A model generated the notes under the pieces. The model worked only from the letters and a program-made list of their open reading frames with translations. It had not been told where the DNA came from and did not search any database. A stretch of 63,918 nt of DNA, counting the filler, from Limisphaerales bacterium (lineage in GTDB: Bacteria; Verrucomicrobiota; Verrucomicrobiia; Limisphaerales; SIBE01): the NCBI GenBank assembly GCA_044225505.1. It is 3 parts of 3 records of this genome, joined end to end, with 100 filler letters (N's around TTAATTAATTAA, not from the genome) between each part and the next. Parts side by side here need not be neighbours in the genome. Positions count along the whole stretch, not along the records: positions 1 to 24,186 come from JBGAIN010000126.1; 2 more parts are not named here. One strand, given 5' to 3'. The position numbers were made by a program, and so were the translations under genes. Every line of letters starts with the position of its first letter. Within the stretch, counting starts at the first letter, position 1. Below, one piece after another: positions 1-63,918 of this stretch.

Positions 1-534
1 GCGCAGAGTCTGATCGATACACAGTCGGCCAGTTCGACGGACGCTAAAGGGGTGGTGACGGCCGGCATTCTGGCCAGCGATTCCACCATCACGGAACTTG
101 CCGGAAAACTACGTTCTCTGACGTTTTCCCCCGGGGGAGGTAGCACGTCGGCGATCCGCAGTCTGGCAGACTTGGGTGTCGATTCGAATGGGAAGGACAA
201 TTCGCTTACCCTTACGGACGATGCCAAACTCGACGAAGCACTTTCAGGCGAGCTCGATTCGGTGACGAACCTGTTCACCAAGGCGACAACCGGGCTGGCG
301 GTGCAACTGAAAGATTACCTGGAAACGACAACAAAAGAAGGGGGAACTCTGGCAACACGCCAGGACATCTTCACAAAACAATCTGGGGAGATTGACAATC
401 AGATCACAGCTCTGGAACGGCGCCTGGCCGAAGAACAGCAACGCCTTACGGATACTTTTGTGGCCATGGAGAGCGCACAGGCCAAGATCAAAGAACAACT
501 GAGTTACCTCACGAAGAATTTCGGCACCACTTAG
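1..534 (+). CDS. fliD: Flagellar filament cap protein FliD, C-terminal part (5' truncated by window edge)
   Basis: Frame open from base 1; FliD_C-like motifs SLADLGV and LERRLAEEQQRLTDTFVAMESAQAKIKEQLSYL; flagellar context. Confidence 0.9.
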   Translation, partial: AQSLIDTQSASSTDAKGVVTAGILASDSTITELAGKLRSLTFSPGGGSTSAIRSLADLGVDSNGKDNSLTLTDDAKLDEALSGELDSVTNLFTKATTGLAVQLKDYLETTTKEGGTLATRQDIFTKQSGEIDNQITALERRLAEEQQRLTDTFVAMESAQAKIKEQLSYLTKNFGTT

Positions 535-537
535 CCC

Positions 538-1227
538 ATGAACTTTCTTGGCTCGTTACCTGTTTCCTTTCACCGCGTGCGCAGCAGCGCGGCATTCGCG
601 TTATTGCTGATGCTCACCGCATGCCAGACCGCACCGCTGAACCAGTTCGTTCTTGGTCCGGACTATCAGCCGAGCAACGTTTACAAGCAAGCCGCGGCCT
701 TGCCTCCAACCTTGCGCAGGATCGCGCTGCTCCCACTATATCATGACGATGGACAGGTAGACGTCGTCGCTGCCAATCAGTCACTGGAACCAGTTCTCGA
801 GACCGAACTGCAAAAGACTCAAAAATTCGAGTTGGTCCGAGTCTCTCCGGACGCATTGCGCCAATGGACAGGGAAAAAGTACTGGGCGGCCGACGAAAAA
901 CTGCCGCCGAACTTCTTTGCGATCTTACGAGAGCAAACCGGGTGCGAGGGAGTGCTCTTTGGCCGCGTCAGTCGCTTCCATCCGTACCCGCCCTTAGTCG
1001 TGGGATGGAACCTGAAATTGGTTGCCGTGGCGGATGCCCAGGCGGTCTGGGCGATTGACGAAACATTTGACGCGAGCGAGCCGTTAGTCTCCAATTCGGC
1101 TCGACGTTACGAACAGCATCATCCGACCGGTGTGCCTGCTACCGATACGCCCATGATTTTGAATTCACCCCGACGCTTCGGTCATTACACAGTCTGGGCA
1201 GCTCTTGGTACCTTACCTCCGCGCTGA
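538..1227 (+). CDS. Putative lipoprotein of unknown function (alpha/beta, PelC/LpoB-like fold possible)
   Basis: Lipobox LTAC after a hydrophobic stretch; RRIALLP and GVLFGRV motifs; 3 bp downstream of fliD. Confidence 0.6.
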   Translation: MNFLGSLPVSFHRVRSSAAFALLLMLTACQTAPLNQFVLGPDYQPSNVYKQAAALPPTLRRIALLPLYHDDGQVDVVAANQSLEPVLETELQKTQKFELVRVSPDALRQWTGKKYWAADEKLPPNFFAILREQTGCEGVLFGRVSRFHPYPPLVVGWNLKLVAVADAQAVWAIDETFDASEPLVSNSARRYEQHHPTGVPATDTPMILNSPRRFGHYTVWAALGTLPPR

Positions 1228-1268
1228 AAACGGCCGGCCCAAGGGTGGGCCCAAACCACAAGGTTGAC

Positions 1269-1296
1269 TCAAGTCATTGCACAACGCCGCCGATAT
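1269..1296 (+). promoter_or_regulatory. Sigma-28 (FliA/SigD)-type promoter
   Basis: TCAA-N16-GCCGATAT, matching the TAAA-N15/16-GCCGATA(A/T) consensus, upstream of the flgM-like/fliS genes. Confidence 0.75.
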
Positions 1297-1355
1297 ACCT
1301 CTTGAGATAATGGACACAAATTCGAGCGGTCTGTCTCGGCAAGACGCCCTGGTGT

Positions 1356-1619
1356 ATGGAAGTTAATTTCAACAAAGATCTGGATCCGATCGACGCTCGG
1401 CTCGCAACTCGAAAGCCGCGCGCGGTCTCGCCTGAAACCCAAACGACTGATTTTCGGCAAGCAGAGGCTTTGAACCAGTCGCTCCAAGCGACCGCCGACA
1501 CCCGGCCCAACGCCGTCGAGCGAGGCCGCCAACTTCTCAACGACACGTCGTATCCGCCAATCGAGACTATTCGTCGCATCGCGGCCCTGTTCGTCTCTTC
1601 TGAGAGAAATGTCGAGTAA
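1356..1619 (+). CDS. FlgM-like anti-sigma-28 factor
   Basis: 87 aa; C-terminal DTRPNAVERGRQLLNDTSYPP resembles the FlgM pattern; follows a sigma-28 promoter. Confidence 0.6.
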   Translation: MEVNFNKDLDPIDARLATRKPRAVSPETQTTDFRQAEALNQSLQATADTRPNAVERGRQLLNDTSYPPIETIRRIAALFVSSERNVE

Positions 1620-1624
1620 TCGGT

Positions 1625-2074
1625 ATGCTGGCTAGTTACCATCCTTCGCAATCGTATCGCCGGACGGCCATGCAAACGGCCCCTCCCGGACAGCTCGTGT
1701 TGATGTTGTATGAAGGCGCGATCCGCTTCCTCGAGCAAGCTCTCACCGGTTTCACGAAGGATGACCCCGTTGAGTTCAATGAAACGATCAGCAACAACGT
1801 TGTCCGCGCTCAGGAAATCATTCGTGAGCTGGATCGATCCCTGAATCTGCATGCGGGCGGTGAACTGGCTCAACAACTCCGTCGCCTCTACGATTATTTC
1901 GACCGGCGCCTCATGGAAAGCAACATGAAGAAAGAGGACGAAGGCATTCGGGAAGTGATCAGCCGCATCTCAACTCTTCGAACTGCGTGGGCCACGATGC
2001 TCAAAGGCGAAGACGGGCCGGTCCTATCTGAATCCAATCTCGGCCTCATGCGTGGCGAAGGGGTTTTGACTTAA
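1625..2074 (+). CDS. fliS: Flagellin export chaperone FliS
   Basis: YRRTAMQTAPPGQLVLMLYEGAIRFL, AQEIIREL, GGELAQQLRRLYDY, LRTAW motifs. Confidence 0.93.
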   Translation: MLASYHPSQSYRRTAMQTAPPGQLVLMLYEGAIRFLEQALTGFTKDDPVEFNETISNNVVRAQEIIRELDRSLNLHAGGELAQQLRRLYDYFDRRLMESNMKKEDEGIREVISRISTLRTAWATMLKGEDGPVLSESNLGLMRGEGVLT

Positions 2075-2087
2075 GTTTCTTGATCGA

Positions 2088-2468
2088 ATGAGCTGGGCCC
2101 AACAACTCTTGCAAGCGTCAGCCGAATGGCGTCGCTTGACTGAGGCCGAGTTCGCCAGCCTCAAAGCTTTTGACTGGACCGGCCTATCTAAATGGCAGGA
2201 GGAAAAAGCGCAACTTCAGCCGACCGTCTCCACTTTACTAGAACGGTTCCGGCGCGAATGTCCCAACGGAGCGGCCATCCGGCGCCAGGTCGACGCAGCG
2301 TTCCAAGAACTCATAGCTCTGGAAACCGCGAATCATCAGCTCCTGGAAACGCAAATGCAGCATGTTGCTCGGCAGCGAGCGGAACTTGGCCACTCCCAAC
2401 GGAATCTGGGCCGCGTGCAGCGGTCCTACGGTCAATCCACAGCCACGCATTGGCAGTCCTATTCGTGA
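2088..2468 (+). CDS. FlgN/FliT-like helical flagellar chaperone
   Basis: 126-aa all-helical protein directly after fliS. Confidence 0.5.
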   Translation: MSWAQQLLQASAEWRRLTEAEFASLKAFDWTGLSKWQEEKAQLQPTVSTLLERFRRECPNGAAIRRQVDAAFQELIALETANHQLLETQMQHVARQRAELGHSQRNLGRVQRSYGQSTATHWQSYS

Positions 2469-2843
2469 CTGGCCAAGTTGTAGCCTTCTCGCGCACATGC
2501 GGAGTCACAACGCCTTTTTGCAGCGAGCTGTTCCATAGTCTGCCCGGGCGAGGTGACACGTCTTCGACAGCGCCGGGCCGTGACTGCGCCCAGCCGTCCT
2601 CTCTTCGAATGATCTGGTGACGGGAGACTCAAACCGCGTTTTTCGAGAAATCATAGGGTCCGGGGTTCCAGCCGCGACACCCGCCCTGCCCTGCCAAAGC
2701 AGCCCTTTCTTCCCCAGAGCCACGAGGTTGGGCTCGCGGATCGCTCAACGTTGGCGATATTTCTCAGTTGACCATGCCAGCTCGAACTCCACGTCCCGCT
2801 CAGGCCGTCACGGGAAAGTTCGCGATTGTAGAAACCGCGCTGA

Positions 2844-4862
2844 ATGATACCCTTTCCATCCAATGTCGCGTCGGATTTATGCCGTAACCTCATGACCAAA
2901 CCCCAACAACCAATGGTGGACTCGACGCCGACGACCGGCCCGGTTTCGGCGCAGAACTTCGCCCTGGCCGGAGGTTGGGTGTCGGGTGGCATGGCGACTG
3001 TTCAAGCGGATGGGAAGATCTTGGCTTTGAACGAGCCGTTGCGCGATTGGTTTTTGAGCCAAGATGCGAAAGCGCGGGATTGGACAGACTTCTGGTCGGA
3101 GCTTTGGGCGCTTTATCCGGACTGGCGGCAACCGATCACCGAGGCGTGGGAAACGCCAGACACTTACCGTCGGCTGGAGCTGGCTGCGTCGAACGGCCAA
3201 TCCGTCGAGGTGGAACTGGCGCGGCATGACGCTCTGGTCACGCTCCGCATCGATTCTATCCTCCCGCCGGTCGCCGAACTCGAAGAAGGAAGTGCCGAAG
3301 ACTTTCTCAGGACAGATTCCGCGAGGCGGCAGTCGTACATTCGCTTACTCCGGGCGGAAGGCCAATTGAACAATCTGATCCGCCGTTGGCCCGGGGTTAT
3401 TTTTAGCCAGCGCGCTGATCTGAGCTTTCATTTCATCAGTGATAAGATCGAAGAATTGACGGGAGTGCCCGTGGACGAATGGAAACGCTTGCCGCAGCGG
3501 TTCTGGCAAGTGGTGCACGAAGGGGATGTGGACGACGTCCGCCACCAGTTGCGACGAGCGAGTGGAGTCGCGCCGGATGGGCCGTGCGTCTTTCGGTTGC
3601 GCAACCTCAAGACTGGGCGCGTCTCTTACGTGGCGGAACACCGCCAAGCCGTGCGGACGCAGCGTGGCCTTCTCCTTGGATATGATGGTGTTTGGCTTGA
3701 CGTCACGCGTCAGAACATTGCGGAGAAGCGACTTTCCACCGCCGCCTGGAAAGACACTCTGTCCGTCTTGACCATGGGTTTGGCTCATGATTTCAGCAAT
3801 ATCATTGCTGGAATTCATTCGTTGAGTGAAGCGTACCAAGCGGAGATTAGCCCGGACCATCCGTTCCAGGAAGGGCTCAAGCTGATCAAAGGCAATTCGA
3901 TGCAAGCCAGCCAACTGGTTCATCGAATCCTCCAACTGCATCACGGCAAGATCGGCGAGAAAAACTATCATAATCTCAACGAACTCGTCCGCGAGATCCT
4001 TGACCTGGTCCGAAAGATCGTGCCGCGCCACATCCGAATTGATTCGGTCGTCGGGACGGAATCGCTGCCGGTCTACGCTGATTCCATAGAGTTTCGACAA
4101 GTGCTAATCAATCTCGCGCGCAACGCCGTGGACGCCATGCCCCAAGGCGGAGCGCTCCGCTTCGAAGTTTCCCGCCACGACACGTTTCCGCCGCTGATGC
4201 ACGTCGAAGGGGTTTTGCCGCGGTTGCCCAGCCTCTGCATCTCGACCGAAGATACGGGCTGCGGGATTCCAGCGCAGCATTTGAACAGCATTTTCGATCC
4301 ATTTTTCACCACGAAATCGGTCGAGAAAGGGTCTGGACTCGGACTTTACAATGCCCGGCTGTTTGCCGAGAAGCATCATGGTGCCATCTCGGTCGATTCG
4401 ATCGAGAAGAAGGGAACCTGCGTGCGAGTCTGGTTGCCTGAGGCGGATTTCACCGAAGGCGAACGGAACGAATTGGAGCCGGCGCCCAAACGCCGGACGT
4501 TGTTGGTCTTTGGCCCGTCGGGCGATGCGCTCGATAGCATGGCCGATTTCTTGCGCCGAAGCGGGCAATCCGTGGTTCTGGCTTCTCCTCCCCAAAACGC
4601 CGCTCGATTGCTTGAAGGGCAGGACTACTCGCTCGCGGGAGTTTTGCTTTTAGCGCAAGGAGCAGACCGTGCCTATACGGAATTGGCATCGGCCGTGCGC
4701 CGGACCGGTTTACCCATCAAGGTGATAGTTCAGGCGACCGGGTGCAACCAAGACGAACTCGACAGCGAATTGACCGGCCAAGCGGACCTGGTGTTACCTG
4801 CGGACATGACGCGGGTTGCGATGACCACCAGTATCAACTCCTTATTCGCCCATGATCCCTGA
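2844..4862 (+). CDS. PAS-domain hybrid sensor histidine kinase with degenerate C-terminal receiver-like domain (start may be 2892 or 2913)
   Basis: PAS (VHEGD...DVT), H-box GLAHDFSN, N-box NLARNAVDAM, DTGCGI, FDPFFTTK, GSGLGL. Confidence 0.88.
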   Translation: MIPFPSNVASDLCRNLMTKPQQPMVDSTPTTGPVSAQNFALAGGWVSGGMATVQADGKILALNEPLRDWFLSQDAKARDWTDFWSELWALYPDWRQPITEAWETPDTYRRLELAASNGQSVEVELARHDALVTLRIDSILPPVAELEEGSAEDFLRTDSARRQSYIRLLRAEGQLNNLIRRWPGVIFSQRADLSFHFISDKIEELTGVPVDEWKRLPQRFWQVVHEGDVDDVRHQLRRASGVAPDGPCVFRLRNLKTGRVSYVAEHRQAVRTQRGLLLGYDGVWLDVTRQNIAEKRLSTAAWKDTLSVLTMGLAHDFSNIIAGIHSLSEAYQAEISPDHPFQEGLKLIKGNSMQASQLVHRILQLHHGKIGEKNYHNLNELVREILDLVRKIVPRHIRIDSVVGTESLPVYADSIEFRQVLINLARNAVDAMPQGGALRFEVSRHDTFPPLMHVEGVLPRLPSLCISTEDTGCGIPAQHLNSIFDPFFTTKSVEKGSGLGLYNARLFAEKHHGAISVDSIEKKGTCVRVWLPEADFTEGERNELEPAPKRRTLLVFGPSGDALDSMADFLRRSGQSVVLASPPQNAARLLEGQDYSLAGVLLLAQGADRAYTELASAVRRTGLPIKVIVQATGCNQDELDSELTGQADLVLPADMTRVAMTTSINSLFAHDP

Positions 4863-4883
4863 TGCCACGGAGACACCGGACTG

Positions 4884-6167
4884 ATGAGCACCCCCACCCC
4901 AGCCCCTGCACTCCCTCCCAAACACCGCGTCCTGGTCATCGACGACGAAGAGATCGTCTTGGTCGGGCTACGAGAGAGTTTGCGCCGGGCGGGATACGAT
5001 GTTGTCACCGGCTCGAACGCCTTGGCTGGTCTGGATGCGCTACGAACCGGCCCCTTTGCCGTCGTCATCACCGACCAGCAAATGCCCTGGATGACAGGGT
5101 TGGAGTTCCTCGCTCAAGTCAAGGATGTGCAACCCAATGCCAGCCGAATCCTGATCACGGCGGTTTTAAGTCTGGAGACCGTCGTGGAAGCGATCAACAA
5201 GGGTGAAATTTACCGGTTTATTATCAAACCGTGGTTACGCGAGGAGTTACTGGCGACCGTCACGAACGCCGTGCAGCGGTACGAGTTGGTTTGTCGTCAC
5301 GCCGATCTGCAAGAGACTACGCTGAAACTCAACCAACAGTTGACCGAGCTCAACCGTTCCCTGGAAGAACAAGCGGCCAAGCTGGAGCAACAAAACCTTC
5401 AATTGGCGCAGCAGAACACGGCCCTCAGTCTCAACCTCCAGCGCTCCGTTCAGATCTGTGCCCATGTCATGCAGACGTTTTGCCCGTCCTTGGGCACACA
5501 AGCTCGCCGGGTGTCAGAGCTCTGCCGGGGAATGGCGGAGGCGCTGGACTTATCCCCGGACGAGCGTCTGGTATTGGAGGTCAGTTCCCGGTTTTACGAT
5601 CTCGGATTAGTTGGAATTCCTCAGGAGATTCTCGACCGTTGGGAAAAGGATCCAACTCGACTCAACGAAACGGAACGATTGCTGATTGCCCAGCACCCTG
5701 TTCTTGGCGAGGAGTTAGTTCGATTCGGAGAGCCGTTGGAACTGGTGGGGTCGGTGATTCGTTCACACCACGAACGGTATGATGGCGGAGGATATCCGGA
5801 TAAGCTGGCGGGCCATCACATTCCCTGGTTGAGCAGGCTGCTCGCCGTCGCGATCACCTACGTGCAAGGGTCGAGGAACGGTGGGGACATCGTTGAACGG
5901 ATTACCGCGGAAAGCGGCGCCGCTATCGATCCGGACGCCGTCCGCGCATTGCTGCGGGTTCTCTCAAAAGCCAGGCTGCCAAAGAAACAGCGAGAGGTGC
6001 TGCTCTCGGAATTGAAGCCCGGTATGGTTTTGGCGCAAGGGATCTATACAGCGAATGGGTTGTTGCTCGTGGCGGAAGATCAGCCCTTGAGCGCGCCGGC
6101 GATTGAGAACCTGGTTCATCACAACCGGCTGAATCCCATTACCCAGTCACTGCTGGTTTACGGTTGA
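4884..6167 (+). CDS. Response regulator with coiled-coil linker and degenerate HD-GYP domain
   Basis: REC (VLVIDDE, VITDQQMP, FIIKPW); HHERYDGGGYP; the HD dyad reads FYDLG. Confidence 0.85.
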   Translation: MSTPTPAPALPPKHRVLVIDDEEIVLVGLRESLRRAGYDVVTGSNALAGLDALRTGPFAVVITDQQMPWMTGLEFLAQVKDVQPNASRILITAVLSLETVVEAINKGEIYRFIIKPWLREELLATVTNAVQRYELVCRHADLQETTLKLNQQLTELNRSLEEQAAKLEQQNLQLAQQNTALSLNLQRSVQICAHVMQTFCPSLGTQARRVSELCRGMAEALDLSPDERLVLEVSSRFYDLGLVGIPQEILDRWEKDPTRLNETERLLIAQHPVLGEELVRFGEPLELVGSVIRSHHERYDGGGYPDKLAGHHIPWLSRLLAVAITYVQGSRNGGDIVERITAESGAAIDPDAVRALLRVLSKARLPKKQREVLLSELKPGMVLAQGIYTANGLLLVAEDQPLSAPAIENLVHHNRLNPITQSLLVYG

Positions 6168-6186
6168 GCGGGAGACCGGCGTTCGC

Positions 6187-6990
6187 CTATTGCAGCAAGC
6201 GGAGGACGGTCTGCGGCATCGAGTTGGCTTGAGCCAACATGGCGGTGCCAGATTGCACCAGAATTTGGGCTCGCGCATACTGCGTGCTCTCGTCTGCCAC
6301 ATCCACATCCTTAATCCGCGAACTCGCCGCCGAGAGGTTTTCTTTGCTGACGGACAGTTGCTCGGCGGTGAAATTGAGGCGGGTTTGATAAGCTCCAATC
6401 GTGGCGCGATCGTTAGCCAACGTGTTAATGGCCGTTTTCACGCTCTGGAGAGCACTCTGGGCATGGCTCGCCGTATCGACGGCACTGGAGGTCGCTCCGG
6501 TGTAATTCGAAGTGCTGAGATTGATACCGGACATGGCGAACGTGGTGCCTTCGGAATCAATAGTCACGTTGAGCGAAGCGGCGCTGAAGAGACTCACGCC
6601 GTTAAATTCTTTGGTCGCCGCACTGGTTATATACGCGCTCAACTGCGTGAATTCAGCGTTGTAAAGGCTTCGGTCCCCGTCGCTCTTGGTCGAGTCCTGC
6701 GAAAGGATGGCGAGCTCACTCATTCGGTCGAGCGCTTTCGCGATCTTTTGCAAATAGCCATCTTGGGTCTGTGTGAATGAGATGGCATTGCCCACGTTCG
6801 ATTTGGCCGCACCGATACGTTGAACTTGAGCATCGAGCCGGGAGGCCACCGCCAATCCCGCGGCATCGTCCGCCGGGTTCACAATCTTCGAACCCGAGCT
6901 CAACCGTGCAAGAGACCGGCTCAGCATCGATTGGCTCTGTTGAAGGTTATCGGCCGCGATCTGCGCCGAGATATTCGTATTAATAATCAT
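6187..6990 (-). CDS. fliC: Flagellin (short, 267 aa)
   Basis: MIINTNISA...RLSSGSKI..ADDAAGLAV N-terminus; ENLSAASSRIKDVDVA...AMLAQAN..PQTVLRLL C-terminus. Confidence 0.97.
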   Translation of the reverse strand: MIINTNISAQIAADNLQQSQSMLSRSLARLSSGSKIVNPADDAAGLAVASRLDAQVQRIGAAKSNVGNAISFTQTQDGYLQKIAKALDRMSELAILSQDSTKSDGDRSLYNAEFTQLSAYITSAATKEFNGVSLFSAASLNVTIDSEGTTFAMSGINLSTSNYTGATSSAVDTASHAQSALQSVKTAINTLANDRATIGAYQTRLNFTAEQLSVSKENLSAASSRIKDVDVADESTQYARAQILVQSGTAMLAQANSMPQTVLRLLQ

Positions 6991-7007
6991 AGGTGCGGGC
7001 TTGGGGG

Positions 7008-7310
7008 TTACGTTGCACTCGGACTAGCAGCTACTTCCTGAATTACCGGGCTGACTTTTGCTGCCTTAGGATCGAGGCGAATCGGCTGACTTCCAATGCG
7101 ATTGAGTTTGGGCACAGGCTGACGGGGCGACGTTTGGGCCTCGAGATTACTCTGTTGGATTTCCAAATAAATTTCCTGACGAAAAATAGGGATGTCGTTC
7201 GGTGCTTCGATCCCGATCTTCACCACGTCGCCTTCGACGCGCACCACTCGGACAACGATCCGGCCGTCGATCACGATGCTTTCACCAGTTTTACGGGAGA
7301 GGACGAGCAT
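7008..7310 (-). CDS. csrA: Carbon storage regulator CsrA with extended C-terminal tail
   Basis: MLVLSRKTGESIVI...VKIGIEAP..IPIFRQEI; Asn at position 55. Confidence 0.95.
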   Translation of the reverse strand: MLVLSRKTGESIVIDGRIVVRVVRVEGDVVKIGIEAPNDIPIFRQEIYLEIQQSNLEAQTSPRQPVPKLNRIGSQPIRLDPKAAKVSPVIQEVAASPSAT

Positions 7311-7322
7311 GATACGACTTTG

Positions 7323-7754
7323 TTAATCGGCACTGATTAAGGGGTGCTGCAGAGAGAATTCTGCGGCGTTCAGAGGAACCACTTGCTTGGCGCGCAACGT
7401 GAAGCGGTTGAGCACCAGCGGCCCTTTCAAATTGATGGTCGCGCGTCCCTTGGCATGCAACGTCACTATTCCGTAAATGCAGGCATCCAAAGGAGAGTTA
7501 AGCCCAAGAAATGCAACATCGTCATCGCTGATATCGGGCGCATACTGCCCGATGACTTCAGCAGGTGACGCGACCAGAAACGCCAAGCCTGCACAGCCGC
7601 GCGCCTCCAGCCAGTGGAACGGCGCTTCATGGGGACGATCGAGCCACAGGTAATCTTTGAAGCTCTCGAATCCGAGTAACCCGAGCGGCAGGTGAATCAA
7701 ATCCTGATCGCAAGGAACTGGAAGATCGATTTCAGTTTGTGCGGCGATGCTCAT
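7323..7754 (-). CDS. fliW: Flagellar assembly factor FliW
   Basis: Start reassigned to ATG 7754 (MSIAAQ, 143 aa); LPLGLLGFE, PFHWL, TINLKGPLVLN, QHPL motifs; adjacent to csrA. Confidence 0.92.
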   Translation of the reverse strand: MSIAAQTEIDLPVPCDQDLIHLPLGLLGFESFKDYLWLDRPHEAPFHWLEARGCAGLAFLVASPAEVIGQYAPDISDDDVAFLGLNSPLDACIYGIVTLHAKGRATINLKGPLVLNRFTLRAKQVVPLNAAEFSLQHPLISAD

Positions 7755-7771
7755 GTTTCCGAATTCCGCCA

Positions 7772-7788
7772 AGCAGCAGGTATGCCAG
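7772..7788 (-). promoter_or_regulatory. Putative sigma-54 (-24/-12) promoter for fliW-csrA-fliC
   Basis: Minus strand CTGGCATACCTGCTGCT = GG-N10-GC, just upstream of the fliW start. Confidence 0.55.
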
Positions 7789-8050
7789 CCAACAAAACCC
7801 CTGTATTCATTGAGCTTTTTGCGTGTTTCGCCTGCGAAATACAAATCCCTCAACTCCCCTCTTTGCCCAGCCCAGGCTAATTTTGCCGCCATCCCCGGAT
7901 GTTTTTTGCCTCCCCCCAACTCCTTGCCGCGAACGCTTACGGATTCCGTGGTCTGCCCCTCAGACCGCAACGCGTCGATCTTGATTTGTTCACAGAACCG
8001 GCCAAGCTACCCCTGTTCGATCAACACTTTTAAACCAGTCCACAGACCCC

Positions 8051-8335
8051 ATGAAGAATCTCCCTTCTCGCTATCAGACCATTCTCGGCATCGCGATCCT
8101 CTGCAGCGCCACCTTGCTGCAGGCCGCAGATGTCAAAACCTACCAAGTCACTGGGCCAGTCTTGGCCGTGACTCCAACGACCATCACCGTGCAAAAGGGT
8201 GAGGACAAATGGGAGATCGCCCGCACCAAAGAAACTAAGATTACCGGCGACCCGAAAGTTGGCGCCAAAGTGACCATCTACTACAAGATGGTCGCTGCGG
8301 AAGTCGAAGTGAAAGAGACCAAAGCGAAACACTGA
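8051..8335 (+). CDS. Small secreted beta-rich (OB-fold-like) protein
   Basis: Signal peptide ending LQA; YQVTGPVLAV...KVGAKVTIYY. Confidence 0.7.
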   Translation: MKNLPSRYQTILGIAILCSATLLQAADVKTYQVTGPVLAVTPTTITVQKGEDKWEIARTKETKITGDPKVGAKVTIYYKMVAAEVEVKETKAKH

Positions 8336-8347
8336 GGGCACCACTCT

Positions 8348-8380
8348 GGGGAGTCGCGCTCGTGGGCACGACTCCCCCTT
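8348..8380 (+). terminator. Possible hairpin terminator
   Basis: GGGGAGTCG...CGACTCCCC inverted repeat 12 bp after the stop; weak U tail. Confidence 0.4.
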
Positions 8381-8746
8381 CGGATTCATCAGTCGTTCGG
8401 GAAACGGTTCCGGGTCCTTGGAGTCGTTCCCGTTGTGGTGTTCCCTGCATCAGCTCACGAGCCGATCCCCACCTTCGTCTCCGCGATCCCGGTTTGCCCC
8501 TCGCCATGCTTCGAAAATATTCAAATCGGCCTTTCTCTTGCAGCGGAAGACGAGCCTCGAAAATCGCTGCTAATCCCCACCCGACGCGTTCGATTCGCCA
8601 GATCCCCTTCGGGTAGCGCCGCTTGTCTAGGCGACAGTTGACCAAGGTGAGTCGACCAAGGCATTGACAGCCGCCTTGCATTCGGACTGACGAATGCTTA
8701 TTTCTTCCTCCGGAGGGCGAAGCAACCCTCCTTTTCCGAAGGCACG

Positions 8747-11700
8747 ATGCGACTTCTTCGCCAATGGTTTTGGGGTGTAGTGTATTGCGGCTGGGCTGCA
8801 CTGGCGTTTATAGAGATGAATGACAGTTCGGCCTTTGCCCAGAGTTTTAACACCACTGTTACTGGGACGACACTGACCGACTATTCCGGGTTTCTCGTTC
8901 AACCCACCCCGACCCCACCCTCTCTCAAAGCACAAACCGCCTACAGAATCGAAAACGTGGGCGGAGTTTCTGTCTCTCGGCTCTTCCGGGTGGGATTCCG
9001 AATTCTCAACGGTAGCGGAGTAGCCGTGCCGCTTACGGGAGCTGCAGACGAATCCGGAACCATCGTATTTAGCAGCCAATTCAATGTCGCATTGGAAGGA
9101 GGCGGGGTGCGAAGCGGGAGCGCGGCCGCCAGTTTGACTCCGGCAGTCAGCCTGGGCAGCGGCGAGCGTTACCAGGTGGAAGCCCAACTCTATGTGCGGC
9201 AAACCGCTTTACCTCTGGTGTTCGAGCCCATTGGAACTTCGGGACTGAGCGACGGCTACCACTTCGAGGTTTTGACCAACCCCGCAGAACCGGCTGAGAG
9301 TGGTGAGCGGATGGTAGGATGGCTGAATGTGGCCGAGTTCAGTCAAGCCTATGCGGTCGTCACCATTCCTGGAAGTGACTCCTTTCACCTGAACGTTCGA
9401 GGGGTTGTGGGCAGATTCGATCACTTGTTCGATCCCGTTTCCGCGACGGCCTACCGCTTGCAATTCGACACCAGCGTCCAAGGCTCGCGTTCCGGGCCTA
9501 TTCACCTGGTGGAATCGCAAGTATCGGTCCCCATTACCTTGGCGAGCCACGCGCCCGATGGCACACCGGCAGCCTTTGGTCTGGATCAAACGATCCATCT
9601 TCGGCCAGCAACCGTCCTGGATTCGACGGACCGCTATGCCGTAACGGTGGTTCTGACGATCGTCGCTCCAGACAACGCGGTTATCACGCGAGCGAGTCAG
9701 ACCTTGACTGGGGTGCAACTACTCCACTTCAACGGGAACCTCTTGTTCGGTTCGATTGTGACCGTCCTTCAGGCCTTCACCGATGCACCTCGCCCACTTG
9801 GAGAAACGGCACTTGGCGAAAAGGTGTCCATCGCCCTGCCAGTCGGTGGGGCAACACTCCTGACCAAACCGACCCACGCACTCGCCGCGACCGCAGGGCT
9901 GGAAGTAGTTCTTGGTTCGGATGGAACGGCTCGGGGGGACGGACCTGTTGCCGTGCAATCAGACGAAACTCACGACGTGGATCGTATCCACGGCATCACG
10001 TTTCGAAGGGAAGGAATCCTTCTGAGCGCCGCCGGCATGAGCGCCAACGTTTGGGTACAGTTTCCGGCCGGTTTCGGCGTCACAACCAGCCGTCGAGCTC
10101 GCCGGCAGCTGGCAGAGTATCCGGCCGGCCAGGTGCCTTTGAATGCGGCGCTCGTTCCACTGGAGAATGTTCGTTTGACACCCTTCCCCGGGACGGCCGC
10201 TCTGTTTGCTGCGCATGAGCGGGTGCCAGTTCTCTTTGAGACCACCTTAATGACCTGGAATGTCGACGAAGGCACTCTGGGCGTTCGGCGAGACGACACG
10301 CATTACACGCGCGCCGAAGAAATTGCGGAGTTAAACCTCGTGCGCGAGACGCTTGCCGATCCCGTGGCGGCCGACCGTCCTTCCAATGAAGCTTATTTTC
10401 TTCACCCAGCCGCCTCGCCGCATGACGACATCCTGATCGGGGCCGATGCCTCAGGGCGCGCCCAACTGCTGGATGTACACGTGGAATTGCCTCCTGGTTC
10501 GTTTACCTCTCATTTTCCCGCGGGCGTGACGGTGGCTTGGAGCGCGTCGGGAGGAGTCGTCTGGAGAAATGACGTGATCGTCGCAGCGGAAAGTTCTCTC
10601 CCGGGAGCCTCGGACGCGAGTTTTGCAGTTTCCCCGCGTTGTCCAGGCGATCTCCCAACGGCAGCCCCGGATGACGAGTTTCCTTTTACTCCGGAAGGCG
10701 CTGTTTGGCAGATTACACCGGACGGCGGATTACACGCTGAGGGCACAATTTCGCCAACGCCCGTTCGATGGGGGGCACAGGCGGGAGCGGCCTTTACCCA
10801 TGCGACCAGCGATTTCACCGAAGCTGGCGCATTGGTCGCTGGCTTCGCCCTGCGCGGCGGCGATGGGACCGCGAGTTCGGACAATCGGGTTGGAGAATTG
10901 CTCCTTTCTGGTCATGGGCGTCCTGGCGAAGCGACTTATCAAGAACGTCCCGGGGCGCCCGAGTATGCCGCGGGGCAAGCGGACTACCCAGGGCTGAATT
11001 TTCGAGTCGGCGCTGACGGGAACGAGACGGGCACGAGTCAACTTGGCGATCAAAAGATCGGACCCTACGCTCTGCGCGGGACGTCCAAGTACTACGCGCG
11101 TGCGGCCGGCATCAGTGGGAGGCACGAAGCTGTCACCGCCTCCTTTGCTCCCTTCGCCGGGGAGCTTTCCTTTTACGGATTTCAGACGGTCTTACGAAAC
11201 CTTCAACTTTCGTTCTTGGACAATCGGTTGGCTGAGTCTCTTGTTACTGGCAGCGTCCAAGTTCCTGGCGTTCGTTCGACCCCCGGTTTCGCCCAACCGT
11301 TCGCCCGCCTGGCTATCGACTGTCAGGGCGCACCAGGAGAGTTGACTTTGCCCGATCCCAACAACTACGAACATTCGCTGGCGTACTGGCGCGCCAGGTT
11401 CCACCCGATCACCGCTGAGTTTCGGGGCAAGCCGAAAGGGGCACCGGCGGCCACGCCGGCTGGGAGCTTGATTTTTGGCGCCGAGGTTCTTTTGCCCGGC
11501 GTTGTGCTGGAGCCGCTCGCGGGCTCGCTTGGGTTCTTCGCGGATGGCCGGTTGGTCACGGCGGCGGACGGATATCCAACCGTGGATTCCCGTCTCAAGC
11601 TGCCTAAACGAGTTAGTCTGCATGGCTACCGCTCCGCGTTCGAACCTACCACCTCTCCCGGATTTACCGTCCATCCTGTGTCCAAACTTTACTTTAACAA

Positions 11701-14230
11701 CCCAGCACCCGCCGATGCGCCAGCCGACGGCTTCGTGGCCTTTGCCGGAACGGTGGATGTCCCGTTCTTCGAAGACTTGAAGGTCCACGTTTTAGCCCGG
11801 GCAACGAGCGGGCAAACAGCGATTCGCGGAGGATGGTCAACCGGCCCCGACACTTTCTTTAGCAACGCCCAGTTCGATCCCGCGAATCGAGGCTTCCCCC
11901 CTGGGATCGATCTCGACACTTATCAGAATGCGGCCGAACCGGACACGGTCGTAGGGCCGGGACATCCACAGAATCCTTACAACCCACGTGCGCATCAGAC
12001 CTGGTTCGGGTTTGTCGATTTTGACCTGCCCGTCACTTGGGATTCTCTGCGACGCAAGTTTGTTTCGAGCGCTCCCGAGGAACGCGACTTTCTCGTGCTC
12101 AATTCACAGCGCGTTCTGTCGGGACTGACGCCGTCGGGCGCGGATTTACGCTTTGGCCTGGCTTTCCCGGGACTGCCGCGGATCAATCTGGCCGAAATGG
12201 TGATCGATGAGAAGGAAGCGACTGGGCAACTGATGCAACACGTGCCAGGCGGATCCGACGTGGTGGCCGCGATCGAAGCCCTGGATCGGCTGCTGGCAAG
12301 TCAAAGCCGCGATTTAGTCAAAGAGGCCGTGACCAACGCCCTGGACCGATTTGTGGTTACTCTCTTCCAGAAACTCGATCAGGCCCCCCGTGTCGACGCC
12401 GCCGCGGATATCGTAAAGCGCCTTGACTCCGAGCGAGACGCACTCTTGGCCGCCCTGCAAGAGCAACTCCGCAACATCACAGGTCCAGCGAGCGGCACGG
12501 CCGGTTTGATGAAACAGTTTAAGGAGAGTCTCGACAAGGTCGTCGCCGGACTCGACGCCGCGGATCAGATTCTGAAGAAAGATCCGGCCACCGGCAAACG
12601 GGGGAAATTCCTCGATGTGACAACGGGCATCGGCGGATTGGACGCGCAAACAGCCCGGGTCCGTGAACGCTTGGATGAGCTGATTAATCAGGAATTGCGA
12701 GAACCACTCGACGAAGTCCAGCGCACCGTGGATTTTGCGCGGAGCCTCGTGACGCAAGTTCGGTCAGAACTGGGTCCAATTCAACAGGCACTGGATACAG
12801 CGATGGCGGCCGTTAACACACCAACGAGCCCGGACGGTCTTCCCGCCCAGGCATTGAATGGATTCAAGAAATACTTTGAAGACGCCTACGATCCAAGCGG
12901 CAGTTACCGGACTGATGCCGGAGAGACCCGCTTGATCCATGACCTGCGCCGCATCGGGCTGGATGCCATTCAGGAATCTGGGTTTGTCTCAGAGCTCCAA
13001 GGCACGGTACGTAATACGGCGGAACCGCTCCGCCACGAGTATGTCGCGGCCTTCAACCGGATCACTGGGACGGTCAACGAGGTCTTGCGGTCCGCCTTTG
13101 CTGAACTCGGCAACGAGCTGGCCGAAAAGATCAACGGACCCCTGGGGACCGCAAATCGAGCGATCGGCGTCTTCCGAGACACTCTGCAACTCTCCCAAAT
13201 TGACGGCCACGCCCATATTGAGGGCGATTCCTTGATCACGGCTCACATCAACGCCCAGGTCGGCATGCGCATGCCTGACCTTCTCAAGCTCCAGGGAAGC
13301 CTCGATTTCGAACGACTGCGCCAAGACGCGCTGCCGAGCGGGTGCATGAGCGGAATACCCGACGGTCGCATGAAGATCACCCTGGCCACCGACGGCATTG
13401 GCAGTTTGGCTGGAAACGGACCTGCCCATATCAAGTCGAGCGGCAGCTATCTGCTGGCGGCGGACCAGACGCCCCTCGGAGTTCGGGGGCGTCTTGACAT
13501 CGACAATGATCTCCACTTGGACGTCATTACGCTGAAGCACGCCGAGTTTGCTTACGCCTTTGGTAAGTGGGACAATTATCTCCTGGCCAAAGGCACGGGA
13601 ACAATTCTGTTTGTCGACGGCGAGGCGGCCGCTTTCCTGGGGCGGACATGTGACCCAGAGGTGCTCAAACAGGTCGACCCTCTTTTCGAACAGCTGTTAC
13701 CTGTCATTGGCCTGCCCAAGCTCGACGCCGACCACCCGGTGACCGGATTCTATTTTCGGCGAACGGGCGAACTCCCCTTGAACAAGTTGCTAGGCATTCC
13801 GGATGACCTGCTCAAGTTACGAGGCAAAGGCGGAGATGGGGTCTTTGCCTTCTCGACGGAAGACACCAATTTCCTGCTCTACGGCCTCCGGTCGCGCTAC
13901 GGGATCAACGTCGCCATCGGACCGGCGTCGGCTGACGCCGAAGTCAATGTGCTCGGGGCGCTTAATCTGGCCTCGCCGCTCCGATTGCTGAAGACCGAAG
14001 GTCTGCCGGAGATCGCCCATTCGCTCTTTGACGATACTGGGTTGCTACAAGGATCACTCACTGGCACGTTCAAAGCCAGTTTCAATGTCGACGTGCTTGG
14101 CGCAAAAGTCGGTAAGGAAAAGGAGTTCCGATTCCAGGCCCAAGGCGGCTACACGCCACCGCTCCCGCCAGCCTTCGTCTTTCCGCCGCCACCTGGGTTC
14201 TTCATGGTGCGAAGCCTCCATTTCGACTGA
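8747..14230 (+). CDS. Giant secreted protein of unknown function (1827 aa; beta-rich N- and C-terminal parts around a ~330-aa helical segment)
   Basis: Long ORF, signal-like N-terminus ending AFA; TGATG overlap with the next gene. Confidence 0.85.
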   Translation: MRLLRQWFWGVVYCGWAALAFIEMNDSSAFAQSFNTTVTGTTLTDYSGFLVQPTPTPPSLKAQTAYRIENVGGVSVSRLFRVGFRILNGSGVAVPLTGAADESGTIVFSSQFNVALEGGGVRSGSAAASLTPAVSLGSGERYQVEAQLYVRQTALPLVFEPIGTSGLSDGYHFEVLTNPAEPAESGERMVGWLNVAEFSQAYAVVTIPGSDSFHLNVRGVVGRFDHLFDPVSATAYRLQFDTSVQGSRSGPIHLVESQVSVPITLASHAPDGTPAAFGLDQTIHLRPATVLDSTDRYAVTVVLTIVAPDNAVITRASQTLTGVQLLHFNGNLLFGSIVTVLQAFTDAPRPLGETALGEKVSIALPVGGATLLTKPTHALAATAGLEVVLGSDGTARGDGPVAVQSDETHDVDRIHGITFRREGILLSAAGMSANVWVQFPAGFGVTTSRRARRQLAEYPAGQVPLNAALVPLENVRLTPFPGTAALFAAHERVPVLFETTLMTWNVDEGTLGVRRDDTHYTRAEEIAELNLVRETLADPVAADRPSNEAYFLHPAASPHDDILIGADASGRAQLLDVHVELPPGSFTSHFPAGVTVAWSASGGVVWRNDVIVAAESSLPGASDASFAVSPRCPGDLPTAAPDDEFPFTPEGAVWQITPDGGLHAEGTISPTPVRWGAQAGAAFTHATSDFTEAGALVAGFALRGGDGTASSDNRVGELLLSGHGRPGEATYQERPGAPEYAAGQADYPGLNFRVGADGNETGTSQLGDQKIGPYALRGTSKYYARAAGISGRHEAVTASFAPFAGELSFYGFQTVLRNLQLSFLDNRLAESLVTGSVQVPGVRSTPGFAQPFARLAIDCQGAPGELTLPDPNNYEHSLAYWRARFHPITAEFRGKPKGAPAATPAGSLIFGAEVLLPGVVLEPLAGSLGFFADGRLVTAADGYPTVDSRLKLPKRVSLHGYRSAFEPTTSPGFTVHPVSKLYFNNPAPADAPADGFVAFAGTVDVPFFEDLKVHVLARATSGQTAIRGGWSTGPDTFFSNAQFDPANRGFPPGIDLDTYQNAAEPDTVVGPGHPQNPYNPRAHQTWFGFVDFDLPVTWDSLRRKFVSSAPEERDFLVLNSQRVLSGLTPSGADLRFGLAFPGLPRINLAEMVIDEKEATGQLMQHVPGGSDVVAAIEALDRLLASQSRDLVKEAVTNALDRFVVTLFQKLDQAPRVDAAADIVKRLDSERDALLAALQEQLRNITGPASGTAGLMKQFKESLDKVVAGLDAADQILKKDPATGKRGKFLDVTTGIGGLDAQTARVRERLDELINQELREPLDEVQRTVDFARSLVTQVRSELGPIQQALDTAMAAVNTPTSPDGLPAQALNGFKKYFEDAYDPSGSYRTDAGETRLIHDLRRIGLDAIQESGFVSELQGTVRNTAEPLRHEYVAAFNRITGTVNEVLRSAFAELGNELAEKINGPLGTANRAIGVFRDTLQLSQIDGHAHIEGDSLITAHINAQVGMRMPDLLKLQGSLDFERLRQDALPSGCMSGIPDGRMKITLATDGIGSLAGNGPAHIKSSGSYLLAADQTPLGVRGRLDIDNDLHLDVITLKHAEFAYAFGKWDNYLLAKGTGTILFVDGEAAAFLGRTCDPEVLKQVDPLFEQLLPVIGLPKLDADHPVTGFYFRRTGELPLNKLLGIPDDLLKLRGKGGDGVFAFSTEDTNFLLYGLRSRYGINVAIGPASADAEVNVLGALNLASPLRLLKTEGLPEIAHSLFDDTGLLQGSLTGTFKASFNVDVLGAKVGKEKEFRFQAQGGYTPPLPPAFVFPPPPGFFMVRSLHFD

Positions 14231-17200
14231 TGAAGCATTCAATCCATATTAGGGTCAGGTGGCGCATGTTTCTGCTGACACTCGGCCTCTTTGGAGTATT
14301 AGCTCAACCAAGTCTGGCCGACACTGCGATACCGCCGATGGTCGTTGTCTCCGGGACCACCGGCGTTGACACCACAGGTCAAGTCTGGGCCTACCTCACG
14401 TTGAGCGAGAACCAATCCGGCCTTCTCACCGGGCGGCGTCTGGTCGTTTACGCCAAAGCTGGCTTACCTGACGCTCCCGGGACGTTTACGCGTCGCGGCG
14501 TCGTTTCTGCGACCAGCGATCCCAAGGTCGTCGAGGTGCTCTTGCACCGGGCCGCTCTCCTTGGCGATGACCTTGCCCAGCTCAACCAGCAACTCGTTGG
14601 ACTGCACCGCCTGACGCTCAATCGCTACGATAGTAGAACGGCCACAACCTCAGAGCCTCCCTCCATGACCCTGTCCGACCGACTGGCCGCCTTGCTCCAC
14701 CGGGCGCAGACAGATATGGCGCTCGGGCAAATGATCGACCTGCTTGGAGTTACCCACCCGAGCGTCCGGCAAACGCGCGGGACGGCCTGGCTGGGACCGT
14801 TGGATAGCCCACTCGGCAGTCCTGCGACTTTTGAAGTGCGCGAAGAGGACGGCGGCGGTTTAGCCCCGGCCGTCATTGGCCGAGTCACTCTCCGGGCGGG
14901 CCAAATGGATCCCCTTCCCGCGCCAACTCCACTCGTCATCGTCCCCGACGAAACGGTGACTGGTGATCTCACGGTGAAACTGCGCTGGGCATCCCCGCCC
15001 GAACTGCGACGCGCCGGGTCGCAGAATGCCGGCGTGGTGCTGTGGAGAGTGTCGAAGAATTTTGCCGCAACTCTGGGGTTTCCTCCCAGTCTCCCGACAA
15101 GCACCTTGCTCACGACCTTGGCCAAGTCAAATCCCGACCAAGTCAAGCGCGTCGCGGGACCCGTCTCACCTCGGAAATTGTTCGACGCAGCGAACGTCGG
15201 AGACTTTACCGCCGATGCGACGACTTACTTTTTTGCCGATGACAATCAGCGATATGAAGCAGGAGGTGAATCCTTGGCCGATGGCTCGGAATACTATTAC
15301 TTTGCCGCCGCTCTGGATTCCTTGGGCCGGCCTGGGATCGTGACGGCCAGTCCTCTGGCGATGCTTTGCCGGCGACTGCCACCGCCCGTCCCGAGCCATG
15401 TGATCGTTGCCAACGCCTGGACGAAGCCCACCGGGCAACAACTGGTCGTTAGTTGGGACCGGCCGTCGGCAAGTGAAACGATCTCTGCATCCCGCTACGA
15501 AGTGTTTCGCGGGTTTGATCTTGGGGCGCATGCCGCGGCTCAACGCGGCGACCTTGATCTATCGGCCTTGCCTGCCGCCCTTGTTCGCACCGGCGCGATA
15601 CAGCGAGTCGGCGTGGTTGAAGATTCCGACGGCCCGGTCGGGGGTACGCTCCGATGGGCGGACGGCACGCTCGATCCGGGACCTTCGAACACCGGCAAGA
15701 CCTGGTGGTACTCAGTCCGAGCCGTGAGAGTCGCTCCCAATGCGTGTTCGGCGGTCGCGTCCTCGCTGAGCCCGCCGGCTTTCGGTACCCTCCAAGCGCA
15801 GCGAGGACCCGAAGCGCCTCCGCCGGAATCAATCGGAAAGGCGGTGGTGCGGGAGTGCCTGCGTGTTGCGTGCAGCACGGCTGCAGCCGCCTCCGCCGTC
15901 GTGTCACCCGAGCCTCTCGACGCTACCTCTTTCCATTTCCAAGTGAACTGTTCCCGGCGTGGTCGTGGCCTGAGCGAAGCACGCTTCCGAGTTACTGTCG
16001 CGAGCACTGGCGAGGAGATCGTCCCGGAGACGGGCGTCGTGTTTCCAACGGACGAGGAGACAGTGGTTTTGGAATTCGAGCGTCCGCGGTCGAAGAGCGC
16101 CGAGATCCTGGACGTGCAATGCCGCGCTCAAGCGATTACAGGAGCGTTCAGCCGATGGGCCCACTCGCGCGGCGGGGCTGTCGACCCGGCAGGGAATCAT
16201 CTCGTCCTTCATGAATTCCTCGCGGGAGCTATTTCTGAGGCCGAACGGCAAGCCTTACCCGCCGATCCGTTGTGGTCCACCTTGAGCGCGCCGGTCGTTG
16301 GCGAATGCGCCGAAAACGAGCATCTCGCTTACGCACTCGACAGTGGCCGCATCTTTCACCCGCAGCTTCGGATAACACTTACCCCGGGGACAGAACAGTA
16401 TCGCATTTACCGACGTATTGACGATGGCCCGCTCACCCTGATCAATCAGGGCAAAGCTGCCTACCTCGGTCCCGGGACTAGCATCGTGCGCTCAGATGAC
16501 GCTTCGCCCCCTTCCAATGGTCGTGTGGGCTATTTTGTCCAACTCCTCGATGAGAGCGGGAATGCAAGTCCCATGCGACAATTAGGGAACTATCGGTTCA
16601 CCGGCGACAAACCGCCCACGCCGATGCTTGCCCAACCGCAGGCGGCGGATATGACCGGATCTTTGGAGGCACCTGGGGTTCATCTGAGCTGGTTCTGTCC
16701 GTCTGAACACGTTGACCGCTTTGAGGTTTTTGTTTACACCAAGCAGATTAAGCCAGCGGGCGCCGCGCCAGAACTGACATCGCATGCTCTCTCCCTTGCC
16801 TCCGCGGGCTCCGTCAGAGTCTTTAAGCTCTCGGATCGCCAGGAGAAACTGGATCAATCGATTGTCCGAGTGGAACGGAGCTTTTTGACTGGGCGCGTGG
16901 GCGGAGAACTCGGTCAAGGCCCTCGGTTTTCTCTTTCTCTGGATGTTCGCAGCGAACTGGCTTACACGATCTGGTTACGCGCGTTAGGTCCAAACGGCGA
17001 AGTCGGCGACTTTAGCCAAAGCGTCAAGTTCAAATGGGTCGCCACGCCCGGCCTGCCTGCCGAGATCGCCTGGCCAGCGCGGCCCCTGCCCGCTGTCGGA
17101 GCCTTTCACTCTGGAATCATCGCCGTCGACCTTGGCGATCTTCCGGACCAACGGGTGCTTTGGACTTTTATCGGCAACACGCCTGTGTTCTCTCTGAATC

Positions 17201-17706
17201 GCGACGAGACACCCGTTGGCATCCGCGTAGGAGCCATCCCCTTGCAAGGAGGCGAGAATTTCTTTTTTGGTAGTCGCCACGTTGCCTTCGGAGCCGGACC
17301 GAACTCAGCATCTTTCGGCCTTCACGATCCAAACACCCAAGTCTACCCAAACGCCGCAGCCCCCAAGGAAAACCTTCTGCCGTGTGTTCTCTACCGCCAA
17401 CAAGTCACCAATGAACTCTTTGCCGCGGTAAGTGGTGACCTGGTGCAATGCTCGCCTCTCATCCGGAGAATTGCCTGGGCGCATCCCGACAACGTGGCGA
17501 CGGCTGCCGAGCTTGTCGATCCGTTCTTCCGCTGGGTCGGCGCCGGACCGAATGATTTTCCGCGCGTATTGGAACTCTATCTCGTCGACACCCAACCCGT
17601 CGTGACCGGGGCTCGCTATCGCTACTGGCTGACTCGCTTCGATCCGACTGGGGAGCCGATTCAGACTATACCTTGCGGAGAAGTGACCATCCGTGCGGAA
17701 AAGTGA
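14230..17706 (+). CDS. Secreted protein with multiple fibronectin type III-like domains (1158 aa)
   Basis: Signal peptide ending SLA; Fn3-like strands VKLRW, LVVSW..RYEVFRG, YRIYRR, VHLSW, YTIWLRALG. Confidence 0.8.
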   Translation: MKHSIHIRVRWRMFLLTLGLFGVLAQPSLADTAIPPMVVVSGTTGVDTTGQVWAYLTLSENQSGLLTGRRLVVYAKAGLPDAPGTFTRRGVVSATSDPKVVEVLLHRAALLGDDLAQLNQQLVGLHRLTLNRYDSRTATTSEPPSMTLSDRLAALLHRAQTDMALGQMIDLLGVTHPSVRQTRGTAWLGPLDSPLGSPATFEVREEDGGGLAPAVIGRVTLRAGQMDPLPAPTPLVIVPDETVTGDLTVKLRWASPPELRRAGSQNAGVVLWRVSKNFAATLGFPPSLPTSTLLTTLAKSNPDQVKRVAGPVSPRKLFDAANVGDFTADATTYFFADDNQRYEAGGESLADGSEYYYFAAALDSLGRPGIVTASPLAMLCRRLPPPVPSHVIVANAWTKPTGQQLVVSWDRPSASETISASRYEVFRGFDLGAHAAAQRGDLDLSALPAALVRTGAIQRVGVVEDSDGPVGGTLRWADGTLDPGPSNTGKTWWYSVRAVRVAPNACSAVASSLSPPAFGTLQAQRGPEAPPPESIGKAVVRECLRVACSTAAAASAVVSPEPLDATSFHFQVNCSRRGRGLSEARFRVTVASTGEEIVPETGVVFPTDEETVVLEFERPRSKSAEILDVQCRAQAITGAFSRWAHSRGGAVDPAGNHLVLHEFLAGAISEAERQALPADPLWSTLSAPVVGECAENEHLAYALDSGRIFHPQLRITLTPGTEQYRIYRRIDDGPLTLINQGKAAYLGPGTSIVRSDDASPPSNGRVGYFVQLLDESGNASPMRQLGNYRFTGDKPPTPMLAQPQAADMTGSLEAPGVHLSWFCPSEHVDRFEVFVYTKQIKPAGAAPELTSHALSLASAGSVRVFKLSDRQEKLDQSIVRVERSFLTGRVGGELGQGPRFSLSLDVRSELAYTIWLRALGPNGEVGDFSQSVKFKWVATPGLPAEIAWPARPLPAVGAFHSGIIAVDLGDLPDQRVLWTFIGNTPVFSLNRDETPVGIRVGAIPLQGGENFFFGSRHVAFGAGPNSASFGLHDPNTQVYPNAAAPKENLLPCVLYRQQVTNELFAAVSGDLVQCSPLIRRIAWAHPDNVATAAELVDPFFRWVGAGPNDFPRVLELYLVDTQPVVTGARYRYWLTRFDPTGEPIQTIPCGEVTIRAEK

Positions 17707-20700
17707 AAACGATTGTTCTCATCTGTGGGTTGATCTGGGCGGCCAGCCCAACAGTGGGTTGGGCAGCCGGCGTTACCGAGGAGTCAGAGTCGGAGCTAAG
17801 CGCCACGCTGGACGCGGATGGCGATGGAATGCTGGATGTCTTGCTCCTGGACCGAGCGACAGGAATTCGGCGGGTGGGAATTCAACAATCCGACGGAGCA
17901 TTCGCCTGGCTGACGCCCGAAGCCACCGGATTGAATCGCCTGAGTGCCCTGAGTTCGGGACATTTTTCAACTGCGAGTCCCGCAGAGGGTTTTGCGCTCG
18001 CCGCGGCCGATTGGAATCGAGTGCTGGTCTTCGAGAAGGCCACGGGTCCCGGCGTGCCCGTCCCAGTGCCGGGTTTAGGCCCTTCTCTAACGGTCGCCTT
18101 GGACCTAAACGGCGCCGCCGCTCTCGATGACTTGGCCGTCGGCACCTCCTGGAACAACCCCCCTGAATTCATGCGTTTGGCAGCCGTGGTTTGGGATGGC
18201 ACGGCAGGGAAACTCCGCGACCAACTCGCCGGGCCAGGGTCGCTATCTCAAGGCAACCGCCTTCGCTTCAAGACGGGGCGACCCTTCGCGATGGGCGCAA
18301 TTCGCCAAAACGACACCGCGAGCGATTTCGCGACTTGGTATTCAGGGGACGGGGCACTCCTCTCCGGCCCGGTCGTGCCAGACTTGCCCATTCACGCTTC
18401 CTGGGCTTGGGGTGAGTTTGGGCCAAGCCATCAAAATGTCCTGCTTATTTACGAGCCTGGCCGCCAGACAATCTCGACATACCGGCCGGACGAAGACGGG
18501 GCCGGAGCATTCCGACTAACACCACTGAACACTTTCAGTCTTGAGAAACCGATTGACCACATCACCGTGGTCCCCGACGCCTCCGGAGCGCTCCTCGTCC
18601 TGATCTTGGATGGCGGCTCCTCGGTCGAAACCTACGATTTTGCCGGAGACACCGCCCCGGTCCTGCGGCAAAGGTTACCGTCTTCAGAACTGCGGTTTTC
18701 GTTGGTAGCCGGACTAGGCAACGGGAATTTTCTCCTGCTCCAAGGTCCTTTCGAAAAAGGGTCGCCCAGCAGCGCTTGGCAAAGGTGGGATTCGGCTGGA
18801 AAGGAACACCAACAACGGATGAGCGGGCAATTGCCGTCGCTCTCCCTGGCGCAAGCTCGCGGCAACGTGTTAATTTTTTCGAGTGACCCAGCGGCCACTG
18901 CTTCGCCTTCTATTGTCCGCGTGCTTCACGCAGGCGAATGGAGCACTCGTGCCGATTTGGGCCCCAACACTCTCAGCGTTGTAAGCGAGGGATTCCGCAG
19001 CTCGACGTCCGGTTTAGGTCATCCCACCACCTACAGTCTCACGCCCCGCCCCGGCGAGCGATACGCCGCCGTGAATCAGACGGCCGCCACTGAAAGCATT
19101 GCGATTCTTCAAGCGCCCACGGACCAACCGGCCACTGACATCACCTTTGATCCGCCTGGCGGTGCTTACGCGCTGAAGGATTCCCCGCTCGAGGTTCATA
19201 TCCGGACCCCATCGGAGGCTCCCATCTTCTTTCGGACGAACAGCGCGTCCACTTGGCTGGCTTACAACTCCTCCCGCCCCGTGCGTCTGCGCCAGACAAC
19301 GACTTTGGCCGCCTACGTCCAAGAAAGTTCACCCAGTCCAATTTATACCGCCACGTTTTTCATCGCCCCAGCCGCGGCGATCGCCGTGCCGCAAGCAGCC
19401 GATCTGAACGGCGATGGGGTTTCCGACGCCTGGGCCGACGCCTTTGGTGCGAACGATCCGGCAAGTGATCCGGACAGGGATGGGGCATCGAATCGCGACG
19501 AATACCTGGCCGGAACCGATCCGCTCGATCCAAAATCAAGTCCTTCGGCAGAACCACTTGAGGCCCACCTGAGGGTCCGCGCCCCCGCCATTGATGCCCC
19601 TCCAGGCACAGTCTGCGAAATCTTGTGGCCGGCGAATCTGGTCGGCGACGTCTTGGAAGCCGCGCCCGATCTTGGACCCATCGCAGTTTGGCGAGAAGTC
19701 CCTGGGCCGATCCTTGTGGAAGGCGATGAACGAGTCTATGCCCACCTATCTGAAGCGGCGGCAACCCGTCAGTTCTTTCGCCTCCGCTTGCGGGAGGGAG
19801 CCACCTCTGGATCCTCTCGACAGTTCGATATTCAATTCGACAATGTGCCCGGCGAGATTTACCAGAATCGCCCGACCCAAATGAGCGTCCAGGTGGCCAA
19901 CCACGGCCGACCCGCTCCCACAAATACCCGGCTTCACTGGGACCTACCCGGCGGAACGGACCTGTTAGATGTCCACTCCACGGTTGGCAGTGTTCATACC
20001 AATTCCGGAGGCGTGACCCTGGACTTGGAGAATCTCCCCCTCAACGCCAACGCCGTGCTCACCATCACTCTTCGTCCCACCCAAACGAATCGATGGGATC
20101 AGCCTTTCACACTCACGTCGTCAGCCAATGGGCTCCCCTTCACTGAAACCGCTTACCTTACCAACGTCGACGTTCGGCCGCCCCCGCCTCTGCCAGCCAC
20201 CGGCAGTTTGTGGTCCGGAGATTTGGACACACGCGATGTCATTCGTGGCTTTCAGGGAAACTTCGTTGGCTCCGAAAACTATGTCGTTGGGAAAATCGGC
20301 ATGGCGTTTCAGCTAAATGGGCAGAGGATCGCCATTCCGGATACGGCCCCCTTTCGTGCGGCTAACGGAAGCTTTACCATTGCCGCTTGGGTGCGCTTTG
20401 CCGGGACCTCGGCCGGCGCCAATCAGCAGGCGATTTTCGCGATGCCTAGCCCCAATCCCGACTATCCAGCTTACACCTTGGATTACAACTCGCAGCTTCT
20501 GGCCGTTCGTCTCTACGCGAATGGATCAACCGTCAGCGAAGGCGTTCCTTGGCAGCCACCGGCGCAGACTTGGCATCATGTGGCCGGAACGTTTGACGGT
20601 GAAACGATCGCCCTTTACATCGATGGCGAAGAAATGTTGCGCAAGATGGTCCGCGTTCCGAGCGGCGGAGTGACTTTCTCGACCGACCAGTCGGCATCGA

Positions 20701-20822
20701 TTGGCGCCAACGTGAATCGTAGCTTTCTCTTCGGAGCCTTGGACGAAGTCTATGTGAACAATACCGCACTGACCGCCGCCGCCATCCAGGCGTTGTTCCA
20801 GGGCGTTACCCCAACGGAGTAA
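17703..20822 (+). CDS. Secreted multidomain protein: FG-GAP/VCBS-like repeats, Fn3-associated domain, Ca-binding DxDxDG repeats, DUF11-like Ig, C-terminal LamG
   Basis: GTG start overlapping the upstream TGA (GTGA); LDADGDG, ITFDPPGG, DPDRDGASNRDEYLAGTDP, FTIAAWV..WHHVAGTFDG..LYIDG..GALDEV. Confidence 0.82.
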   Translation: MKTIVLICGLIWAASPTVGWAAGVTEESESELSATLDADGDGMLDVLLLDRATGIRRVGIQQSDGAFAWLTPEATGLNRLSALSSGHFSTASPAEGFALAAADWNRVLVFEKATGPGVPVPVPGLGPSLTVALDLNGAAALDDLAVGTSWNNPPEFMRLAAVVWDGTAGKLRDQLAGPGSLSQGNRLRFKTGRPFAMGAIRQNDTASDFATWYSGDGALLSGPVVPDLPIHASWAWGEFGPSHQNVLLIYEPGRQTISTYRPDEDGAGAFRLTPLNTFSLEKPIDHITVVPDASGALLVLILDGGSSVETYDFAGDTAPVLRQRLPSSELRFSLVAGLGNGNFLLLQGPFEKGSPSSAWQRWDSAGKEHQQRMSGQLPSLSLAQARGNVLIFSSDPAATASPSIVRVLHAGEWSTRADLGPNTLSVVSEGFRSSTSGLGHPTTYSLTPRPGERYAAVNQTAATESIAILQAPTDQPATDITFDPPGGAYALKDSPLEVHIRTPSEAPIFFRTNSASTWLAYNSSRPVRLRQTTTLAAYVQESSPSPIYTATFFIAPAAAIAVPQAADLNGDGVSDAWADAFGANDPASDPDRDGASNRDEYLAGTDPLDPKSSPSAEPLEAHLRVRAPAIDAPPGTVCEILWPANLVGDVLEAAPDLGPIAVWREVPGPILVEGDERVYAHLSEAAATRQFFRLRLREGATSGSSRQFDIQFDNVPGEIYQNRPTQMSVQVANHGRPAPTNTRLHWDLPGGTDLLDVHSTVGSVHTNSGGVTLDLENLPLNANAVLTITLRPTQTNRWDQPFTLTSSANGLPFTETAYLTNVDVRPPPPLPATGSLWSGDLDTRDVIRGFQGNFVGSENYVVGKIGMAFQLNGQRIAIPDTAPFRAANGSFTIAAWVRFAGTSAGANQQAIFAMPSPNPDYPAYTLDYNSQLLAVRLYANGSTVSEGVPWQPPAQTWHHVAGTFDGETIALYIDGEEMLRKMVRVPSGGVTFSTDQSASIGANVNRSFLFGALDEVYVNNTALTAAAIQALFQGVTPTE

Positions 20823-20873
20823 TCCCAACGGCTCACAATTCAACCATTTGCCGACCGGATCATTCATGTAAAA

Positions 20874-21175
20874 GGCGTCAGTCCCGCAGATACGCATGTG
20901 CGATGTTCCGCCAAAGTGCCTCACGATTGCTTGAGCCACTTCCGGACACAGTCGTCAGCGTAGGCAACTGCGCCCATCATCAAGGAAGCGGCGATTCATG
21001 ACCAGGGCCTGTAATCACAAACCATTCTCAAGTATCTGTTGCCGCTCCCGTCCATCAGCAACGCTATATATCGTCCGCTGAGGATACTGCACCCCAGGTT
21101 CCACGCCATTCCAAGAACCTCCCGCTGTCTCGCCTCAAGCGTCAACATCTATATTGCATTCTTCGGGGTGACCCC
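20874..21175 (-). mobile_element. Non-autonomous TIR element copy A (degenerate, Y1/RAYT-like transposase remnant)
   Basis: Ends GGCGTCAGTCCCGCA and TTCGGGGTGACCCC; colinear similarity to copy B (cagatacgcatgt, gcgcccatcatcaagga, ccaagaacct, cctcaagcgtcaa). Confidence 0.75.
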
Positions 21176-21224
21176 TGCGCCGTTTTCGGCGCGCTCCGCA
21201 GCAATACACGCTTGAGGGTTAGGG
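21176..21224 (-). repeat. Truncated attC site, cut at element A
   Basis: R''-like CCCTAAC overlaps the cassette gene stop; AACGCCCTAAC is complementary (1 mismatch) to the cassette start GTTAGGCCGTT; second arm absent. Confidence 0.55.
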
Positions 21225-21626
21225 CGTTTCATCCGATAATCCAAAACGTCGTAGTCTGAAAGATGGAAGCAGCGCCGAATCAGGGTCATCACGATCGTCT
21301 TCTGACACCCACACATTGTTGCCAGCAAGCAACCCGTGGATAATATCGCCTGAAATGACTTTGTAGACAGACATCAGATGAGCCTCTGCCTTTATCCGCG
21401 GCGTGAGCGGGAGTAGAAGATCTGAGCCTGCACCTGACTCGATACGAATGCTATCGAACCAACAGGGAAGCGCAATCCATCGCACATCTGTGAACAGAAT
21501 ATCGATGCGTCTTGAATGTGCGGCAGTCTTGCGACTCCGGAGCAGGAGCACGCCGTGACTGTTCCAGTAGAGCTGAACCGAGAATGGTCGCGGATACTCG
21601 ATTGGAAGTTTCGCGGGTGTAAACAT
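21219..21626 (-). CDS. Integron-cassette hypothetical protein (135 aa)
   Basis: ORF bounded by attC sites; SHGVLLLRS...RIDILF motif; lower GC than flanks. Confidence 0.75.
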   Translation of the reverse strand: MFTPAKLPIEYPRPFSVQLYWNSHGVLLLRSRKTAAHSRRIDILFTDVRWIALPCWFDSIRIESGAGSDLLLPLTPRIKAEAHLMSVYKVISGDIIHGLLAGNNVWVSEDDRDDPDSALLPSFRLRRFGLSDETP

Positions 21627-21636
21627 TGAAAGAACG

Positions 21637-21762
21637 GCCTAACACCAAGTTGAACGACTGCCGCGGAAAGAGCAAGCTGCGGACTTGCTGAGGAGCTTAA
21701 GCGGCCCGATCCGCTCCTTACAACAAGCGCAGCGGCAGCTCGTTTCCAACGACGGGTTAAGC
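21637..21762 (-). repeat. Integron attC recombination site (126 bp)
   Basis: Minus strand R'' GCTTAAC (contains the stop codon) ... R' GTTAGGC; imperfect palindrome GTTGGAAACGAGCTGCCGC / GCGGCAGTCGTTCAAC. Confidence 0.85.
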
Positions 21763-22074
21763 CGTCTTGTGGATTTCCGGCCAGGGTGATTCAAATACAT
21801 ACTCAATCCGATCCGTATGAAGGCAAAAACGCCATCGTCCGTCCGGGAGTTCTTCGCAGTCGAAGCCGATAATGTCCCAAGGCAGCCCGCCGTCATCGTC
21901 GGCGTGCGAAGCATCCGCAGAAATGATCCGCGGTCTCTCGAAGCGAGCATGAGTGGCAGCAGCTGCGCGCTCCCCAGGATGCAATGTCAGCACAAGTGCA
22001 TCGGACAATAACTCAAATGCACTTACCCAATGGGCACTGCTGTCGCGAAAAAGAGCCTGTTCGATTCTCGACAT
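21757..22074 (-). CDS. Integron-cassette hypothetical protein (105 aa)
   Basis: Start reassigned to MSRIEQ; cassette begins GTTAAGCCGTC and ends GACGGCTTAAC (perfect complements). Confidence 0.75.
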   Translation of the reverse strand: MSRIEQALFRDSSAHWVSAFELLSDALVLTLHPGERAAAATHARFERPRIISADASHADDDGGLPWDIIGFDCEELPDGRWRFCLHTDRIEYVFESPWPEIHKTA

Positions 22075-22086
22075 GCGCACGCGACG

Positions 22087-22195
22087 GCTTAACCTGAAGC
22101 AGTGTATGCGCCGTGCCCAAAAACTCAAGGCTTCGGATTATCAGAAAGCGTTGAGGGCATGGCGCATACACTGCGGTTGAACTGAGCCGCTGAGC
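22087..22195 (-). repeat. Integron attC site (partly degenerate)
   Basis: GTTCAAC ... long stem GCAGTGTATGCGCCATGCCC / GGGCACGGCGCATACACTGC ... GTTAAGC. Confidence 0.75.
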
Positions 22196-22260
22196 GTGCT
22201 GAGTGTAGGGGTCAGTCCCGCAGATACGCATGTCCGGTGTTCGGCAAAAGCTTCTCACGC

Positions 22261-22371
22261 TTATTTGAGCCTCTCTCGGACACATCCGGCGGCGTAGCCA
22301 GCCGCGCCCATCATCAAGGATGCGGCGTGGTAAATCGCTCCCGGATATTGCAGCCTCAGCTTTCTCGCCAT
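22261..22371 (-). pseudogene. Y1 (IS200/RAYT-like) tyrosine transposase N-terminal remnant
   Basis: Translates MARKLRLQYPGAIYH..., the typical N-terminus of this family, then diverges and stops. Confidence 0.8.
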
Positions 22372-22520
22372 GCCAAGAACCTGCCCCTGCCTTACCTCAA
22401 GCGTCAAGACCTATATTTTATTATGCGGGACTGATAAACATTAAGGGCAGTTGAGACAAAAGGTCTCCTCACAGTTAAAACGTTGTTGTCCGTAACGAGT
22501 GAACAACAACCAACAGAACT

Positions 22521-23582
22521 ATGAGAAGACCGAAGGAAAAGCTAATCGCAGGAATGGATTTACACAGCAACAATGTGGTGATCGGCGTGATCGACCAGGA
22601 CGGCAAACGCGTCGCGCAGCGGAAGGTGGAGTGCGACTTGAAGCAAGTGACTCAGTTTCTTAAGCCGCTGAAGTCGCGGCTCCAATCGATGGCTGTCGAA
22701 TCGACGTTCAACTGGTATTGGCTGGTCGACGGTCTGCGTGCGGCCGATTATCCGGTGGACCTGGCCAACCCCGCCAAGATTGAGCAGTATAGCGGGATGA
22801 AACACGCCGACGATCAACACGATGCGTTCTTCCTGGCGGAGTTACAGCGGCTGAACATTCTGCCCAAGGCGCACGTCTACGATCCAGCGCTGCGGCCGGT
22901 GCGCGATTTGTTGCGCCGTCGCATGAATCTAGTGCATCAGCGCACGTCCTTGCTGTTGAGCTTCAAAAGCCTCTATACGCGCACAACGGGGCAAAAGCTG
23001 GATCTGCGCGAAGTCAAGAAACTGGAGCCCAAAGAGGCGCCCAAGCTCTACGAGCATCCAGCCAATCAACTGATTGCGCAAGTGCAAGCCGAGCACATTC
23101 AAGGCCTGGAGAAGAGCATCGGACGGATCGAGAAAGGCGTGCTGGCCAGCGCGCGCGAAATCCCGTTTTACGAGAAGCTGGTGACCATTCCGGGCATTGG
23201 CCGAATCCTAGGAATGACGATCACGATGGAAGTCGGAGATATCGAGCGCTTCCCGACCGACGGAGATTTTGCCAGCTACTGCCGGATGGTCGATGCCCGG
23301 CGGTTGAGCAACGGCAAATGCAAGGGAGACAATAACCAGAAGTGCGGCAACAAATACCTGGCCTGGGCCTTCGTGGAAGCGGCGAATTACGCGCGGCGTT
23401 TCGACGAACATTGCCGTCGTTGGTACGACCGCAAAGCGGCCAAGACCAGCCACGTGATTGCGACCAAAGCGCTGGGTTGCAAGCTGGCCAAAGCGGCCTG
23501 GCACGTGATGGCAGGGAACTGCGACTATGACCAGAGCCGGATGTTTCCGGAACTGGCCAACAAAACGATGAAGACCAAGTGA
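22521..23582 (+). CDS. IS110-family DEDD transposase/recombinase
   Basis: GMDLHS, VESTFNWYW, KHADDQHDA (DEDD RuvC-like); TIPGIG, RRLSNGK (catalytic Ser candidate), GNKYLAWAFVEAA. Confidence 0.96.
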   Translation: MRRPKEKLIAGMDLHSNNVVIGVIDQDGKRVAQRKVECDLKQVTQFLKPLKSRLQSMAVESTFNWYWLVDGLRAADYPVDLANPAKIEQYSGMKHADDQHDAFFLAELQRLNILPKAHVYDPALRPVRDLLRRRMNLVHQRTSLLLSFKSLYTRTTGQKLDLREVKKLEPKEAPKLYEHPANQLIAQVQAEHIQGLEKSIGRIEKGVLASAREIPFYEKLVTIPGIGRILGMTITMEVGDIERFPTDGDFASYCRMVDARRLSNGKCKGDNNQKCGNKYLAWAFVEAANYARRFDEHCRRWYDRKAAKTSHVIATKALGCKLAKAAWHVMAGNCDYDQSRMFPELANKTMKTK

Positions 23583-23587
23583 ATTTT

Positions 23588-24050
23588 GAGAGCAGCCGTT
23601 AGCCAGCAAAGGGGTTGGACCAAGAGCTCTTGGGACTGATTGGAAGCGGCTGCTCTCTGGCTGATTTAGATTCGTGCAGCTTAAAGACGCTTTGCAAGCG
23701 ATTCGACCGTGTCGCGAGTCACAAACGGGTTGGACCTCGGCAGCCGCAACGCTGCTTGGGAACCATAGCTCTATGGCACTGAATGAACGCGGCCCGGTAC
23801 TGAAAGTTCTCTGGTCCCACCGCTGGTGGGATGGGCGCAACGTGGGTGAACGCGCGCGCTTGCCAAAACGAGCGCGCGTGGTAAAGGAACGGTTGACCAA
23901 CAAAACCGAGCCGGAGGGAGATGGGCAGGAGACGTCCCGTCCGCTCCTTTCGGTTCGAAAGTTTGTGCAACCTCCTGGTCATCACCCCGACCCGCGCTAG
24001 ATCCAGATGGCTGACTGAACGGATCGCCTTCTCGAGCTCCGGCTCGAGAA
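23588..24050 (+). ncRNA. Predicted bridge/seek RNA with two target-binding-like loops and one donor-binding-like loop (ends approximate)
   Basis: Stem-enclosed loops carrying GGGGT + GGGACTGA (target), CGGGT + GGCACTGA (variant target), GTTTGT + ATGGCTGA (donor junction). Confidence 0.75.
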
Positions 24051-24186
24051 CATCCGATTCATGCAACGAGAACGCAGGTTCGTGTCTGCTGGCAGAGTTC
24101 GGGTCGGAAAAGCTGCGGCAAAACCGTTTTGAAAAAATCGGATAGATAACGTTTTTTCTTGTTGACCAGGGCCCTAATGGCTGACC

Positions 24187-24286
24187 NNNNNNNNNNNNNN
24201 NNNNNNNNNNNNNNNNNNNNNNNNNNNNNNTTAATTAATTAANNNNNNNNNNNNNNNNNNNNNNNNNNNNNNNNNNNNNNNNNNNN
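24187..24286. other. Artificial contig-join spacer
   Basis: N runs around TTAATTAATTAA (stop codons in all six frames). Confidence 0.98.
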
Positions 24287-24480
24287 GGGGCGCCCCCCCC
24301 CAACGCCCGATCCCAAGCGTGCGGGTTGGCGCCGTCGTTCCGTCGGTGTCCTCCTCTGGACAGATCTCGGGCTGGATGCGCGCGATCTCGCTCCAATTGC
24401 GGAGATCTGTCGATAACTCCAGCCGGATAGGTCCGATCAATCACTTCTGCCAGGTATCGCTGAAAGCCGTCAGAGCGTGA

Positions 24481-26073
24481 TCAGTGGCCGGCACCAAGGC
24501 CGGGTCGAATAATCTGGACCTTACGCACGTAAAACTCCGGGGCCGTGATCGACAGGCGGAAGTCCGCCCCTCCGTTCTGGGAATTGTTGAGCAAGGCGTC
24601 CTTCAAGTCGAATGTGGCCACGCGCCACGATCTGGCTCCGGAAAGCTCGATGACGGTCGGACTCGCGGTGTAGGCGCCCGCAAAGGGAGCATTCGGGTCG
24701 GTGCCGTCGAACTCCAGTCCCAGGCGGCCTGAGGAGGCGTCGTAGAATTCCACTTGGACGGTGACGTTCAGCTTTGGCGACCACTTGAACGAATCGTCGA
24801 CTCTAAAGTAGAGGTATTTGGCGGGATAAGAAGTGGTGCGCGCCGCTCGGCAAGTGCTTCCCGCCACAATCACGGGCTGAGTGGCGCCGTCGGCCAGGTC
24901 CATTTGCTTGAGTCCCTGCTCGATGTTCGTTGCCGCCAGGCTGATGGAAAGAGAACGAGCGTCTGTATACGGTCCGCGCGGGCGAACCGGAACGAGCCCT
25001 TGTTTGAACATATCCACGTACTTGCGATTAAGTTCCAGGTAAGTGCGCCCATACTCTTTGGACGCCGCGATATCCGTGCCTTCGTGATACTCGTTCCAGG
25101 TTTCAATCGTCACCAGGTTTGACGGCCGGCGCAGGAAGCTCGCCCAGTTCCGAGCGAAGAATTGCCCTTTTTCTCGGTCGATCGTGACTGGAGTGCGCCC
25201 GGGAACGGCGGAGTGATCATAGCCCGGGCCTAACGAAGCAACGCCAGGGTTTTTTAGACCTAAGGCTCCGCCCCAGGCGTAGACTCCGTCTGTCTGTACG
25301 TCCCACGAGATCTCACGAACGAGGTAAGGCACGCGTCCGCCAAACTCTGCGGCAAAATTGGCCTTTAGGTAATCGATACAGCTCTGGTCGTGATGTAAAG
25401 CGAAGCTCGCGCTGTAGAGGAGAATCAAAGGTTTTCCATCGATCATCGCCCAATGCGACGGCGCGATCAGCGAGTAGAAATCGCGGACACTTTCATAAAA
25501 CCAGCGGCGTCCGAAGTTCGTGGTCAGGTCGATCCTTCGATTCCAAGCGTTGAACTGTAGAGTTGACGTGTCGTAGAAAAGTCCGATCAGCGGCGGTCGC
25601 TTGCCTTCCGCGATCAGTTCCTCGCGCGCTTGAACCAGAGGCAATAACCCGGCGTAGCTCCAGGGCTGATCTTCGAGCCGTTTTCCTGGAACGCGCGCGG
25701 GCGGGGGGCCCCAGTAGACGGGCAGCAAGATATCGATCCCTGCGGCCATCATGTCTGTCAGTTGGGTCTTGTGCCACGCTTTGGAACGGTAAGAAAACCC
25801 GGGCAGCGATGGTGGATGATCCGTTAACGCGTCGCTCCCATCGCCATTGAAAATGTGATCACCGGAAAAGACGTCGTACCAATAGAAGTAACTGGTCGTG
25901 ACGACCCGATTCGTGGAGCTGTAACTGGTGCTGCTCGTGAATGATGCCGGTGTCAACTGGGTGTGAGGGCCGAGCGCAGGCAGGATCTCGCTCACGAGCG
26001 GATCGTCCGCGGCCGAATTCTGAAAGATGCACCCCAAGGCTATCCCAAATCCCAAGGTCAGCGCCATGTTCAC
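24481..26073 (-). CDS. Secreted DUF5010/GH99-like glycoside hydrolase-fold protein with C-terminal beta domain
   Basis: Signal peptide; YFYWY, GLFYDT, WAMIDGKP, IETWNEYHEGTDI. Confidence 0.72.
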   Translation of the reverse strand: MNMALTLGFGIALGCIFQNSAADDPLVSEILPALGPHTQLTPASFTSSTSYSSTNRVVTTSYFYWYDVFSGDHIFNGDGSDALTDHPPSLPGFSYRSKAWHKTQLTDMMAAGIDILLPVYWGPPPARVPGKRLEDQPWSYAGLLPLVQAREELIAEGKRPPLIGLFYDTSTLQFNAWNRRIDLTTNFGRRWFYESVRDFYSLIAPSHWAMIDGKPLILLYSASFALHHDQSCIDYLKANFAAEFGGRVPYLVREISWDVQTDGVYAWGGALGLKNPGVASLGPGYDHSAVPGRTPVTIDREKGQFFARNWASFLRRPSNLVTIETWNEYHEGTDIAASKEYGRTYLELNRKYVDMFKQGLVPVRPRGPYTDARSLSISLAATNIEQGLKQMDLADGATQPVIVAGSTCRAARTTSYPAKYLYFRVDDSFKWSPKLNVTVQVEFYDASSGRLGLEFDGTDPNAPFAGAYTASPTVIELSGARSWRVATFDLKDALLNNSQNGGADFRLSITAPEFYVRKVQIIRPGLGAGH

Positions 26074-26183
26074 AGGCGCAAGACTATCGACCGTGACCGC
26101 TTGAGAAAAGCGGTATCAAGAGTGAGTCTTCGACTGCCATCTGGCGATTGGTACGGTTTGCGCTATCCTTTTGCCGTCTAAAC

Positions 26184-29100
26184 ATGAGTATCACTACGCT
26201 TTGGTCCTTTGGGCTGTTTACCCAACGAACGCTTGAGTCTCGTTCTGCCCTGCGGCACGTGGCCCATTTTAGCTCGTGTCGGGGTGTATTTGCCCTCTTT
26301 TCCGTCATCATTGGGGCGTGGGTGCTAACTTCGACCAGCCGTGCGGACGAGTTAATTCCTTTCGGTGCGACGTGGCGGTACCAAATTGGTCTGGGGGAGG
26401 CATCCTCACCTGCGGAGGCATGGCGTAAACCCGAATTCAGCGACAGCGCATGGGTGGAAGGCGCGGCTCCGGTAGGCTACGGGGAACCCGATATCGTGAC
26501 CACGATTCCGTCGAGCGCGGCGGGAGGGTGGCTGAGCGTGTTCTTCCGTCGGACGTTTGTTCTGAGCAACCCCGCTGGAGTTTCGGAGCTCGATCTGAGC
26601 GTCCGGATTGATGATGGGTTTGTCGCGTGGATCAACGGCGTTGAGATCGGTCGCTATAACGTTCCGGACGGCGAACTTGGGTTTGGTGGAAACGCCATTA
26701 CCGCGGCGGAACCGACGACTGTGTCTATTGTCCTCACCAATGATTTAAGCCAACTTCTGCGAACCGGCAACAACACGCTTGCGATCCACGCTTTTAACGC
26801 GAACTCCGGTAGTAGCGATTTACTGGTTGACGCCCACTTGCTTAGTACGTCGGACACGACCGCGCCGGAGGTGATCGAAACCGTCCCTCCCGCGGGCGCT
26901 CAAGTCCGCCAGCTTCGATTTGTTGAGGTGACCTTTAGCGAAAGCGTTCGCGGTGTGAATGCGTCGGACTTCTTGATCAACGGGTTCCCCGCAACGAATT
27001 TCACTCAAATTTCTCCGCGTCAGTATCAGTTCTCGTTTCCGGAGCCGGTTCAAGGTCCCGTCCAGATCGCCTGGGCGCCCGGTCACCAAATCACGGATCT
27101 GGCCAACCCTGGCAACGCGTTCGCGCCGTCGGCATGGTCCTATCAACTCGATCCCTCCGCGCCAGCGGCCCAGGTCATTATTTCGGAATTCCTCGCCGAC
27201 AATGCAGGCGGATTGAAAGATGACGATGGGAATCGTTCAGACTGGATCGAGTTGCTGAATCTCGGCACCGAGGCGGTTAATCTGCAAGACTGGGCGTTAA
27301 CCGACGAGCCAGAACGGCCGCAGAAATGGATGTTACCGCAATGGACCCTGCCGCCCAACTCATATCTTCTGATCTGGGCCTCGGAGAAGAATCGAACGAA
27401 CGTGGCGAACGCGCTGCACACGAATTTCAAGCTCAGCACCAGCGGCGAGTATTTGGCTTTGGTAGATTCCGATCGGAGAGTGGTCTCTCAATTCGCACCG
27501 ATCTATCCTTCGCAACGGCCAGATACATCGTATGGCCGCGACCGCGTCAATCCGGAGTTGGTCGGGTATTTTGCCACTCCGACTCCGGGGAAAGCCAATA
27601 CGACGTCGGGGACAGGATTTGCCCCGGACCCAGTCTTCTCTGTTCCTGGTGGCGTCTATTCCAGCACAAGCATCCCGGTGACTTTGAGCGCGCCGGCGGG
27701 CGAGATACGCTACACGACCGACGGAACCGCTCCGATCCCAAGTTCTCCGCTTTACAATGGGCCAATCACCGTCCGATCCACCACGGTGGTCCAAGCGCGC
27801 GTGTTCAAAGCCGGACTGCTACCGAGTGCGATCGTGGCTCAAACCTATACCTTGGTCGGGAACAACGCGGCGGAATTCAATTCCAATCTACCAATCCTCG
27901 TTGTCAACACCCTCAGTCGCGGCATACCCCAGGATCAGCGCGTACGGGCCTTTCTCAGCGCATTTGAGCCACACGACGGACGGGCACGATTGAAAGGGCA
28001 GCCAGATTACGATGGAGCCGTGCAAATCGAGGTGCGAGGTCAGACTTCTTCTGGATTTGCCAAAACTCCTTACAATCTGGAGACAGACGATCTTTATGGC
28101 AATGACATGGAAGTGCCGCTGCTTGGGCTTCCCGCAGAATCGGACTGGGTATTGCACAATCCGTTCTCAGACAAATGTCTGATGAACAACGTGCTGGCGT
28201 TCGAAGTGCACCGTGCCATGGGCCATTACGCGCCCAGGTGCCGCTTCGTGGAGGTCTTCGTGAAGACCGGCACTGGCCCGTTAAGTTATCCCGACGACTA
28301 CGCAGGGGTCTACGTCTTGATGGAGAAAATAAAGATTGATGGGAACCGGGTGGATATCGCCCGCTTGACGCCCGCGCACAACACCGAACCAGAAATCTCT
28401 GGGGGCTATATCATCAAGAAAGACAAAGACAGCCCGGGCGATTTGAGCTTCTCCACCCAGGGTGGCAGCCAGTTCAGCGGACAATCGCTGAAATATCACG
28501 AGCCCAAACCGCGCGAAATTACTTCCGCGCAACGAACCTGGATTGCCAATTACCTCAACCAATTCGAGAAGGCTCTTTACGCGACAGATTGGTTGAAACG
28601 GACGGGGACTAACCATTACTCCGCCTACGTCGATGTCGATTCGTTCGTGGATTACCATTGGATTGTCGAATTCACGAAGCAGATCGATGGCTATCGGTTG
28701 AGCAACTTCATGAGCAAAGATCGAGGCAAGCCGCTGCAAATGGCCCCGATCTGGGATTGGAACCTAGCGTGGGGAAATGCCGATTACCTAACGGGCGAAT
28801 TCACGAGCGGTTGGTATTACGCTCAAGTGGGAGACAACGAGCATATTTGGCTGCGGCGCATGATGGTGGGGACGCCTTTCGTCTCAACCGACGGGCAAGG
28901 GAAACCGGATTTCAGTCAAGGGGATCCGGATTTCAACCAAAAGATTATCGATCGTTGGGCCGTGCTACGTTCCAGTGCCCTCGCCGCATCGAACATTGTT
29001 CGGCGGATCGACGAAATCGCCGCCGACTTGAACGAGGCGCAGGCGCGAGACTTTGCCAAATACCCACGCCTCGATTCCTACGTTTGGCCGAACCCAGGTT

Positions 29101-31316
29101 TTTATATCGCCTCCACTTACGGCGAGATTTTTGAGGCGATGAAATCGTGGGTCCAAGGTCGGTTCGACTGGATCGATCGGCAGTATCTGGCGGCGCCCCA
29201 ACTGGGCTTGACCGCTGGGCCAATCCAGGCCGGGGCAAGACTGGGATTGTCCGCGGCCGCCGGTGCGATCCTTTATACTCTCGACGGCACGGATCCGCGT
29301 TTGCCGGGAGGCGCGGTTAATCCTCAAGCCCGCACCTATGCCGCTTCGCCCATTCCACTCGATCGGAACACGCGCGTCTTTGCGCGGGCCCGTCAGGGGA
29401 GCGGTTGGAGCGGTCCTGCCGTAGCAACATTTGTTGTTCAGACCCCGCCGCTCGTGGTGACGGAACTGATGTATCACCCAGCGGTCCCTCCCACCGGTGA
29501 CACCAATCCGGCCGACAGCTTTGAGTTCGTTGAGCTCAAGAACATCGGCACGGAAACCTTGGGACTGTCCGGATTCCGATTCACGCGCGGAATCGACTAT
29601 ACGTTCAGCAGCGCGAGCTCAGTGACGAGTTTGCCACCGGGCGGCTATGTTCTCCTGGTGAAGAATCGGGCGGCTTTCTCCGCGCGCTATCCTGGGGCAG
29701 TAAACATCGTCGCGGGCGAATATTCGGGCAGTCTCGATAATTCCGGAGAACGATTGACGCTGGAAGGTCCACTCCTCGAGCCAATTCTCGATTTCACCTA
29801 CAACAATGCTTGGCTCCCAATTACCGACGGGGCCGGGTTCTCGATGATCATTCGAAATCCTGCCGGGCCGTTCGAGTCCTGGAATTCCGCAACCGCATGG
29901 CGCTCCAGCAGCCGCTTGGGGGGATCCCCCGGAGCGGAAGATCCTGCGCCGGGAGCATGGCCAACGATTCTCGTTAACGAAGTCCTGAGCCGTCCGGAGT
30001 TACCACAGGTCGATGCGATCGAGTTGTTCAACCCGGGCACCGCCAATGTCGACCTTGGGGGTTGGTTCCTAAGCGACGATCTTTCCAATCCCAGGAAGTA
30101 TCGCCTGCCATCGCCCACGGTCATCAGCGCGGGTGGTTTCCTCGTGATTCGCGAAACAGCATTTGGAGCAGACCCCATGAACGGGTTCGGTCTGAGTTCC
30201 GCCGGGGATAGCATTTACCTTTTCTCTGGAGACGGGAACGAGTTGACCGGGTATGCGCACGGGTTTCGTTTCGGGGCTGCTGCTCCCGATGTGACGTTTG
30301 GCCGATATATTCCCAGCACGGGCGTCGAACACTGGGTCGCTCAGCAGACGAATACCCTGGGCGCGGCGAATTCTGGGCCGCGGGTCGGACCGATCATTAT
30401 CAACGAGATTATGTTCGCCCCGACCGCGTCCGGCTCGACCAACAATACCACGGATGAGTTTGTGGAATTGCTCAACGTCTCGTCGCAAACGGTGGCGCTT
30501 TATGATGCGGTGATCCGCACCAACACCTGGCGCCTGTCCGGCGGCGCGGACTTTCCGTTCCCGACCGGGGCATCGCTGCTGCCTGGTGAATTTGCGTTGC
30601 TGGTAAACTTTAACCCGACCAATACCGCATCGTTAGCGCGGTTCCGATCGCTTTATGCGCTGGATCCTGCCGTGCCGATCTTCGGCCCCCTGGCCGGGAA
30701 TCTGAACAACAGCGGCGAACGTTTGAGCCTGTCACGGCCCGATGTCGCCACCTCAATTGTGGTGACGAATCCTACTCTCCACATTCTCATCGATGAAGTG
30801 CACTACAGCGCCACGAGCCCGTGGCCAACGGGCGCCAATGCGACCGGGCAATCTCTCCAGAAAATCAACGCCAGTCAGTATGGCGACGATCCCGCGAATT
30901 GGAGGGTTGGTACTCCCACCGCAGGAAAGGCCAATGGCGCTGAGACAGGCGATTCGGACGCGGACGGATTGCCCGATGCTTGGGAACAACAGTACTTTGG
31001 TAATTTGAACGCTCGCCCAGAGGGTGATCCGGACGGCGATGGGTTAACGAATGCCCAGGAACTCGTCGCTGGCACATCGCCGATCGATCCGTCAAGCACC
31101 GTTGCTCTCGCGGCAGAAGCTCCAAGCACCGATACGGTCCGGCTGCGCTTCTCAACGGTGGCTGGCCGAAGTTATTCCATCCTCGGTGCGGATGCTCTGG
31201 AGGGTCCCTGGCAAGTCATTCAAACCATCCCGACCGCGTCGGGGACGGTCGAGTCGTTCACGGTCGACGGAACGGCGCGCGCGAAGTTTTATCAGTTGCG
31301 TGTGAACACGCCCTGA
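26184..31316 (+). CDS. Large secreted lamin-tail-domain / CotH kinase-family protein (start uncertain)
   Basis: Four LTD-like units (IISEFLADN..DWIELLN, VTELMYHP, VNEVL, INEIMF); CotH motifs IEVRGQTS, GVYVLMEKIK, PIWDWNLAWG; DSDADGLPDAWE repeat. Confidence 0.88.
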   Translation: MSITTLWSFGLFTQRTLESRSALRHVAHFSSCRGVFALFSVIIGAWVLTSTSRADELIPFGATWRYQIGLGEASSPAEAWRKPEFSDSAWVEGAAPVGYGEPDIVTTIPSSAAGGWLSVFFRRTFVLSNPAGVSELDLSVRIDDGFVAWINGVEIGRYNVPDGELGFGGNAITAAEPTTVSIVLTNDLSQLLRTGNNTLAIHAFNANSGSSDLLVDAHLLSTSDTTAPEVIETVPPAGAQVRQLRFVEVTFSESVRGVNASDFLINGFPATNFTQISPRQYQFSFPEPVQGPVQIAWAPGHQITDLANPGNAFAPSAWSYQLDPSAPAAQVIISEFLADNAGGLKDDDGNRSDWIELLNLGTEAVNLQDWALTDEPERPQKWMLPQWTLPPNSYLLIWASEKNRTNVANALHTNFKLSTSGEYLALVDSDRRVVSQFAPIYPSQRPDTSYGRDRVNPELVGYFATPTPGKANTTSGTGFAPDPVFSVPGGVYSSTSIPVTLSAPAGEIRYTTDGTAPIPSSPLYNGPITVRSTTVVQARVFKAGLLPSAIVAQTYTLVGNNAAEFNSNLPILVVNTLSRGIPQDQRVRAFLSAFEPHDGRARLKGQPDYDGAVQIEVRGQTSSGFAKTPYNLETDDLYGNDMEVPLLGLPAESDWVLHNPFSDKCLMNNVLAFEVHRAMGHYAPRCRFVEVFVKTGTGPLSYPDDYAGVYVLMEKIKIDGNRVDIARLTPAHNTEPEISGGYIIKKDKDSPGDLSFSTQGGSQFSGQSLKYHEPKPREITSAQRTWIANYLNQFEKALYATDWLKRTGTNHYSAYVDVDSFVDYHWIVEFTKQIDGYRLSNFMSKDRGKPLQMAPIWDWNLAWGNADYLTGEFTSGWYYAQVGDNEHIWLRRMMVGTPFVSTDGQGKPDFSQGDPDFNQKIIDRWAVLRSSALAASNIVRRIDEIAADLNEAQARDFAKYPRLDSYVWPNPGFYIASTYGEIFEAMKSWVQGRFDWIDRQYLAAPQLGLTAGPIQAGARLGLSAAAGAILYTLDGTDPRLPGGAVNPQARTYAASPIPLDRNTRVFARARQGSGWSGPAVATFVVQTPPLVVTELMYHPAVPPTGDTNPADSFEFVELKNIGTETLGLSGFRFTRGIDYTFSSASSVTSLPPGGYVLLVKNRAAFSARYPGAVNIVAGEYSGSLDNSGERLTLEGPLLEPILDFTYNNAWLPITDGAGFSMIIRNPAGPFESWNSATAWRSSSRLGGSPGAEDPAPGAWPTILVNEVLSRPELPQVDAIELFNPGTANVDLGGWFLSDDLSNPRKYRLPSPTVISAGGFLVIRETAFGADPMNGFGLSSAGDSIYLFSGDGNELTGYAHGFRFGAAAPDVTFGRYIPSTGVEHWVAQQTNTLGAANSGPRVGPIIINEIMFAPTASGSTNNTTDEFVELLNVSSQTVALYDAVIRTNTWRLSGGADFPFPTGASLLPGEFALLVNFNPTNTASLARFRSLYALDPAVPIFGPLAGNLNNSGERLSLSRPDVATSIVVTNPTLHILIDEVHYSATSPWPTGANATGQSLQKINASQYGDDPANWRVGTPTAGKANGAETGDSDADGLPDAWEQQYFGNLNARPEGDPDGDGLTNAQELVAGTSPIDPSSTVALAAEAPSTDTVRLRFSTVAGRSYSILGADALEGPWQVIQTIPTASGTVESFTVDGTARAKFYQLRVNTP

Positions 31317-31774
31317 ACCAAGAGGGGCAAGGCGATTGCCATCCTCGGACAGGAGTCCTTTCATACGAATGGGCACTCCATCCGTTCGATTGCGCTGAAC
31401 TGGAATCGCGTTCGCTGCCAAGAGCCCTTAAACTGGGCTGTCGGTTAAAGTGAATCCTGAGCCATCCCAATACCGTACTCTTCCGTCTTTCTTAACGGCG
31501 ATCGTGTTTTGATAACCCGCCACGACTTCTCTCCAGGTCGGGTTGAAAGGTTGACTGTCGAAGGCCCTCGCAGCGGACGCGGAGGCTGCTGCTATGCGGT
31601 TGCGCGTCCCGGCCTGCCGACAATCGCTTCGCCTCGTCCGGCCAAAATCTAGCCAACAACCGGCCCACCATGTTCACGGGCGGCTCCAGGCTCCATAGGG
31701 CCTTGCTGGCTGCAAACACCGACAAGCGTTGTAATTGAGTCCCCGACGCCGGCCTTCTACCGTTCTAATCAGTC

Positions 31775-32083
31775 ATGCACGCCTTGCATCCAATCCTGGA
31801 AAACCCAGGCGGGTCCATCAGCACTTGGTTCCTGGTCCTGGGACTATTCCTCCCTCGGGTCACCCTCTTGGCGGCCTACTTCACCCACACCGTTCCGCCG
31901 AACAACGTCCCCTTCGTTTTTGATGCGATCGGGACGGTATTCCTGCCCAGAGTTCTGATCTGCATGTTTATTGCCAATAACATGGGCTACAATGAATGGT
32001 TCTGGCTTCACCTGATCGTCGCTTTGATCGTCTACGGAGCCAGCTCGGCGAAAGGCCAAAAGGCGCTGCGCCGAAAGGAGTGA
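31775..32083 (+). CDS. Small membrane protein with repeated FLPRV motif
   Basis: 102 aa, about 3 hydrophobic segments. Confidence 0.65.
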   Translation: MHALHPILENPGGSISTWFLVLGLFLPRVTLLAAYFTHTVPPNNVPFVFDAIGTVFLPRVLICMFIANNMGYNEWFWLHLIVALIVYGASSAKGQKALRRKE

Positions 32084-32310
32084 CGGCGTAGGCCAGAAGC
32101 GGATTGACCGAGGTGGTTGCACATTTAGGAGATCGTCGAATGCCCCGTTGGGGCGATACATTTTAGAGATCTTAAACCGCGGCCGGTGGGGCCCCGTCTA
32201 CGAAAGCTCAGACCGTCGGTCTGCAGAAAGGCTCATACGTCCTGGGGTCTGCACTTTTTTCTGGCGCTGGAAAGCGGTAAGCGGGATGATTCGGGCACAC
32301 CAGTTCGCCT

Positions 32311-34974
32311 ATGAAGCCCAATCTCGATCGAGCCTGGTTTCCAGGTTTAGTCCTGGCCGGGGCCTTGGTTTTTCCCGTTCCCCATCAAGCGGTGGACAAC
32401 GCCTCGGAGATTCGCATAGCGGCCGCGATTTCAAGTGATCAGCTCGAGCTGACCTGGTCGCCTGGCCTGGTGGGACAATCGTATACTGTTCAGTTTCGCG
32501 ATTCGCTCTCGGCTGGCGCTTGGCGTGACGCGGCTGGAGCCTGGCCGATTTCGGCTACGCACTGGATTGATCCGATTGCAGGCACGCAACTCGTCCGGTT
32601 CTATCGGGTTATGGCTCAGGCGCCAGAGATTCATCCCCCGCCGCTCTCCCTCTCCCAGCTCTCAGACCTGGACGAAGACGGATTGAGCACGTATGCAGAA
32701 GGCAATCTCGGGACGGACCCTGCTCTCGCCGACACGGATCACGACGGCTTGGTGGATGGCTATGAAGTTTTCCTGCGCGATGATCCCCACCATGCTTCTC
32801 TCTCCACGGATCCGCGAAAGACAGATTCCAATGGCGACTTCATCGATGACTTCTTAGAGGTCTACGCCCGGGTCAACGCCCTGCCGTTGCCCGCGACCGG
32901 AATCACCGATACGGACGGAGACGGTCTAACAGATCGTCAGGAATTCTTCCTTCCAGATCGTCAGGAATTCTTCCTTCGAACCAAGGCGACTGCGACGGAC
33001 TCGGACGGTGACGGCGTGGCCGACCGCGCAGAGTTGATGCGAGGCGGCAATCCCGCGAACGCCGCGGACGGCGGGGACGGGCGCTTCTACATCCAGTTCG
33101 GCGCCCGCGAAGAGATGCATTATCTCTTCGACCCATCGGTCATGGGAATCGGCATCGACACCCTGAAGTTGACCATCGGGTACGTGCAGCCGCCCCCCAC
33201 TGGCTCGCCGGGTATCCTGCCATCCGCCGCGCGCATGTTGGCCGATTCACCTGGCAATCCGCCGATTGGGACGGGAGATGGGGGACGGGACATCTACATG
33301 GTTTACGTCGTGACCTTGCGAAACGGGGATAAGGCAGCCGTAGTCCCTAAAAACGTCTGCCCCACTGGCTTAGTCCGCCTGTGTCCCCAACTTCTGCGGC
33401 AGGAGAAGGTAACCTTGCACGACGGACGAGTCGTGACCATGACCACGATCGTCCCTTTCAGCGAGATCCCCCTCCCCGTGTTGCAGCAATGCTGCGTGAA
33501 TGACGCGGGCGCCGTCGATCCCGACTCGCTCCTGGGCAAGCTGGCGGAGTTGTTCGGCAATGACATTGAGGTCTTGCGGACCGTTGCCAATTTCGTGTTG
33601 AAGCACGGCCTCGTCGTCCTGGACGAAAAGGATCGCGACCGCATGTTCGCGACGCGGCTGAAATTCATCCGTTGCTGCAACATGGACGTCGTGAGCGCGA
33701 CGGCGGCCGCCATGGCGATCATGGTGGCGGTGAACACGGACAACCTGGCGGTCGAGTTCGTCTTGCAGCTGTTGCCGGCACACCTGGGCGATGTGATCAG
33801 CCTCGCCGATCGCGCCCTTCTCGCAGGGATGCTCCAGGATTTCGGTGACGGCCTCATCCCGGATGACGCCGTCACCCAGTTCCTCTGTGATCTCGTCGTA
33901 AAATATCTTTGCCCCAACGCTCCAACGCCTACGCCGCCAGGCTGCTCCGGCAATGACAGCCCATTGCCCGGCGCCCAAACCCCGCAGCGCCCGCCCCACA
34001 CCGGCGAAAGCGATCCTGATCAGCCGGGCGACGGTAATGGGCGCGACGAACCGGTGGGGCACAGTGTCCCACCGCCTTACGACCGCGACGACCCGCCCCC
34101 GGAGAATCCGAAAGGCAACAAGGCGCCTCCAGGCGGAGCGGAAGACCGTGAAGCTGGACAGGAGGACAAGCGTGGGATCGCGGGACCCAAGGGCGGGCCC
34201 GGCGATCCGAAACCCGGCCCGCCTCCCGGTGGCACGCCCGGTGGAGGGCCGTTTCCCATCCCTTACCTTCTCGACGACCCTCCACCGACCAACTTTCCCA
34301 CGGGCTGGCGATTCGAGTTCGGCGATGCGCCGGATGCCGGACTCTTAGCCGGCTATCCAGTGCCAAATGACGCTGTCGTGGGACGATTCGCGACGGTTTA
34401 CCGGACGTCGAATTCACGCTATAGCCAACCCGGCGCGCATATCGTTTATCCTGGCTATTTCTGGCTGGGGGTCCGTTACTCCCGCGAGGCCGACGCACTC
34501 TCGGGAGACGAAGATCCAGAGCCCAATCTCGATCCCAGTGCCAAGCTTTCGAATCGGGACTTTTATGACGACGGCTTGTTGCTCCCAATCTCTGTGAATC
34601 CGTGCGGTTTTACGGGTTTGCACATTACGGTGAATAGTTGGGCCAATACGCCCGCAAGTTCCCCGTACGTCAATGTGTTGATCGATTTCAATCGGGACGG
34701 AGAATGGTCCGGAGCTGTGGAGGGCGCAGCCGAATGGGCGGTTCAAAACCTTCGTTTCGACCTGAAACCAGGTGAAGAGCAGGTTGTCCCGCTGCCGCCT
34801 GTGCAGACACCCTGCACACCCTTTCCAGCGTGGATGCGCATTCTAGTCAGCGATTTGCCGGTTCCACTGGTTGAGCTCGGCTCAAAGGGCGGGTGGGACG
34901 GCAGCGGCCGTTTCAACTTCGGCGAAGTCGAAGACTATTATGTCGAGCAAAAACCAGGCGCCGGGCCGCAATGA
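32311..34974 (+). CDS. Secreted protein with Ca-binding DxDxDG repeats, Cys-containing helical middle, Pro-rich linker and C-terminal GEVED domain
   Basis: DTDHDG/DTDGDG/DSDGDG repeats; EFGDAPD; IDFNRDG; GEVEDY. Confidence 0.8.
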   Translation: MKPNLDRAWFPGLVLAGALVFPVPHQAVDNASEIRIAAAISSDQLELTWSPGLVGQSYTVQFRDSLSAGAWRDAAGAWPISATHWIDPIAGTQLVRFYRVMAQAPEIHPPPLSLSQLSDLDEDGLSTYAEGNLGTDPALADTDHDGLVDGYEVFLRDDPHHASLSTDPRKTDSNGDFIDDFLEVYARVNALPLPATGITDTDGDGLTDRQEFFLPDRQEFFLRTKATATDSDGDGVADRAELMRGGNPANAADGGDGRFYIQFGAREEMHYLFDPSVMGIGIDTLKLTIGYVQPPPTGSPGILPSAARMLADSPGNPPIGTGDGGRDIYMVYVVTLRNGDKAAVVPKNVCPTGLVRLCPQLLRQEKVTLHDGRVVTMTTIVPFSEIPLPVLQQCCVNDAGAVDPDSLLGKLAELFGNDIEVLRTVANFVLKHGLVVLDEKDRDRMFATRLKFIRCCNMDVVSATAAAMAIMVAVNTDNLAVEFVLQLLPAHLGDVISLADRALLAGMLQDFGDGLIPDDAVTQFLCDLVVKYLCPNAPTPTPPGCSGNDSPLPGAQTPQRPPHTGESDPDQPGDGNGRDEPVGHSVPPPYDRDDPPPENPKGNKAPPGGAEDREAGQEDKRGIAGPKGGPGDPKPGPPPGGTPGGGPFPIPYLLDDPPPTNFPTGWRFEFGDAPDAGLLAGYPVPNDAVVGRFATVYRTSNSRYSQPGAHIVYPGYFWLGVRYSREADALSGDEDPEPNLDPSAKLSNRDFYDDGLLLPISVNPCGFTGLHITVNSWANTPASSPYVNVLIDFNRDGEWSGAVEGAAEWAVQNLRFDLKPGEEQVVPLPPVQTPCTPFPAWMRILVSDLPVPLVELGSKGGWDGSGRFNFGEVEDYYVEQKPGAGPQ
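32930..32977. repeat. Perfect 24-bp in-frame tandem duplication
   Basis: CAGATCGTCAGGAATTCTTCCTTC twice (DRQEFFL-P-DRQEFFL). Confidence 0.95.
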
Positions 34975-35392
34975 GGCTAAGACCGGGAGCCTTTGAGACC
35001 GCGAACTCGATTCCTTGTCAGCCTAAACCAGTATTCGTACGAATCGCGGGCTTCGCGGGCCATCACGGTTTGGCGTCCGCCTTCGAGCCGCGAAGCAGTC
35101 GCGATACAGACGCAGAACTTTCTTGCTAGAAAGTCCCAGCGCAAAGGCCCGCCGGAGCCAGTTTCGATCGCGCATATTGCGGCCGTAAAGGCGGTTTAAT
35201 TCGCAGATGACTTCGCCGCGGGAGGTGGCGGTGCCGACATCGCGGATGAAATCCAAGTTTTCGCGGAAAAAGGACCTATTCAGCTTTCGAAGCAGGCAAG
35301 CAAACGGACGCGCATGCCAATTGAGGCATTTCCCGAAGATCTCTCGATCAGACTGCTCCGGGGCACACCCCTGAAACTCGCAGATGCTCAAG

Positions 35393-35426
35393 AAAAACGG
35401 CCACGCCGAAATCCAGCGCGGCCGTT
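35393..35426 (-). terminator. Rho-independent terminator of the DUF1080 gene
   Basis: AACGGCC/GGCCGTT stem followed by a T run on the minus strand. Confidence 0.55.
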
Positions 35427-35494
35427 CCGATGAGATGCGGAGGAGGCCTTAGGCCGTGGCGGATTTAAGAATCCGGACGACCCATCGTCGTAGA

Positions 35495-36496
35495 CTAGTT
35501 TTTGAGCTCGACCAGCCAGGCGTTGCGGTAACGCACGCGGTTTCCATGGTCCTGCAATTGCAGCGGACCGGTGGCCACGTTGGCCGGGGGCTTGCCAGGT
35601 TCGTGTCCGGCCGTTGCGCCCTCGATCTCGACGTTGTCGTGCACTTTCACGCCGTTCAGTTCAACCGTCACACGCGCCTTTTCCTTCACCGTCCCGTCCG
35701 AATTCATTCGCGGAGCTCGGAAAACAATATCGTAAGTCTGCCAGGTTTCCGGAGGAAAGCTCGCATTCACCTTGGGCCGGGCTTGACTGTAGAGCGCCGC
35801 GCAATCGCCTGCAGACGGCACCAGGCCGAACGAGTCCAGCACCTGGACCTCGTAGAGGTTATTGATGATCACGCCGCTATTCGCCCGGCCTTGCCCGAAA
35901 CTGTCCGCCATCAACGGTAGCCAAAACTCCAAGTGCAGCTTGATATCGCCAAAGTTCTGCTTCGTCGTGATCGACCCTTTGCTCGGTTCGCATTGGAGGC
36001 TGCCGTCCTCCTGGGGCTTCCAGGCGCCGCCTTTCCAAGCCGAACTGTCCGGTGCTTTTCCCGGGGTATAGGGCAGCAGCACCACGGCATCGCTCGGAGG
36101 TTGCAGACCCTCCGAAGGTGACTTGCGCTTGATCTTATTCAGTTCCGCGCTCATCCCATAATACCCCGGCTCCGCGAACAGCCTGTCACCCGTCAACCTC
36201 CCACGCCACTGTGCCGCATTGGCTCGCCCAAACAAATTCACTCGGTTGCCTTGTTGCACTCCGTAGATTTCAAATTGGGACGTCGGCTCTCCTGCCGCCA
36301 ATGGTTCTGCCTGCAACACCACTCGATAATATCCTGGCCCTTCAGCGATGACTTTGGCCGTGGCTTTGGTCTTTTGCGCTTGGTCAGCGCTAAAAGTGCC
36401 TTCGTACTCGCCCATGAAAGGATCTTCGGCCATGGCACGGCCGGTTAAGAGCATACCGCCGAGGGCGGCGCCAATCGCGAATCGTTGCAGGTTCAT
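35495..36496 (-). CDS. Secreted DUF1080 (3-keto-disaccharide hydrolase-like) protein
   Basis: Start reassigned to MNLQRF; KLHLEF, GRANSGV, YEVQVLDS, WQTYDIVF, LQDHGNRVRYRN. Confidence 0.88.
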   Translation of the reverse strand: MNLQRFAIGAALGGMLLTGRAMAEDPFMGEYEGTFSADQAQKTKATAKVIAEGPGYYRVVLQAEPLAAGEPTSQFEIYGVQQGNRVNLFGRANAAQWRGRLTGDRLFAEPGYYGMSAELNKIKRKSPSEGLQPPSDAVVLLPYTPGKAPDSSAWKGGAWKPQEDGSLQCEPSKGSITTKQNFGDIKLHLEFWLPLMADSFGQGRANSGVIINNLYEVQVLDSFGLVPSAGDCAALYSQARPKVNASFPPETWQTYDIVFRAPRMNSDGTVKEKARVTVELNGVKVHDNVEIEGATAGHEPGKPPANVATGPLQLQDHGNRVRYRNAWLVELKN

Positions 36497-36719
36497 GCGC
36501 CAGATCCTACGACTCCTGAAAATGCGGTCAATCGATTTGCTGAACAACCATGACCAATACCTGCAACATTGAGTACCCTCGGCTCGTCAACTTTCGGTGG
36601 GGTTTCACGGCGCAGCCATCCTCGAAATTTGCTAGGTTGGATTTTCCCCTTTTCCGAAACGCGCGGGTGGGTATAGTTCTCGGAACCAGTTAAACCGTAA
36701 ACTAACAGCAGGCAATTTT

Positions 36720-37376
36720 ATGGCACTTCGCTTAGGAGATACTGCGCCCGATTTTACCGCTCAGACCACGGAAGGTTCCATCAGTTTCCACCAATGGCTC
36801 GGAGATGGCTGGGGCGTCCTCTTTTCCCATCCTGCGGACTTTACGCCTGTCTGCACGACCGAGCTTGGCGCCGTCGCCAAGATCAAGAGCGAGTTTGCGA
36901 AACGCAACACGAAGGTGCTTGCCGTCAGCGTCGATGCTTTGGATTCCCACCAGAAGTGGATTAAAGACATCGATGAAACGCAGGCGTGCACCATGAATTT
37001 CCCGATCATCGCGGATCCGGACCGCAAAGTGGCGATGGCCTACGATATGATCCATCCCAATGCGGACGACAAAGCGACCGTCCGATCGGTCTTCATCATC
37101 GGGCCCGACAAGAAGATCAAGCTGACCCTCACTTATCCCGCGAGTACGGGACGCAACTTTGCCGAAATCCTGCGCGTTATCGACTCGTTACAACTGACCG
37201 CCAAGCATCGAGTGGCGACTCCGGCCAATTGGAAGAATGGTGAAGATTGCATCGTGGTTCCAGCCGTGACCGACGAAGCGGCCGCCACGCTTTTCCCGGC
37301 TGGAATGCGGAAGGTTAAGCCCTACCTCCGTTACACCCCTCAGCCCGCTCCCCAGCCCGCCTCGAGCAAACCTTAA
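36720..37376 (+). CDS. 1-Cys peroxiredoxin (Prx6 family)
   Basis: FSHPADFTPVCTTE, YPASTGRNF, ATPANW. Confidence 0.95.
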   Translation: MALRLGDTAPDFTAQTTEGSISFHQWLGDGWGVLFSHPADFTPVCTTELGAVAKIKSEFAKRNTKVLAVSVDALDSHQKWIKDIDETQACTMNFPIIADPDRKVAMAYDMIHPNADDKATVRSVFIIGPDKKIKLTLTYPASTGRNFAEILRVIDSLQLTAKHRVATPANWKNGEDCIVVPAVTDEAAATLFPAGMRKVKPYLRYTPQPAPQPASSKP

Positions 37377-37633
37377 CGACGCTAGGTCGCTGCCGTGAGT
37401 CTGAGCTAGCCTCCTGAGACTCCCGATCACGGGGAAGAGACGTGGTTGGGAACGGATGAGGTCAGCCGCTGGAACTTCGATGAAACGCGGCCGTGGCGAA
37501 GACCGGCCACAGGCTTTCACTGGTTGTTCCGCTGCCAAGGAACCGCTGTCGCATCCATTCCAACAAAAAGATTGGCTCGATGGTCCGAGCTTGGCGAGGT
37601 ACTCTGAACGTCGCACAGTAACCTTGTCGTTTC

Positions 37634-38551
37634 ATGAATGGAAAACTCTGGCGCACCGTTCAGCGATTCTGCCATGGCAGCGATTTTGATCCCGAGGCAT
37701 TCGAAGCCTTTGCGCAAATTGTGGAAGAGGAGGGGGAGAATGACGTCCGTCAAGGTGTGACCGGCTGGAATGACGCCAAACTGGAACGTTTGAGCCTGCT
37801 CATGAGCGGGACTCTCGACACCGTCGATCATCCTCGGAAAGCGGGAGGCGTCCTGCAATGCCAAGGGCTTTACGTTACTGGCGCTGAGGGGTCTTTACGC
37901 CTTTTGGGCGGGCGCGAGATTCCACCCGAGGTTCGCAGTGAGATGGCCGAGTTACTGGATGAGTCATTGCAGGATCAAACCCAGTTAATTGTCGGAAGCC
38001 ACGTCGTTCCTGTGACTTGGGTCCACAGCTTTACTTGGAAGCAATGGCGCGCCGCGCTGAGTCGTCACGGCGCTATGTTCAGCCCTCCCGGCCGGGTGCA
38101 ACCGAAGCAAGCGACTGAGGCTCAAGGCTGGATCCTTCCCATCTTTTTCGATAAGGATGACATCCAGACCGATTTGGAAGCCGATGCTGCTGCCGCCGGG
38201 ATCAGCGGCCTTGGCTTGAGGCTGGCGGAGTCGCTCGCGCGCTATTTCCGCCGCGTTCCCGGTGGGTTGCCTGACGACGTTTCTATTCACCCCGTTATGG
38301 CTGCAGCCCATAGCTGTTGGATGCATGCGAAAATAATCGCGATCCACGATTGGGCCAGACGGATTCAAACCCGCGCCCAAGCTAGCAGTCTCCAGTTGCG
38401 CTTCGAGGAAGCGCCGCAACGAGGGTCAGTGCAAGTGAAAAATATGTCGTCCGGAGAACTCGTTGCAGCGCTCGAGGCGGACGCTTCATTCCCGGTGGAT
38501 GGTACAGGGATGGTGCTGCAGTTGATCACGCAAGGCCCAGTCAGCACCTGA
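37634..38551 (+). CDS. Hypothetical protein
   Basis: 305-aa ORF with plausible composition; no recognised motif. Confidence 0.6.
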   Translation: MNGKLWRTVQRFCHGSDFDPEAFEAFAQIVEEEGENDVRQGVTGWNDAKLERLSLLMSGTLDTVDHPRKAGGVLQCQGLYVTGAEGSLRLLGGREIPPEVRSEMAELLDESLQDQTQLIVGSHVVPVTWVHSFTWKQWRAALSRHGAMFSPPGRVQPKQATEAQGWILPIFFDKDDIQTDLEADAAAAGISGLGLRLAESLARYFRRVPGGLPDDVSIHPVMAAAHSCWMHAKIIAIHDWARRIQTRAQASSLQLRFEEAPQRGSVQVKNMSSGELVAALEADASFPVDGTGMVLQLITQGPVST

Positions 38552-38898
38552 CGGGACGCCAAGAGGGTCTCGCCAACGCTCCGGAAAAGCAGTGGAGAAT
38601 GGAGCTGCTTCTCGTGACAACAAAACTCAGTCGATTCGATTTCGATCGGAACGCGGAATTTATTCCGCCGAAAGCTTCGACTGGCGGACTGCGCCTGAAA
38701 TAATCCACAGCCTGCCCTTCGCGCGCCCGTTCCGGCGGACCGGAAATCCGCGTTCCACAAAATCTCGCGAAGCGCAGTGGTTTAGTCGTGCCGCGGCAGC
38801 GTCATGGAGTGTTTCAGACCCCGGGAGCTTTATTTTTGATTGGGAAATCTTCGGAGCTGCCGCGCCCGATAGGAGCTTGCTGATTCGTCAGCAGACTC

Positions 38899-39645
38899 CT
38901 AGCACCGCTGTTTTATCGCTCTGGCGCTGTGGCCCGGGAGCACGAACAACTGCACATGGGCATGCAATGATTCGACTTTCTCGGTGAGCAGGTCGTGCGC
39001 TGCTTTCTGGCTGAGAAGAACGAGCAGTTCGCCAAACGCATCCTGGATCAAACGGCACTGGGTCGCGCGGTTGAGCTTCGGCAACGGTGCCGCAGTCTCC
39101 GTCTTTGGCTTGATTTCCAACGCTTCAATCGCGCTTTTCACAATGCGTTCGGTGATGCGCTGGCGACCGGCCATTTGCACGGCGCATTCCCAGGCCAGTT
39201 GCACTTGATCTGGCGTTAAGCCAATCAACGGACGCACTTGAGCTTCGTTATCGGGCGGTCGTTGGTGACATTTTGTCGCCAACTCGCTGACGACTTGCGC
39301 CGCTAAGACCAATCGATTCGCGTAATGACGGCCGTAGCCCCACCGGGCTCTGCAATAGGCCTCGAAATTGTCATAGTCGACGCGGTACAGCTGGGCATCA
39401 CGGATCTCACCAAGAGCCAGACCAACGTCGACAAAGCCGTTCCAGCCTTTGGCAATGACGGTTTCGCAAGCGGCAAACTTGGCTTGCTCGACCTCGGAAA
39501 GCTTATCCACGGCGCCGAGGATCCCGACCGAAGTAACGGCAGTGTCCTGTGCGGGCGGTGCTACTGCTGGGTCTCCGTCGGATGGAACGGAAGGAGCCGT
39601 CACCGAGGTGGGGAAGGGTTCAGTCGTTTCAGAGGTGATCGTCAT
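38899..39645 (-). CDS. Hypothetical protein with phage/mobile-element-type helical domain (DUF3102-like)
   Basis: FVDVGLALGEIRDAQLYR..FEAYCRARW..ANRL..NEAQVRPL. Confidence 0.7.
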   Translation of the reverse strand: MTITSETTEPFPTSVTAPSVPSDGDPAVAPPAQDTAVTSVGILGAVDKLSEVEQAKFAACETVIAKGWNGFVDVGLALGEIRDAQLYRVDYDNFEAYCRARWGYGRHYANRLVLAAQVVSELATKCHQRPPDNEAQVRPLIGLTPDQVQLAWECAVQMAGRQRITERIVKSAIEALEIKPKTETAAPLPKLNRATQCRLIQDAFGELLVLLSQKAAHDLLTEKVESLHAHVQLFVLPGHSARAIKQRC

Positions 39646-40365
39646 GGGAGAGGCAGAGGGTTTGGGAGGGGTTGTGTTGTGAGTTCGGAGGTGAGGTCAA
39701 ACGGGGGCGGGCGTTCCTTTTCAGCTTTGACGGAGCGTCGTCGTCTCGATGGCCGAGCGTCAGTACTTTAGTCTGTGGCATAGCAGGGCAGGGCGTAGGG
39801 ATCGGAACGGGTCTGACGCACGGTCAAACTCTCGGTCCTTCATCCGCAACCCTTGCGGTGCGCCGACGGAGGAGTTGCCTTCCATCAGCGGCCGCTGATT
39901 TCACGAATTCACGGCGTTGTCATTCGTCATGGAGCAACCTCCTTTTCCGTAGCGGACCGAGTGTAACGAGCGGCCAAAGTGGGCGTCGCTACCGATCGGA
40001 CCGAGGTAGATCCATGGCCGAAAAAGTAGCATGCGGCGTTCCAGCTGAGATCGAGCACTTTAAGACAGGCTCTAAGGCTGCCTCGCCCGAATCCGATCTT
40101 CCATCCGCTGGAGTTCGGCCATCTCGCACTCGGATCGTCGGACGCAGAATTCTTGATGGACCGCAGTTGCTCGTGGCCCAAAGGATGGGAGTGAATGTTC
40201 CTGGGCTGATGAGACCCTAGCAAGGACCCTATGAGACCTATCGCGATAGGGGTCTCATGCTGTTTGCATTGGGCTCTAATTGGGTTGGAGCGAACCTGGA
40301 GGCGATCGCCTGGCACAGATTGCCCGGCATTGCCGCATCTTCCGTCTGAGGAGGAGGGATGAACT

Positions 40366-40947
40366 ATGGCTACACTAGACCCAAATACACTCATTGGAAT
40401 CCTTCGCGGTCACCTCGGCGATCTGGTCTTCGTTCCAGCGCGCGACGGCACTGTGATCGTCAAACATCGGCCCGTGCGAACTGCGGAATTCACGGACGGT
40501 GAGCGGCGAGGGCAGAACGGCTTTTCAAAAGCAGCGGCTTATGTGAAGCGCGTGCGGCAGCAGCCGGAAATCTATGCGCTTTACCAAGCCGCGGCCCGCG
40601 CGGCCCGGAAACGAGCTTGTGACTTGGCGCACAAGGACTTTCGGCTTCCGCCCGTGATTGAAGACGTGGACCTTTCCACTTACCGCGGCTCGCGGGGCGA
40701 CTCGATCCGCATTCGAGCGGTGGATGATTTCGCGGTCGCTTCGGCCTCGGTTTCACTGGCGCGCCTGGATGGTGTGATCCTGGAACACGGCGCAGCTCGC
40801 ACCGACGGGAATGGGCTGACGTGGCTTTACGTCACTCAGACGGAAATCTCTCTGGGGCAGACCATTCTGGTGCACGTGACCGTTTCGGACTGGCCGGGCA
40901 ACCAAGTCACGAAGACCTGCCATCACGCGCTCATCACGCCGACCTGA
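40366..40947 (+). CDS. Hypothetical protein (basic DUF6266-like N-terminus, Ig-like C-terminus)
   Basis: Strong RBS GAGGAGG; LRGHLGDLVF...FSKAAAY; IRAVDDF..V.VSDWPGN. Confidence 0.75.
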   Translation: MATLDPNTLIGILRGHLGDLVFVPARDGTVIVKHRPVRTAEFTDGERRGQNGFSKAAAYVKRVRQQPEIYALYQAAARAARKRACDLAHKDFRLPPVIEDVDLSTYRGSRGDSIRIRAVDDFAVASASVSLARLDGVILEHGAARTDGNGLTWLYVTQTEISLGQTILVHVTVSDWPGNQVTKTCHHALITPT

Positions 40948-41413
40948 TCGCCGGCGCAGACCCTCCGATCGCAACCGACGAGCGCGGCCGCCGGACTCGG
41001 CGAACGCCCGTCGTCGGACGGGCCGATGTCTATGGACAAGGCACGAATGGCGCCGGAATCGTGCGGGCTTTTTTGTGATTGAGCGCACGTGGTAAGGCGC
41101 GAAGTCCAAGCCGCTTAAGCGGCTTTAGCGTTCTTGGAAATGCGAATTCGGTGGCGCCAACCTGAGGGGGTGTAGGGGGTGAAATTCCAATTATGAGACG
41201 TTTCAGTCCTGATTTGAGACGCGTTTGGGCCGAATTTTACCACGAATTGCCGCACTTCATCCGGTAAATCGGAAAAAACTGCGGTTTTATCAAACCTGCT
41301 TTTGTGGCATTTCGGATGCTCTTGCTGGATCGCTGGCGGACGAACGGTCGCGCTTCAGGTGACATTTTGTCTCCGACGCTTATCCGCGAATTGAATCTCG
41401 CGACGCGCACTCG

Positions 41414-41482
41414 GGCGATACGCTTACGCGAAGGATCGGAAGCTGACGTCGTATCCGGGGGAAGATACCGAGACCGATACCG
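41414..41482. repeat. ~69-bp direct repeat, copy 1
   Basis: GGCGATACGCTTACGCGAAGGATCGGAAGCTGACGTCGTATCCGGGGGAAGATACCGAGACCGATACCG. Confidence 0.9.
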
Positions 41483-41733
41483 CAATGTCCTCAATTTGTG
41501 AACCGGATGTGCAACAAATCCCGCCGTGGACGGTTTTTGGGAGAACGGCTTGGCCCCATCCGACTAGGGACGCCAGTAGGACGGGGCTCGCGGATGGGAT
41601 CAATTTGCGCTTGAAGTGTGTGCGACCTCAGGAACATTCCACGTAGCCAATGCGACAGTGGTGGACCGCCCTCGCCGCTCCGTGCTATCCTCAGCTGCTT
41701 GCCTGATCTGCGCCTTTTTGATAACCTTACCTC

Positions 41734-41955
41734 ATGGTAGGAGATATCCGCCAGCATCTCCGAATAGCGCCGTTTGAGCCGTTCACGATCGTGACGACGA
41801 GCGGGGCGCGGTATCCGGTTCCCACCGCGGATCACGTCGGGCTCAACCCTCGAGGCAGTCGAGTGGTCGTTTGGTTCGACGACGACAGTAGCGTTACCAT
41901 CTCCGGTCTGCACATTGCCGCCCTTGAACAGGGGTTACCAAGGCGCAACGGGTAG
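41734..41955 (+). CDS. Small conserved hypothetical protein (PVC-type PF.PF family)
   Basis: 73 aa; IAPFEPFTIVTTSGARYPV..ADHV. Confidence 0.75.
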   Translation: MVGDIRQHLRIAPFEPFTIVTTSGARYPVPTADHVGLNPRGSRVVVWFDDDSSVTISGLHIAALEQGLPRRNG

Positions 41956-42157
41956 GGCGAACCGGCCGCTGGAGGTAGCGCCGAGTGAGTCAAAAACAGG
42001 GGATTCGTAACGGAATTCGAATGGATTCTTAGATTGTCTTCGGACCGCGGGAAATGGCTGAGCAGGGGAGGGAATAAGTTCGATGAAGCGAGCTCTAGAG
42101 GGGGCATGACGAGGCTGAGCTGGATCGTAGCGCTGCCGGCGAAACTCGGACAGGAAT

Positions 42158-42225
42158 GGCGATACGCTACGCGAAGGATCGGAAGCGGACGTCGTATCCG
42201 GGGGAGGATACCGAAACCGATACCG
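42158..42225. repeat. ~68-bp direct repeat, copy 2
   Basis: Same as copy 1 with one deletion and three substitutions. Confidence 0.9.
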
Positions 42226-42356
42226 ACTTCACAAAGGAAACACGCTGCTAATGAACCGCCAGCCATTGGCGCGTGTCGCCAAGCGAAAGCTTCGACAGGG
42301 CGTTCACGCTTCAGCAGTATTCTCTCGGCCAGTCCCTGGATCAAAAAGCATTGAAA

Positions 42357-43688
42357 ATGGTTAAAAGAATCTGGACGCTCTATTTCAATAGTTGGTGGCT
42401 ACCGGCGCTTGTTTACATTTGCCTTCTTTGTGGGCTTACGCTCATGGCAATTTCGCGATGGCAGCCGCTGGCTTTTGCGTCGAATGGACTGTTCTGCGCA
42501 GCAGCGCTCGCGTTCTTGGGACTCGTTGTTGCCTCCGTAGGGAACTTGATGAGGAAACGCTGGGGCAATGGCATCATCAATCTCGTTCTCGTTTTGGTCT
42601 GCGGCGTGGTTACTCTGATCGTTTTCAGCTCGGTGCTGTTTGCGTCCATGTTCGGTCCGAGCGAAGACGGATTTGCCGACAACTTGACGATTCCTGAAGG
42701 GATCGAGATTGCCGAGCCAGCGGCGGAGGCAGGCAATTTAATGGAGGCAAGCACGACAAAAGGAACCGATGAGCTGCAGGACTCCGTTCGCCAGGCTTTG
42801 ACTGTCGCTGGCGGGGACGCAACGGAATTCACGCCGGACATGCCGTCGCTACGCAACGCGGCGACGGATCACGCCAGGACATTCCTGGAGTACATCGAGG
42901 CTTCACCAGACTGGCATGTGTTCATAGAGCAGGGAAACCGTTTTGCGGCAAGGCGCTGGAGTCACGGAGGGGAACCACGGGATACCTTGCACGGTTATAT
43001 CTCGGAATTCGCGGGCGATGCCGGCTTCCAAACCCGCTGTCTGTTGTGTCTGGATCGCAAGCCGTGGAGCAGGTATTCGGTGCAGCATGTCCAGGAGGGA
43101 AAGACTTCCGCCAAACCGCAGATGACCCGGGACAATAATCTCCACGAGAGTCGGGTGATGATTGAGTGTGGAGGAGTGTGGGTGGAGATTTTCGAACAGT
43201 CCGGCAAACCCGAACGGCGCGTCACCAAAGCCACCGTGGCTGCTTTGGAGAAAGAATTTTCGGCGTTTGAGAGAGATCCCAAAGCAGCCCTGGAGCGAGT
43301 CCGCGGCGGATCCCGCGCATTGGCAACTCGCCTCGCAGGCAACGATGGCCATCCGTTCCGATTGCTGATCGGAATGCAGCCGGGAATCTACGGGGTGGCC
43401 TATTCGCTCAATCCGGGTGAACCGGGCTCAGTTTATTTGAAAGCGTTCGAAGTCACGAAGGGCACACCATTATCGGTCGATCAACTGGAAGCGGTATCGA
43501 AAACGCGCATGACATGGTCAATCGAGCCGGCGGAACGATTCGGAGCCAAGGCAGGGTTCACGATTTACGAAGGCGACTGGGGTAAACCTTACGCCGCCCG
43601 CTTCGAAGTCTGGTTTAAACCCGATGCGGGCAGAACCGAACGCAAGCTCGCCGAACGCATCTTCAAAATCGAAGGTTGGCAGCGATGA
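42357..43688 (+). CDS. Membrane protein (3 N-terminal TM helices) with large extracytoplasmic domain
   Basis: Start reassigned to MVKRIW; DGFADNLTIP, QPGIY, FTIYEGDWGKPYAARFEVWF. Confidence 0.78.
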   Translation: MVKRIWTLYFNSWWLPALVYICLLCGLTLMAISRWQPLAFASNGLFCAAALAFLGLVVASVGNLMRKRWGNGIINLVLVLVCGVVTLIVFSSVLFASMFGPSEDGFADNLTIPEGIEIAEPAAEAGNLMEASTTKGTDELQDSVRQALTVAGGDATEFTPDMPSLRNAATDHARTFLEYIEASPDWHVFIEQGNRFAARRWSHGGEPRDTLHGYISEFAGDAGFQTRCLLCLDRKPWSRYSVQHVQEGKTSAKPQMTRDNNLHESRVMIECGGVWVEIFEQSGKPERRVTKATVAALEKEFSAFERDPKAALERVRGGSRALATRLAGNDGHPFRLLIGMQPGIYGVAYSLNPGEPGSVYLKAFEVTKGTPLSVDQLEAVSKTRMTWSIEPAERFGAKAGFTIYEGDWGKPYAARFEVWFKPDAGRTERKLAERIFKIEGWQR

Positions 43689-43842
43689 AGACGCGTGGGA
43701 TTTCCTTGGATTCTTGAGTGGCCCGGGCAGATTTCACACGTCGTGGGACTTGGCGAAATCATGGTGGTTAGCGAAAGGCTATACGTAATTCCGAACTGAT
43801 CGTCGAGCTGTCCCATGGGCAACCAGCCAAAACCTGCGGCTG

Positions 43843-44547
43843 ATGCTGCGCCGGCAGCCGCGCCTGGTTCTTAGTGACGGACCGCGGCTGTATCGGAACG
43901 ATCAGCCGCAGCATGAAGTGTTGGCAACTGCATTCGTGGAAGGCTTCCGATTGGCAACGCGAAATGAAGTGCTGCAGCTCTTCCACGATCCCGGTGCCTC
44001 CGGAATGGTTTCCGGTTGGAATCCTTCTGACGCCCCGGCCGCAAGCCAGCTCTTGTCCCTGGCCGGAACTACTCTTCCGCAGTTGGACCTCGATCGAAGC
44101 TGGATGTTTTATGATGCTTCGACGGAACCCTCCTTACCGGCTTCGTCTTATGTGCTGGCTGCCGTCTTCGGCATACGGAGAGCGCAGGGAGGCGACCAGG
44201 GAACTTTCACGATTCCAGGAATCTTTCCGTTACGGGATTACAGTTCCGGCGAAATGGCCAGTGCTATGGTCAGAGTGGTTCCGGAACCTTCTGTTTCGCT
44301 CTTGTTCCTGATCGCCGTCAGTGTAACTCTGGCTTCCCCAGCGGCGCTACACAGCAGATCCTCAGCTGGGGCTCGGAAAGCTCGGCCTGCAGCGGCGCTA
44401 TCCCCATTCTTGACTCGCGCCGACGCTGCCGGTCGTTTGGCCAGACAGAATACCGGTCAAAGCGAAGCGGTGAGTGTGCTGAGTTTCTCACTGTTCCGCT
44501 CCGCCGGACCCTCCGATCCGCCCGATTATGGCATCGGAGGGCAGTAA
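43843..44547 (+). pseudogene. Degenerate PEP-CTERM-type surface protein lacking an N-terminal signal peptide
   Basis: GFRLATRNEVLQLF, then VVPEPS plus a hydrophobic segment followed by an abnormally long tail. Confidence 0.5.
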
Positions 44548-44743
44548 AAGTATGTAAGAGTTTCTAACTGCACCCCCTGAAGAGTATGAACAATCGGCAT
44601 ACTGTGTGTGTGAGTGACGGCCCATCAACGAGTTGTAAGAGTTGCTCATACTTTTTCCAGCTGTAAGAGTATGCGCGCTTTCGAAGGCAACGCCGGCAAG
44701 GCGTGCCGCGCTTGGGCGGGCGCTGTCAAAACTCGGTAACGAC

Positions 44744-47440
44744 ATGCAATCAACCTGTTTCGCGCGTTCCCAGCAATCGATCGCGCTTTCTACGCTGTTC
44801 GTTTATCGCGCTCTCGTCTGCACAATCTCACTATTCTGCCGAGGTGCGGAGTTGAAGCCCGTTTTTCCCGGAACGGAAGGGGAAGCAGCTTTCCGCGATC
44901 TGGAAATTTACTATAGAACTGCCAAGGAGCCCGAATACAGGGGCGCACTTGACGGTCTCAAATCGCCGCAGGTTGCTACCGCTCTTAAATCCGGACGATA
45001 TCTCGCGTCGCTTTTTCAGCAAAGTTCGGCCGACGAACAGAACGGCCGAGCGACATGGCGCTCGGTGCCATACTGGGGCGGAGGCGCCGAATCGCCCGCT
45101 CGGGAATTCCGCAGGGCCCTTGCGAAGCAGTTTGGTGAAAGTGCGAGTGGGCCAGCAGCATTTTTGGCAATGGAATGGGCGCTTACGCACGAGGAGCTTG
45201 CGGATATTCTGGCAGAGGTTGCGGGGGTACTGCCGAGAATTAAATCACCAGAAGCAGATGCTTTCGTCGGCAAGCTATTATCCCCGCCGCACCCGAACGG
45301 TCGCGTGCTTGTGGTTGCTGTTCGTGAGGCAGCACGTCGGAAGCTTCATCGGTTGGAACCAACTGTCCGAGACCTGTGCTACCATCACCGAACGGCCGTT
45401 CGTGAGGCAGCCCGGGAAGCTGCAGCGGCTTTGGAGATCCGCGGCATCCCGCCATTCAAACCAACCGATGCATTGAGCCCATGGTTAACAGTGCAGGCCC
45501 AGCGCTTCTCTGAAATGGTAGTCACCGCTATCCCGACCAATGCCACATGGTGCGAACTCGCGGTTACGAACTTGGCTAGCCGGACCGGAAGAGAATCGAT
45601 GGTCACGCGCTTTTCGGGTTGGCTCATATCGGAAACCCAAGAGGACCTGAAAGTCATTGATTGGTTTGGAAACGAGCGGGTCCTGCTGCGCAGCCAATCG
45701 AGCATTGCGCCGCTTGCTCTAGCGGAACAAGCGAGCCGGCTCTCCGACCTGGAGCGACAATCTGAGGAAAAGAAGGATCGCTCGCTTCGGGAGCATCTCT
45801 CGCGCGAGGGTGGTCTCACAGCGCAATTCGAACCCCGGTTTGTCGACATCCCCTCAGCACTTGTCGGAAGCTGGTGCTATCAACGGGGGGAAAACGAAGG
45901 CTGCGCCGCCTTGTGGCTCCCGCTCCTGGATAAAGCCGCGGATGACCGCTGGTTCACCTTTGCCGTTCGTGACCTACTCGGACACAACTACTTTCAAGCC
46001 ATGCTGGTCGAGTTCTCGTACGAGCGAGACTACGATCGGGCTCAGAGATTCGCGACTCATCTGAGTAAACCAGTCTTTGACGGCTATTGTTACCAGGAGA
46101 TCGCGCTTCGCCTAAGCGCTCAACTCGCCCGACGAGGCGAGGACTTCAAAACATTGACCCTACCCACGCCAACTGACTGGGCCGGCCTGAGGAAAACAAT
46201 GACGAGAGGTGAACAAATTGAGTTTCTCGTAAAATGCCTCCGCCTTCTGAATTGCATCCAATGGGGCCAACCCGGAGGCGTTGACTATCACGATGAACAA
46301 TACTCGCTGCCAACTAGGCGCTTGGCACGGACCGAACGTGAGAAATTCGTTGTCATCAATCCGTATAATGAACTGCAGCACCTTAAGCTCGCGGTCGCGG
46401 AATTGGTGCCCCTCGCTCCCGCTTTGAAAGACGAGAACTTCATCCCAACTTTCAGCTACTGGCGTGACTTCCATCCAAGCCGAACCGTCCATCAGGTTAA
46501 CTGGTTGGTGGCGGATGTTATCAATGCCGTGGCGAAGCGAGCGCTTGCTGATGTTGAAGGGTGGGACCATTTGCCCCCTGGTGACAAGGATGAAGAGGTA
46601 GCGAAAGTGATTCGCTGGTGTCGGGCCAATTCCGGGAAGTCCGAGGCTGAGCTTTTACTCGAGAGCATCGCTCAGGCCGATCGATGGTACTTCCTTGAGA
46701 AGGCTGCTGGCGAAGCAGTAAGGCTGAAGACACTGGATTCGGTTCCGGCCTTACTCGCAAGGGAAAAGGACTTTCCTGACCGTCGAAGCGACATTGCAGA
46801 ACTGGCGTTCTACAGTGGGAGCCCGGAAGCGCAGTCTCGTGCTCGCGAGTGGATCCAGGACACCAACCTCGAAGTCAGGTTCTGGGGAACGCTGATCCTG
46901 CTTAAACACGACCCGGGCTCCCCTTCAAAATCCCTTTCACTCCTTAAGACTGACCTTGAATCCACGGACGGTGTCGACCTCTACACACGAGCCGTCGAGC
47001 CGCTGTTGGAATTGAACGATGAGAAAGCTGCCGAACTCGCTTGCGGAATTTTGGAGAGGCCGAAATTCATCTATGATTGGAATGCTCGCGCCATTACGCG
47101 TTTCCTCTTTCTGGCCAAGCGAAAGGAGGTTCTCGACTGGCTCCTCAAGGGTATGGATGACCTGTCACACGCCGGGGCTACTAGCGGCGAATGGCAGCAA
47201 AAACGAATCTCACGTGACCAGGTGCGCGGCGATTACGTCGCCAAATTCTTCGAGGATTGGCGAACGGATGGATGGACTTACCCTACTTTGGCTCCCGATG
47301 ACGAACGCGCCAAGGTGCGGCAAGAGCTCAAAGCATGGCTCCGCAGGCAATTCGACCTTCTTCTTCGAGGTGAGCGCAGCGAGATCAAACCTAAGGATCG
47401 ATCGTTGCAGTTCAGCCGCTGGCAAATCGATGCCCCCTGA
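44744..47440 (+). CDS. Large alpha-helical (HEAT-repeat-like) hypothetical protein, possibly exported
   Basis: Start reassigned to MQSTCF; HEAT-like AVREAAREAAAAL and LEVRFWGTLILL. Confidence 0.7.
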   Translation: MQSTCFARSQQSIALSTLFVYRALVCTISLFCRGAELKPVFPGTEGEAAFRDLEIYYRTAKEPEYRGALDGLKSPQVATALKSGRYLASLFQQSSADEQNGRATWRSVPYWGGGAESPAREFRRALAKQFGESASGPAAFLAMEWALTHEELADILAEVAGVLPRIKSPEADAFVGKLLSPPHPNGRVLVVAVREAARRKLHRLEPTVRDLCYHHRTAVREAAREAAAALEIRGIPPFKPTDALSPWLTVQAQRFSEMVVTAIPTNATWCELAVTNLASRTGRESMVTRFSGWLISETQEDLKVIDWFGNERVLLRSQSSIAPLALAEQASRLSDLERQSEEKKDRSLREHLSREGGLTAQFEPRFVDIPSALVGSWCYQRGENEGCAALWLPLLDKAADDRWFTFAVRDLLGHNYFQAMLVEFSYERDYDRAQRFATHLSKPVFDGYCYQEIALRLSAQLARRGEDFKTLTLPTPTDWAGLRKTMTRGEQIEFLVKCLRLLNCIQWGQPGGVDYHDEQYSLPTRRLARTEREKFVVINPYNELQHLKLAVAELVPLAPALKDENFIPTFSYWRDFHPSRTVHQVNWLVADVINAVAKRALADVEGWDHLPPGDKDEEVAKVIRWCRANSGKSEAELLLESIAQADRWYFLEKAAGEAVRLKTLDSVPALLAREKDFPDRRSDIAELAFYSGSPEAQSRAREWIQDTNLEVRFWGTLILLKHDPGSPSKSLSLLKTDLESTDGVDLYTRAVEPLLELNDEKAAELACGILERPKFIYDWNARAITRFLFLAKRKEVLDWLLKGMDDLSHAGATSGEWQQKRISRDQVRGDYVAKFFEDWRTDGWTYPTLAPDDERAKVRQELKAWLRRQFDLLLRGERSEIKPKDRSLQFSRWQIDAP

Positions 47441-47538
47441 AAACCAGTGGGCGACTCGCGGCAAAGTGGCGCGAGTTCGGCTCGACCTGGACCGGCAGCT
47501 TTGATACCGATGACTTCACGCAGGGAAGTTAGCTGGCC

Positions 47539-48636
47539 TTGTTTTATATGCCTCCACAGCACGAAGTGACGGCCGAACAGATCGAAGCGGATTTCGGCGC
47601 TGCGGATAGCGCACGACGATTTGCCAATTTCTGCAATGCGGTAATCCTCTGCGAATCGAGCCCGCGCACAAACTCGCTGCCCACATTGAGTGAGAAGCCC
47701 GGGCCAGACGGTGGAATGGACGGCGAATGGACGGTCGATTTAGTTCCTGGAAGCCCCTTTTTCAACCCATTCGCCCGGATAGGTTGGAACGTTTTTCAGT
47801 TTAAAGCACGCAGTTTAGCAGGAGGAGCTAGGAGCCGAGCGATCTCGTCATTGAAGTCGAGCGTAAAGGGGGCGCTTGACGATTTAGTCAAGCGGCTGCA
47901 GACGGCCAAGGAAGCGAGTTCGTACGTTCTGTTCACCAACGTGCAACTCGATTTGCGGACTGAGACCAAAACCAAACGAGGCGCCACTCTCAACCGGAAT
48001 CGTGCGAACCTATTGACGGCCATTAAATGGCGAACGAGGCTTCCCACTGAGGTCAGCATTATTGATGGAGCTCAACTCGCGGCATCCGCGAATAGTCATC
48101 CTGCGTTGCGCCTAACCTACTTTTCCGGGCCGACCGCTTGCTCGTGGGACGAAAAATGGGATCTGGAGGCGAAATCCAGGAACTACGGTGCAATCGGTCC
48201 GTTCACGGGACGCAAGCGGGAGGTTGATGAAATCGCGGCGTGGATTGAAGACCCGGCTGTTAAGGTCATCACGATCTTCGGTCCGAGTGGGATGGGAAAA
48301 ACCCGCCTCGCCCTGGAATGCACTCGTCGGAACCGCTGGCGGACGACGGTAGTGGACGTTATTGAGGAGTTCGAGCGGTGGAGCCTAACAGCGTTTAAGC
48401 TCGGAGCGGAGTCTGCGATTCTCATCGTAGAGGATCCCGATGCAGCCCAAGCTGAGCGACTGGCGAGGAAAGCGGTTGCGACTGAGGGGGTGAAGCTCGT
48501 CTTCACGTTTCCGAATCAAGGGGACATCCCGATCCTCCAACTCACCGATAGTCAGTCGGTACGGAGTCTGGCGCTTCAACCGCTGCCGGATGAGGACGCA
48601 AAGGCGCTGCTCTCCGCAGTGGGAGCACCGTTCTCA
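47539..48636 (+). CDS. PD-(D/E)xK-like nuclease fused to a STAND-type P-loop NTPase (3' truncated by gap)
   Basis: PDGGMDG...FQFK nuclease-like motif; FTGRKREV, Walker A GPSGMGKT, Walker B ILIVED, LQPL motif. Confidence 0.72.
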
Positions 48637-48736
48637 NNNNNNNNNNNNNNNNNNNNNNNNNNNNNNNNNNNNNNNNNNNNTTAATTAATTAANNNNNNNN
48701 NNNNNNNNNNNNNNNNNNNNNNNNNNNNNNNNNNNN
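48637..48736. other. Artificial contig-join spacer
   Basis: N runs around TTAATTAATTAA. Confidence 0.98.
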
Positions 48737-50289
48737 CTGTAGCTAATGGTAAGGGTGGATCCACTCTTGCTCACGCTCGTTGGGGAGACGTTGCCGCCAT
48801 TGAATGTCAAGGCGATCGTGTTGGTGTCGGCGACGGCACCTCCGACATCGGTAACGCTCATGCTGAATCCGAACGGAGAGACGCTAGCCCTTCCCATGGT
48901 CAAAGTAGCGGAACCGGCATCTGGGATCTTCTTATAATCGAGTTGGTCCGGCGTGAGGATCCCGCTCGTAATCTTCAGGCGGTCGACCGAGCCGGTGTAG
49001 GGCAGCGCACCATTCCATTCCGCGCCAACACTGAAGAACTTCTGGGTGCGTGCGAAGTGCATGCCGCCGGTGTATTCTTTGGTATCGCCCAGCGTGCCAT
49101 CGACATAAAAGCGTAGCTCTTTCCCAGCTTCGTGGACGACGGCAATATGGTGCCAGGCACCATCATCCGGGATAGCGGCGGCCGACGAAACGTCCGCGAT
49201 TGCCAGAGTGGTAACGAAAACTGTCCGGTCCGAGTTAACGGAGAAGGAAACGGCACCTCCTGGGCCGCCTGTGTAAAAGAAGACCATGCGTCCGGATGGG
49301 TTACCATCAAACTTCACCCAGGCTTGCAGCGTGAAGGACGGGTTGTTCGTTCCGAACTGGATGCGAGTATCCGGATCTTCCACTGTAAAGTACTGGCCGG
49401 GTTCGAAGTGAACGGCCGTATCTCCCGCTTGTCCGGAGGGCGAGTCCGTTACGAACGTGGGTGGATTCGCTGGATTTCCTGGCACTCCCGAGAGACTATT
49501 AATGGTGTCCGTGGTCTTGGTGCCACTGCCTTCGTCGAAGCCGAAAGAGGCTAGGCCCAAGGGAGGAGCCGCCCGATAGTCGAGCTGTTCAGGCGCGAGT
49601 ATGCCGCTGGTAATTTTAAGGCGGTCAACAGAGCCTGTATAAGGCAAGGCTCCGTTCCATTCGCTGCCGATACTGAAGAACTTTTGCGTGCGGGCAAAGT
49701 GCATGCCACCTGTGTACTCTTTGGTGTCGCCTAAGGCGCCGTCGACGTAGAACCGGAGTTCTTTGCCGTTCTCATGGACGACCGCGATGTGATGCCATCC
49801 TCCGTCGTCCGGGATCGCCGCTGCTGAAGAGACGTCCGCGACCGCCAGCGTCGTCACAAACACGGTACGATCCGAGTTGACGGAGAAGGAAACGGCACCG
49901 CCTGGCCCACCGGTGTAGAAGAACACCATGCGTCCTGCGGGATTGCCATCGAATTTCACCCAGGCCTGCAGAGTGAAAGAGGGATTGCTGGGATCAAACT
50001 GGATGCGGGTATCTGGGTCTTCCACGGTCAGGTACTGTCCAGACTCGAAGTGCATTGCTGTATCGCCCGCACGACCCGACGGCGAACTGATGTCGAAGGT
50101 GGGTGGTTTGGCGGATGAGCCCGGCAAACCCACCAAGCTGTTGATACTGTCCGTGACCTTTGTGCCTGTGCCCTCATCGAAACCAAAACTGACGAGGTTG
50201 GTTGCGGCCTGGAGGGGAACTGATGCCAAGAAGACAGCCGCTGCGATGCGCAGCCCGAGCTGTTTCACTTTCGGGATTTGATATGCCAT
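48737..50289 (-). CDS. Secreted protein with two tandem LamG-like jelly-roll domains (3' truncated by gap)
   Basis: Signal peptide; FGFDEG..FTLQAWVK..WHHIAVV..FYVDG..GSVDRLKI occurs twice. Confidence 0.85.
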
Positions 50290-50768
50290 GTTACGACCTT
50301 TCGTTTTCGGGTTACTTCATGTCACTTCGCGGACCTTTCAGTCCGGACAGCGTATCGGGAACACGATCCGCTGAGTCGAAATGGCCTGTGGGCATTCGTG
50401 AGTAAAAGCTGGATCTCCAGCGCCCGGAGGGAACGGTCGGCCGATTCCTGGGTGATCCACACTCATCGCCATCGCCGCTTAGGCAACACTGATTGAAGAC
50501 CTGGCAGCAAACGACTGTCAACCAACTTCGTCCTTTAAACGAAGGCGCCGATGGCCGGTTCTGTCGGCGATGGTCCAACACAGATCAGCCAGCTTGAAAC
50601 CCAGGCTCGTGGAACTCCCGCGTCTTGAGCGAAGTGGATGAAGCGAACTAAAGGGGACAGTCTATCCCCCGGCAACATTTACGGCATCGTCAGGGCGATA
50701 CCATGGACACATACGGCAATGCGCCAGCCCTTTTCCCCTCTGGCACCTCGAAAGAGCAGCCTCGAAGC

Positions 50769-51362
50769 CTACTTCGCCCCTTGATCCACCCAAGCGCGCA
50801 AGAGCGCCACCTGGTCAGTCGTCAACGGCTTGGGAGGGGGGCCAAATCCGCCGCCACGCGGGCCTCCCGGACCGCCAGGTCCACCCGGACCACCACCTGG
50901 AGGACCTGGTGGCCGATTCGCTGCACCTCCCGGAGTCCCTTGGGTGCCAGGTCCGCCTGGGCCTCCGGGACCGCCTGGACCCCCGGGCCCCCCAGGCCCG
51001 CGCGGACGAAATTTTGGGGGCATGGCGGTATCTTCGTTAATCTGTGCCGCCGCGATAACCAGGGCGCTCTGATGCCCTTTGCCAGCAACGAGGATTTTGC
51101 CATCTTTGCCTCCCTCTTGGATGGCTTGCAAACTGTCGAGCCGCAAGCCGCCCTTCTGCTGCTCTTCGCCATGACAACGGAAGCAGGATGCTTCCAGGAT
51201 GGGTTTGATATCCTTGGCGTAAGTGAGGCCTTTTTGTTTTGCGGCGGCCGGGAGTTTGGAGGTGTCGACTTTGCTGACATCCCATTTCTCTTTCTCTGCC
51301 GCTTGGGTCGAAATGCCGACGGCCATAAGGCCGGCGACAATCCAGGGGTAGGGGTATTTCAT
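50769..51362 (-). CDS. Planctomycete-type monoheme cytochrome c with Gly/Pro-rich insertion
   Basis: Signal peptide; [33 protein letters not shown]. Confidence 0.88.
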
Positions 51363-51639
51363 AATTGTTTACGGAACCTTCTGCGTTCATCAACGAAGAC
51401 CGAACGATCTTTCCCGCGGTTACAATGAAATCCATCAGCTCCCGCGGGAATAACGCACTGAGAAACACCGCTGCCGCCGCGCGCTGAGGACGCTATCGGG
51501 TGATTCAAAACAAGTTAATCGGAGCCAATCGTGACGGTCGCGACAAAGGTTGTCTTTGAGTTTATCTAATGACTTTGTGTTCTATGAATTCATTCTGTGA
51601 ATGACAACTGTGGACTCGGAGAGGTCAACTCCTTAGGCT

Positions 51640-54084
51640 GTGCGAATGAAGCTGTCTCTTCGAGATGCAGCAATTTCGTTAGTCCAGGGGCTGGCATCTT
51701 TTGAGGAGAGCCCTTTGGGCAGTTGTGTCCCTGGCGACTGCCGTCGTGTCTTTAACCGTCGACCCGGTCTGGCGCTTTGGGTTCTTCGAATAACGCTGGC
51801 ATCTGTCTTTTCGCTCGCGGTGCCGTTGCGAGCGGCTGGGCGTGCTAACGAACCCGCAGTAGTGATTCAGCATCCTTTCCTCGGTGCTGTCATGCCCCAC
51901 AACATGCCCTCCCCAGCGGTTTTATGGAAATTTCCGAAACTGGAAACGTATGTTTGGGCAGCGCGTTGGAATGCAGGTTCGAATACTTGGCAGTTTGAAA
52001 ATGTCCGGCCGATGTGGCGGCCGCCGGAAGGCGCGTGGCTTGAAATCAAAACAGCCGCAAGCACCGGCGATATCGAGTTAATCCTCATTGGGCGGCCTGC
52101 TGACCGATCTGCGTCAGTCACTGCTCAAGCCTCCGTTCGGTTTTCGATTGCTCCCGAGTCCGTCACGGATTCGTTGTTCTACCGCGACGTGAACTTGCCA
52201 TTCCTTGAAGCGGTCAAAGACCCGTCGAAGATACGCTGGCGGTTTGGCACGATCGATACCGGCGTGTTGCCGCCGGTGGTTTTGCAGAACATGATCGTTT
52301 GCGGGAACTGCCACTCCTTCAGCCGAGATGGCAAGTATTTGGCCATGGATATTGATTACGCGAACGACAAAGGTTCCTACGTGATGACTCGCACTGCGCC
52401 GGAGATGCAATTAGCCACGAGCGATATCATTACCTGGGGCGATTTTCGTCGTGAGGACGGGCAAGAGACCCTCGGGTTGCTTTCTCAGATTTCCCCAGAT
52501 GGACGCTACGTCCTGAGCACGGTGAAAGATTTGTCGGTTTTTATGCCGAAACCGGATTTAGCTTTCTCACAGCTCTTCTTTCCGTTCATGGGGATTATTG
52601 GTGTCTACGATCGTGAGACCAAATCGTTCTCGTCGTTACCCGGGGCGGATGATCCAGCGTTCGTGCAGAGCAATGCGACCTGGAGCCCGGATGGAAAGTG
52701 GGTCGTGTTTGCGCGGAATCGCGCCGTCCTGCTCAAGGGGGCTCGGCAAAAGGGCCGCGTGATGCTCAGTCGCGAGGATAATGATGAATTGTTCCGAGCT
52801 ACGGCCGAGTACAAGTACGATTTATACCGCGTTCCGTTCAATGGCGGCAAGGGAGGCAAGTCCGAACCGCTCTTGGGAGCGTCCAAGAATGGGCGCAGCA
52901 ACTTTTTCCCTAAGTATTCGCCGGATGGGCGGTGGATTGTGTACTGCCAGGCCTCCAACTACATGCTGCTTCAGCGTGACAGCGAAATGTTTATCATTCC
53001 GTCGGAAGGGGGCGAGGCAAAGCGTCTGCGCTGCAATTTGACTCGGATGAACTCCTGGCACAGTTGGTCTTTAGATGGCCGTTGGCTCGTCTTTACTTCC
53101 AAAGAACATTCGGATTACACACAACTTTACTTGACTCGGATCAACATGCAGGGCGAGGCGAGTCCGCCTGTGTGGCTGGCTCACATGGTCGAACCCGAAC
53201 GTGTGGCAAATATTCCCGAGTTTGTCGCGCTTCCCGCACGAGGCATTGCCAGAATCCAGGAGAGATTTGTCGACGACGTTTCCTACGTTCGTGCCGGGAA
53301 CGAATTTCTGCGCGCTCGGGAAGTCGGAAATGCCATTGTCAAATATCGGGCTGCGGTGGACTTGAACCCGAACAACGCATTGGCGCGACAGAGGCTGGGA
53401 ATGTTGCTATTGCAGCAAACGAATAAAACGGAGGGCATCCAGCAGTTACAGGCGGCGGTGCAACTGGATCCTCGGGATCCAATGGTCCGATATGCTCTCG
53501 CGTGCACCTTAGCGGGGCGCGGGGAGCTATCGAACGCGGTGGTTCATTTGGAAGAGGGGCTAAAGTGGCTGCCGAACGCTTCCGAGCAACAAGCCGGCCT
53601 TTTCGACCCGGTGCGGCGGTTGCCGGAGTTAATGCATGTCAAACTGGCTCTGGCCTATAATCAAGCTGGCAATCTCCCCGCAGCTGAACGGCATTACCGC
53701 GACGCTCTGGGGTTGGCAAGCGATTATCCAGAAGCACATCAAAACCTAGGCACCTTGTTACTACGCTCCGGCCGGATGGAGGAAGCCGAGACGCATTTCA
53801 AAGCCGCCATACAGTTCATGCCTCGTTTGGCTGAATCTCACAATTGTTTGGGAGTAATCCGACTTCGTCAAAACCGGCGGGCCGAAGCGCTTGCCTGCTT
53901 TAGCAAGGCAGTCGAGTGTGACGGGAAAGATTGGCAGGCTCGACTCAACCTGGGACTGACTTTGCTGGCGGACGATCAACGAGAGGCCGCACATGAGCAA
54001 TTTGCGGAAGTGTTACGGCTGCACCCTACCTGTGAAACTGCCCGGAAAGGTCTGGATGAATTACTCTCGAGAGGGAGCCATTAA
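51640..54084 (+). CDS. TolB-like (PD40) beta-propeller plus C-terminal TPR protein with CxxCH motif (start uncertain)
   Basis: CGNCHS; ISPDGRY, WSPDGKW, YSPDGRW repeats; TPRs (AHQNLG, SHNCLG, ARLNLG). Confidence 0.82.
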   Translation: MRMKLSLRDAAISLVQGLASFEESPLGSCVPGDCRRVFNRRPGLALWVLRITLASVFSLAVPLRAAGRANEPAVVIQHPFLGAVMPHNMPSPAVLWKFPKLETYVWAARWNAGSNTWQFENVRPMWRPPEGAWLEIKTAASTGDIELILIGRPADRSASVTAQASVRFSIAPESVTDSLFYRDVNLPFLEAVKDPSKIRWRFGTIDTGVLPPVVLQNMIVCGNCHSFSRDGKYLAMDIDYANDKGSYVMTRTAPEMQLATSDIITWGDFRREDGQETLGLLSQISPDGRYVLSTVKDLSVFMPKPDLAFSQLFFPFMGIIGVYDRETKSFSSLPGADDPAFVQSNATWSPDGKWVVFARNRAVLLKGARQKGRVMLSREDNDELFRATAEYKYDLYRVPFNGGKGGKSEPLLGASKNGRSNFFPKYSPDGRWIVYCQASNYMLLQRDSEMFIIPSEGGEAKRLRCNLTRMNSWHSWSLDGRWLVFTSKEHSDYTQLYLTRINMQGEASPPVWLAHMVEPERVANIPEFVALPARGIARIQERFVDDVSYVRAGNEFLRAREVGNAIVKYRAAVDLNPNNALARQRLGMLLLQQTNKTEGIQQLQAAVQLDPRDPMVRYALACTLAGRGELSNAVVHLEEGLKWLPNASEQQAGLFDPVRRLPELMHVKLALAYNQAGNLPAAERHYRDALGLASDYPEAHQNLGTLLLRSGRMEEAETHFKAAIQFMPRLAESHNCLGVIRLRQNRRAEALACFSKAVECDGKDWQARLNLGLTLLADDQREAAHEQFAEVLRLHPTCETARKGLDELLSRGSH

Positions 54085-54450
54085 AAAATGGCGGATTATC
54101 CCTCCCGATTGCGCATAGAACAATGCGGTGGCTGTGTTTGCTAGCCGTCTGCACTGTGTAAGTCGGTGCTAATACTGGCGGCTTGCGAACTGTGCGCCGC
54201 TCGCTCGGTAACGCTAGAGTAGCCTGCTTGCTGTTCAAGCGGGGCGATTGGAATATAATCTAGCGGTTGGCAGCCGCTCTTCCCAATCGGAGCGGCTTCC
54301 TCCACAGCAAAGAGGTTGGATAGCCCCGAAGGAGGTTTGGCCCGAAGGGAAAACACTGGAGCTATCACGCTGGATTCAGGCTATGTCATCCTGAATACGG
54401 TTCTGCGGAGATTGGGCCGAGTTTTCGCATGTAGAGGGGACGAATGCGGA

Positions 54451-55191
54451 ATGAGTAATAAATCGATAACTCAAGGAGATCAGAGATGGAGTGAGCGCAA
54501 GGGGCAGCTCGTTAAAGTGACGTTGGGGCTGGTGGCCTTGGTCTTGGCGGCAGTGATTGGTTTCATGTCGGGAGCAATGCGGTCCGGCGCTTCTGGAACT
54601 CTCGCATTGCAGCAGCGGGTTCCGTTCGATGTCTTTTGGAATCAGCAATCTTTTTCCGAGGTGGAAAACACCATGGCAAAACTTGAGGCTTTGTCGGCTG
54701 AGTTCCTGACTGAGGTGCGTCTTCGTCACGACATCAGCGCGTCAACCTGGCCAGCGTCGCAACCCGCCGGGGGTCGTTCCTATTCTGTGGATCCGGCGCA
54801 CGCGATCGGTGAGATCCAGAAGGGAATTGAGGGTTTCAAAGGTACGGAGCAGGAGTTGCTCTTAAGCCGGGAACTACTTTCACTGCTCAAACGACAGCAT
54901 TTGGATGAACGTTGGTTGAATGTGTATCTTGCGATTCTCTACGCGCATCCTATGGATCCTCTCGTTGCCAGCGCGGCCGCGGATGCGGTAATGATCAGCA
55001 CCCAGATCGGTCGAGGCGACGAGTTGGCTAGGGCTTTCGCTTTTCTCAACTTCATTCCGTTGGAGTTTCCGGGTAAGGAGCGAATCTCCACCATATCTGA
55101 AGGTCTGCGGTTTACTGAAATCTTTTCGGCTGAGCTGGAGACGGTGGCGCGTCGTCAGCCTCCCGATCCCGGGGAAGAGCTTTGGCAATGA
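54451..55191 (+). CDS. Hypothetical single-pass membrane protein
   Basis: Start reassigned to MSNKS; one TM segment; ATGA overlap with the signal peptidase gene. Confidence 0.65.
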   Translation: MSNKSITQGDQRWSERKGQLVKVTLGLVALVLAAVIGFMSGAMRSGASGTLALQQRVPFDVFWNQQSFSEVENTMAKLEALSAEFLTEVRLRHDISASTWPASQPAGGRSYSVDPAHAIGEIQKGIEGFKGTEQELLLSRELLSLLKRQHLDERWLNVYLAILYAHPMDPLVASAAADAVMISTQIGRGDELARAFAFLNFIPLEFPGKERISTISEGLRFTEIFSAELETVARRQPPDPGEELWQ

Positions 55192-55712
55192 GCTTCGGAA
55201 AGGTTGATCGATGGTTCACGCGGTCGAAGCGCTTGTTGGTGGCGATCGCTATGTGCTCCGGGTTGATTCTGCTTCAGGGCCGATTTCGTTTGGGCGTGGT
55301 CATTGGAGACAGCATGCTTCCGGGACTGACGACAGGTGATATCCTGTTAATCCATAAGCGAGCGTATGACGCCGCTAATCCAGGTCGTGGAGATGTTGTG
55401 CTCGCCCGGTTTGGGAACGAGAGCATTGTGAAGCGAGTCGTTGGGTTGCCAGGAGAAGAGGTTGCCCTGCAGTTCGGGCGGATCTACGTCAATGGAGAAG
55501 CGGTTGCGGAACCCCAAAAGACTCTCCCTGGGACGCTATCCATCAACCCCGGACGCCTGTTTCGAGATCGATTTGCGCTTCTTGGCGACAATCGAACAGT
55601 GGGTCTTTCGACGTTCGTGCACGCCGTTGTTTCCAAGGACGAGATCGTGGGCAAGGTCGTCGCGACCTTTCACGTCGGACATTTTCCGGTCGCTTGGCTG
55701 ACAACCGATTAG
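55188..55712 (+). CDS. lepB: Signal peptidase I (S26)
   Basis: GDSMLPGL (Ser), RGDVV, VKRVVGLPG (Lys), LGDNR. Confidence 0.9.
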   Translation: MSFGKVDRWFTRSKRLLVAIAMCSGLILLQGRFRLGVVIGDSMLPGLTTGDILLIHKRAYDAANPGRGDVVLARFGNESIVKRVVGLPGEEVALQFGRIYVNGEAVAEPQKTLPGTLSINPGRLFRDRFALLGDNRTVGLSTFVHAVVSKDEIVGKVVATFHVGHFPVAWLTTD

Positions 55713-55830
55713 AAAGCGAAGTCGGAACTAAAGTCCGTTTTCGACCTTCCCTGGACATGCCCGGCTCAAAATCCGCGTCGAGTTTTGGGCGGTTGCTTGC
55801 ACGGTTGCGGAAGGCACCGTGGCAACCACC

Positions 55831-56793
55831 TTAACGGAGGGGACGACCTTCGATCGGTTTGCCGTTGGTCGTCAGTATTTGGAAGTGATGGATTCCGTGC
55901 GGCGAGGCGTCTGTATACCGCCAAACCACCTTTTTATCTGGGGTAACCTCGATAAGCTTTGTATGGCGAGTTCCGATTCCGTAACTTGTCAGCACCGTAT
56001 TGCCGTTCGGCAGCCGTTGCGCTCCGCAAGCGTCCTTGATGAACGGCTCGGGCAGGTCTGAGTTTTGGAGTTGCCACACGGACGCGCCGTTCCCATCGAT
56101 TTCCAGAGTGGTGTTGCCATAGGTGCAGTTGACGAGCGTATGACCATTCTCAAGGCGTATGGCTGTGAATGGCCAGTGCGGAGTCTTCGCTTCCCAAACC
56201 ATCGAGCCGTCCGCTGAGTATTCCCGCACAACTTTGTCGAAAAGCTGTGGAATCAAGTAGTGACCATTCGCCAATTTGCGGCTCATGCGGGATTGCATGT
56301 GGAAGTTGGTAAGTTGGCATTGGATCGGGAATTCCACCAGGACCTTTCCTTCGCTGCTGATCTCGAGAAGTCGCGGCTTCGGGCCGGCCTCAGTGAGCAA
56401 GGTGTTGCCGTTCGGCAACCGCTGTGCCGTGTTGATCTCGGACTGAGTCCCTTTAAACTCCAGATATACCTTGCCCGCGCGGTCAAGTTCGATCACCCCG
56501 CCGCCTTTGTAATCCTGGTCGTCTTTGGAGAGCGTCAGGAGCAAATGCTCGTTGGGAAGAACCCACCCATCGCGCGTGCTATGAGGATAGGTCCATAAGT
56601 TGGCGCCGTTTTCTCCGACCAGCCGAGTTTCCGCGCCCGTTGCCAGGAATGAGTGTGTCACGGGCGTTTCTGCAACGTCGCTGGCCGCCGAAGCGGCTTG
56701 AGCGGAGCGTGAGGGATTGGAAACCTGGAGGAGCAGGCCAATCCATGGGGCGAGACAATACAACCAAGAACGCCGGGAAGGGCGGCAGCACAT
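55831..56793 (-). CDS. Secreted beta-propeller repeat protein (PQQ/arylsulfotransferase-like)
   Basis: Repeated AQRLPNGNTL and IEVTPDKKVVW motifs; start reassigned. Confidence 0.75.
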   Translation of the reverse strand: MCCRPSRRSWLYCLAPWIGLLLQVSNPSRSAQAASAASDVAETPVTHSFLATGAETRLVGENGANLWTYPHSTRDGWVLPNEHLLLTLSKDDQDYKGGGVIELDRAGKVYLEFKGTQSEINTAQRLPNGNTLLTEAGPKPRLLEISSEGKVLVEFPIQCQLTNFHMQSRMSRKLANGHYLIPQLFDKVVREYSADGSMVWEAKTPHWPFTAIRLENGHTLVNCTYGNTTLEIDGNGASVWQLQNSDLPEPFIKDACGAQRLPNGNTVLTSYGIGTRHTKLIEVTPDKKVVWRYTDASPHGIHHFQILTTNGKPIEGRPLR

Positions 56794-56815
56794 TAGCTTT
56801 GCGGGGATGAAGGAG

Positions 56816-57016
56816 TTAGCGGTTTTTCGATCGACGAGCCAACCACAGCATGGCGCCAGCAAAAACGACGAAGATTAGCCCGCACCAAAGGTTGATGTTT
56901 ATGCCAAGGGACTTCTGATACATGGCGTCGGAACTAGTCGCGATCCCGTAGACCGTTAGGATCAGGCCGAGAAGTCCGAACATCAGACCGATCGGCAGAC
57001 GGATGTCGAGTTGCAT
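56816..57016 (-). CDS. Small two-TM protein associated with the SSS transporter
   Basis: MQLDIRLPIG...GININLWCG; directly downstream of the symporter. Confidence 0.75.
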   Translation of the reverse strand: MQLDIRLPIGLMFGLLGLILTVYGIATSSDAMYQKSLGININLWCGLIFVVFAGAMLWLARRSKNR

Positions 57017-57026
57017 ACAAATCTTC

Positions 57027-58760
57027 CTACCAGAATAACAAGTTGAGAATGAGCGTTGCCAGAAGGACGACGCAACCGAGGAACGCCGGCTGTTTGAGCC
57101 AAGGGACACCTTGTTCTTTGACTTTGGGAGTTAGGGAATAGACCAATCCTCGCAGTTCTTCGTCCGTTTTGTTTTGCCGCGTCACCACAGACACGATTAC
57201 GGTCACGGCGAAGCAGGCCGTGAAGGCGTAAATTGCGGCCCAGAAGTTTTGGGCCATTTCGACCGGATAGGTGTGCATCCCGGGAACCCCTGAAAGCCAC
57301 CCTCCTTTAATTCCGGGAACGGCGCCTGCTGGCAAAGTCAATCCGTGGTGGAGCGCGGCGGCGGCGGTGCCTGCGATCAAGCCCCAGAACGCTCCATGCC
57401 CTGTGGTGCGGCGCCAGAACATCCCGAGCAGGAATGTTGCGAAGAGCGGGGCGTTTACGAACCCGAAGACCAGCTGCAGCATGTCCATGATATTGTTGAA
57501 TGCGCGGGCGACGTAAGCGCAAGCCACACTGATCAGGATGCCGACAACCGTAATAATCTGGCCCATGCGCAGGTAATGCTGATCCGGTTGGCCCGGACGG
57601 ATGTAGCTCTGGTAAAGATCGTAGGTCCAAACCGTGTTAAACGCGGTGACGTTACCCGCCATACCACTCATGAACGAGGCCATCAACGCGGTGATGCCCA
57701 CACCCAAAAGTCCCGAGGGGAAGAAATGGGCCAACATCACCGGGACCGTCATGTTGTAGTCCACCGCGCCACTCGCGTCTTTCGGGAGAAAACTGCCCAG
57801 GTCCTGCTGCAGCCCGATGGCGATCATGCCGGGCAGGATCACCAAGGCCGGGAAGAGCATTTTCGGAAATGCAGCAATGAGAGGCGTGCGTCGGGCGGCT
57901 GACATGGAATCTGCGGCCATGGCGCGTTGGACAACCAGGAAATCTGTGCACCAGTAGCCAAACGAGAGAACAAACCCCAGCCCGAATACCATGCCAAACC
58001 ATTCCACTCCCATGGGATTGGCCGCGGGCGAAGACATGTGAGTCCACGACTCAGTCCAAGCTCCGGGAGCAAAGGCTTTCCCCGCAGGATTGGCAGGATT
58101 TGTGGCGACCGCGGTTAGCTTTTGGACTAGGCCGCTCCAGCCGCCGACGCTTTTCATGCCAAGGAAGACGAGAGGGGCAAATCCAAGAACAATCATGAAG
58201 AACTGCAACACTTCGTTATAGATGGCGGACGTTAGCCCGCCCAAGAAGATATAGCCCAGGACGATGGCGGCTGAGACGGCAATGCAAAGGTCGTAATTAA
58301 AACCCAGGATTTGTTCGAGCAAGCGGGCGAGGGCGTGCATGGAAATGCCCGACGAGAAAACCGTCATGACAGCAAAAGAAACTGCATTGAACGCGCGCGT
58401 TTTCTCGTCGAACCGAAGTTTGAGATACTCCGGGACTGAGCGCGCTTTCGATCCGTAATAGAACGGCATCATAAAAATGCCAATGAAGACCATGGCTGGG
58501 ATGGCTCCGACCCAATAGAAGTGGCATGTCATGATGCCATACTTGGCGCCCGAAGCGGCCATCCCGATCACTTCTTGCGCTCCCAGATTCGCGGAAATAA
58601 AAGCCAGCCCGGTGATCCAGGCTGGGATGGAGCGTCCCGACAGAAGGAAGTCGAGACTGGTCTTCATGTAGCGCTTGAGCGCCCAGCCAATGCCAAGGAC
58701 AAACGCGAAGTAGACTGCCAGGATCAAGTAGTCGATCGGGCCAAGTTGAATACTATGCAT
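57027..58760 (-). CDS. Sodium:solute symporter (Na+/galactose-like)
   Basis: FLLSGRS, SANLGA, SVPEYLKLRF, WCTDFLVVQRAMAA. Confidence 0.93.
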   Translation of the reverse strand: MHSIQLGPIDYLILAVYFAFVLGIGWALKRYMKTSLDFLLSGRSIPAWITGLAFISANLGAQEVIGMAASGAKYGIMTCHFYWVGAIPAMVFIGIFMMPFYYGSKARSVPEYLKLRFDEKTRAFNAVSFAVMTVFSSGISMHALARLLEQILGFNYDLCIAVSAAIVLGYIFLGGLTSAIYNEVLQFFMIVLGFAPLVFLGMKSVGGWSGLVQKLTAVATNPANPAGKAFAPGAWTESWTHMSSPAANPMGVEWFGMVFGLGFVLSFGYWCTDFLVVQRAMAADSMSAARRTPLIAAFPKMLFPALVILPGMIAIGLQQDLGSFLPKDASGAVDYNMTVPVMLAHFFPSGLLGVGITALMASFMSGMAGNVTAFNTVWTYDLYQSYIRPGQPDQHYLRMGQIITVVGILISVACAYVARAFNNIMDMLQLVFGFVNAPLFATFLLGMFWRRTTGHGAFWGLIAGTAAAALHHGLTLPAGAVPGIKGGWLSGVPGMHTYPVEMAQNFWAAIYAFTACFAVTVIVSVVTRQNKTDEELRGLVYSLTPKVKEQGVPWLKQPAFLGCVVLLATLILNLLFW

Positions 58761-58867
58761 GTGCAGATAGAGTGGAATGTCAGCAAACCAAGTTCGATTC
58801 GTCTAATGGCGGGCCACTCCGCCGAAGAGCCGAGGTCGAAAACGACAGGGTCGCGCAGGAGTTCACG

Positions 58868-60673
58868 TCATCCGCGGAAATAGATGTAAGCCAACGCGAT
58901 CATCATCAGGACAAACCCGGTGCTTAAGAGATCGCGCGAATCCCAACTTGCTTGAGACTGGGCTCGTTCTTCGTGAGTGACCGTCTGATAAGTTAGGCCT
59001 TTGATACGAGCGTAATCTGGAGGCGGAGTGAGGTAGCTCACCACGACCATGACGATCGCCGAAACCAAGGTGATCAAAATGCTGAAATACTGGAAGTTGA
59101 TGTTATTCACAATCCACAGCATCGATCCGGGGGTGTATTGAAAGTTTGGGTTCAAAGTGGCCGGGGTGTCGACCAGCATTCGGAAAAGCCCAACCACAAA
59201 ACCAATCACCATCGCCCAGAGGCAGCCTTGCGCATTCAAGCGCTTCCAAAATACGCCAAAGAAAAAGACGACAAAGATCGGGGGCGCCAAGTAGCTTTGC
59301 ACAGCTTGCAAGTAATTATAAAGGCCAGCGGCTCCTTTGACGACAGGGATCCAGGCTAATGCGATCACGATCATGACGAAGGTCGCAATACGGCCCATCC
59401 GCACGAGCTCATGTTGACTGGCGTTGGGGCGCCACTTGCCATACAGGTCGACGGTAAACAACGTGGAGCAAGCGTTGAACACTCCCGCGAGCGAACCCAT
59501 CAAGGCCGAGAGCAGTCCGGCCACGACCAGACCTCGCAGACCGGGTGGGAGAAGATATTGCACTAAATTGGGAAATGCTCGATCCGCTTCGGCGGTGACG
59601 ATCGTGCCATCGGCAGCAAACATGGCGGACAGCTCCGGGACTTTTCCGCTCTTCGCCAGGGCGTAGCAGATCAAGCCTGGAATAATAAAGAGATAAACGG
59701 GAAAGAGTTTGAGAAAAGCAGCGAAAATACTACCGCGGCGTGCGATCGTCTCGTTGGGAGCGCCCAGTGCTCGTTGCACGATGTATTGGTCTGTGCACCA
59801 GTACCAGAGTCCGATCACGGGCGCGCAAATGGCCATGCCTAGCCAGGGGAAGTTCGTATTGAAATACCAGGCTATTCGGTTGGGCTCCTTCACCGGAGAC
59901 CACGTTCCTTCCATTCCAGCCGGGATCAACGGTTTCCATAGGTTGAACATTTCCGAACCACAAATCTGGCGGAGTTCGGTCCATCCACCCAGCTTGATCA
60001 GACCGTAAACCGTGAGGGAGGCGGAACCGATAATGAGAATGACCACTTGCACGGCGTCGTTGTAGGCCACTGCGCGCATGCCCCCGACCATCGTATAGAG
60101 TCCGGTCAAGACGATCACCAAGACCGAGCCAATCCAGAAACTGTCGATCTCGATCCCTCCGACGTTGAGATGCAGTTCCGGCAAGAGCGCACCGAAAACA
60201 ACGCCGCCAGCGAAGATGCCGACGGCAATCTTTGACACCACAAAGGTGATCAGCGAAACCACGGAAAGGACGTAGCGCGAGCCGACCGAGAACCGCCGTT
60301 CCAGAAACTCTGGCATCGTAAACACCAAAGAACGGGCGTAGAAGGGAACGAACACCCACGCGAGCACCAGCAAGCACCAGGCGTGCAGTTCGTAGTGCGC
60401 CATCGCTACTCCATTTTTGGCGCCTGAACCTGCCAGACCCACGATGTGTTCGGAGCCGATGTTGGAAGCGAAGATAGACGCTCCAATAATCCACCAGCTC
60501 AGATTTCGGCCGGCCAGGAAATAGTCCGCAGCGGTGTCCTTGCTCTTGCGAACTACCCACGACGCGACAAAGAGAAGAATCCCGAAATAGAGGGCGATCA
60601 TCAGCCAATCCAAGCTGGTCAATGTCGAATGGCCAGGCTGCGCTGCTGCCAGCATCGAGGTCGCAATATTCAT
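58868..60673 (-). CDS. Sodium:solute symporter (SGLT-like)
   Basis: YFLAGR, FASNIGSEH, TMPEFLERRF, WYWCTDQYIVQRAL; start reassigned to MNIATS. Confidence 0.93.
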   Translation of the reverse strand: MNIATSMLAAAQPGHSTLTSLDWLMIALYFGILLFVASWVVRKSKDTAADYFLAGRNLSWWIIGASIFASNIGSEHIVGLAGSGAKNGVAMAHYELHAWCLLVLAWVFVPFYARSLVFTMPEFLERRFSVGSRYVLSVVSLITFVVSKIAVGIFAGGVVFGALLPELHLNVGGIEIDSFWIGSVLVIVLTGLYTMVGGMRAVAYNDAVQVVILIIGSASLTVYGLIKLGGWTELRQICGSEMFNLWKPLIPAGMEGTWSPVKEPNRIAWYFNTNFPWLGMAICAPVIGLWYWCTDQYIVQRALGAPNETIARRGSIFAAFLKLFPVYLFIIPGLICYALAKSGKVPELSAMFAADGTIVTAEADRAFPNLVQYLLPPGLRGLVVAGLLSALMGSLAGVFNACSTLFTVDLYGKWRPNASQHELVRMGRIATFVMIVIALAWIPVVKGAAGLYNYLQAVQSYLAPPIFVVFFFGVFWKRLNAQGCLWAMVIGFVVGLFRMLVDTPATLNPNFQYTPGSMLWIVNNINFQYFSILITLVSAIVMVVVSYLTPPPDYARIKGLTYQTVTHEERAQSQASWDSRDLLSTGFVLMMIALAYIYFRG

Positions 60674-60774
60674 AATCTCTAGGGCGGTGAGGAGGCTGGG
60701 GGCGTCGCCCGGGCGGGATCGAGAGAACCATGGCCCGCGCACGCTCCGCGCTCCTGCACCGCGAATGGCTGCGG

Positions 60775-61938
60775 TTACTTCGCGGAAAAGCGGTAAATGA
60801 TCGTATTCTTATAGACCTGTCCCGGCTTTAGGACGACCGTCGGAAAGTTCGCATGGTTTGGCGAGTCGGGGTAATGCTGTGGTTCCATGCAAAAGCCGTT
60901 GCGAAAATTATAGACCTTGCTGCCCTTGCCCGTGATCGTTCCGTCAAGGAAGTTGCCGGAATAGAACTGCAGGCCGGGTTCCGTCGAGAGCACTTCCAGG
61001 ATTCGTCCGGTCGTCGGTTCGCTCACCCGTGCCAGAACTGTCAAATCGCCAATGCGCTTATTGAAAACCCAATTGTGATCGTAACCTTTGCCAAATTTTA
61101 GTTGCTCGTTCTCTTGCTGGATGCGCGCGCCAATCGGAGTCGGTTGGCGAAAATCGAACGGCGTCCCGGCCACCGAGGCTAACTCGCCCGTCGGAATCAA
61201 GGTGCTGTCCACTGGAGTGTAACGGTCGGCAGGCATCATCACAACGTGACCCAGGATGTCCCCTGATCCTTGGCCAGCGAGATTGAAGTAAGAATGCTGC
61301 GTCAGGTTGACGACGGTGTCTTTGTCTGTGCTAGCCGTGTAGTCCAGCCGCAAGGCGTTGTCTTGGGTGAGTGTATACACCGCTTTGACCGAGAGCTTTC
61401 CGGGATAGCCTTCTTCACCGTCCTGGCTCACGTAGTTCAGTTCCAACACTGGCCCATCCGCCCCAATATGCGAGGTCGCCTGCCAGACACGTTTGTCGAA
61501 TCCCCGCAAGCCACCGTGGAGGGCGTTCGGATAGTTGTTGGTGGCCAGGGTGTAGGTCGTCCCATTCAAACTGAATTTGCCCTTGGCGATGCGGTTACCA
61601 TAGCGACCTATCAATGCGCCAAAATACGGTGTTTCCTTGATGTAACCCGCCAGGTTGTCGTATCCCAACACCACATCCGACATCTGTCCTTGCCGGTCCG
61701 GTACCTTTAACGAGGTGACAATTCCACCGTAGGTCATGATCTGAGCCTCGGCGCCACCTTTTCCTCGAAGCGTGAACAAGTCGACGGATTTGCCATCCGG
61801 TGCGGTCCCGAAGGCCTGGCTTTGACAGCTCATCTCTACCGACCGGCCAGCTGAGGTTCCTGAAGACACGCAGCCGGCCAGGCAAATGGCTCCAGCGACG
61901 GCTCCGCAAAAGGTGATCCAATGAGGTAGGTGTTGCAT
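60775..61938 (-). CDS. galM: Aldose 1-epimerase (galactose mutarotase), predicted lipoprotein
   Basis: GRYGNRI, LHGG, GEEGYPG, NLTQHSYFNL, GYDHN, CMEPQ; lipobox LAGC after start MQHLPH. Confidence 0.93.
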   Translation of the reverse strand: MQHLPHWITFCGAVAGAICLAGCVSSGTSAGRSVEMSCQSQAFGTAPDGKSVDLFTLRGKGGAEAQIMTYGGIVTSLKVPDRQGQMSDVVLGYDNLAGYIKETPYFGALIGRYGNRIAKGKFSLNGTTYTLATNNYPNALHGGLRGFDKRVWQATSHIGADGPVLELNYVSQDGEEGYPGKLSVKAVYTLTQDNALRLDYTASTDKDTVVNLTQHSYFNLAGQGSGDILGHVVMMPADRYTPVDSTLIPTGELASVAGTPFDFRQPTPIGARIQQENEQLKFGKGYDHNWVFNKRIGDLTVLARVSEPTTGRILEVLSTEPGLQFYSGNFLDGTITGKGSKVYNFRNGFCMEPQHYPDSPNHANFPTVVLKPGQVYKNTIIYRFSAK

Positions 61939-62208
61939 AAGGTTCGCTCTCCAGACTACTCGAATCGTCCAGCGCCTGTAAATGCTTCTTACATGAAAGC
62001 AGGGACGAGGGAGAACCTGAGAGGTCGTTCCTCCAACCACCCAAAATGAGGATTTCTTCTGGCGGGTATTCCCGCGGGTTGGACTGCATCCTTGGGTGTT
62101 TTCCCTAATCTGCTCGCCGAACTTTCCTATCATTAAGTTCTTCGCTGGGCCATCCGATGCTTCAGCAGAGCTCTTAGAAATGTCGAATAACGTGACAGAT
62201 ACCGAATC

Positions 62209-62598
62209 ATGAAGCGGATTCTCTTGGTAGATGATAATGAAGCTTTCCGAAAGCCCTTGTCGGAGGCGTTGGAATTAGCTGGGTATAAGGTCCAGGAAGC
62301 TCGGGATGGAGTCGTGGCCATGCGGCTTTACGCGCAGGAGCTCTTTGACCTGGTCGTGACGGATCTTATTATGCCGGGTAAGGAAGGTCTGGAAACGATT
62401 ATGGAAATACGCCGGCTCCGACCGCAGCAAAAAATCATTGCCATTTCCGGTGGTGGACGAATGGATCCGACCGATTACCTGACCATGGCGAAATACTTGG
62501 GTGCAGCCGAGACGCTGACCAAGCCATTCGGTGCGACTGAGATTCTTGAGGCGGTAGCCCGTGTTCTGGGTTCGACGACTTCATTGCCGGCCTATTAG
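62209..62598 (+). CDS. Single-domain response regulator
   Basis: ILLVDD, VVTDLIMP, ISGG, LTKPF. Confidence 0.93.
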   Translation: MKRILLVDDNEAFRKPLSEALELAGYKVQEARDGVVAMRLYAQELFDLVVTDLIMPGKEGLETIMEIRRLRPQQKIIAISGGGRMDPTDYLTMAKYLGAAETLTKPFGATEILEAVARVLGSTTSLPAY

Positions 62599-62619
62599 GC
62601 GAGTGAACCCAAGCGGCTT

Positions 62620-63918
62620 ATGATCCCACTCGTGCGACCATCCCTCGAGAACGATCGGGAAGACGGGGGGCGGGAGGCCCGGGATTCCAGCTGTGTGGAA
62701 CGGTTTGTCGAGGCGATCAATGACGCCGTGTTCATTCGTCCCATCAAGACCAGCGGCTCGGCTCAACCATTTTCAATTGTCAACGGAGTAGCCTGCGAGA
62801 TGCTGGGCTATTCTCGAGCGGAGTTGCTCAAGAAGACGCCACTCGACTTCGATCCCAACCTCAATCCCCAACTCTTAGAAGATCGCGAGCGGCTCCTGCA
62901 AAATCAGGAGAGCACCACATTCTCTACGGTTCTTCTCGGCAAGAACGGCACCCGCATCGTGGTCGAAATCAACTCGCGCCTGTTGAATTGGGACGGGCGC
63001 AACGAGATCCTGTCCATCGTTCGGGATGTTACGAAACGCAATGAAGTGGAAGCCGCGCTGCGTGAGTCCGAACGCCGCTTTCGGGAGATGATGGAGAACG
63101 CGCGCCTGATCGCCATCATCCTGGATGTCGAGGGACGAGCGCTCTTTGTCAATCGGTTCTTGCTGAATCTGACTGGGCGGAGCGCACAAGAAGTCATCGG
63201 CAAGGATTGGTTTGCCATTTTCCATAGTCCATCGGATGCCGTGGAGTTGCGGCAGAAATTAGATGCCTTGATCCGTGGCGCTTGCGACCATCACCATCGC
63301 AGCGCCATCCTGACCGCTCAAGGAGAACGAAAACTCATCGACTGGAACACGACAACCTTGTGCGACTCGCAGGGGCACGTGATTGGCGTTTCCAGCATTG
63401 GCGAAGACATTACCGAGCGGAAACGAGCGGAATTAGCTCAAGTCCGTTTATCTCAGCAAATGCAGTCGCTTCTGGACTCAACCGACGAGGGCATTTATGG
63501 AATCGACCGGGAAGGGCGCTGCACTTTTATCAATCGGGCGGGCGCGCGGATGATCGATTACTCTCCGCAAGACGTCCTGGGCCGGAACATGCACAGTTTG
63601 GTTCATCATCGGCGGAGCAATTCCAGCCACTATGCAGCGCACGATTGCCCAGTTTTTCATGGCTTTGAATCCGGAGAGGGGTGCCGCGTCAGCAATGAAG
63701 TCTTTTGGCGTCGTGATGGTTCATCCTTTCCGGTCGAGTATTCGTCTCATCCGATTCGCAGTGGGGATGGGATCACGGGGGCGGTGGTGACCTTCACGGA
63801 CATCAGCGAGAGGCAACGACTTGAGCAGCAGTTGCGCCAGGCCCAAAAGATGGAGGCGATCGGACAGCTGGCCGGCGGAGTGGCTCACGATTTTAACAAT
63901 ATCCTGGCGTCTATTCTT
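62620..63918 (+). CDS. Multi-PAS sensor histidine kinase (runs off the window; absent from the ORF track)
   Basis: Manual translation from ATG 62620: three PAS units (RDVT, EDIT, TDIS), then AQKMEAIGQLAGGVAHDFNNIL. Confidence 0.9.
   Translation, partial: MIPLVRPSLENDREDGGREARDSSCVERFVEAINDAVFIRPIKTSGSAQPFSIVNGVACEMLGYSRAELLKKTPLDFDPNLNPQLLEDRERLLQNQESTTFSTVLLGKNGTRIVVEINSRLLNWDGRNEILSIVRDVTKRNEVEAALRESERRFREMMENARLIAIILDVEGRALFVNRFLLNLTGRSAQEVIGKDWFAIFHSPSDAVELRQKLDALIRGACDHHHRSAILTAQGERKLIDWNTTTLCDSQGHVIGVSSIGEDITERKRAELAQVRLSQQMQSLLDSTDEGIYGIDREGRCTFINRAGARMIDYSPQDVLGRNMHSLVHHRRSNSSHYAAHDCPVFHGFESGEGCRVSNEVFWRRDGSSFPVEYSSHPIRSGDGITGAVVTFTDISERQRLEQQLRQAQKMEAIGQLAGGVAHDFNNILASIL

What the first reader, a model, noticed from the sequence alone, without database searches (positions are those of the whole stretch)
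22424..24186. IS110-family element inserted precisely into the terminal inverted repeat of another mobile element
Seen: removing 22435-24184 rejoins TGCGGGACTGA+CC. That is the exact reverse complement of the intact TIR GGGGTCAGTCCCGCA at 22208-22222, as far as the gap allows. CTGA is present at both IS boundaries. Established: some IS1111 members target attC sites, REP sequences or Tn21-family TIRs. Inference: this clade parasitises the GGGGTCAG-type TIRs of Y1-transposase elements, a multicopy neutral target, and may immobilise the host element.
Basis: partly seen in the sequence, partly recalled or inferred. Interest (0 to 1): 0.75.

Follow-up and report, generated by a model that had tools for sequence, protein, structure and literature searches.

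The report
RNA-guided IS inserted in a MITE end
An IS1111-type insertion sequence sits exactly inside the terminal repeat of a small Y1-transposase-derived mobile element, and it carries its own guide RNA that spells out that site; this is a new example of a known kind of RNA-guided, repeat-targeting transposon.

Summary
A 1750-bp IS110-family element (22435-24184) splits the inner 11 nt (TGCGGGACTGA) from the outer CC.. of a 15-bp terminal inverted repeat. The intact partner repeat lies at 22208-22222. The host is a 231-bp MITE-like element that keeps the first 15 codons of a Y1 transposase.

The IS has the IS1111-group layout: an imperfect subterminal repeat, a 602-bp non-coding region 3' of the transposase gene, and a 70-nt hairpin (23588-23657). 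The loop of that hairpin holds AAAGGGG (complement of CCCCTTT right of the cut) and GGGACTGA (identical to the left flank).

In 58 related loci the 3' loop segment co-varies with the left flank (4.22 of 6 matches against 2.73 when permuted). A second segment (24007-24014) tracks the IS right end in 50 of 51 loci.

In the own genome, 4 of 5 other right-end junctions continue CCCC. Of 16 unoccupied 12-mer targets, 14 lie in ends of this MITE family. Contigs from other samples show insertions in both ends.

The finding is real and mechanistically explained. It is a new member of a known kind (ISPa11/ISPpu9 into REPs, IS4321/IS5075 into Tn21 repeats). Clade-wide specialisation on Y1-element ends is shown for only a minority of loci. 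Immobilisation of the host element is untested.

The parts
22208..22222 (+). Intact terminal inverted repeat ('A end') of the host MITE-like element, GGGGTCAGTCCCGCA
   Evidence: 10 exact and 18 one-mismatch copies of the 15-mer in the genome.
22208..22434 (.). Body of the 231-bp MITE-like host element (its last 4 nt, CCCC, are displaced to the far side of the IS)
   Evidence: There are 6 further full-length copies at 91-95% identity, 2 partial copies, and 13 copies of a roughly 300-bp subfamily at about 80%. All lie in different contexts.
22264..22371 (-). 36-codon remnant ORF; its first 15 residues (MARKLRLQYPGAIYH) are the N-terminus of a Y1 transposase
   Evidence: (tblastn): the same N-terminus heads full-length Y1_Tnp genes of the genome. 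Those genes were found and their starts are shown.
22424..22434 (+). Inner 11 nt of the interrupted 'B end' repeat, which is the left half of the IS target (TGCGGGACTGA)
   Evidence: I13. Uninterrupted copies read TGCGGG(A/C)CTGACCCC.
22435..24184 (+). IS1111-group (IS110 family) insertion sequence, 1750 bp; limits ambiguous by the shared TGA (22432-24181 is equally valid)
22439..22448 (+). Left subterminal inverted repeat CATTAAGGGC
   Evidence: Read. The left end is conserved in 38 loci.
22521..23582 (+). Transposase/recombinase gene, 353 aa (DEDD RuvC-like domain plus Transposase_20)
   Evidence: PF01548 5e-15, PF02371 6.4e-17. NF033542 at 178.8 bits, cut-off 140. IS621 at 1.6e-8.
23588..23657 (+). 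Target-binding hairpin of the seekRNA/bridge RNA. Outer stem: 23588-23598 with 23647-23657. 5' loop segment AAAGGGG: 23608-23614. 3' loop segment GGGACTGA: 23632-23639.
   Evidence: MFE -35.6 kcal/mol, z -3.96; compensatory changes in the stem; the 3' segment co-varies with the left flank.
23690..23816 (+). Second conserved structured module of the non-coding region; role unresolved
   Evidence: conserved stems, and pair 157/239 is CG in 22 and UA in 21 sequences. No clear complement to the IS ends was found.
24007..24014 (+). ATGGCTGA, identical to the last 8 nt of the IS right end: candidate donor (left-donor) guide
   Evidence: the C/G at the variable position agrees with the right end in 50 of 51 loci.
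24171..24179 (+). Right subterminal inverted repeat GCCCTAATG
   Evidence: Read. Conserved in relatives.
24162..24167 (+). TTGACC, a -35-like hexamer. On circle formation it would lie 17 nt upstream of TAAACA of the left end (possible junction promoter; inference).
   Evidence: Read. The principle is described in PMC12288879, Introduction.
24185..24186 (+). CC, the first two nt of the displaced outer part of the interrupted repeat (right half of the target); the contig ends here

Best explanation
The element at 22435-24184 is an IS1111-group member of the IS110 family of RNA-guided DEDD recombinases.

Its 602-bp 3' non-coding region encodes a seekRNA/bridge RNA. A 70-nt hairpin (23588-23657) presents two short segments in its internal loop. 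AAAGGGG is complementary to the top strand just right of the cut (CCCCTT(T)). GGGACTGA is identical to the top strand just left of the cut, so it can pair with the bottom strand. Together they specify GGGACTGA|CCCCTT.

In this genome that sequence exists almost only as the end of a family of 231-bp and roughly 300-bp MITE-like elements derived from Y1 (HUH, RAYT-like) transposase elements. The IS therefore lands in those ends at one position and in one orientation. It does so without a target duplication, by recombination across a shared (T)GA core. A further segment (24007-24014) repeats the IS right end and probably serves donor recognition.

Shown here: family membership, the site, the empty sites, repeated use of the site, and the co-variation of guide with flank.

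Inferred from published work on ISEc11, ISPa11 and IS621: that the RNA is made, binds the recombinase and directs recombination through a circular intermediate.
For: (1) Family.
- PF01548 plus PF02371.
- NF033542 'IS110 family RNA-guided transposase' at 178.8 bits, cut-off 140.
- IS621 recombinase at E 1.6e-8.
- D13, E60, D98 and D101 are invariant in 26 relatives.

(2) Site in the own genome.
- TGCGGGACTGA|IS|CC.
- 5 other right-end junctions: 4 continue CCCCT, 1 continues CCGCT.
- 16 unoccupied copies of GGGACTGACCCC, 14 of them in ends of this MITE family. About 2.3 are expected by chance (my own estimate from the base composition printed).

(3) Independent insertions.
- L019, from another genome (84% nt identity), has TGCGGGACTGA|IS|CCTC next to a Y1 N-terminal remnant.
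- Contigs of 3 of the 4 runs laid join the IS left end to the other (A-type) end of the MITE, and one run joins it to a variant B end.
- Genomes of the same genus, family and order show ..TGA|IS|CCC(C/T/G).

(4) RNA.
- The hairpin has MFE -35.6 kcal/mol and z -3.96, and 0 of 200 shuffles fold as well.
- In 52 aligned relatives, 16 of 39 predicted pairs carry compensatory changes. For example, pair 14/75 is CG 22, GC 16, AU 9.

(5) Guide and flank co-vary.
- In 58 loci, positions -9 to -4 of the left flank match the 3' loop segment at a mean of 4.22 of 6.
- The permuted mean is 2.73 +/- 0.15, and the highest of 2000 permutations is 3.34.

(6) Donor segment.
- The internal ATGG(C/G)TGA agrees with the right end in 50 of 51 loci.

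(7) Order of segments.
- The top-strand complement lies 5' of the bottom-strand complement, and the non-coding region lies downstream. This is as reported for IS1111 seekRNAs (PMC11187229, Introduction and 'A seekRNA finds the target').
Against: - No RNA data. Transcription, processing and binding of the RNA are inferred.
- Rfam has no match.
- Co-variation on the right side is weak: 2.67 of 5 against 2.35 +/- 0.12, and some permutations reach 2.79. The 5' segment is nearly constant, so the right half could equally be read by protein.
- Only one full copy is assembled in this genome. The other five are right-end fragments, so current activity in this strain is not shown.
- Several relatives sit in flanks that match their guide poorly. 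L027 has no match; L038 and L066 match only ACTGA.
- The subterminal repeat is short and has one indel.
- The serine motif reads SNG rather than SG.
- I found no convincing complement to the IS left end in the RNA.
- The relatives are the 80 closest of at least 585 hits, so they are not a random sample.
Confidence: 0.85

Rival explanations
1. The conserved flanks belong to the IS itself. Under this reading the true ends of the IS110-family element include TGCGGGACTGA and CCCC, and there is no separate host element.
For: Ends of IS110-family elements are often mis-set in databases, with target bases included in the IS or the reverse (PMC11187229, section 'Many IS, many different targets'). CCCC follows the right end in most relatives.
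Against: - The host element exists many times without the IS, with the uninterrupted sequence TGCGGG(A/C)CTGACCCC. Contigs of 4 of 4 runs also show it.
- The left flank differs among relatives while the IS left end TAAACATTAAGG stays constant.
- The partner repeat at 22208-22222 has no IS beside it.
Confidence: 0.02
2. Site choice is made by the protein, for example by recognising a hairpin or the repeat as structure. Under this reading the matches between the non-coding region and the target are a by-product of shared sequence.
For: The right half of the site (CCCC) and the 5' loop segment are nearly invariant, so co-variation cannot separate RNA reading from protein reading there. Many targets look palindromic (L038, L063, L100).
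Against: - The left half co-varies with the loop segment across 58 loci, far beyond the permutations.
- The segment sits in the loop of a hairpin whose stem shows compensatory changes.
- The mechanism has been shown experimentally for four IS1111-family elements (PMC11187229, abstract and sections read).
Confidence: 0.07
3. The junction is an assembly artefact: a chimeric join of a repeat (the MITE) and a multicopy IS in a metagenome-assembled genome.
For: The genome is a 342-contig assembly with 4.71% contamination. The contig ends 2 nt after the IS. Both partners are repeats. None of the contigs listed reproduces the window's exact left junction without differences: X15 record 12 spans it with 5 other letters, and 159 further pieces were not listed.
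Against: The same type of junction (TG(C/T)GGGACTGA|TAAAC) is assembled independently in 4 runs of 4 studies, in L019, and in L079 and L108. The position agrees with the element's own guide segments.
Confidence: 0.05

Closest known systems
ISPa11 (IS1111 family), which targets REP sequences of Pseudomonas aeruginosa
   Same: Both have a DEDD recombinase and a non-coding region downstream of tnp that gives a seekRNA with a top-strand complement 5' of a bottom-strand complement. Both have a multicopy repeat linked to Y1 transposases as target (PMC11187229, Introduction and 'A seekRNA finds the target').
   Different: The target sequence differs, and here it is the terminal inverted repeat of a 231-bp MITE carrying a Y1 gene remnant, not a short REP hairpin. 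The non-coding region is far longer (602 bp, three conserved modules). The serine motif reads SNG. No experiment was done here. Sequence relatedness to ISPa11 was not tested.
[quoted passage not shown]
   Same: An IS1111-type element with subterminal repeats inserts at one position and in one orientation inside the terminal repeat of another transposon. This is known to me only from the title of Partridge & Hall 2003 as listed in the reference lists of PMC11187229 and PMC11208160; that paper itself was not read.
   Different: The host transposon there is a DDE Tn3-family element with 38-bp repeats (the length is recalled, not from a call). Here it is a Y1-derived MITE with 15-bp repeats. Both ends of the host are used here.
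ISPpu9 / ISPpu10 (IS110 family) of Pseudomonas putida KT2440
   Same: Both insert into REP sequences by recombination across a shared dinucleotide (AG there, (T)GA here). In both genomes, modules that carry only the right-hand part of the element stand alone (PMC12288879, abstract and Introduction). Compare the right-end-only fragments here.
   Different: ISPpu9 is of the IS110 group: it has no subterminal repeats, and its RNA lies upstream. Whether the fragments here arose by modular transposition or by deletion was not resolved.
IS621 (IS110 group) with its bridge RNA
   Same: A recombinase of the same family (E 1.6e-8). It has a two-loop logic of target and donor guides that read opposite strands, and REP elements as its natural target (PMC11208160, passages found).
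   Different: The RNA lies 3' rather than 5' of the gene. The donor-matching segment lies about 370 nt from the target hairpin instead of in an adjacent loop. A convincing complement to the left end was not found.

Membership tests
IS110 family (DEDD RNA-guided recombinases) | N-terminal DEDD RuvC-like domain (PF01548) and C-terminal PF02371 domain | tested here: met
   PF01548 5e-15 (residues 10-150); PF02371 6.4e-17 (residues 218-302). NF033542 at 178.8 bits against a cut-off of 140.
IS110 family (DEDD RNA-guided recombinases) | Catalytic D-E-D-D residues | tested here: met
   D13, E60, D98 and D101 are invariant in 26 relatives. D13, D98 and D101 stand opposite acidic residues in the IS621 alignment. 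The IS621 residue numbers are recalled, not from a call.
IS110 family (DEDD RNA-guided recombinases) | Conserved serine in an SG (or TG) motif of the C-terminal domain | tested here: inconclusive
   The element has S263-N264-G265, invariant in 26 relatives. HMMER places the S of the IS621 SG motif opposite N264. A serine is present but shifted by one residue.
IS1111 group | Subterminal inverted repeats (7-17 bp in PMC11208160; usually 11-13 bp in PMC11187229) with short asymmetric terminal extensions | tested here: met
   CATTAAGGGC (22439-22448) pairs with GCCCTAATG (24171-24179): 9-10 bp with one indel. If TGA is counted with the left end, the extensions are 7 nt and 2-3 nt, close to the published 7 and 3. 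The repeat is shorter and less perfect than typical.
IS1111 group | Long non-coding region downstream of tnp that encodes the guide RNA | tested here: met
   86 nt lie upstream and 602 nt downstream of the gene. A structured, co-varying hairpin starts 6 nt after the stop codon.
IS1111 group | In the seekRNA the top-strand complement lies 5' of the bottom-strand complement, and both match the target | tested here: met
   AAAGGGG (23608-23614) lies 5' of GGGACTGA (23632-23639). The latter co-varies with the left flank. The rule is taken from PMC11187229.
IS1111 group | Transposase clusters with IS1111-type transposases in a phylogeny of ISfinder entries | not tested
   No ISfinder sequences were at hand.
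IS1111 group | Circular intermediate with abutted ends; RNA co-purifies with the transposase | not testable with these tools
   This needs outward PCR and RNP purification.
REP/REPIN-RAYT systems (as the class of the target) | Associated Y1 protein is a RAYT (NF047646 above its cut-off) | tested here: not met
   Two full-length Y1 proteins of the genome score 62.7 and 61.4 bits against a cut-off of 80, and a third has no hit. They are related to RAYTs but do not pass.
REP/REPIN-RAYT systems (as the class of the target) | RAYT typically single-copy, flanked by inverted short REP palindromes | tested here: not met
   The genome has 10 Y1_Tnp matches, 9 of them above the cut-off, and they fall into several subfamilies. 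The repeat unit is a 231-bp MITE with 15-bp terminal repeats and a gene remnant, not a REP doublet. The inverted arrangement around a Y1 gene is similar.
IS200/IS605 family (as the class of the target) | Y1_Tnp (PF01797) transposase; no terminal inverted repeats; subterminal hairpins; insertion 3' of a fixed short target | tested here: inconclusive
   PF01797 is met by full-length relatives. The element has clear 15-bp terminal inverted repeats, which is atypical. A conserved (G)TCGAA flank lies outside the gene-proximal end only, which is reminiscent of a fixed target.

The most novel reading that the evidence does not exclude
A large environmental clade of IS1111-group RNA-guided elements has specialised as a parasite of Y1 (RAYT-like) transposon and MITE ends. 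The search returned 7997 proteins with E <= 1e-20 among the 8000 candidates scored, and the 120 listed are at least 79% identical to this one.

The clade keeps one half of the guide fixed on the conserved outer ...TGA|CCCC(TT) of those ends. It re-programmes the other half, sometimes by carrying two tandem target hairpins with different guides. In this way it follows the diversification of the Y1-element ends. This would be natural guide switching in a transposon-on-transposon arms race. Insertion would uncouple the Y1 recognition sequence from its terminal 4 nt.
Probability: 0.4. Interest if true: 0.6.

Novelty: new member of a known kind. Interest (0 to 1): 0.42.

Why it matters
The finding adds a well-documented natural case to the small set of IS110/IS1111 elements whose target is another mobile element. 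In this case the guide, the target, the empty sites and natural re-programming across dozens of relatives can all be read from sequence alone.

The clade offers many natural guide/target pairs, with one constant half-site and one variable half-site. It also includes variants with two target hairpins. That could inform the rules for re-programming IS1111-type recombinases.

For genome biology it shows that Y1-derived MITE ends, like REPs, act as safe landing pads. It raises the testable idea that such insertions disable the host element. The mechanism itself is already established, so this is not a new kind of system.

Tried and rejected
- Rfam (threshold 'evalue', 22100-24186) gave no match. 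No bridge-RNA family in that library fits this element.
- Pfam on 8 small ORFs around and inside the IS gave nothing. They are not genes I can support.
- The search for related loci in genome contigs with the single protein gave only 2 loci, and only one was a true relative. The alignment-based metagenome scan was needed.
- I tried to read the bases beyond 24186 from public runs. Read laying lists contigs that run over the end (X1 record 8 extends 568 nt beyond it), but it does not print those letters and the cap is one call. The exact continuation of this copy therefore stays unread. C278 and C193, both starting within the IS right end and continuing CCCCTTCG, are the candidates.
- I searched for a complement to the IS left end (TAAACATT...) in the non-coding region. 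Only short, non-conserved matches turned up. The 'AATGT'-like stretch upstream of 24007 varies while the left end does not. I rejected it as a firm guide.
- Module 2 (23690-23816) as donor loop: its variable 3' segment does not follow the IS right end. Only the base before TGA follows the target (by eye, not counted). It is left unexplained.
- The protein atlas gave only 'IS110 family transposase' clusters and no useful taxonomy.
- Depth is higher over the MITE than over the IS. It sums contigs of all organisms, so I draw no copy number from it.
- The taxon of the genome was not determined.
Full report
THE OBSERVATION

The window is a chain of contigs joined by N runs (24187-24286 and 48637-48736). 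The finding lies at the very end of contig C219, which is window 1-24186.

Read directly:
- TGCGGGACTGA is at 22424-22434.
- TAAACATTAAGGGC... starts at 22435.
- ...GCCCTAATGGCTGA ends at 24184.
- CC follows at 24185-24186 and the contig stops.
- GGGGTCAGTCCCGCA is at 22208-22222.

Taking out 22435-24184 restores 13 of the 15 nt of the reverse complement of that repeat. The repeat finder reports the 11-nt perfect inverted pair (I13). The 15-mer with up to 2 mismatches occurs twice in the window against 0.27 expected. The description is correct.

THE INSERTED ELEMENT

The only long ORF (22521-23582, 353 aa) has PF01548 (5e-15) and PF02371 (6.4e-17). It passes NCBIfam NF033542 'IS110 family RNA-guided transposase' at 178.8 bits against a cut-off of 140. 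It matches the solved IS621 and ISCro4 recombinases at 1.6e-8 and 2.8e-8. D13, E60, D98 and D101 are invariant in an alignment of 26 relatives. The conserved serine is present as S263-N264-G265, not as the usual SG.

The element has 86 nt before the gene and 602 nt after it. Its ends carry an imperfect subterminal inverted repeat: CATTAAGGGC at 22439-22448 and GCCCTAATG at 24171-24179. By the criteria given in PMC11187229 (Introduction and 'IS1111 and IS110 family features') and PMC11208160 (passages found), this is the IS1111-group layout. I did not place the protein in a tree with ISfinder entries.

THE HOST ELEMENT

The 227 nt from 22208 to 22434 recur in the same 9.04-Mb, 342-contig genome:
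- 6 further full-length copies at 91-95% identity.
- 2 partial copies.
- 13 copies of a roughly 300-bp subfamily at about 80% identity. One of these is in the window at 20874-21176.

Each copy ends in the repeat GGGGTCAG(T/G)CCCGCA on both sides and lies in a different context.

On the minus strand the unit encodes MARKLRLQYPGAIYH followed by an unrelated tail. The same N-terminus heads full-length Y1_Tnp genes elsewhere in the genome. There are 10 matches to PF01797, 9 above the cut-off; their starts are shown. The unit is therefore a deletion derivative (MITE) of a Y1-transposase element.

Two full-length Y1 proteins hit the RAYT model NF047646 at 62.7 and 61.4 bits, below its cut-off of 80. 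They are RAYT-like but do not pass as RAYTs. The gene-proximal end is always preceded by (G)TCGAA.

IS THE SITE USED REPEATEDLY?

Own genome:
- Only one full IS is assembled.
- There are five other right-end pieces: 773 bp at 91% identity, 221 bp at 95%, 135 bp at 100%, and two 132-bp pieces at contig ends at 100%.
- Their right flanks read CCCCT.. in 4 of 5 and CCGCT.. in 1 of 5. Three continue TTCGA-like, as at the gene-proximal MITE end.
- The 12-mer GGGACTGACCCC occurs 16 times unoccupied. Of these, 14 are MITE ends (12 distal, 2 gene-proximal). I estimate about 2.3 by chance from the base composition printed.

Other samples: I laid Logan contigs of four runs from four studies (activated sludge, bioreactor, wastewater, unlabelled).
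- Uninterrupted MITE copies continue CCCCTTCGA after 22434 in all four runs (4, 3, 1 and 3 contigs).
- In three runs the IS left end is joined to the distal-type end (...CATGCGTATC followed by TGCGGGACTGA and TAAAC).
- In one run the same junction is seen from the other strand at 22212.
- One run has the IS in a variant gene-proximal end.

These are metagenome contigs, so they show presence, not frequency. The letters beyond 24186 were not printed.

Other genomes:
- L019 (84% nt identity) has TGCGGGACTGA|IS|CCTCTTTGG with a Y1 N-terminal remnant in the left flank.
- In unnamed relatives of the same genus, family and order, the junctions again read ...TGA|IS|CCC(C/T/G), with one CTCT.

Neither is met.

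WHY THE SITE IS SO PRECISE

Six nt after the stop codon lies a 70-nt hairpin (23588-23657). It has an 11-bp perfect outer stem, MFE -35.6 kcal/mol and z -3.96, and 0 of 200 shuffles fold as well.

Its loop holds two segments. AAAGGGG (23608-23614) is the complement of CCCCTTT. GGGACTGA (23632-23639) is identical to the last 8 nt of the left flank.

I fetched 80 metagenome loci with relatives of the transposase at 57-85% identity. The left end TAAACATTAAGG and the right end GCCCTAATGG(C/G)(T/C)GA are conserved.

An alignment of the region used 52 of the 57 single-hairpin loci. I left out L041, L092, L093, L096 and L097 because of divergence or a roughly 300-nt insert. In this alignment 16 of 39 predicted pairs carry compensatory changes; pair 14/75 is CG 22, GC 16, AU 9 and UA 1.

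The 3' loop segment changes together with the left flank. Examples:
- L030: guide CTACGGTTTGA, flank CTACGGTTTGA.
- L090: guide CTACGGTCTGA, same flank.
- L100: guide AGGCCTGA, same flank.

Over 58 loci, positions -9 to -4 match at a mean of 4.22 of 6. The counts of 1, 2, 3, 4, 5 and 6 matches are 1, 6, 3, 21, 23 and 4. The permuted mean is 2.73 +/- 0.15, and the highest of 2000 permutations is 3.34. Where a locus has two hairpins the better one was taken, and the same rule was applied in the permutations.

There are misses. L027 does not match at all. L038 and L066 match only ACTGA.

On the right side the 5' segment is nearly constant. The flank starts CCCC in 23 of 39 loci; the others are CCCG 6, CCTC 2, CCAT 2, CCCT 2, CCCA 2, GCCC 1 and CACC 1. 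Co-variation beyond CCCC is weak: 2.67 of 5 against 2.35 +/- 0.12, with a permutation maximum of 2.79.

The order of the segments (top-strand complement first) is the one published for IS1111 seekRNAs. Natural re-direction by exchange of these segments has been described for ISEc11 and ISXne4.

DONOR SIDE AND OTHER MODULES

The segment ATGGCTGA at 24007-24014 repeats the last 8 nt of the IS. In 51 loci its variable C/G agrees with the right end in 50. I read it as the donor guide for the right end.

I found no convincing complement to the left end.

A second conserved structured module (23690-23816; pair 157/239 is CG 22 and UA 21) has no assigned role. PMC11208160 notes that in many IS1111 orthologues the donor-binding nucleotides lie in a multi-loop structure. 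That is compatible with what is seen here but does not prove it.

The right end carries TTGACC (24162-24167), 17 nt before its last base. Abutting the ends would place it in front of TAAACA of the left end.

THE CORE

The left flank ends TGA in 56 of 58 loci. The right end finishes GTGA (17), CTGA (14), GCGA (8) or other (8) of 47. The shared core is therefore (T)GA. The CTGA on both sides in the window is not a duplication. The IS limits can equally be written 22432-24181. That choice gives terminal extensions of 7 nt and 2-3 nt, close to the published 7 and 3.

HOW FAR THE 'Y1-END PARASITE' IDEA REACHES

In the own genome it holds. Other Y1 subfamilies there also begin GGGGTC(A/G). One example is GGGGTCGTATCTAAA upstream of the MARALRVDVAGAWYH genes. 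This is the site type used by the relatives L034 and L095, which read TTTAGATGTGA|IS|CCCCATTGC with a matching 5' segment.

Among metagenome loci:
- A Y1 N-terminus (..YPGA.YH..) reads away from the IS, 76-94 nt from the junction, in 7 of 40 left flanks of at least 130 nt. Six come from a motif search that also gave one false hit (L052). L019 was found by eye.
- An inverted partner of the reconstituted end lies within the available flank in 8 of 51 loci, against 0 of 51 for a shuffled control, at 36-250 nt. Some of these are short REP-like palindromes (L038, L063, L100).

Taken together, 14 of 51 loci show one sign or the other. The rest have short flanks, so the clade-wide claim is plausible but not shown. 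Whether insertion immobilises the host element was not tested. It separates the terminal 4 nt from the rest of the repeat by 1.75 kb.

COMPARISON AND VERDICT

Targeting of multicopy repeats by this family is established:
- ISPa11 into REPs.
- ISPpu9 into REPs.
- IS621 into REPs.
- IS4321/IS5075 into the terminal repeats of Tn21-family transposons (title only).

The RNA-guided mechanism has been known since 2024.

My three literature searches used these terms:
- seekRNA / IS1111.
- RAYT / IS110 / REPIN / IS1111 / REP-associated tyrosine transposase.
- IS110 family / miniature inverted-repeat / bridge RNA / terminal inverted repeat / Y1 transposase.

None listed a paper on an IS110-family clade aimed at ends of Y1-derived MITEs. 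I read only listings and the sections named above, and no supplements. The 300-IS target tables of PMC11187229 may therefore already hold a related case.

I rate this a new member of a known kind. It is real, precise and mechanistically explained, with a moderately interesting possibility of clade-wide co-diversification.

Noticed in passing
L022, L023, L039, L042, L043, L045, L046, L047, L055; e.g. L023:1590-1800: Several relatives carry two tandem copies of the target hairpin with different 3' guide segments. In L023 these are ..GTGGGCTGA and ..GTGGGTTGA, and the flank matches the second. This looks like a natural two-guide array that could allow two target types or guide turnover.
   Followed up: partly
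own genome: C47:3942-4076, C49:2611-2830, C245:17997-18764, C278:1-132, C193:3302-3433: Right-end-only fragments of the IS (132-773 bp) each still abut the CCCC half-site. In C245 the fragment is flanked on both sides by CC(C/G)CTTCGAC and follows an intact MITE end. This recalls the free-standing right-hand modules of ISPpu9 (PMC12288879). Deletion versus modular transposition was not resolved.
   Followed up: partly
window 20874-21176: There is a second, unoccupied copy of the MITE family (the roughly 300-bp subfamily). One end reads GGCGTCAGTCCCGCA and the other is degenerate (TTCGGGGTGACCCC).
   Followed up: partly
window 23310-23318 (residues S263-N264-G265 of the transposase): The conserved serine motif reads SNG instead of the SG/TG reported for the family. 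It is invariant in 26 relatives, and HMMER aligns the IS621 serine with N264.
   Followed up: partly
window 23690-23816: A strongly conserved second RNA module is built like the target hairpin (GGGTTGGAC ... AACCA.AGCTCT ... TGAATGAAC). The base before its TGA follows the target's base, but the module matches neither IS end. Its role is unknown.
   Followed up: partly
L058:2625-2660, L060:2232-2265, L054:1869-1900 (right flanks): The right flanks of some relatives hold tandem repeats of the half-site (e.g. CCCCTTTTTGACCCCTTTTGACCCCTTTT). L054 holds a duplicated IS tip. These may be traces of repeated insertion and excision.
   Followed up: no
window 24187-24286 and 48637-48736: The window is not one molecule. 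Contigs are joined by N runs around a TTAATTAATTAA linker, so nothing to the right of 24186 is the true neighbour of the IS.
   Followed up: yes
own genome, e.g. C49:8064, C231:23196, C245:15243, C163:31476, C274:335, C340:9975: The genome carries several distinct Y1-transposase subfamilies, each with its own 5' end. Several of these ends begin GGGGTC(A/G). The proteins are about 290-330 aa and RAYT-like, but fall below the RAYT cut-off.
   Followed up: partly

Follow-up and report, generated by a model that had tools for sequence, protein, structure and literature searches.

A conserved paralogue of the target-binding loop nested in the putative donor-binding domain of an IS1111-type bridge RNA

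The window considered here, meaning the whole stretch of 63,918 nucleotides of DNA from a Limisphaerales bacterium that was analysed, consists of contigs strung together by N linkers, and an insertion sequence of the IS110 family lies at the end of one of them, contig C219, which stops at position 24186. The element, its gene and its ends are laid out as follows:

22427-22434, + strand: left target half, GGGACTGA, with which a genomic repeat of ~95 nt ends
22435-24184, + strand: IS1111-type insertion sequence of the IS110 family, 1750 bp, ISGsu4-like; left junction placed from copies of the repeat, right end from five other copies in the genome
22439-22448, + strand: left subterminal inverted repeat CATTAAGGGC, the reverse complement of 24171-24179 save for one extra A; kept in relatives
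22521-23582, + strand: transposase/recombinase gene, 353 aa, recognised by its Pfam domains
24162-24167, + strand: TTGACC, the likely -35 box of a promoter completed when the element ends are joined
24171-24184, + strand: right subterminal inverted repeat GCCCTAATG (24171-24179) and right end ...GCTGA; kept in relatives

The limits of the element follow from copies elsewhere in the genome. The 55 bases 5' of 22435 are part of a repeat of which the 9.04-Mb genome has many copies, and homology to these copies ends at 22434; on the other side, a right end ...CTAATGGCTGA is common to five other copies (on C245, C49, C47, C278 and C193) that diverge beyond it, and the element is therefore taken to span 22435-24184. 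Copies of the repeat give the uninterrupted target as GGG(A/C)CTGA|CCCCTTCGA, which is confirmed by empty sites in DNA contigs of run X1 that go from 22434 directly into CCCCTTCGA. The left half takes the form GGGCCTGA in 9 of 23 copies of the target repeat, GGGACTGA in six and GGCACTGA in two, with other sequences in the remaining six. At the other right-end copies the flank reads CCCCT in four of five cases and CCGCT in one, the flank of the window's own copy being cut by the contig end after CC. Joined together, the left flank ...GGGACTGA and the right flanks CCCCT... of the other copies rebuild the intact repeat GGG(A/C)CTGACCCCTTCGA, as expected of site- and orientation-specific insertion without target duplication.

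Both IS110-family domains are found in the 353-aa protein (DEDD_Tnp_IS110, PF01548, E 5e-15; Transposase_20, PF02371, E 6e-17), and its nearest named relatives belong to the ISGsu4 family, at ~43% identity. The pair CATTAAGGGC and GCCCTAATG corresponds to the subterminal inverted repeats (7-17 bp) of the IS1111 group, and non-coding DNA amounts to 602 nt on the 3' side of the gene (23583-24184) as against 86 nt on the 5' side; it is on the inverted repeats and this long downstream region that membership of the IS1111 group rests. The initial annotation's description of an IS110/IS1111 element with a bridge-type (seek) RNA is upheld by these features, and the element is a fresh member of an already known group.

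Relatives were gathered from three sources: two loci came from a single-protein query, seven usable loci from related genomes, and a further set from a scan of metagenome contigs with protein alignment, in which 595 stretches fitted the pattern and 505 encoded a relative, the best 80 of the 505 being kept. The proteins of these relatives are 44-88% identical. An alignment of 33 non-coding regions (A2) was scored against a structure written from the window's sequence: 84.2% of its pairs can form, compared with 74.3% in shuffled alignments (0 of 500 shuffles reach the observed value), changes on both sides are found at 45 of 67 pairs, and pairing falls to 33-41% once partners are slid by one to three columns. 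RNAalifold recovers the main helices independently from the same alignment. The inner hairpins beside the 3' strands of the modules are only 52% paired, with misalignment the probable cause. Folded as a single sequence, 23583-23830 gains no stability over shuffled sequence (z -0.48), so that the support for structure comes from comparison rather than from energy, and Rfam covariance models gave no matches within 22100-24187 at E values up to 1. In all counts that involve flanks, five loci whose strands were not extracted in register (L024, L039, L067, L048 and L107) and the loci without a flank are omitted.

Two modules of common layout lie in the downstream region, at the positions and with the sequences that the initial annotation had given them:

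23588-23657, + strand: module 1, predicted target-binding loop and equivalent of a short seekRNA, 70 nt, with outer stem GAGAGCAGCCG / CGGCTGCTCTC, inner pair CCA / TGG and hairpin CCAAGAGCTCTTGG; recognised by co-variation with the flanks and a stem with compensatory changes
23608-23615: 5' strand of module 1, AAAGGGGT (then TGG), pairing with the right flank on its top strand; the complement of ACCCCTT
23632-23639: 3' strand of module 1, GGGACTGA, identical to the left flank 22427-22434
23706-23798, + strand: module 2, a paralogue of module 1 lying within the putative donor-binding domain, with outer stem ACCGTGTCGCG / CGCGGCCCGGT, inner pair TCA / TGA and hairpin CCATAGCTCTATGG; stems from alignment and RNAalifold, with a covariance model
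23722-23733: 5' strand of module 2, CAAACGGGT-TGG
23735-23760: extra hairpin of module 2, 9 of 9 pairs changed on both sides
23775-23782: 3' strand of module 2, GGCACTGA

Module 1 was thought to spell the site that the element occupies, and this proves correct: its 3' strand is the left flank of the element, and its 5' strand fits the CCCCT found on the right of four of the five other copies. Pairing in the outer stem reaches 91%, and 8 of its 11 pairs show two-sided changes among the 33 relatives. Across 31 loci, agreement between the 3' strand and its own left flank is 87-100% at positions -7 to -1, as compared with 50-100% for the left flanks of other loci (50-77% at the variable positions -7 to -4), and across 27 loci the 5' strand fits its own right flank in 78-100% at +1 to +6, the flanks of other loci giving 58-100%. 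Re-programmed versions are plainly visible in L055 (GTTTACTCG with CGGGTAAAA), L060 (GCAAGTG with CACTTGC) and L033 (GCCGAG with CTCGGC), and L046 is a further case. The strands of module 1 are thus complementary to both target strands and co-vary with them, as the strands of seekRNAs and bridge RNAs do, and module 1 is, on this comparative evidence, the predicted programmable target-binding loop of the element, programmed for the site occupied here.

The likeness of module 2 to module 1 is well supported. A local alignment of the two scores 32, a value reached by none of 2000 shuffles (14.1 +/- 2.5, maximum 27), and a covariance model built on module 2 from the 33 relatives also fits the window's module 1 over its full length (23590-23655, 29.3 bits, E 1e-4), module 1 scoring lower than module 2 under this model. 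Among the loci eligible for the search, those with at least 260 nt after the gene, the covariance model finds the module at its expected place in 64 of 71, missing it in L051, L076, L086, L102, L104, L106 and L110; in L102 it scores E 0.17, and in L110 the module can be made out by eye. In its outer stem pairing stands at 84%, and two-sided changes occur at 9 of 14 pairs among the 33 relatives. One piece of evidence put forward for pairing has to be reinterpreted: CCA/TGG in module 1 as against TCA/TGA in module 2 had been offered as co-varying pairs, yet it separates the paralogues as a fixed difference (C-G in 31 of 33 rows of module 1, U-A in 31 of 33 rows of module 2) rather than co-variation within a helix. 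By alignment and covariance model, the two modules are identified as paralogues, and conserved ones.

The bases kept in module 2 are TGA, A(-5) and G-TTGG, which in module 1 overlie the shared core. The distal positions of its strands are as variable as unconstrained sequence, with an entropy of 1.5-1.7 bits at -7 and -6 and of 1.0-1.5 bits at +4 to +8. The branch of L032, L033 and L073 has a module 2 3' strand without TGA (CCGA, CGCA and CGGA), and any reading of the core by module 2 is hence not universal.

Set against the flanks at which the elements sit, module 1 fits better than module 2. The left flank is matched better by module 1 in 26 of 31 loci, with two ties and three loci (L042, L038 and L094) in which module 2 is ahead by one base; the right flank is matched better by module 1 in 21 of 27 loci, with five ties and one locus (L074) for module 2. 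Module 2 agrees with its own flank no more than with the flanks of other loci, except at -4 (90% vs 67%) and -5 (71% vs 55%) in the 31 loci, and its strands track their own flanks no further than ~5 bases to the left and 1-3 bases to the right of the core. Position +4 is a regular mismatch, paired in 26% of loci only.

Module 2 is itself enclosed in a larger domain, the parts of which are given below:

23698-23705, + strand: 5' strand of a long-range helix, GCGATTCG, closing the putative donor-binding domain; pairs with 24020-24027
23799-23814, + strand: block B, a junction strand, ACTGAAAGTTCTCTGG, candidate left-end guide by its complementarity to the left end
23815-23998, + strand: inner arm of the donor domain, comprising a hairpin (23815-23831) and a helix (23834-23838 with 23994-23998) around a variable insert
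24003-24020, + strand: block C, a junction strand, CCAG-ATGGCTGA-CTGAAC
24007-24014: candidate right-end guide ATGGCTGA in block C, an exact copy of the element's final 8 bases, 24177-24184
24020-24027, + strand: 3' strand of the long-range helix, CGGATCGC; from the alignment count and RNAalifold

The long-range helix is 98% paired, with changes on both sides at 3 of 5 tested pairs and compensatory changes in L095, L063, L078 and L094, and RNAalifold independently gives 10 pairs. In the inner arm, the hairpin shows changes on both sides at 7 of 7 pairs; the helix, with 92% pairing and changes at 3 of 5 pairs, encloses an insert that ranges from 16 to 145 nt in length across relatives. The long-range helix closes a three-way junction in which blocks B and C are single-stranded and the other arms are module 2 and the hairpin-plus-insert arm. 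A helix of CTGG (23811-23814) with CCAG (24003-24006) may also form; both of its sides are invariant, with a T-T mismatch in 3 of 33 rows.

The evidence that these junction strands read the element ends is of two kinds. Firstly, block C and the right end agree at the fourth base from the element end in 47 of 47 loci (C in 9, G in 36, A in 2); this base changes four times on the protein tree, always in both places together, and the annotated ISGsu4-family copy L117 carries TGT in both. On supported branches there are three independent pairs, all in the same direction, and a sign test on so few can go no lower than the p of 0.25 obtained. The base after the variable one is always T in block C and is C in 10 right ends, a difference that a G-U pair would tolerate. 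Secondly, the reverse complement of the block B consensus (CCAG-AAAAC) matches the left end TAAAC, with GTTTT accompanying TAAAC in 22 of 22 loci, and in other clades GATTTT accompanies TAATC in 7 of 12 loci, GCTTTT accompanies TAAGC in L084, and GCTTT accompanies TAGAGC in L095. The remaining left-end variants of the main clade are A/G changes, either of which can pair with U, and in the window itself block B departs from complementarity to the left end at one base (GTTCT for GTTTT). Blocks B and C thus co-vary with the element ends, as donor guides of seekRNAs and bridge RNAs do, through few independent events. As judged from this co-variation, the putative donor-reading strands sit at the base of module 2, in the domain closed by the long-range helix.

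Several other assignments in this domain were considered and set aside. The initial annotation's view that module 2 is something other than the donor loop holds good: the right-end guide is block C, ~210 nt downstream, blocks B and C match the ends, and no register tried by eye brings the module 2 strands into agreement with the joined ends. Pairing of the 5' strand of module 2 (AAAACG) with block B (CGTTTT) leaves its variants uncompensated (in the window, L052 and L062). Block C could alternatively be a DNA end of the element, as in ISPpu9, but it is better read as a guide because no left-end-like sequence follows it and the truncated right-end fragments in the genome start elsewhere.

The region 23325-24120, with both modules and blocks B and C, is covered by RNA-library contigs of three studies (X15, X16 and X19). 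Two of these contigs end at 24117 and 24120, where a DNA run continues, which is a weak hint of the extent of the RNA. Most of the transposase gene (22740-23300) is without RNA-contig cover in the same three studies, which proves nothing. As to how such an RNA might be transcribed, a search of the integrated element for a complete sigma-70 site found none; as a matter of motif only, joining the ends would place TTGACC 17 nt from the element end and then TG-n-TAAACA, the left end starting with TAAACA. Promoters formed by the joined ends have been reported for the IS1111 group (PMC11187229), and it is from these that a junction-promoter function for TTGACC may be suggested. Circle junctions were looked for in the contigs of four runs, and none was seen.

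The reading that best accommodates these observations, to which we would give a probability of roughly 0.6, is that of a ~440-nt bridge RNA of a multiloop type, with one target and one donor and with a duplicate of the target loop, lacking site-specific guides, in its donor domain. The element's 3' non-coding region would then give rise to a bridge (seek) RNA, with 23588-23798 as its first half. Module 1 would read the target, its 5' strand pairing with the top strand to the right of the cut and its 3' strand with the bottom strand to the left, and the ends of the element would be read by the two single strands of the three-way junction, block C taking the right end and block B the left. Module 2 would be one arm of that junction, a duplicated target loop that keeps the core-reading bases (...G-TTGG in the 5' strand and ...A-Y-TGA in the 3' strand) together with the motifs common to module 1, and from which the site-specific guides, we infer, have been lost. 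In IS621, each of two similar loops of the bridge RNA houses one recombinase dimer (Hiraizumi et al. 2024, PMC11208158), and by this analogy, and from the motifs that it has in common with module 1, the most likely role of module 2 would be to seat the second recombinase dimer on the donor side, touching the core and a few adjacent bases while donor-specific reading takes place at its base. One target would be joined to one donor, since module 1 reads the target, blocks B and C read the ends and module 2 appears to be without site-specific guides.

Module 2 might instead be a third reader of DNA with a short reach, pairing target-type bases beside the core, ~5 to the left and 1-3 to the right. 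The donor domain with blocks B and C could then hold element-flank junctions, whether as substrates of excision or as products of insertion, in the manner of enlarged IS621 handshake guides. This would account for the better match of module 2 to its own left flank at -4 and -5, and for the strands of the two modules keeping step: the base at -4 of the module 2 3' strand (C or T) is that of module 1 in 90% of 41 loci as against 53% across loci, and the base at +2 of the 5' strand is that of module 1 in 90% as against 73%. Module 2 directly adjoins blocks B and C. In IS621, strand exchange is followed by pairing of donor-loop bases with target bases beside the core (PMC11208158), and bound excision substrates span the two loops (PMC13626964). 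Once kinship is allowed for, however, the link at -4 comes down to four independent pairs, of which ~2.3 agree in direction and none runs counter, and co-variation is not significant (p at least 0.25); TGA, moreover, is gone from the 3' strand in one branch. In ISEc11 the short seekRNA alone is reported to be enough for transposition, supporting both excision and insertion (Siddiquee et al. 2024, PMC11187229), and the whole donor domain may accordingly be dispensable in some IS1111 elements. On balance we regard such a short-reach reader as unlikely, and the broader proposition, that module 2 works in some form as a third loop that reads DNA, be it a short-reach reader of junctions or a relaxed second reader of targets, in an RNA with three guide loops, as somewhat unlikely.

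A third view takes module 2 to be a decayed duplicate that serves only as RNA scaffold, protein-binding site or processing signal and whose strands pair with no DNA. The near-neutral distal positions of the strands would be in keeping with this, and the conserved bases, being those common to module 1, could be protein contacts. A partner conserved across loci for the module 2 strands (8 of 8 pairs, wobble allowed) was also sought in elements and flanks, and nothing was found beyond the module's own template, ACTGA of block B and the left flank in six loci. Against it stands the fact that the retained bases are exactly the core-reading ones (TGA; TTGG) and that -4 tends to track the target, and we consider this view quite improbable.

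Lastly, the initial annotation had read module 2 as a second, independently programmed target loop, for GGCACTGA|CCCG, through which one recombinase would serve two classes of target, GGGACTGACCCC and GGCACTGACCCG, perhaps variants of one repeat. Module 2 is indeed laid out in full like a target loop and does not itself serve as donor loop, its strands vary across relatives about as much as those of module 1, and GGCACTGA stands on the left in the two copies of the target repeat mentioned above, where the next bases are CCCTTTCGA and not CCCG. In L058, L059 and L071, module 1 is itself programmed for ...AACTGA|CCCGTT, near the module 2 consensus, so that such sites are usable by this family. 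The natural flanks, however, fit module 1 on both sides, and the match of module 2 to its own flank exceeds that to other loci's flanks at -4 and -5 only. The predicted 12-mer GGCACTGACCCG occurs once in the 9.04-Mb genome, about the number expected by chance, and outside the target repeat, as against 16 occurrences of GGGACTGACCCC, and a start in CCCG was found at none of the five further right-end junctions of the genome, which leaves the two supposed classes of insertion site without a second member. A close relative from run X16, finally, has 9-10 differences inside module 1 and none in module 2, which is unexpected for a loop under re-programming. A second target loop is therefore very improbable, and the claim of natural two-target multiplexing, being unsupported, should not be carried forward.

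Much of this arrangement is already known in kind. Published seekRNAs of the IS1111 group (ISEc11, ISPa11 and ISKpn4; PMC11187229) lie in the same place, just past the transposase stop, as does module 1, which starts 5 nt after it; they form stem-loops of 70-100 nt, with the match to the top strand 5' of the match to the bottom strand, and module 1 is alike at 70 nt. As here, these elements use a repeat as target and have subterminal inverted repeats, and a longer form of the RNA exists as well, the role of which is left unexplained in the published text. There are also differences. The transposases of ISEc11, ISPa11 and ISKpn4 are <30% identical to the one described here and are not reached by tblastn at E 1e-20; the published long forms measure 145-172 nt (PMC11187229), as compared with ~440 nt of conserved RNA in this clade; and the region past the short RNA can here be assigned to a nested look-alike loop and putative end-reading strands.

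The bridge RNA of IS621 offers a second point of comparison: there a single RNA with two loops of common layout recognises target and donor alike, in each case on both strands about a shared core (Durrant et al. 2024, PMC11208160; PMC11208158). Unlike that RNA, the one described here is placed at the 3' rather than the 5' end of the element, the order of its strands is reversed, its putative donor guides are the junction strands of a three-way junction, and it contains a third guide-like internal loop. The published remark that in many IS1111 bridge RNAs the donor-binding bases lie in a multi-loop (PMC11208160) fits blocks B and C, and a target loop combined with donor reading in a multiloop is therefore nothing new in kind. 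Among ISGsu4-family elements, L117, the nearest annotated plasmid copy (~43% transposase identity), carries its parts in the order seen here, from module 1 and module 2 through blocks B and C to the right end; it differs in its target, and its right end and block C end in TGT where those of the window end in TGA. The A and B boxes of ISPpu9 (Pares-Guillen et al. 2025, PMC12288879) resemble block C in being an internal copy of end sequence downstream of the transposase gene; they are described as alternative DNA ends that mobilise a separate module, whereas block C is read here as a guide. A second or third target loop was sought in the text of the literature and none is mentioned there; figures (6d and ED 10c of PMC11208160) and some supplements lie outside that text and may show one. 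The third guide-like loop nested in the donor domain is likewise absent from the published text searched, and is perhaps drawn in figures without comment.

Bridge recombinases are under development as programmable tools for rearranging genomes, and to our knowledge mechanistic work on them has almost all been done on IS621. The clade described here provides a comparative map of an IS1111-type RNA, giving the places of its target guides, its donor guides and its closing helices, and it is comparison within this clade that brings a conserved third guide-like loop to view. The RNA that lies past the short seekRNA in the IS1111 group can now be broken down into parts open to test. Should the third loop read DNA, both the design of such RNAs and the view taken of excision would change; if its reading is of the short-reach kind, this branch of IS1111 would possess a dedicated site for excision or for holding products; and if module 2 is only a scaffold, it would mark a part of the RNA that can be trimmed.

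The insertion target of the element (22435-24184), an IS1111-type member of the IS110 family, is a portion of a repeat of about 95 nt, of which the genome holds at least 23 copies. Among these copies the site itself varies, reading GGGCCTGA in nine, GGGACTGA in six, GGCACTGA in two and other sequences in six, and the most frequent variant mismatches module 1, the target-binding loop (23588-23657), at position -5, the fifth base to the left of the insertion point.

22348-22434: target repeat; other copies lie on contigs C81, C82, C140, C252 and others
22208-22219: inverted copy of the site
24187-24286: run of N with the TTAATTAATTAA linker

The window chains separate contigs, with C219 extending up to 24186 and C220 beginning at 24287; consequently, the sequence to the right of the element is not its true neighbour. 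As C219 stops at 24186, followed by the linker and then C220, the right flank of the element is missing here. Elsewhere in the same genome (G000), partial and degenerate copies are found:

C47:3940-4076, C49:2609-2830, C278:1-134 and C193:3300-3433: fragments of 134-223 nt carrying the right end only
C245:17932-18766: degenerate copy (L002), 91% identical

Each of the four fragments terminates in an identical right-end/CCCCT junction, and two of them are contig-internal with unrelated sequence upstream: they are 5'-truncated solo right ends. L002 is missing its left end and the bulk of the transposase gene, immediately follows a target repeat that is itself intact, and retains both module 1 and its donor-domain paralogue, module 2 (covariance-model matches of 24 and 48 bits).

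The ends of a related plasmid copy annotated as ISGsu4 family (L117:2185-2700; plasmid AP028203.1) bear on the core shared by element and target. Its right end and block C, the strand matching that end, both terminate in TGT, not TGA, and its left flank terminates in TTGA, which suggests that the shared core is the dinucleotide TG, the following base being part of the right-hand side.

Three further features fall in or beside the structured RNA region:

23208-23903, minus strand: open frame of 231 aa overlapping the region
23674-24000, plus strand: open frame of 108 aa overlapping the region
24028-24052: perfect hairpin TTCTCGAGC-TCCG-GCTCGAGAA, immediately 3' of the closing helix (23698-23705 with 24020-24027)

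Given that RNA helices are conserved there, neither frame is probably a gene. Relatives carry a hairpin of different sequence at the equivalent place after the closing helix. In four relatives (L030, L031, L032 and L033) the transposase frame extends into module 1, so that the stop codon lies inside this RNA stem-loop. Other relatives vary in their right ends: L042 (1230-3010) has the entire RNA region and right end duplicated in tandem, giving two module 2 matches and two right ends. Two right ends are spaced 19 nt apart in L059 (1859-1897) and about 200 nt apart in L114 (3939-4160). Multiple right ends seem to be common in the clade of the element's relatives.
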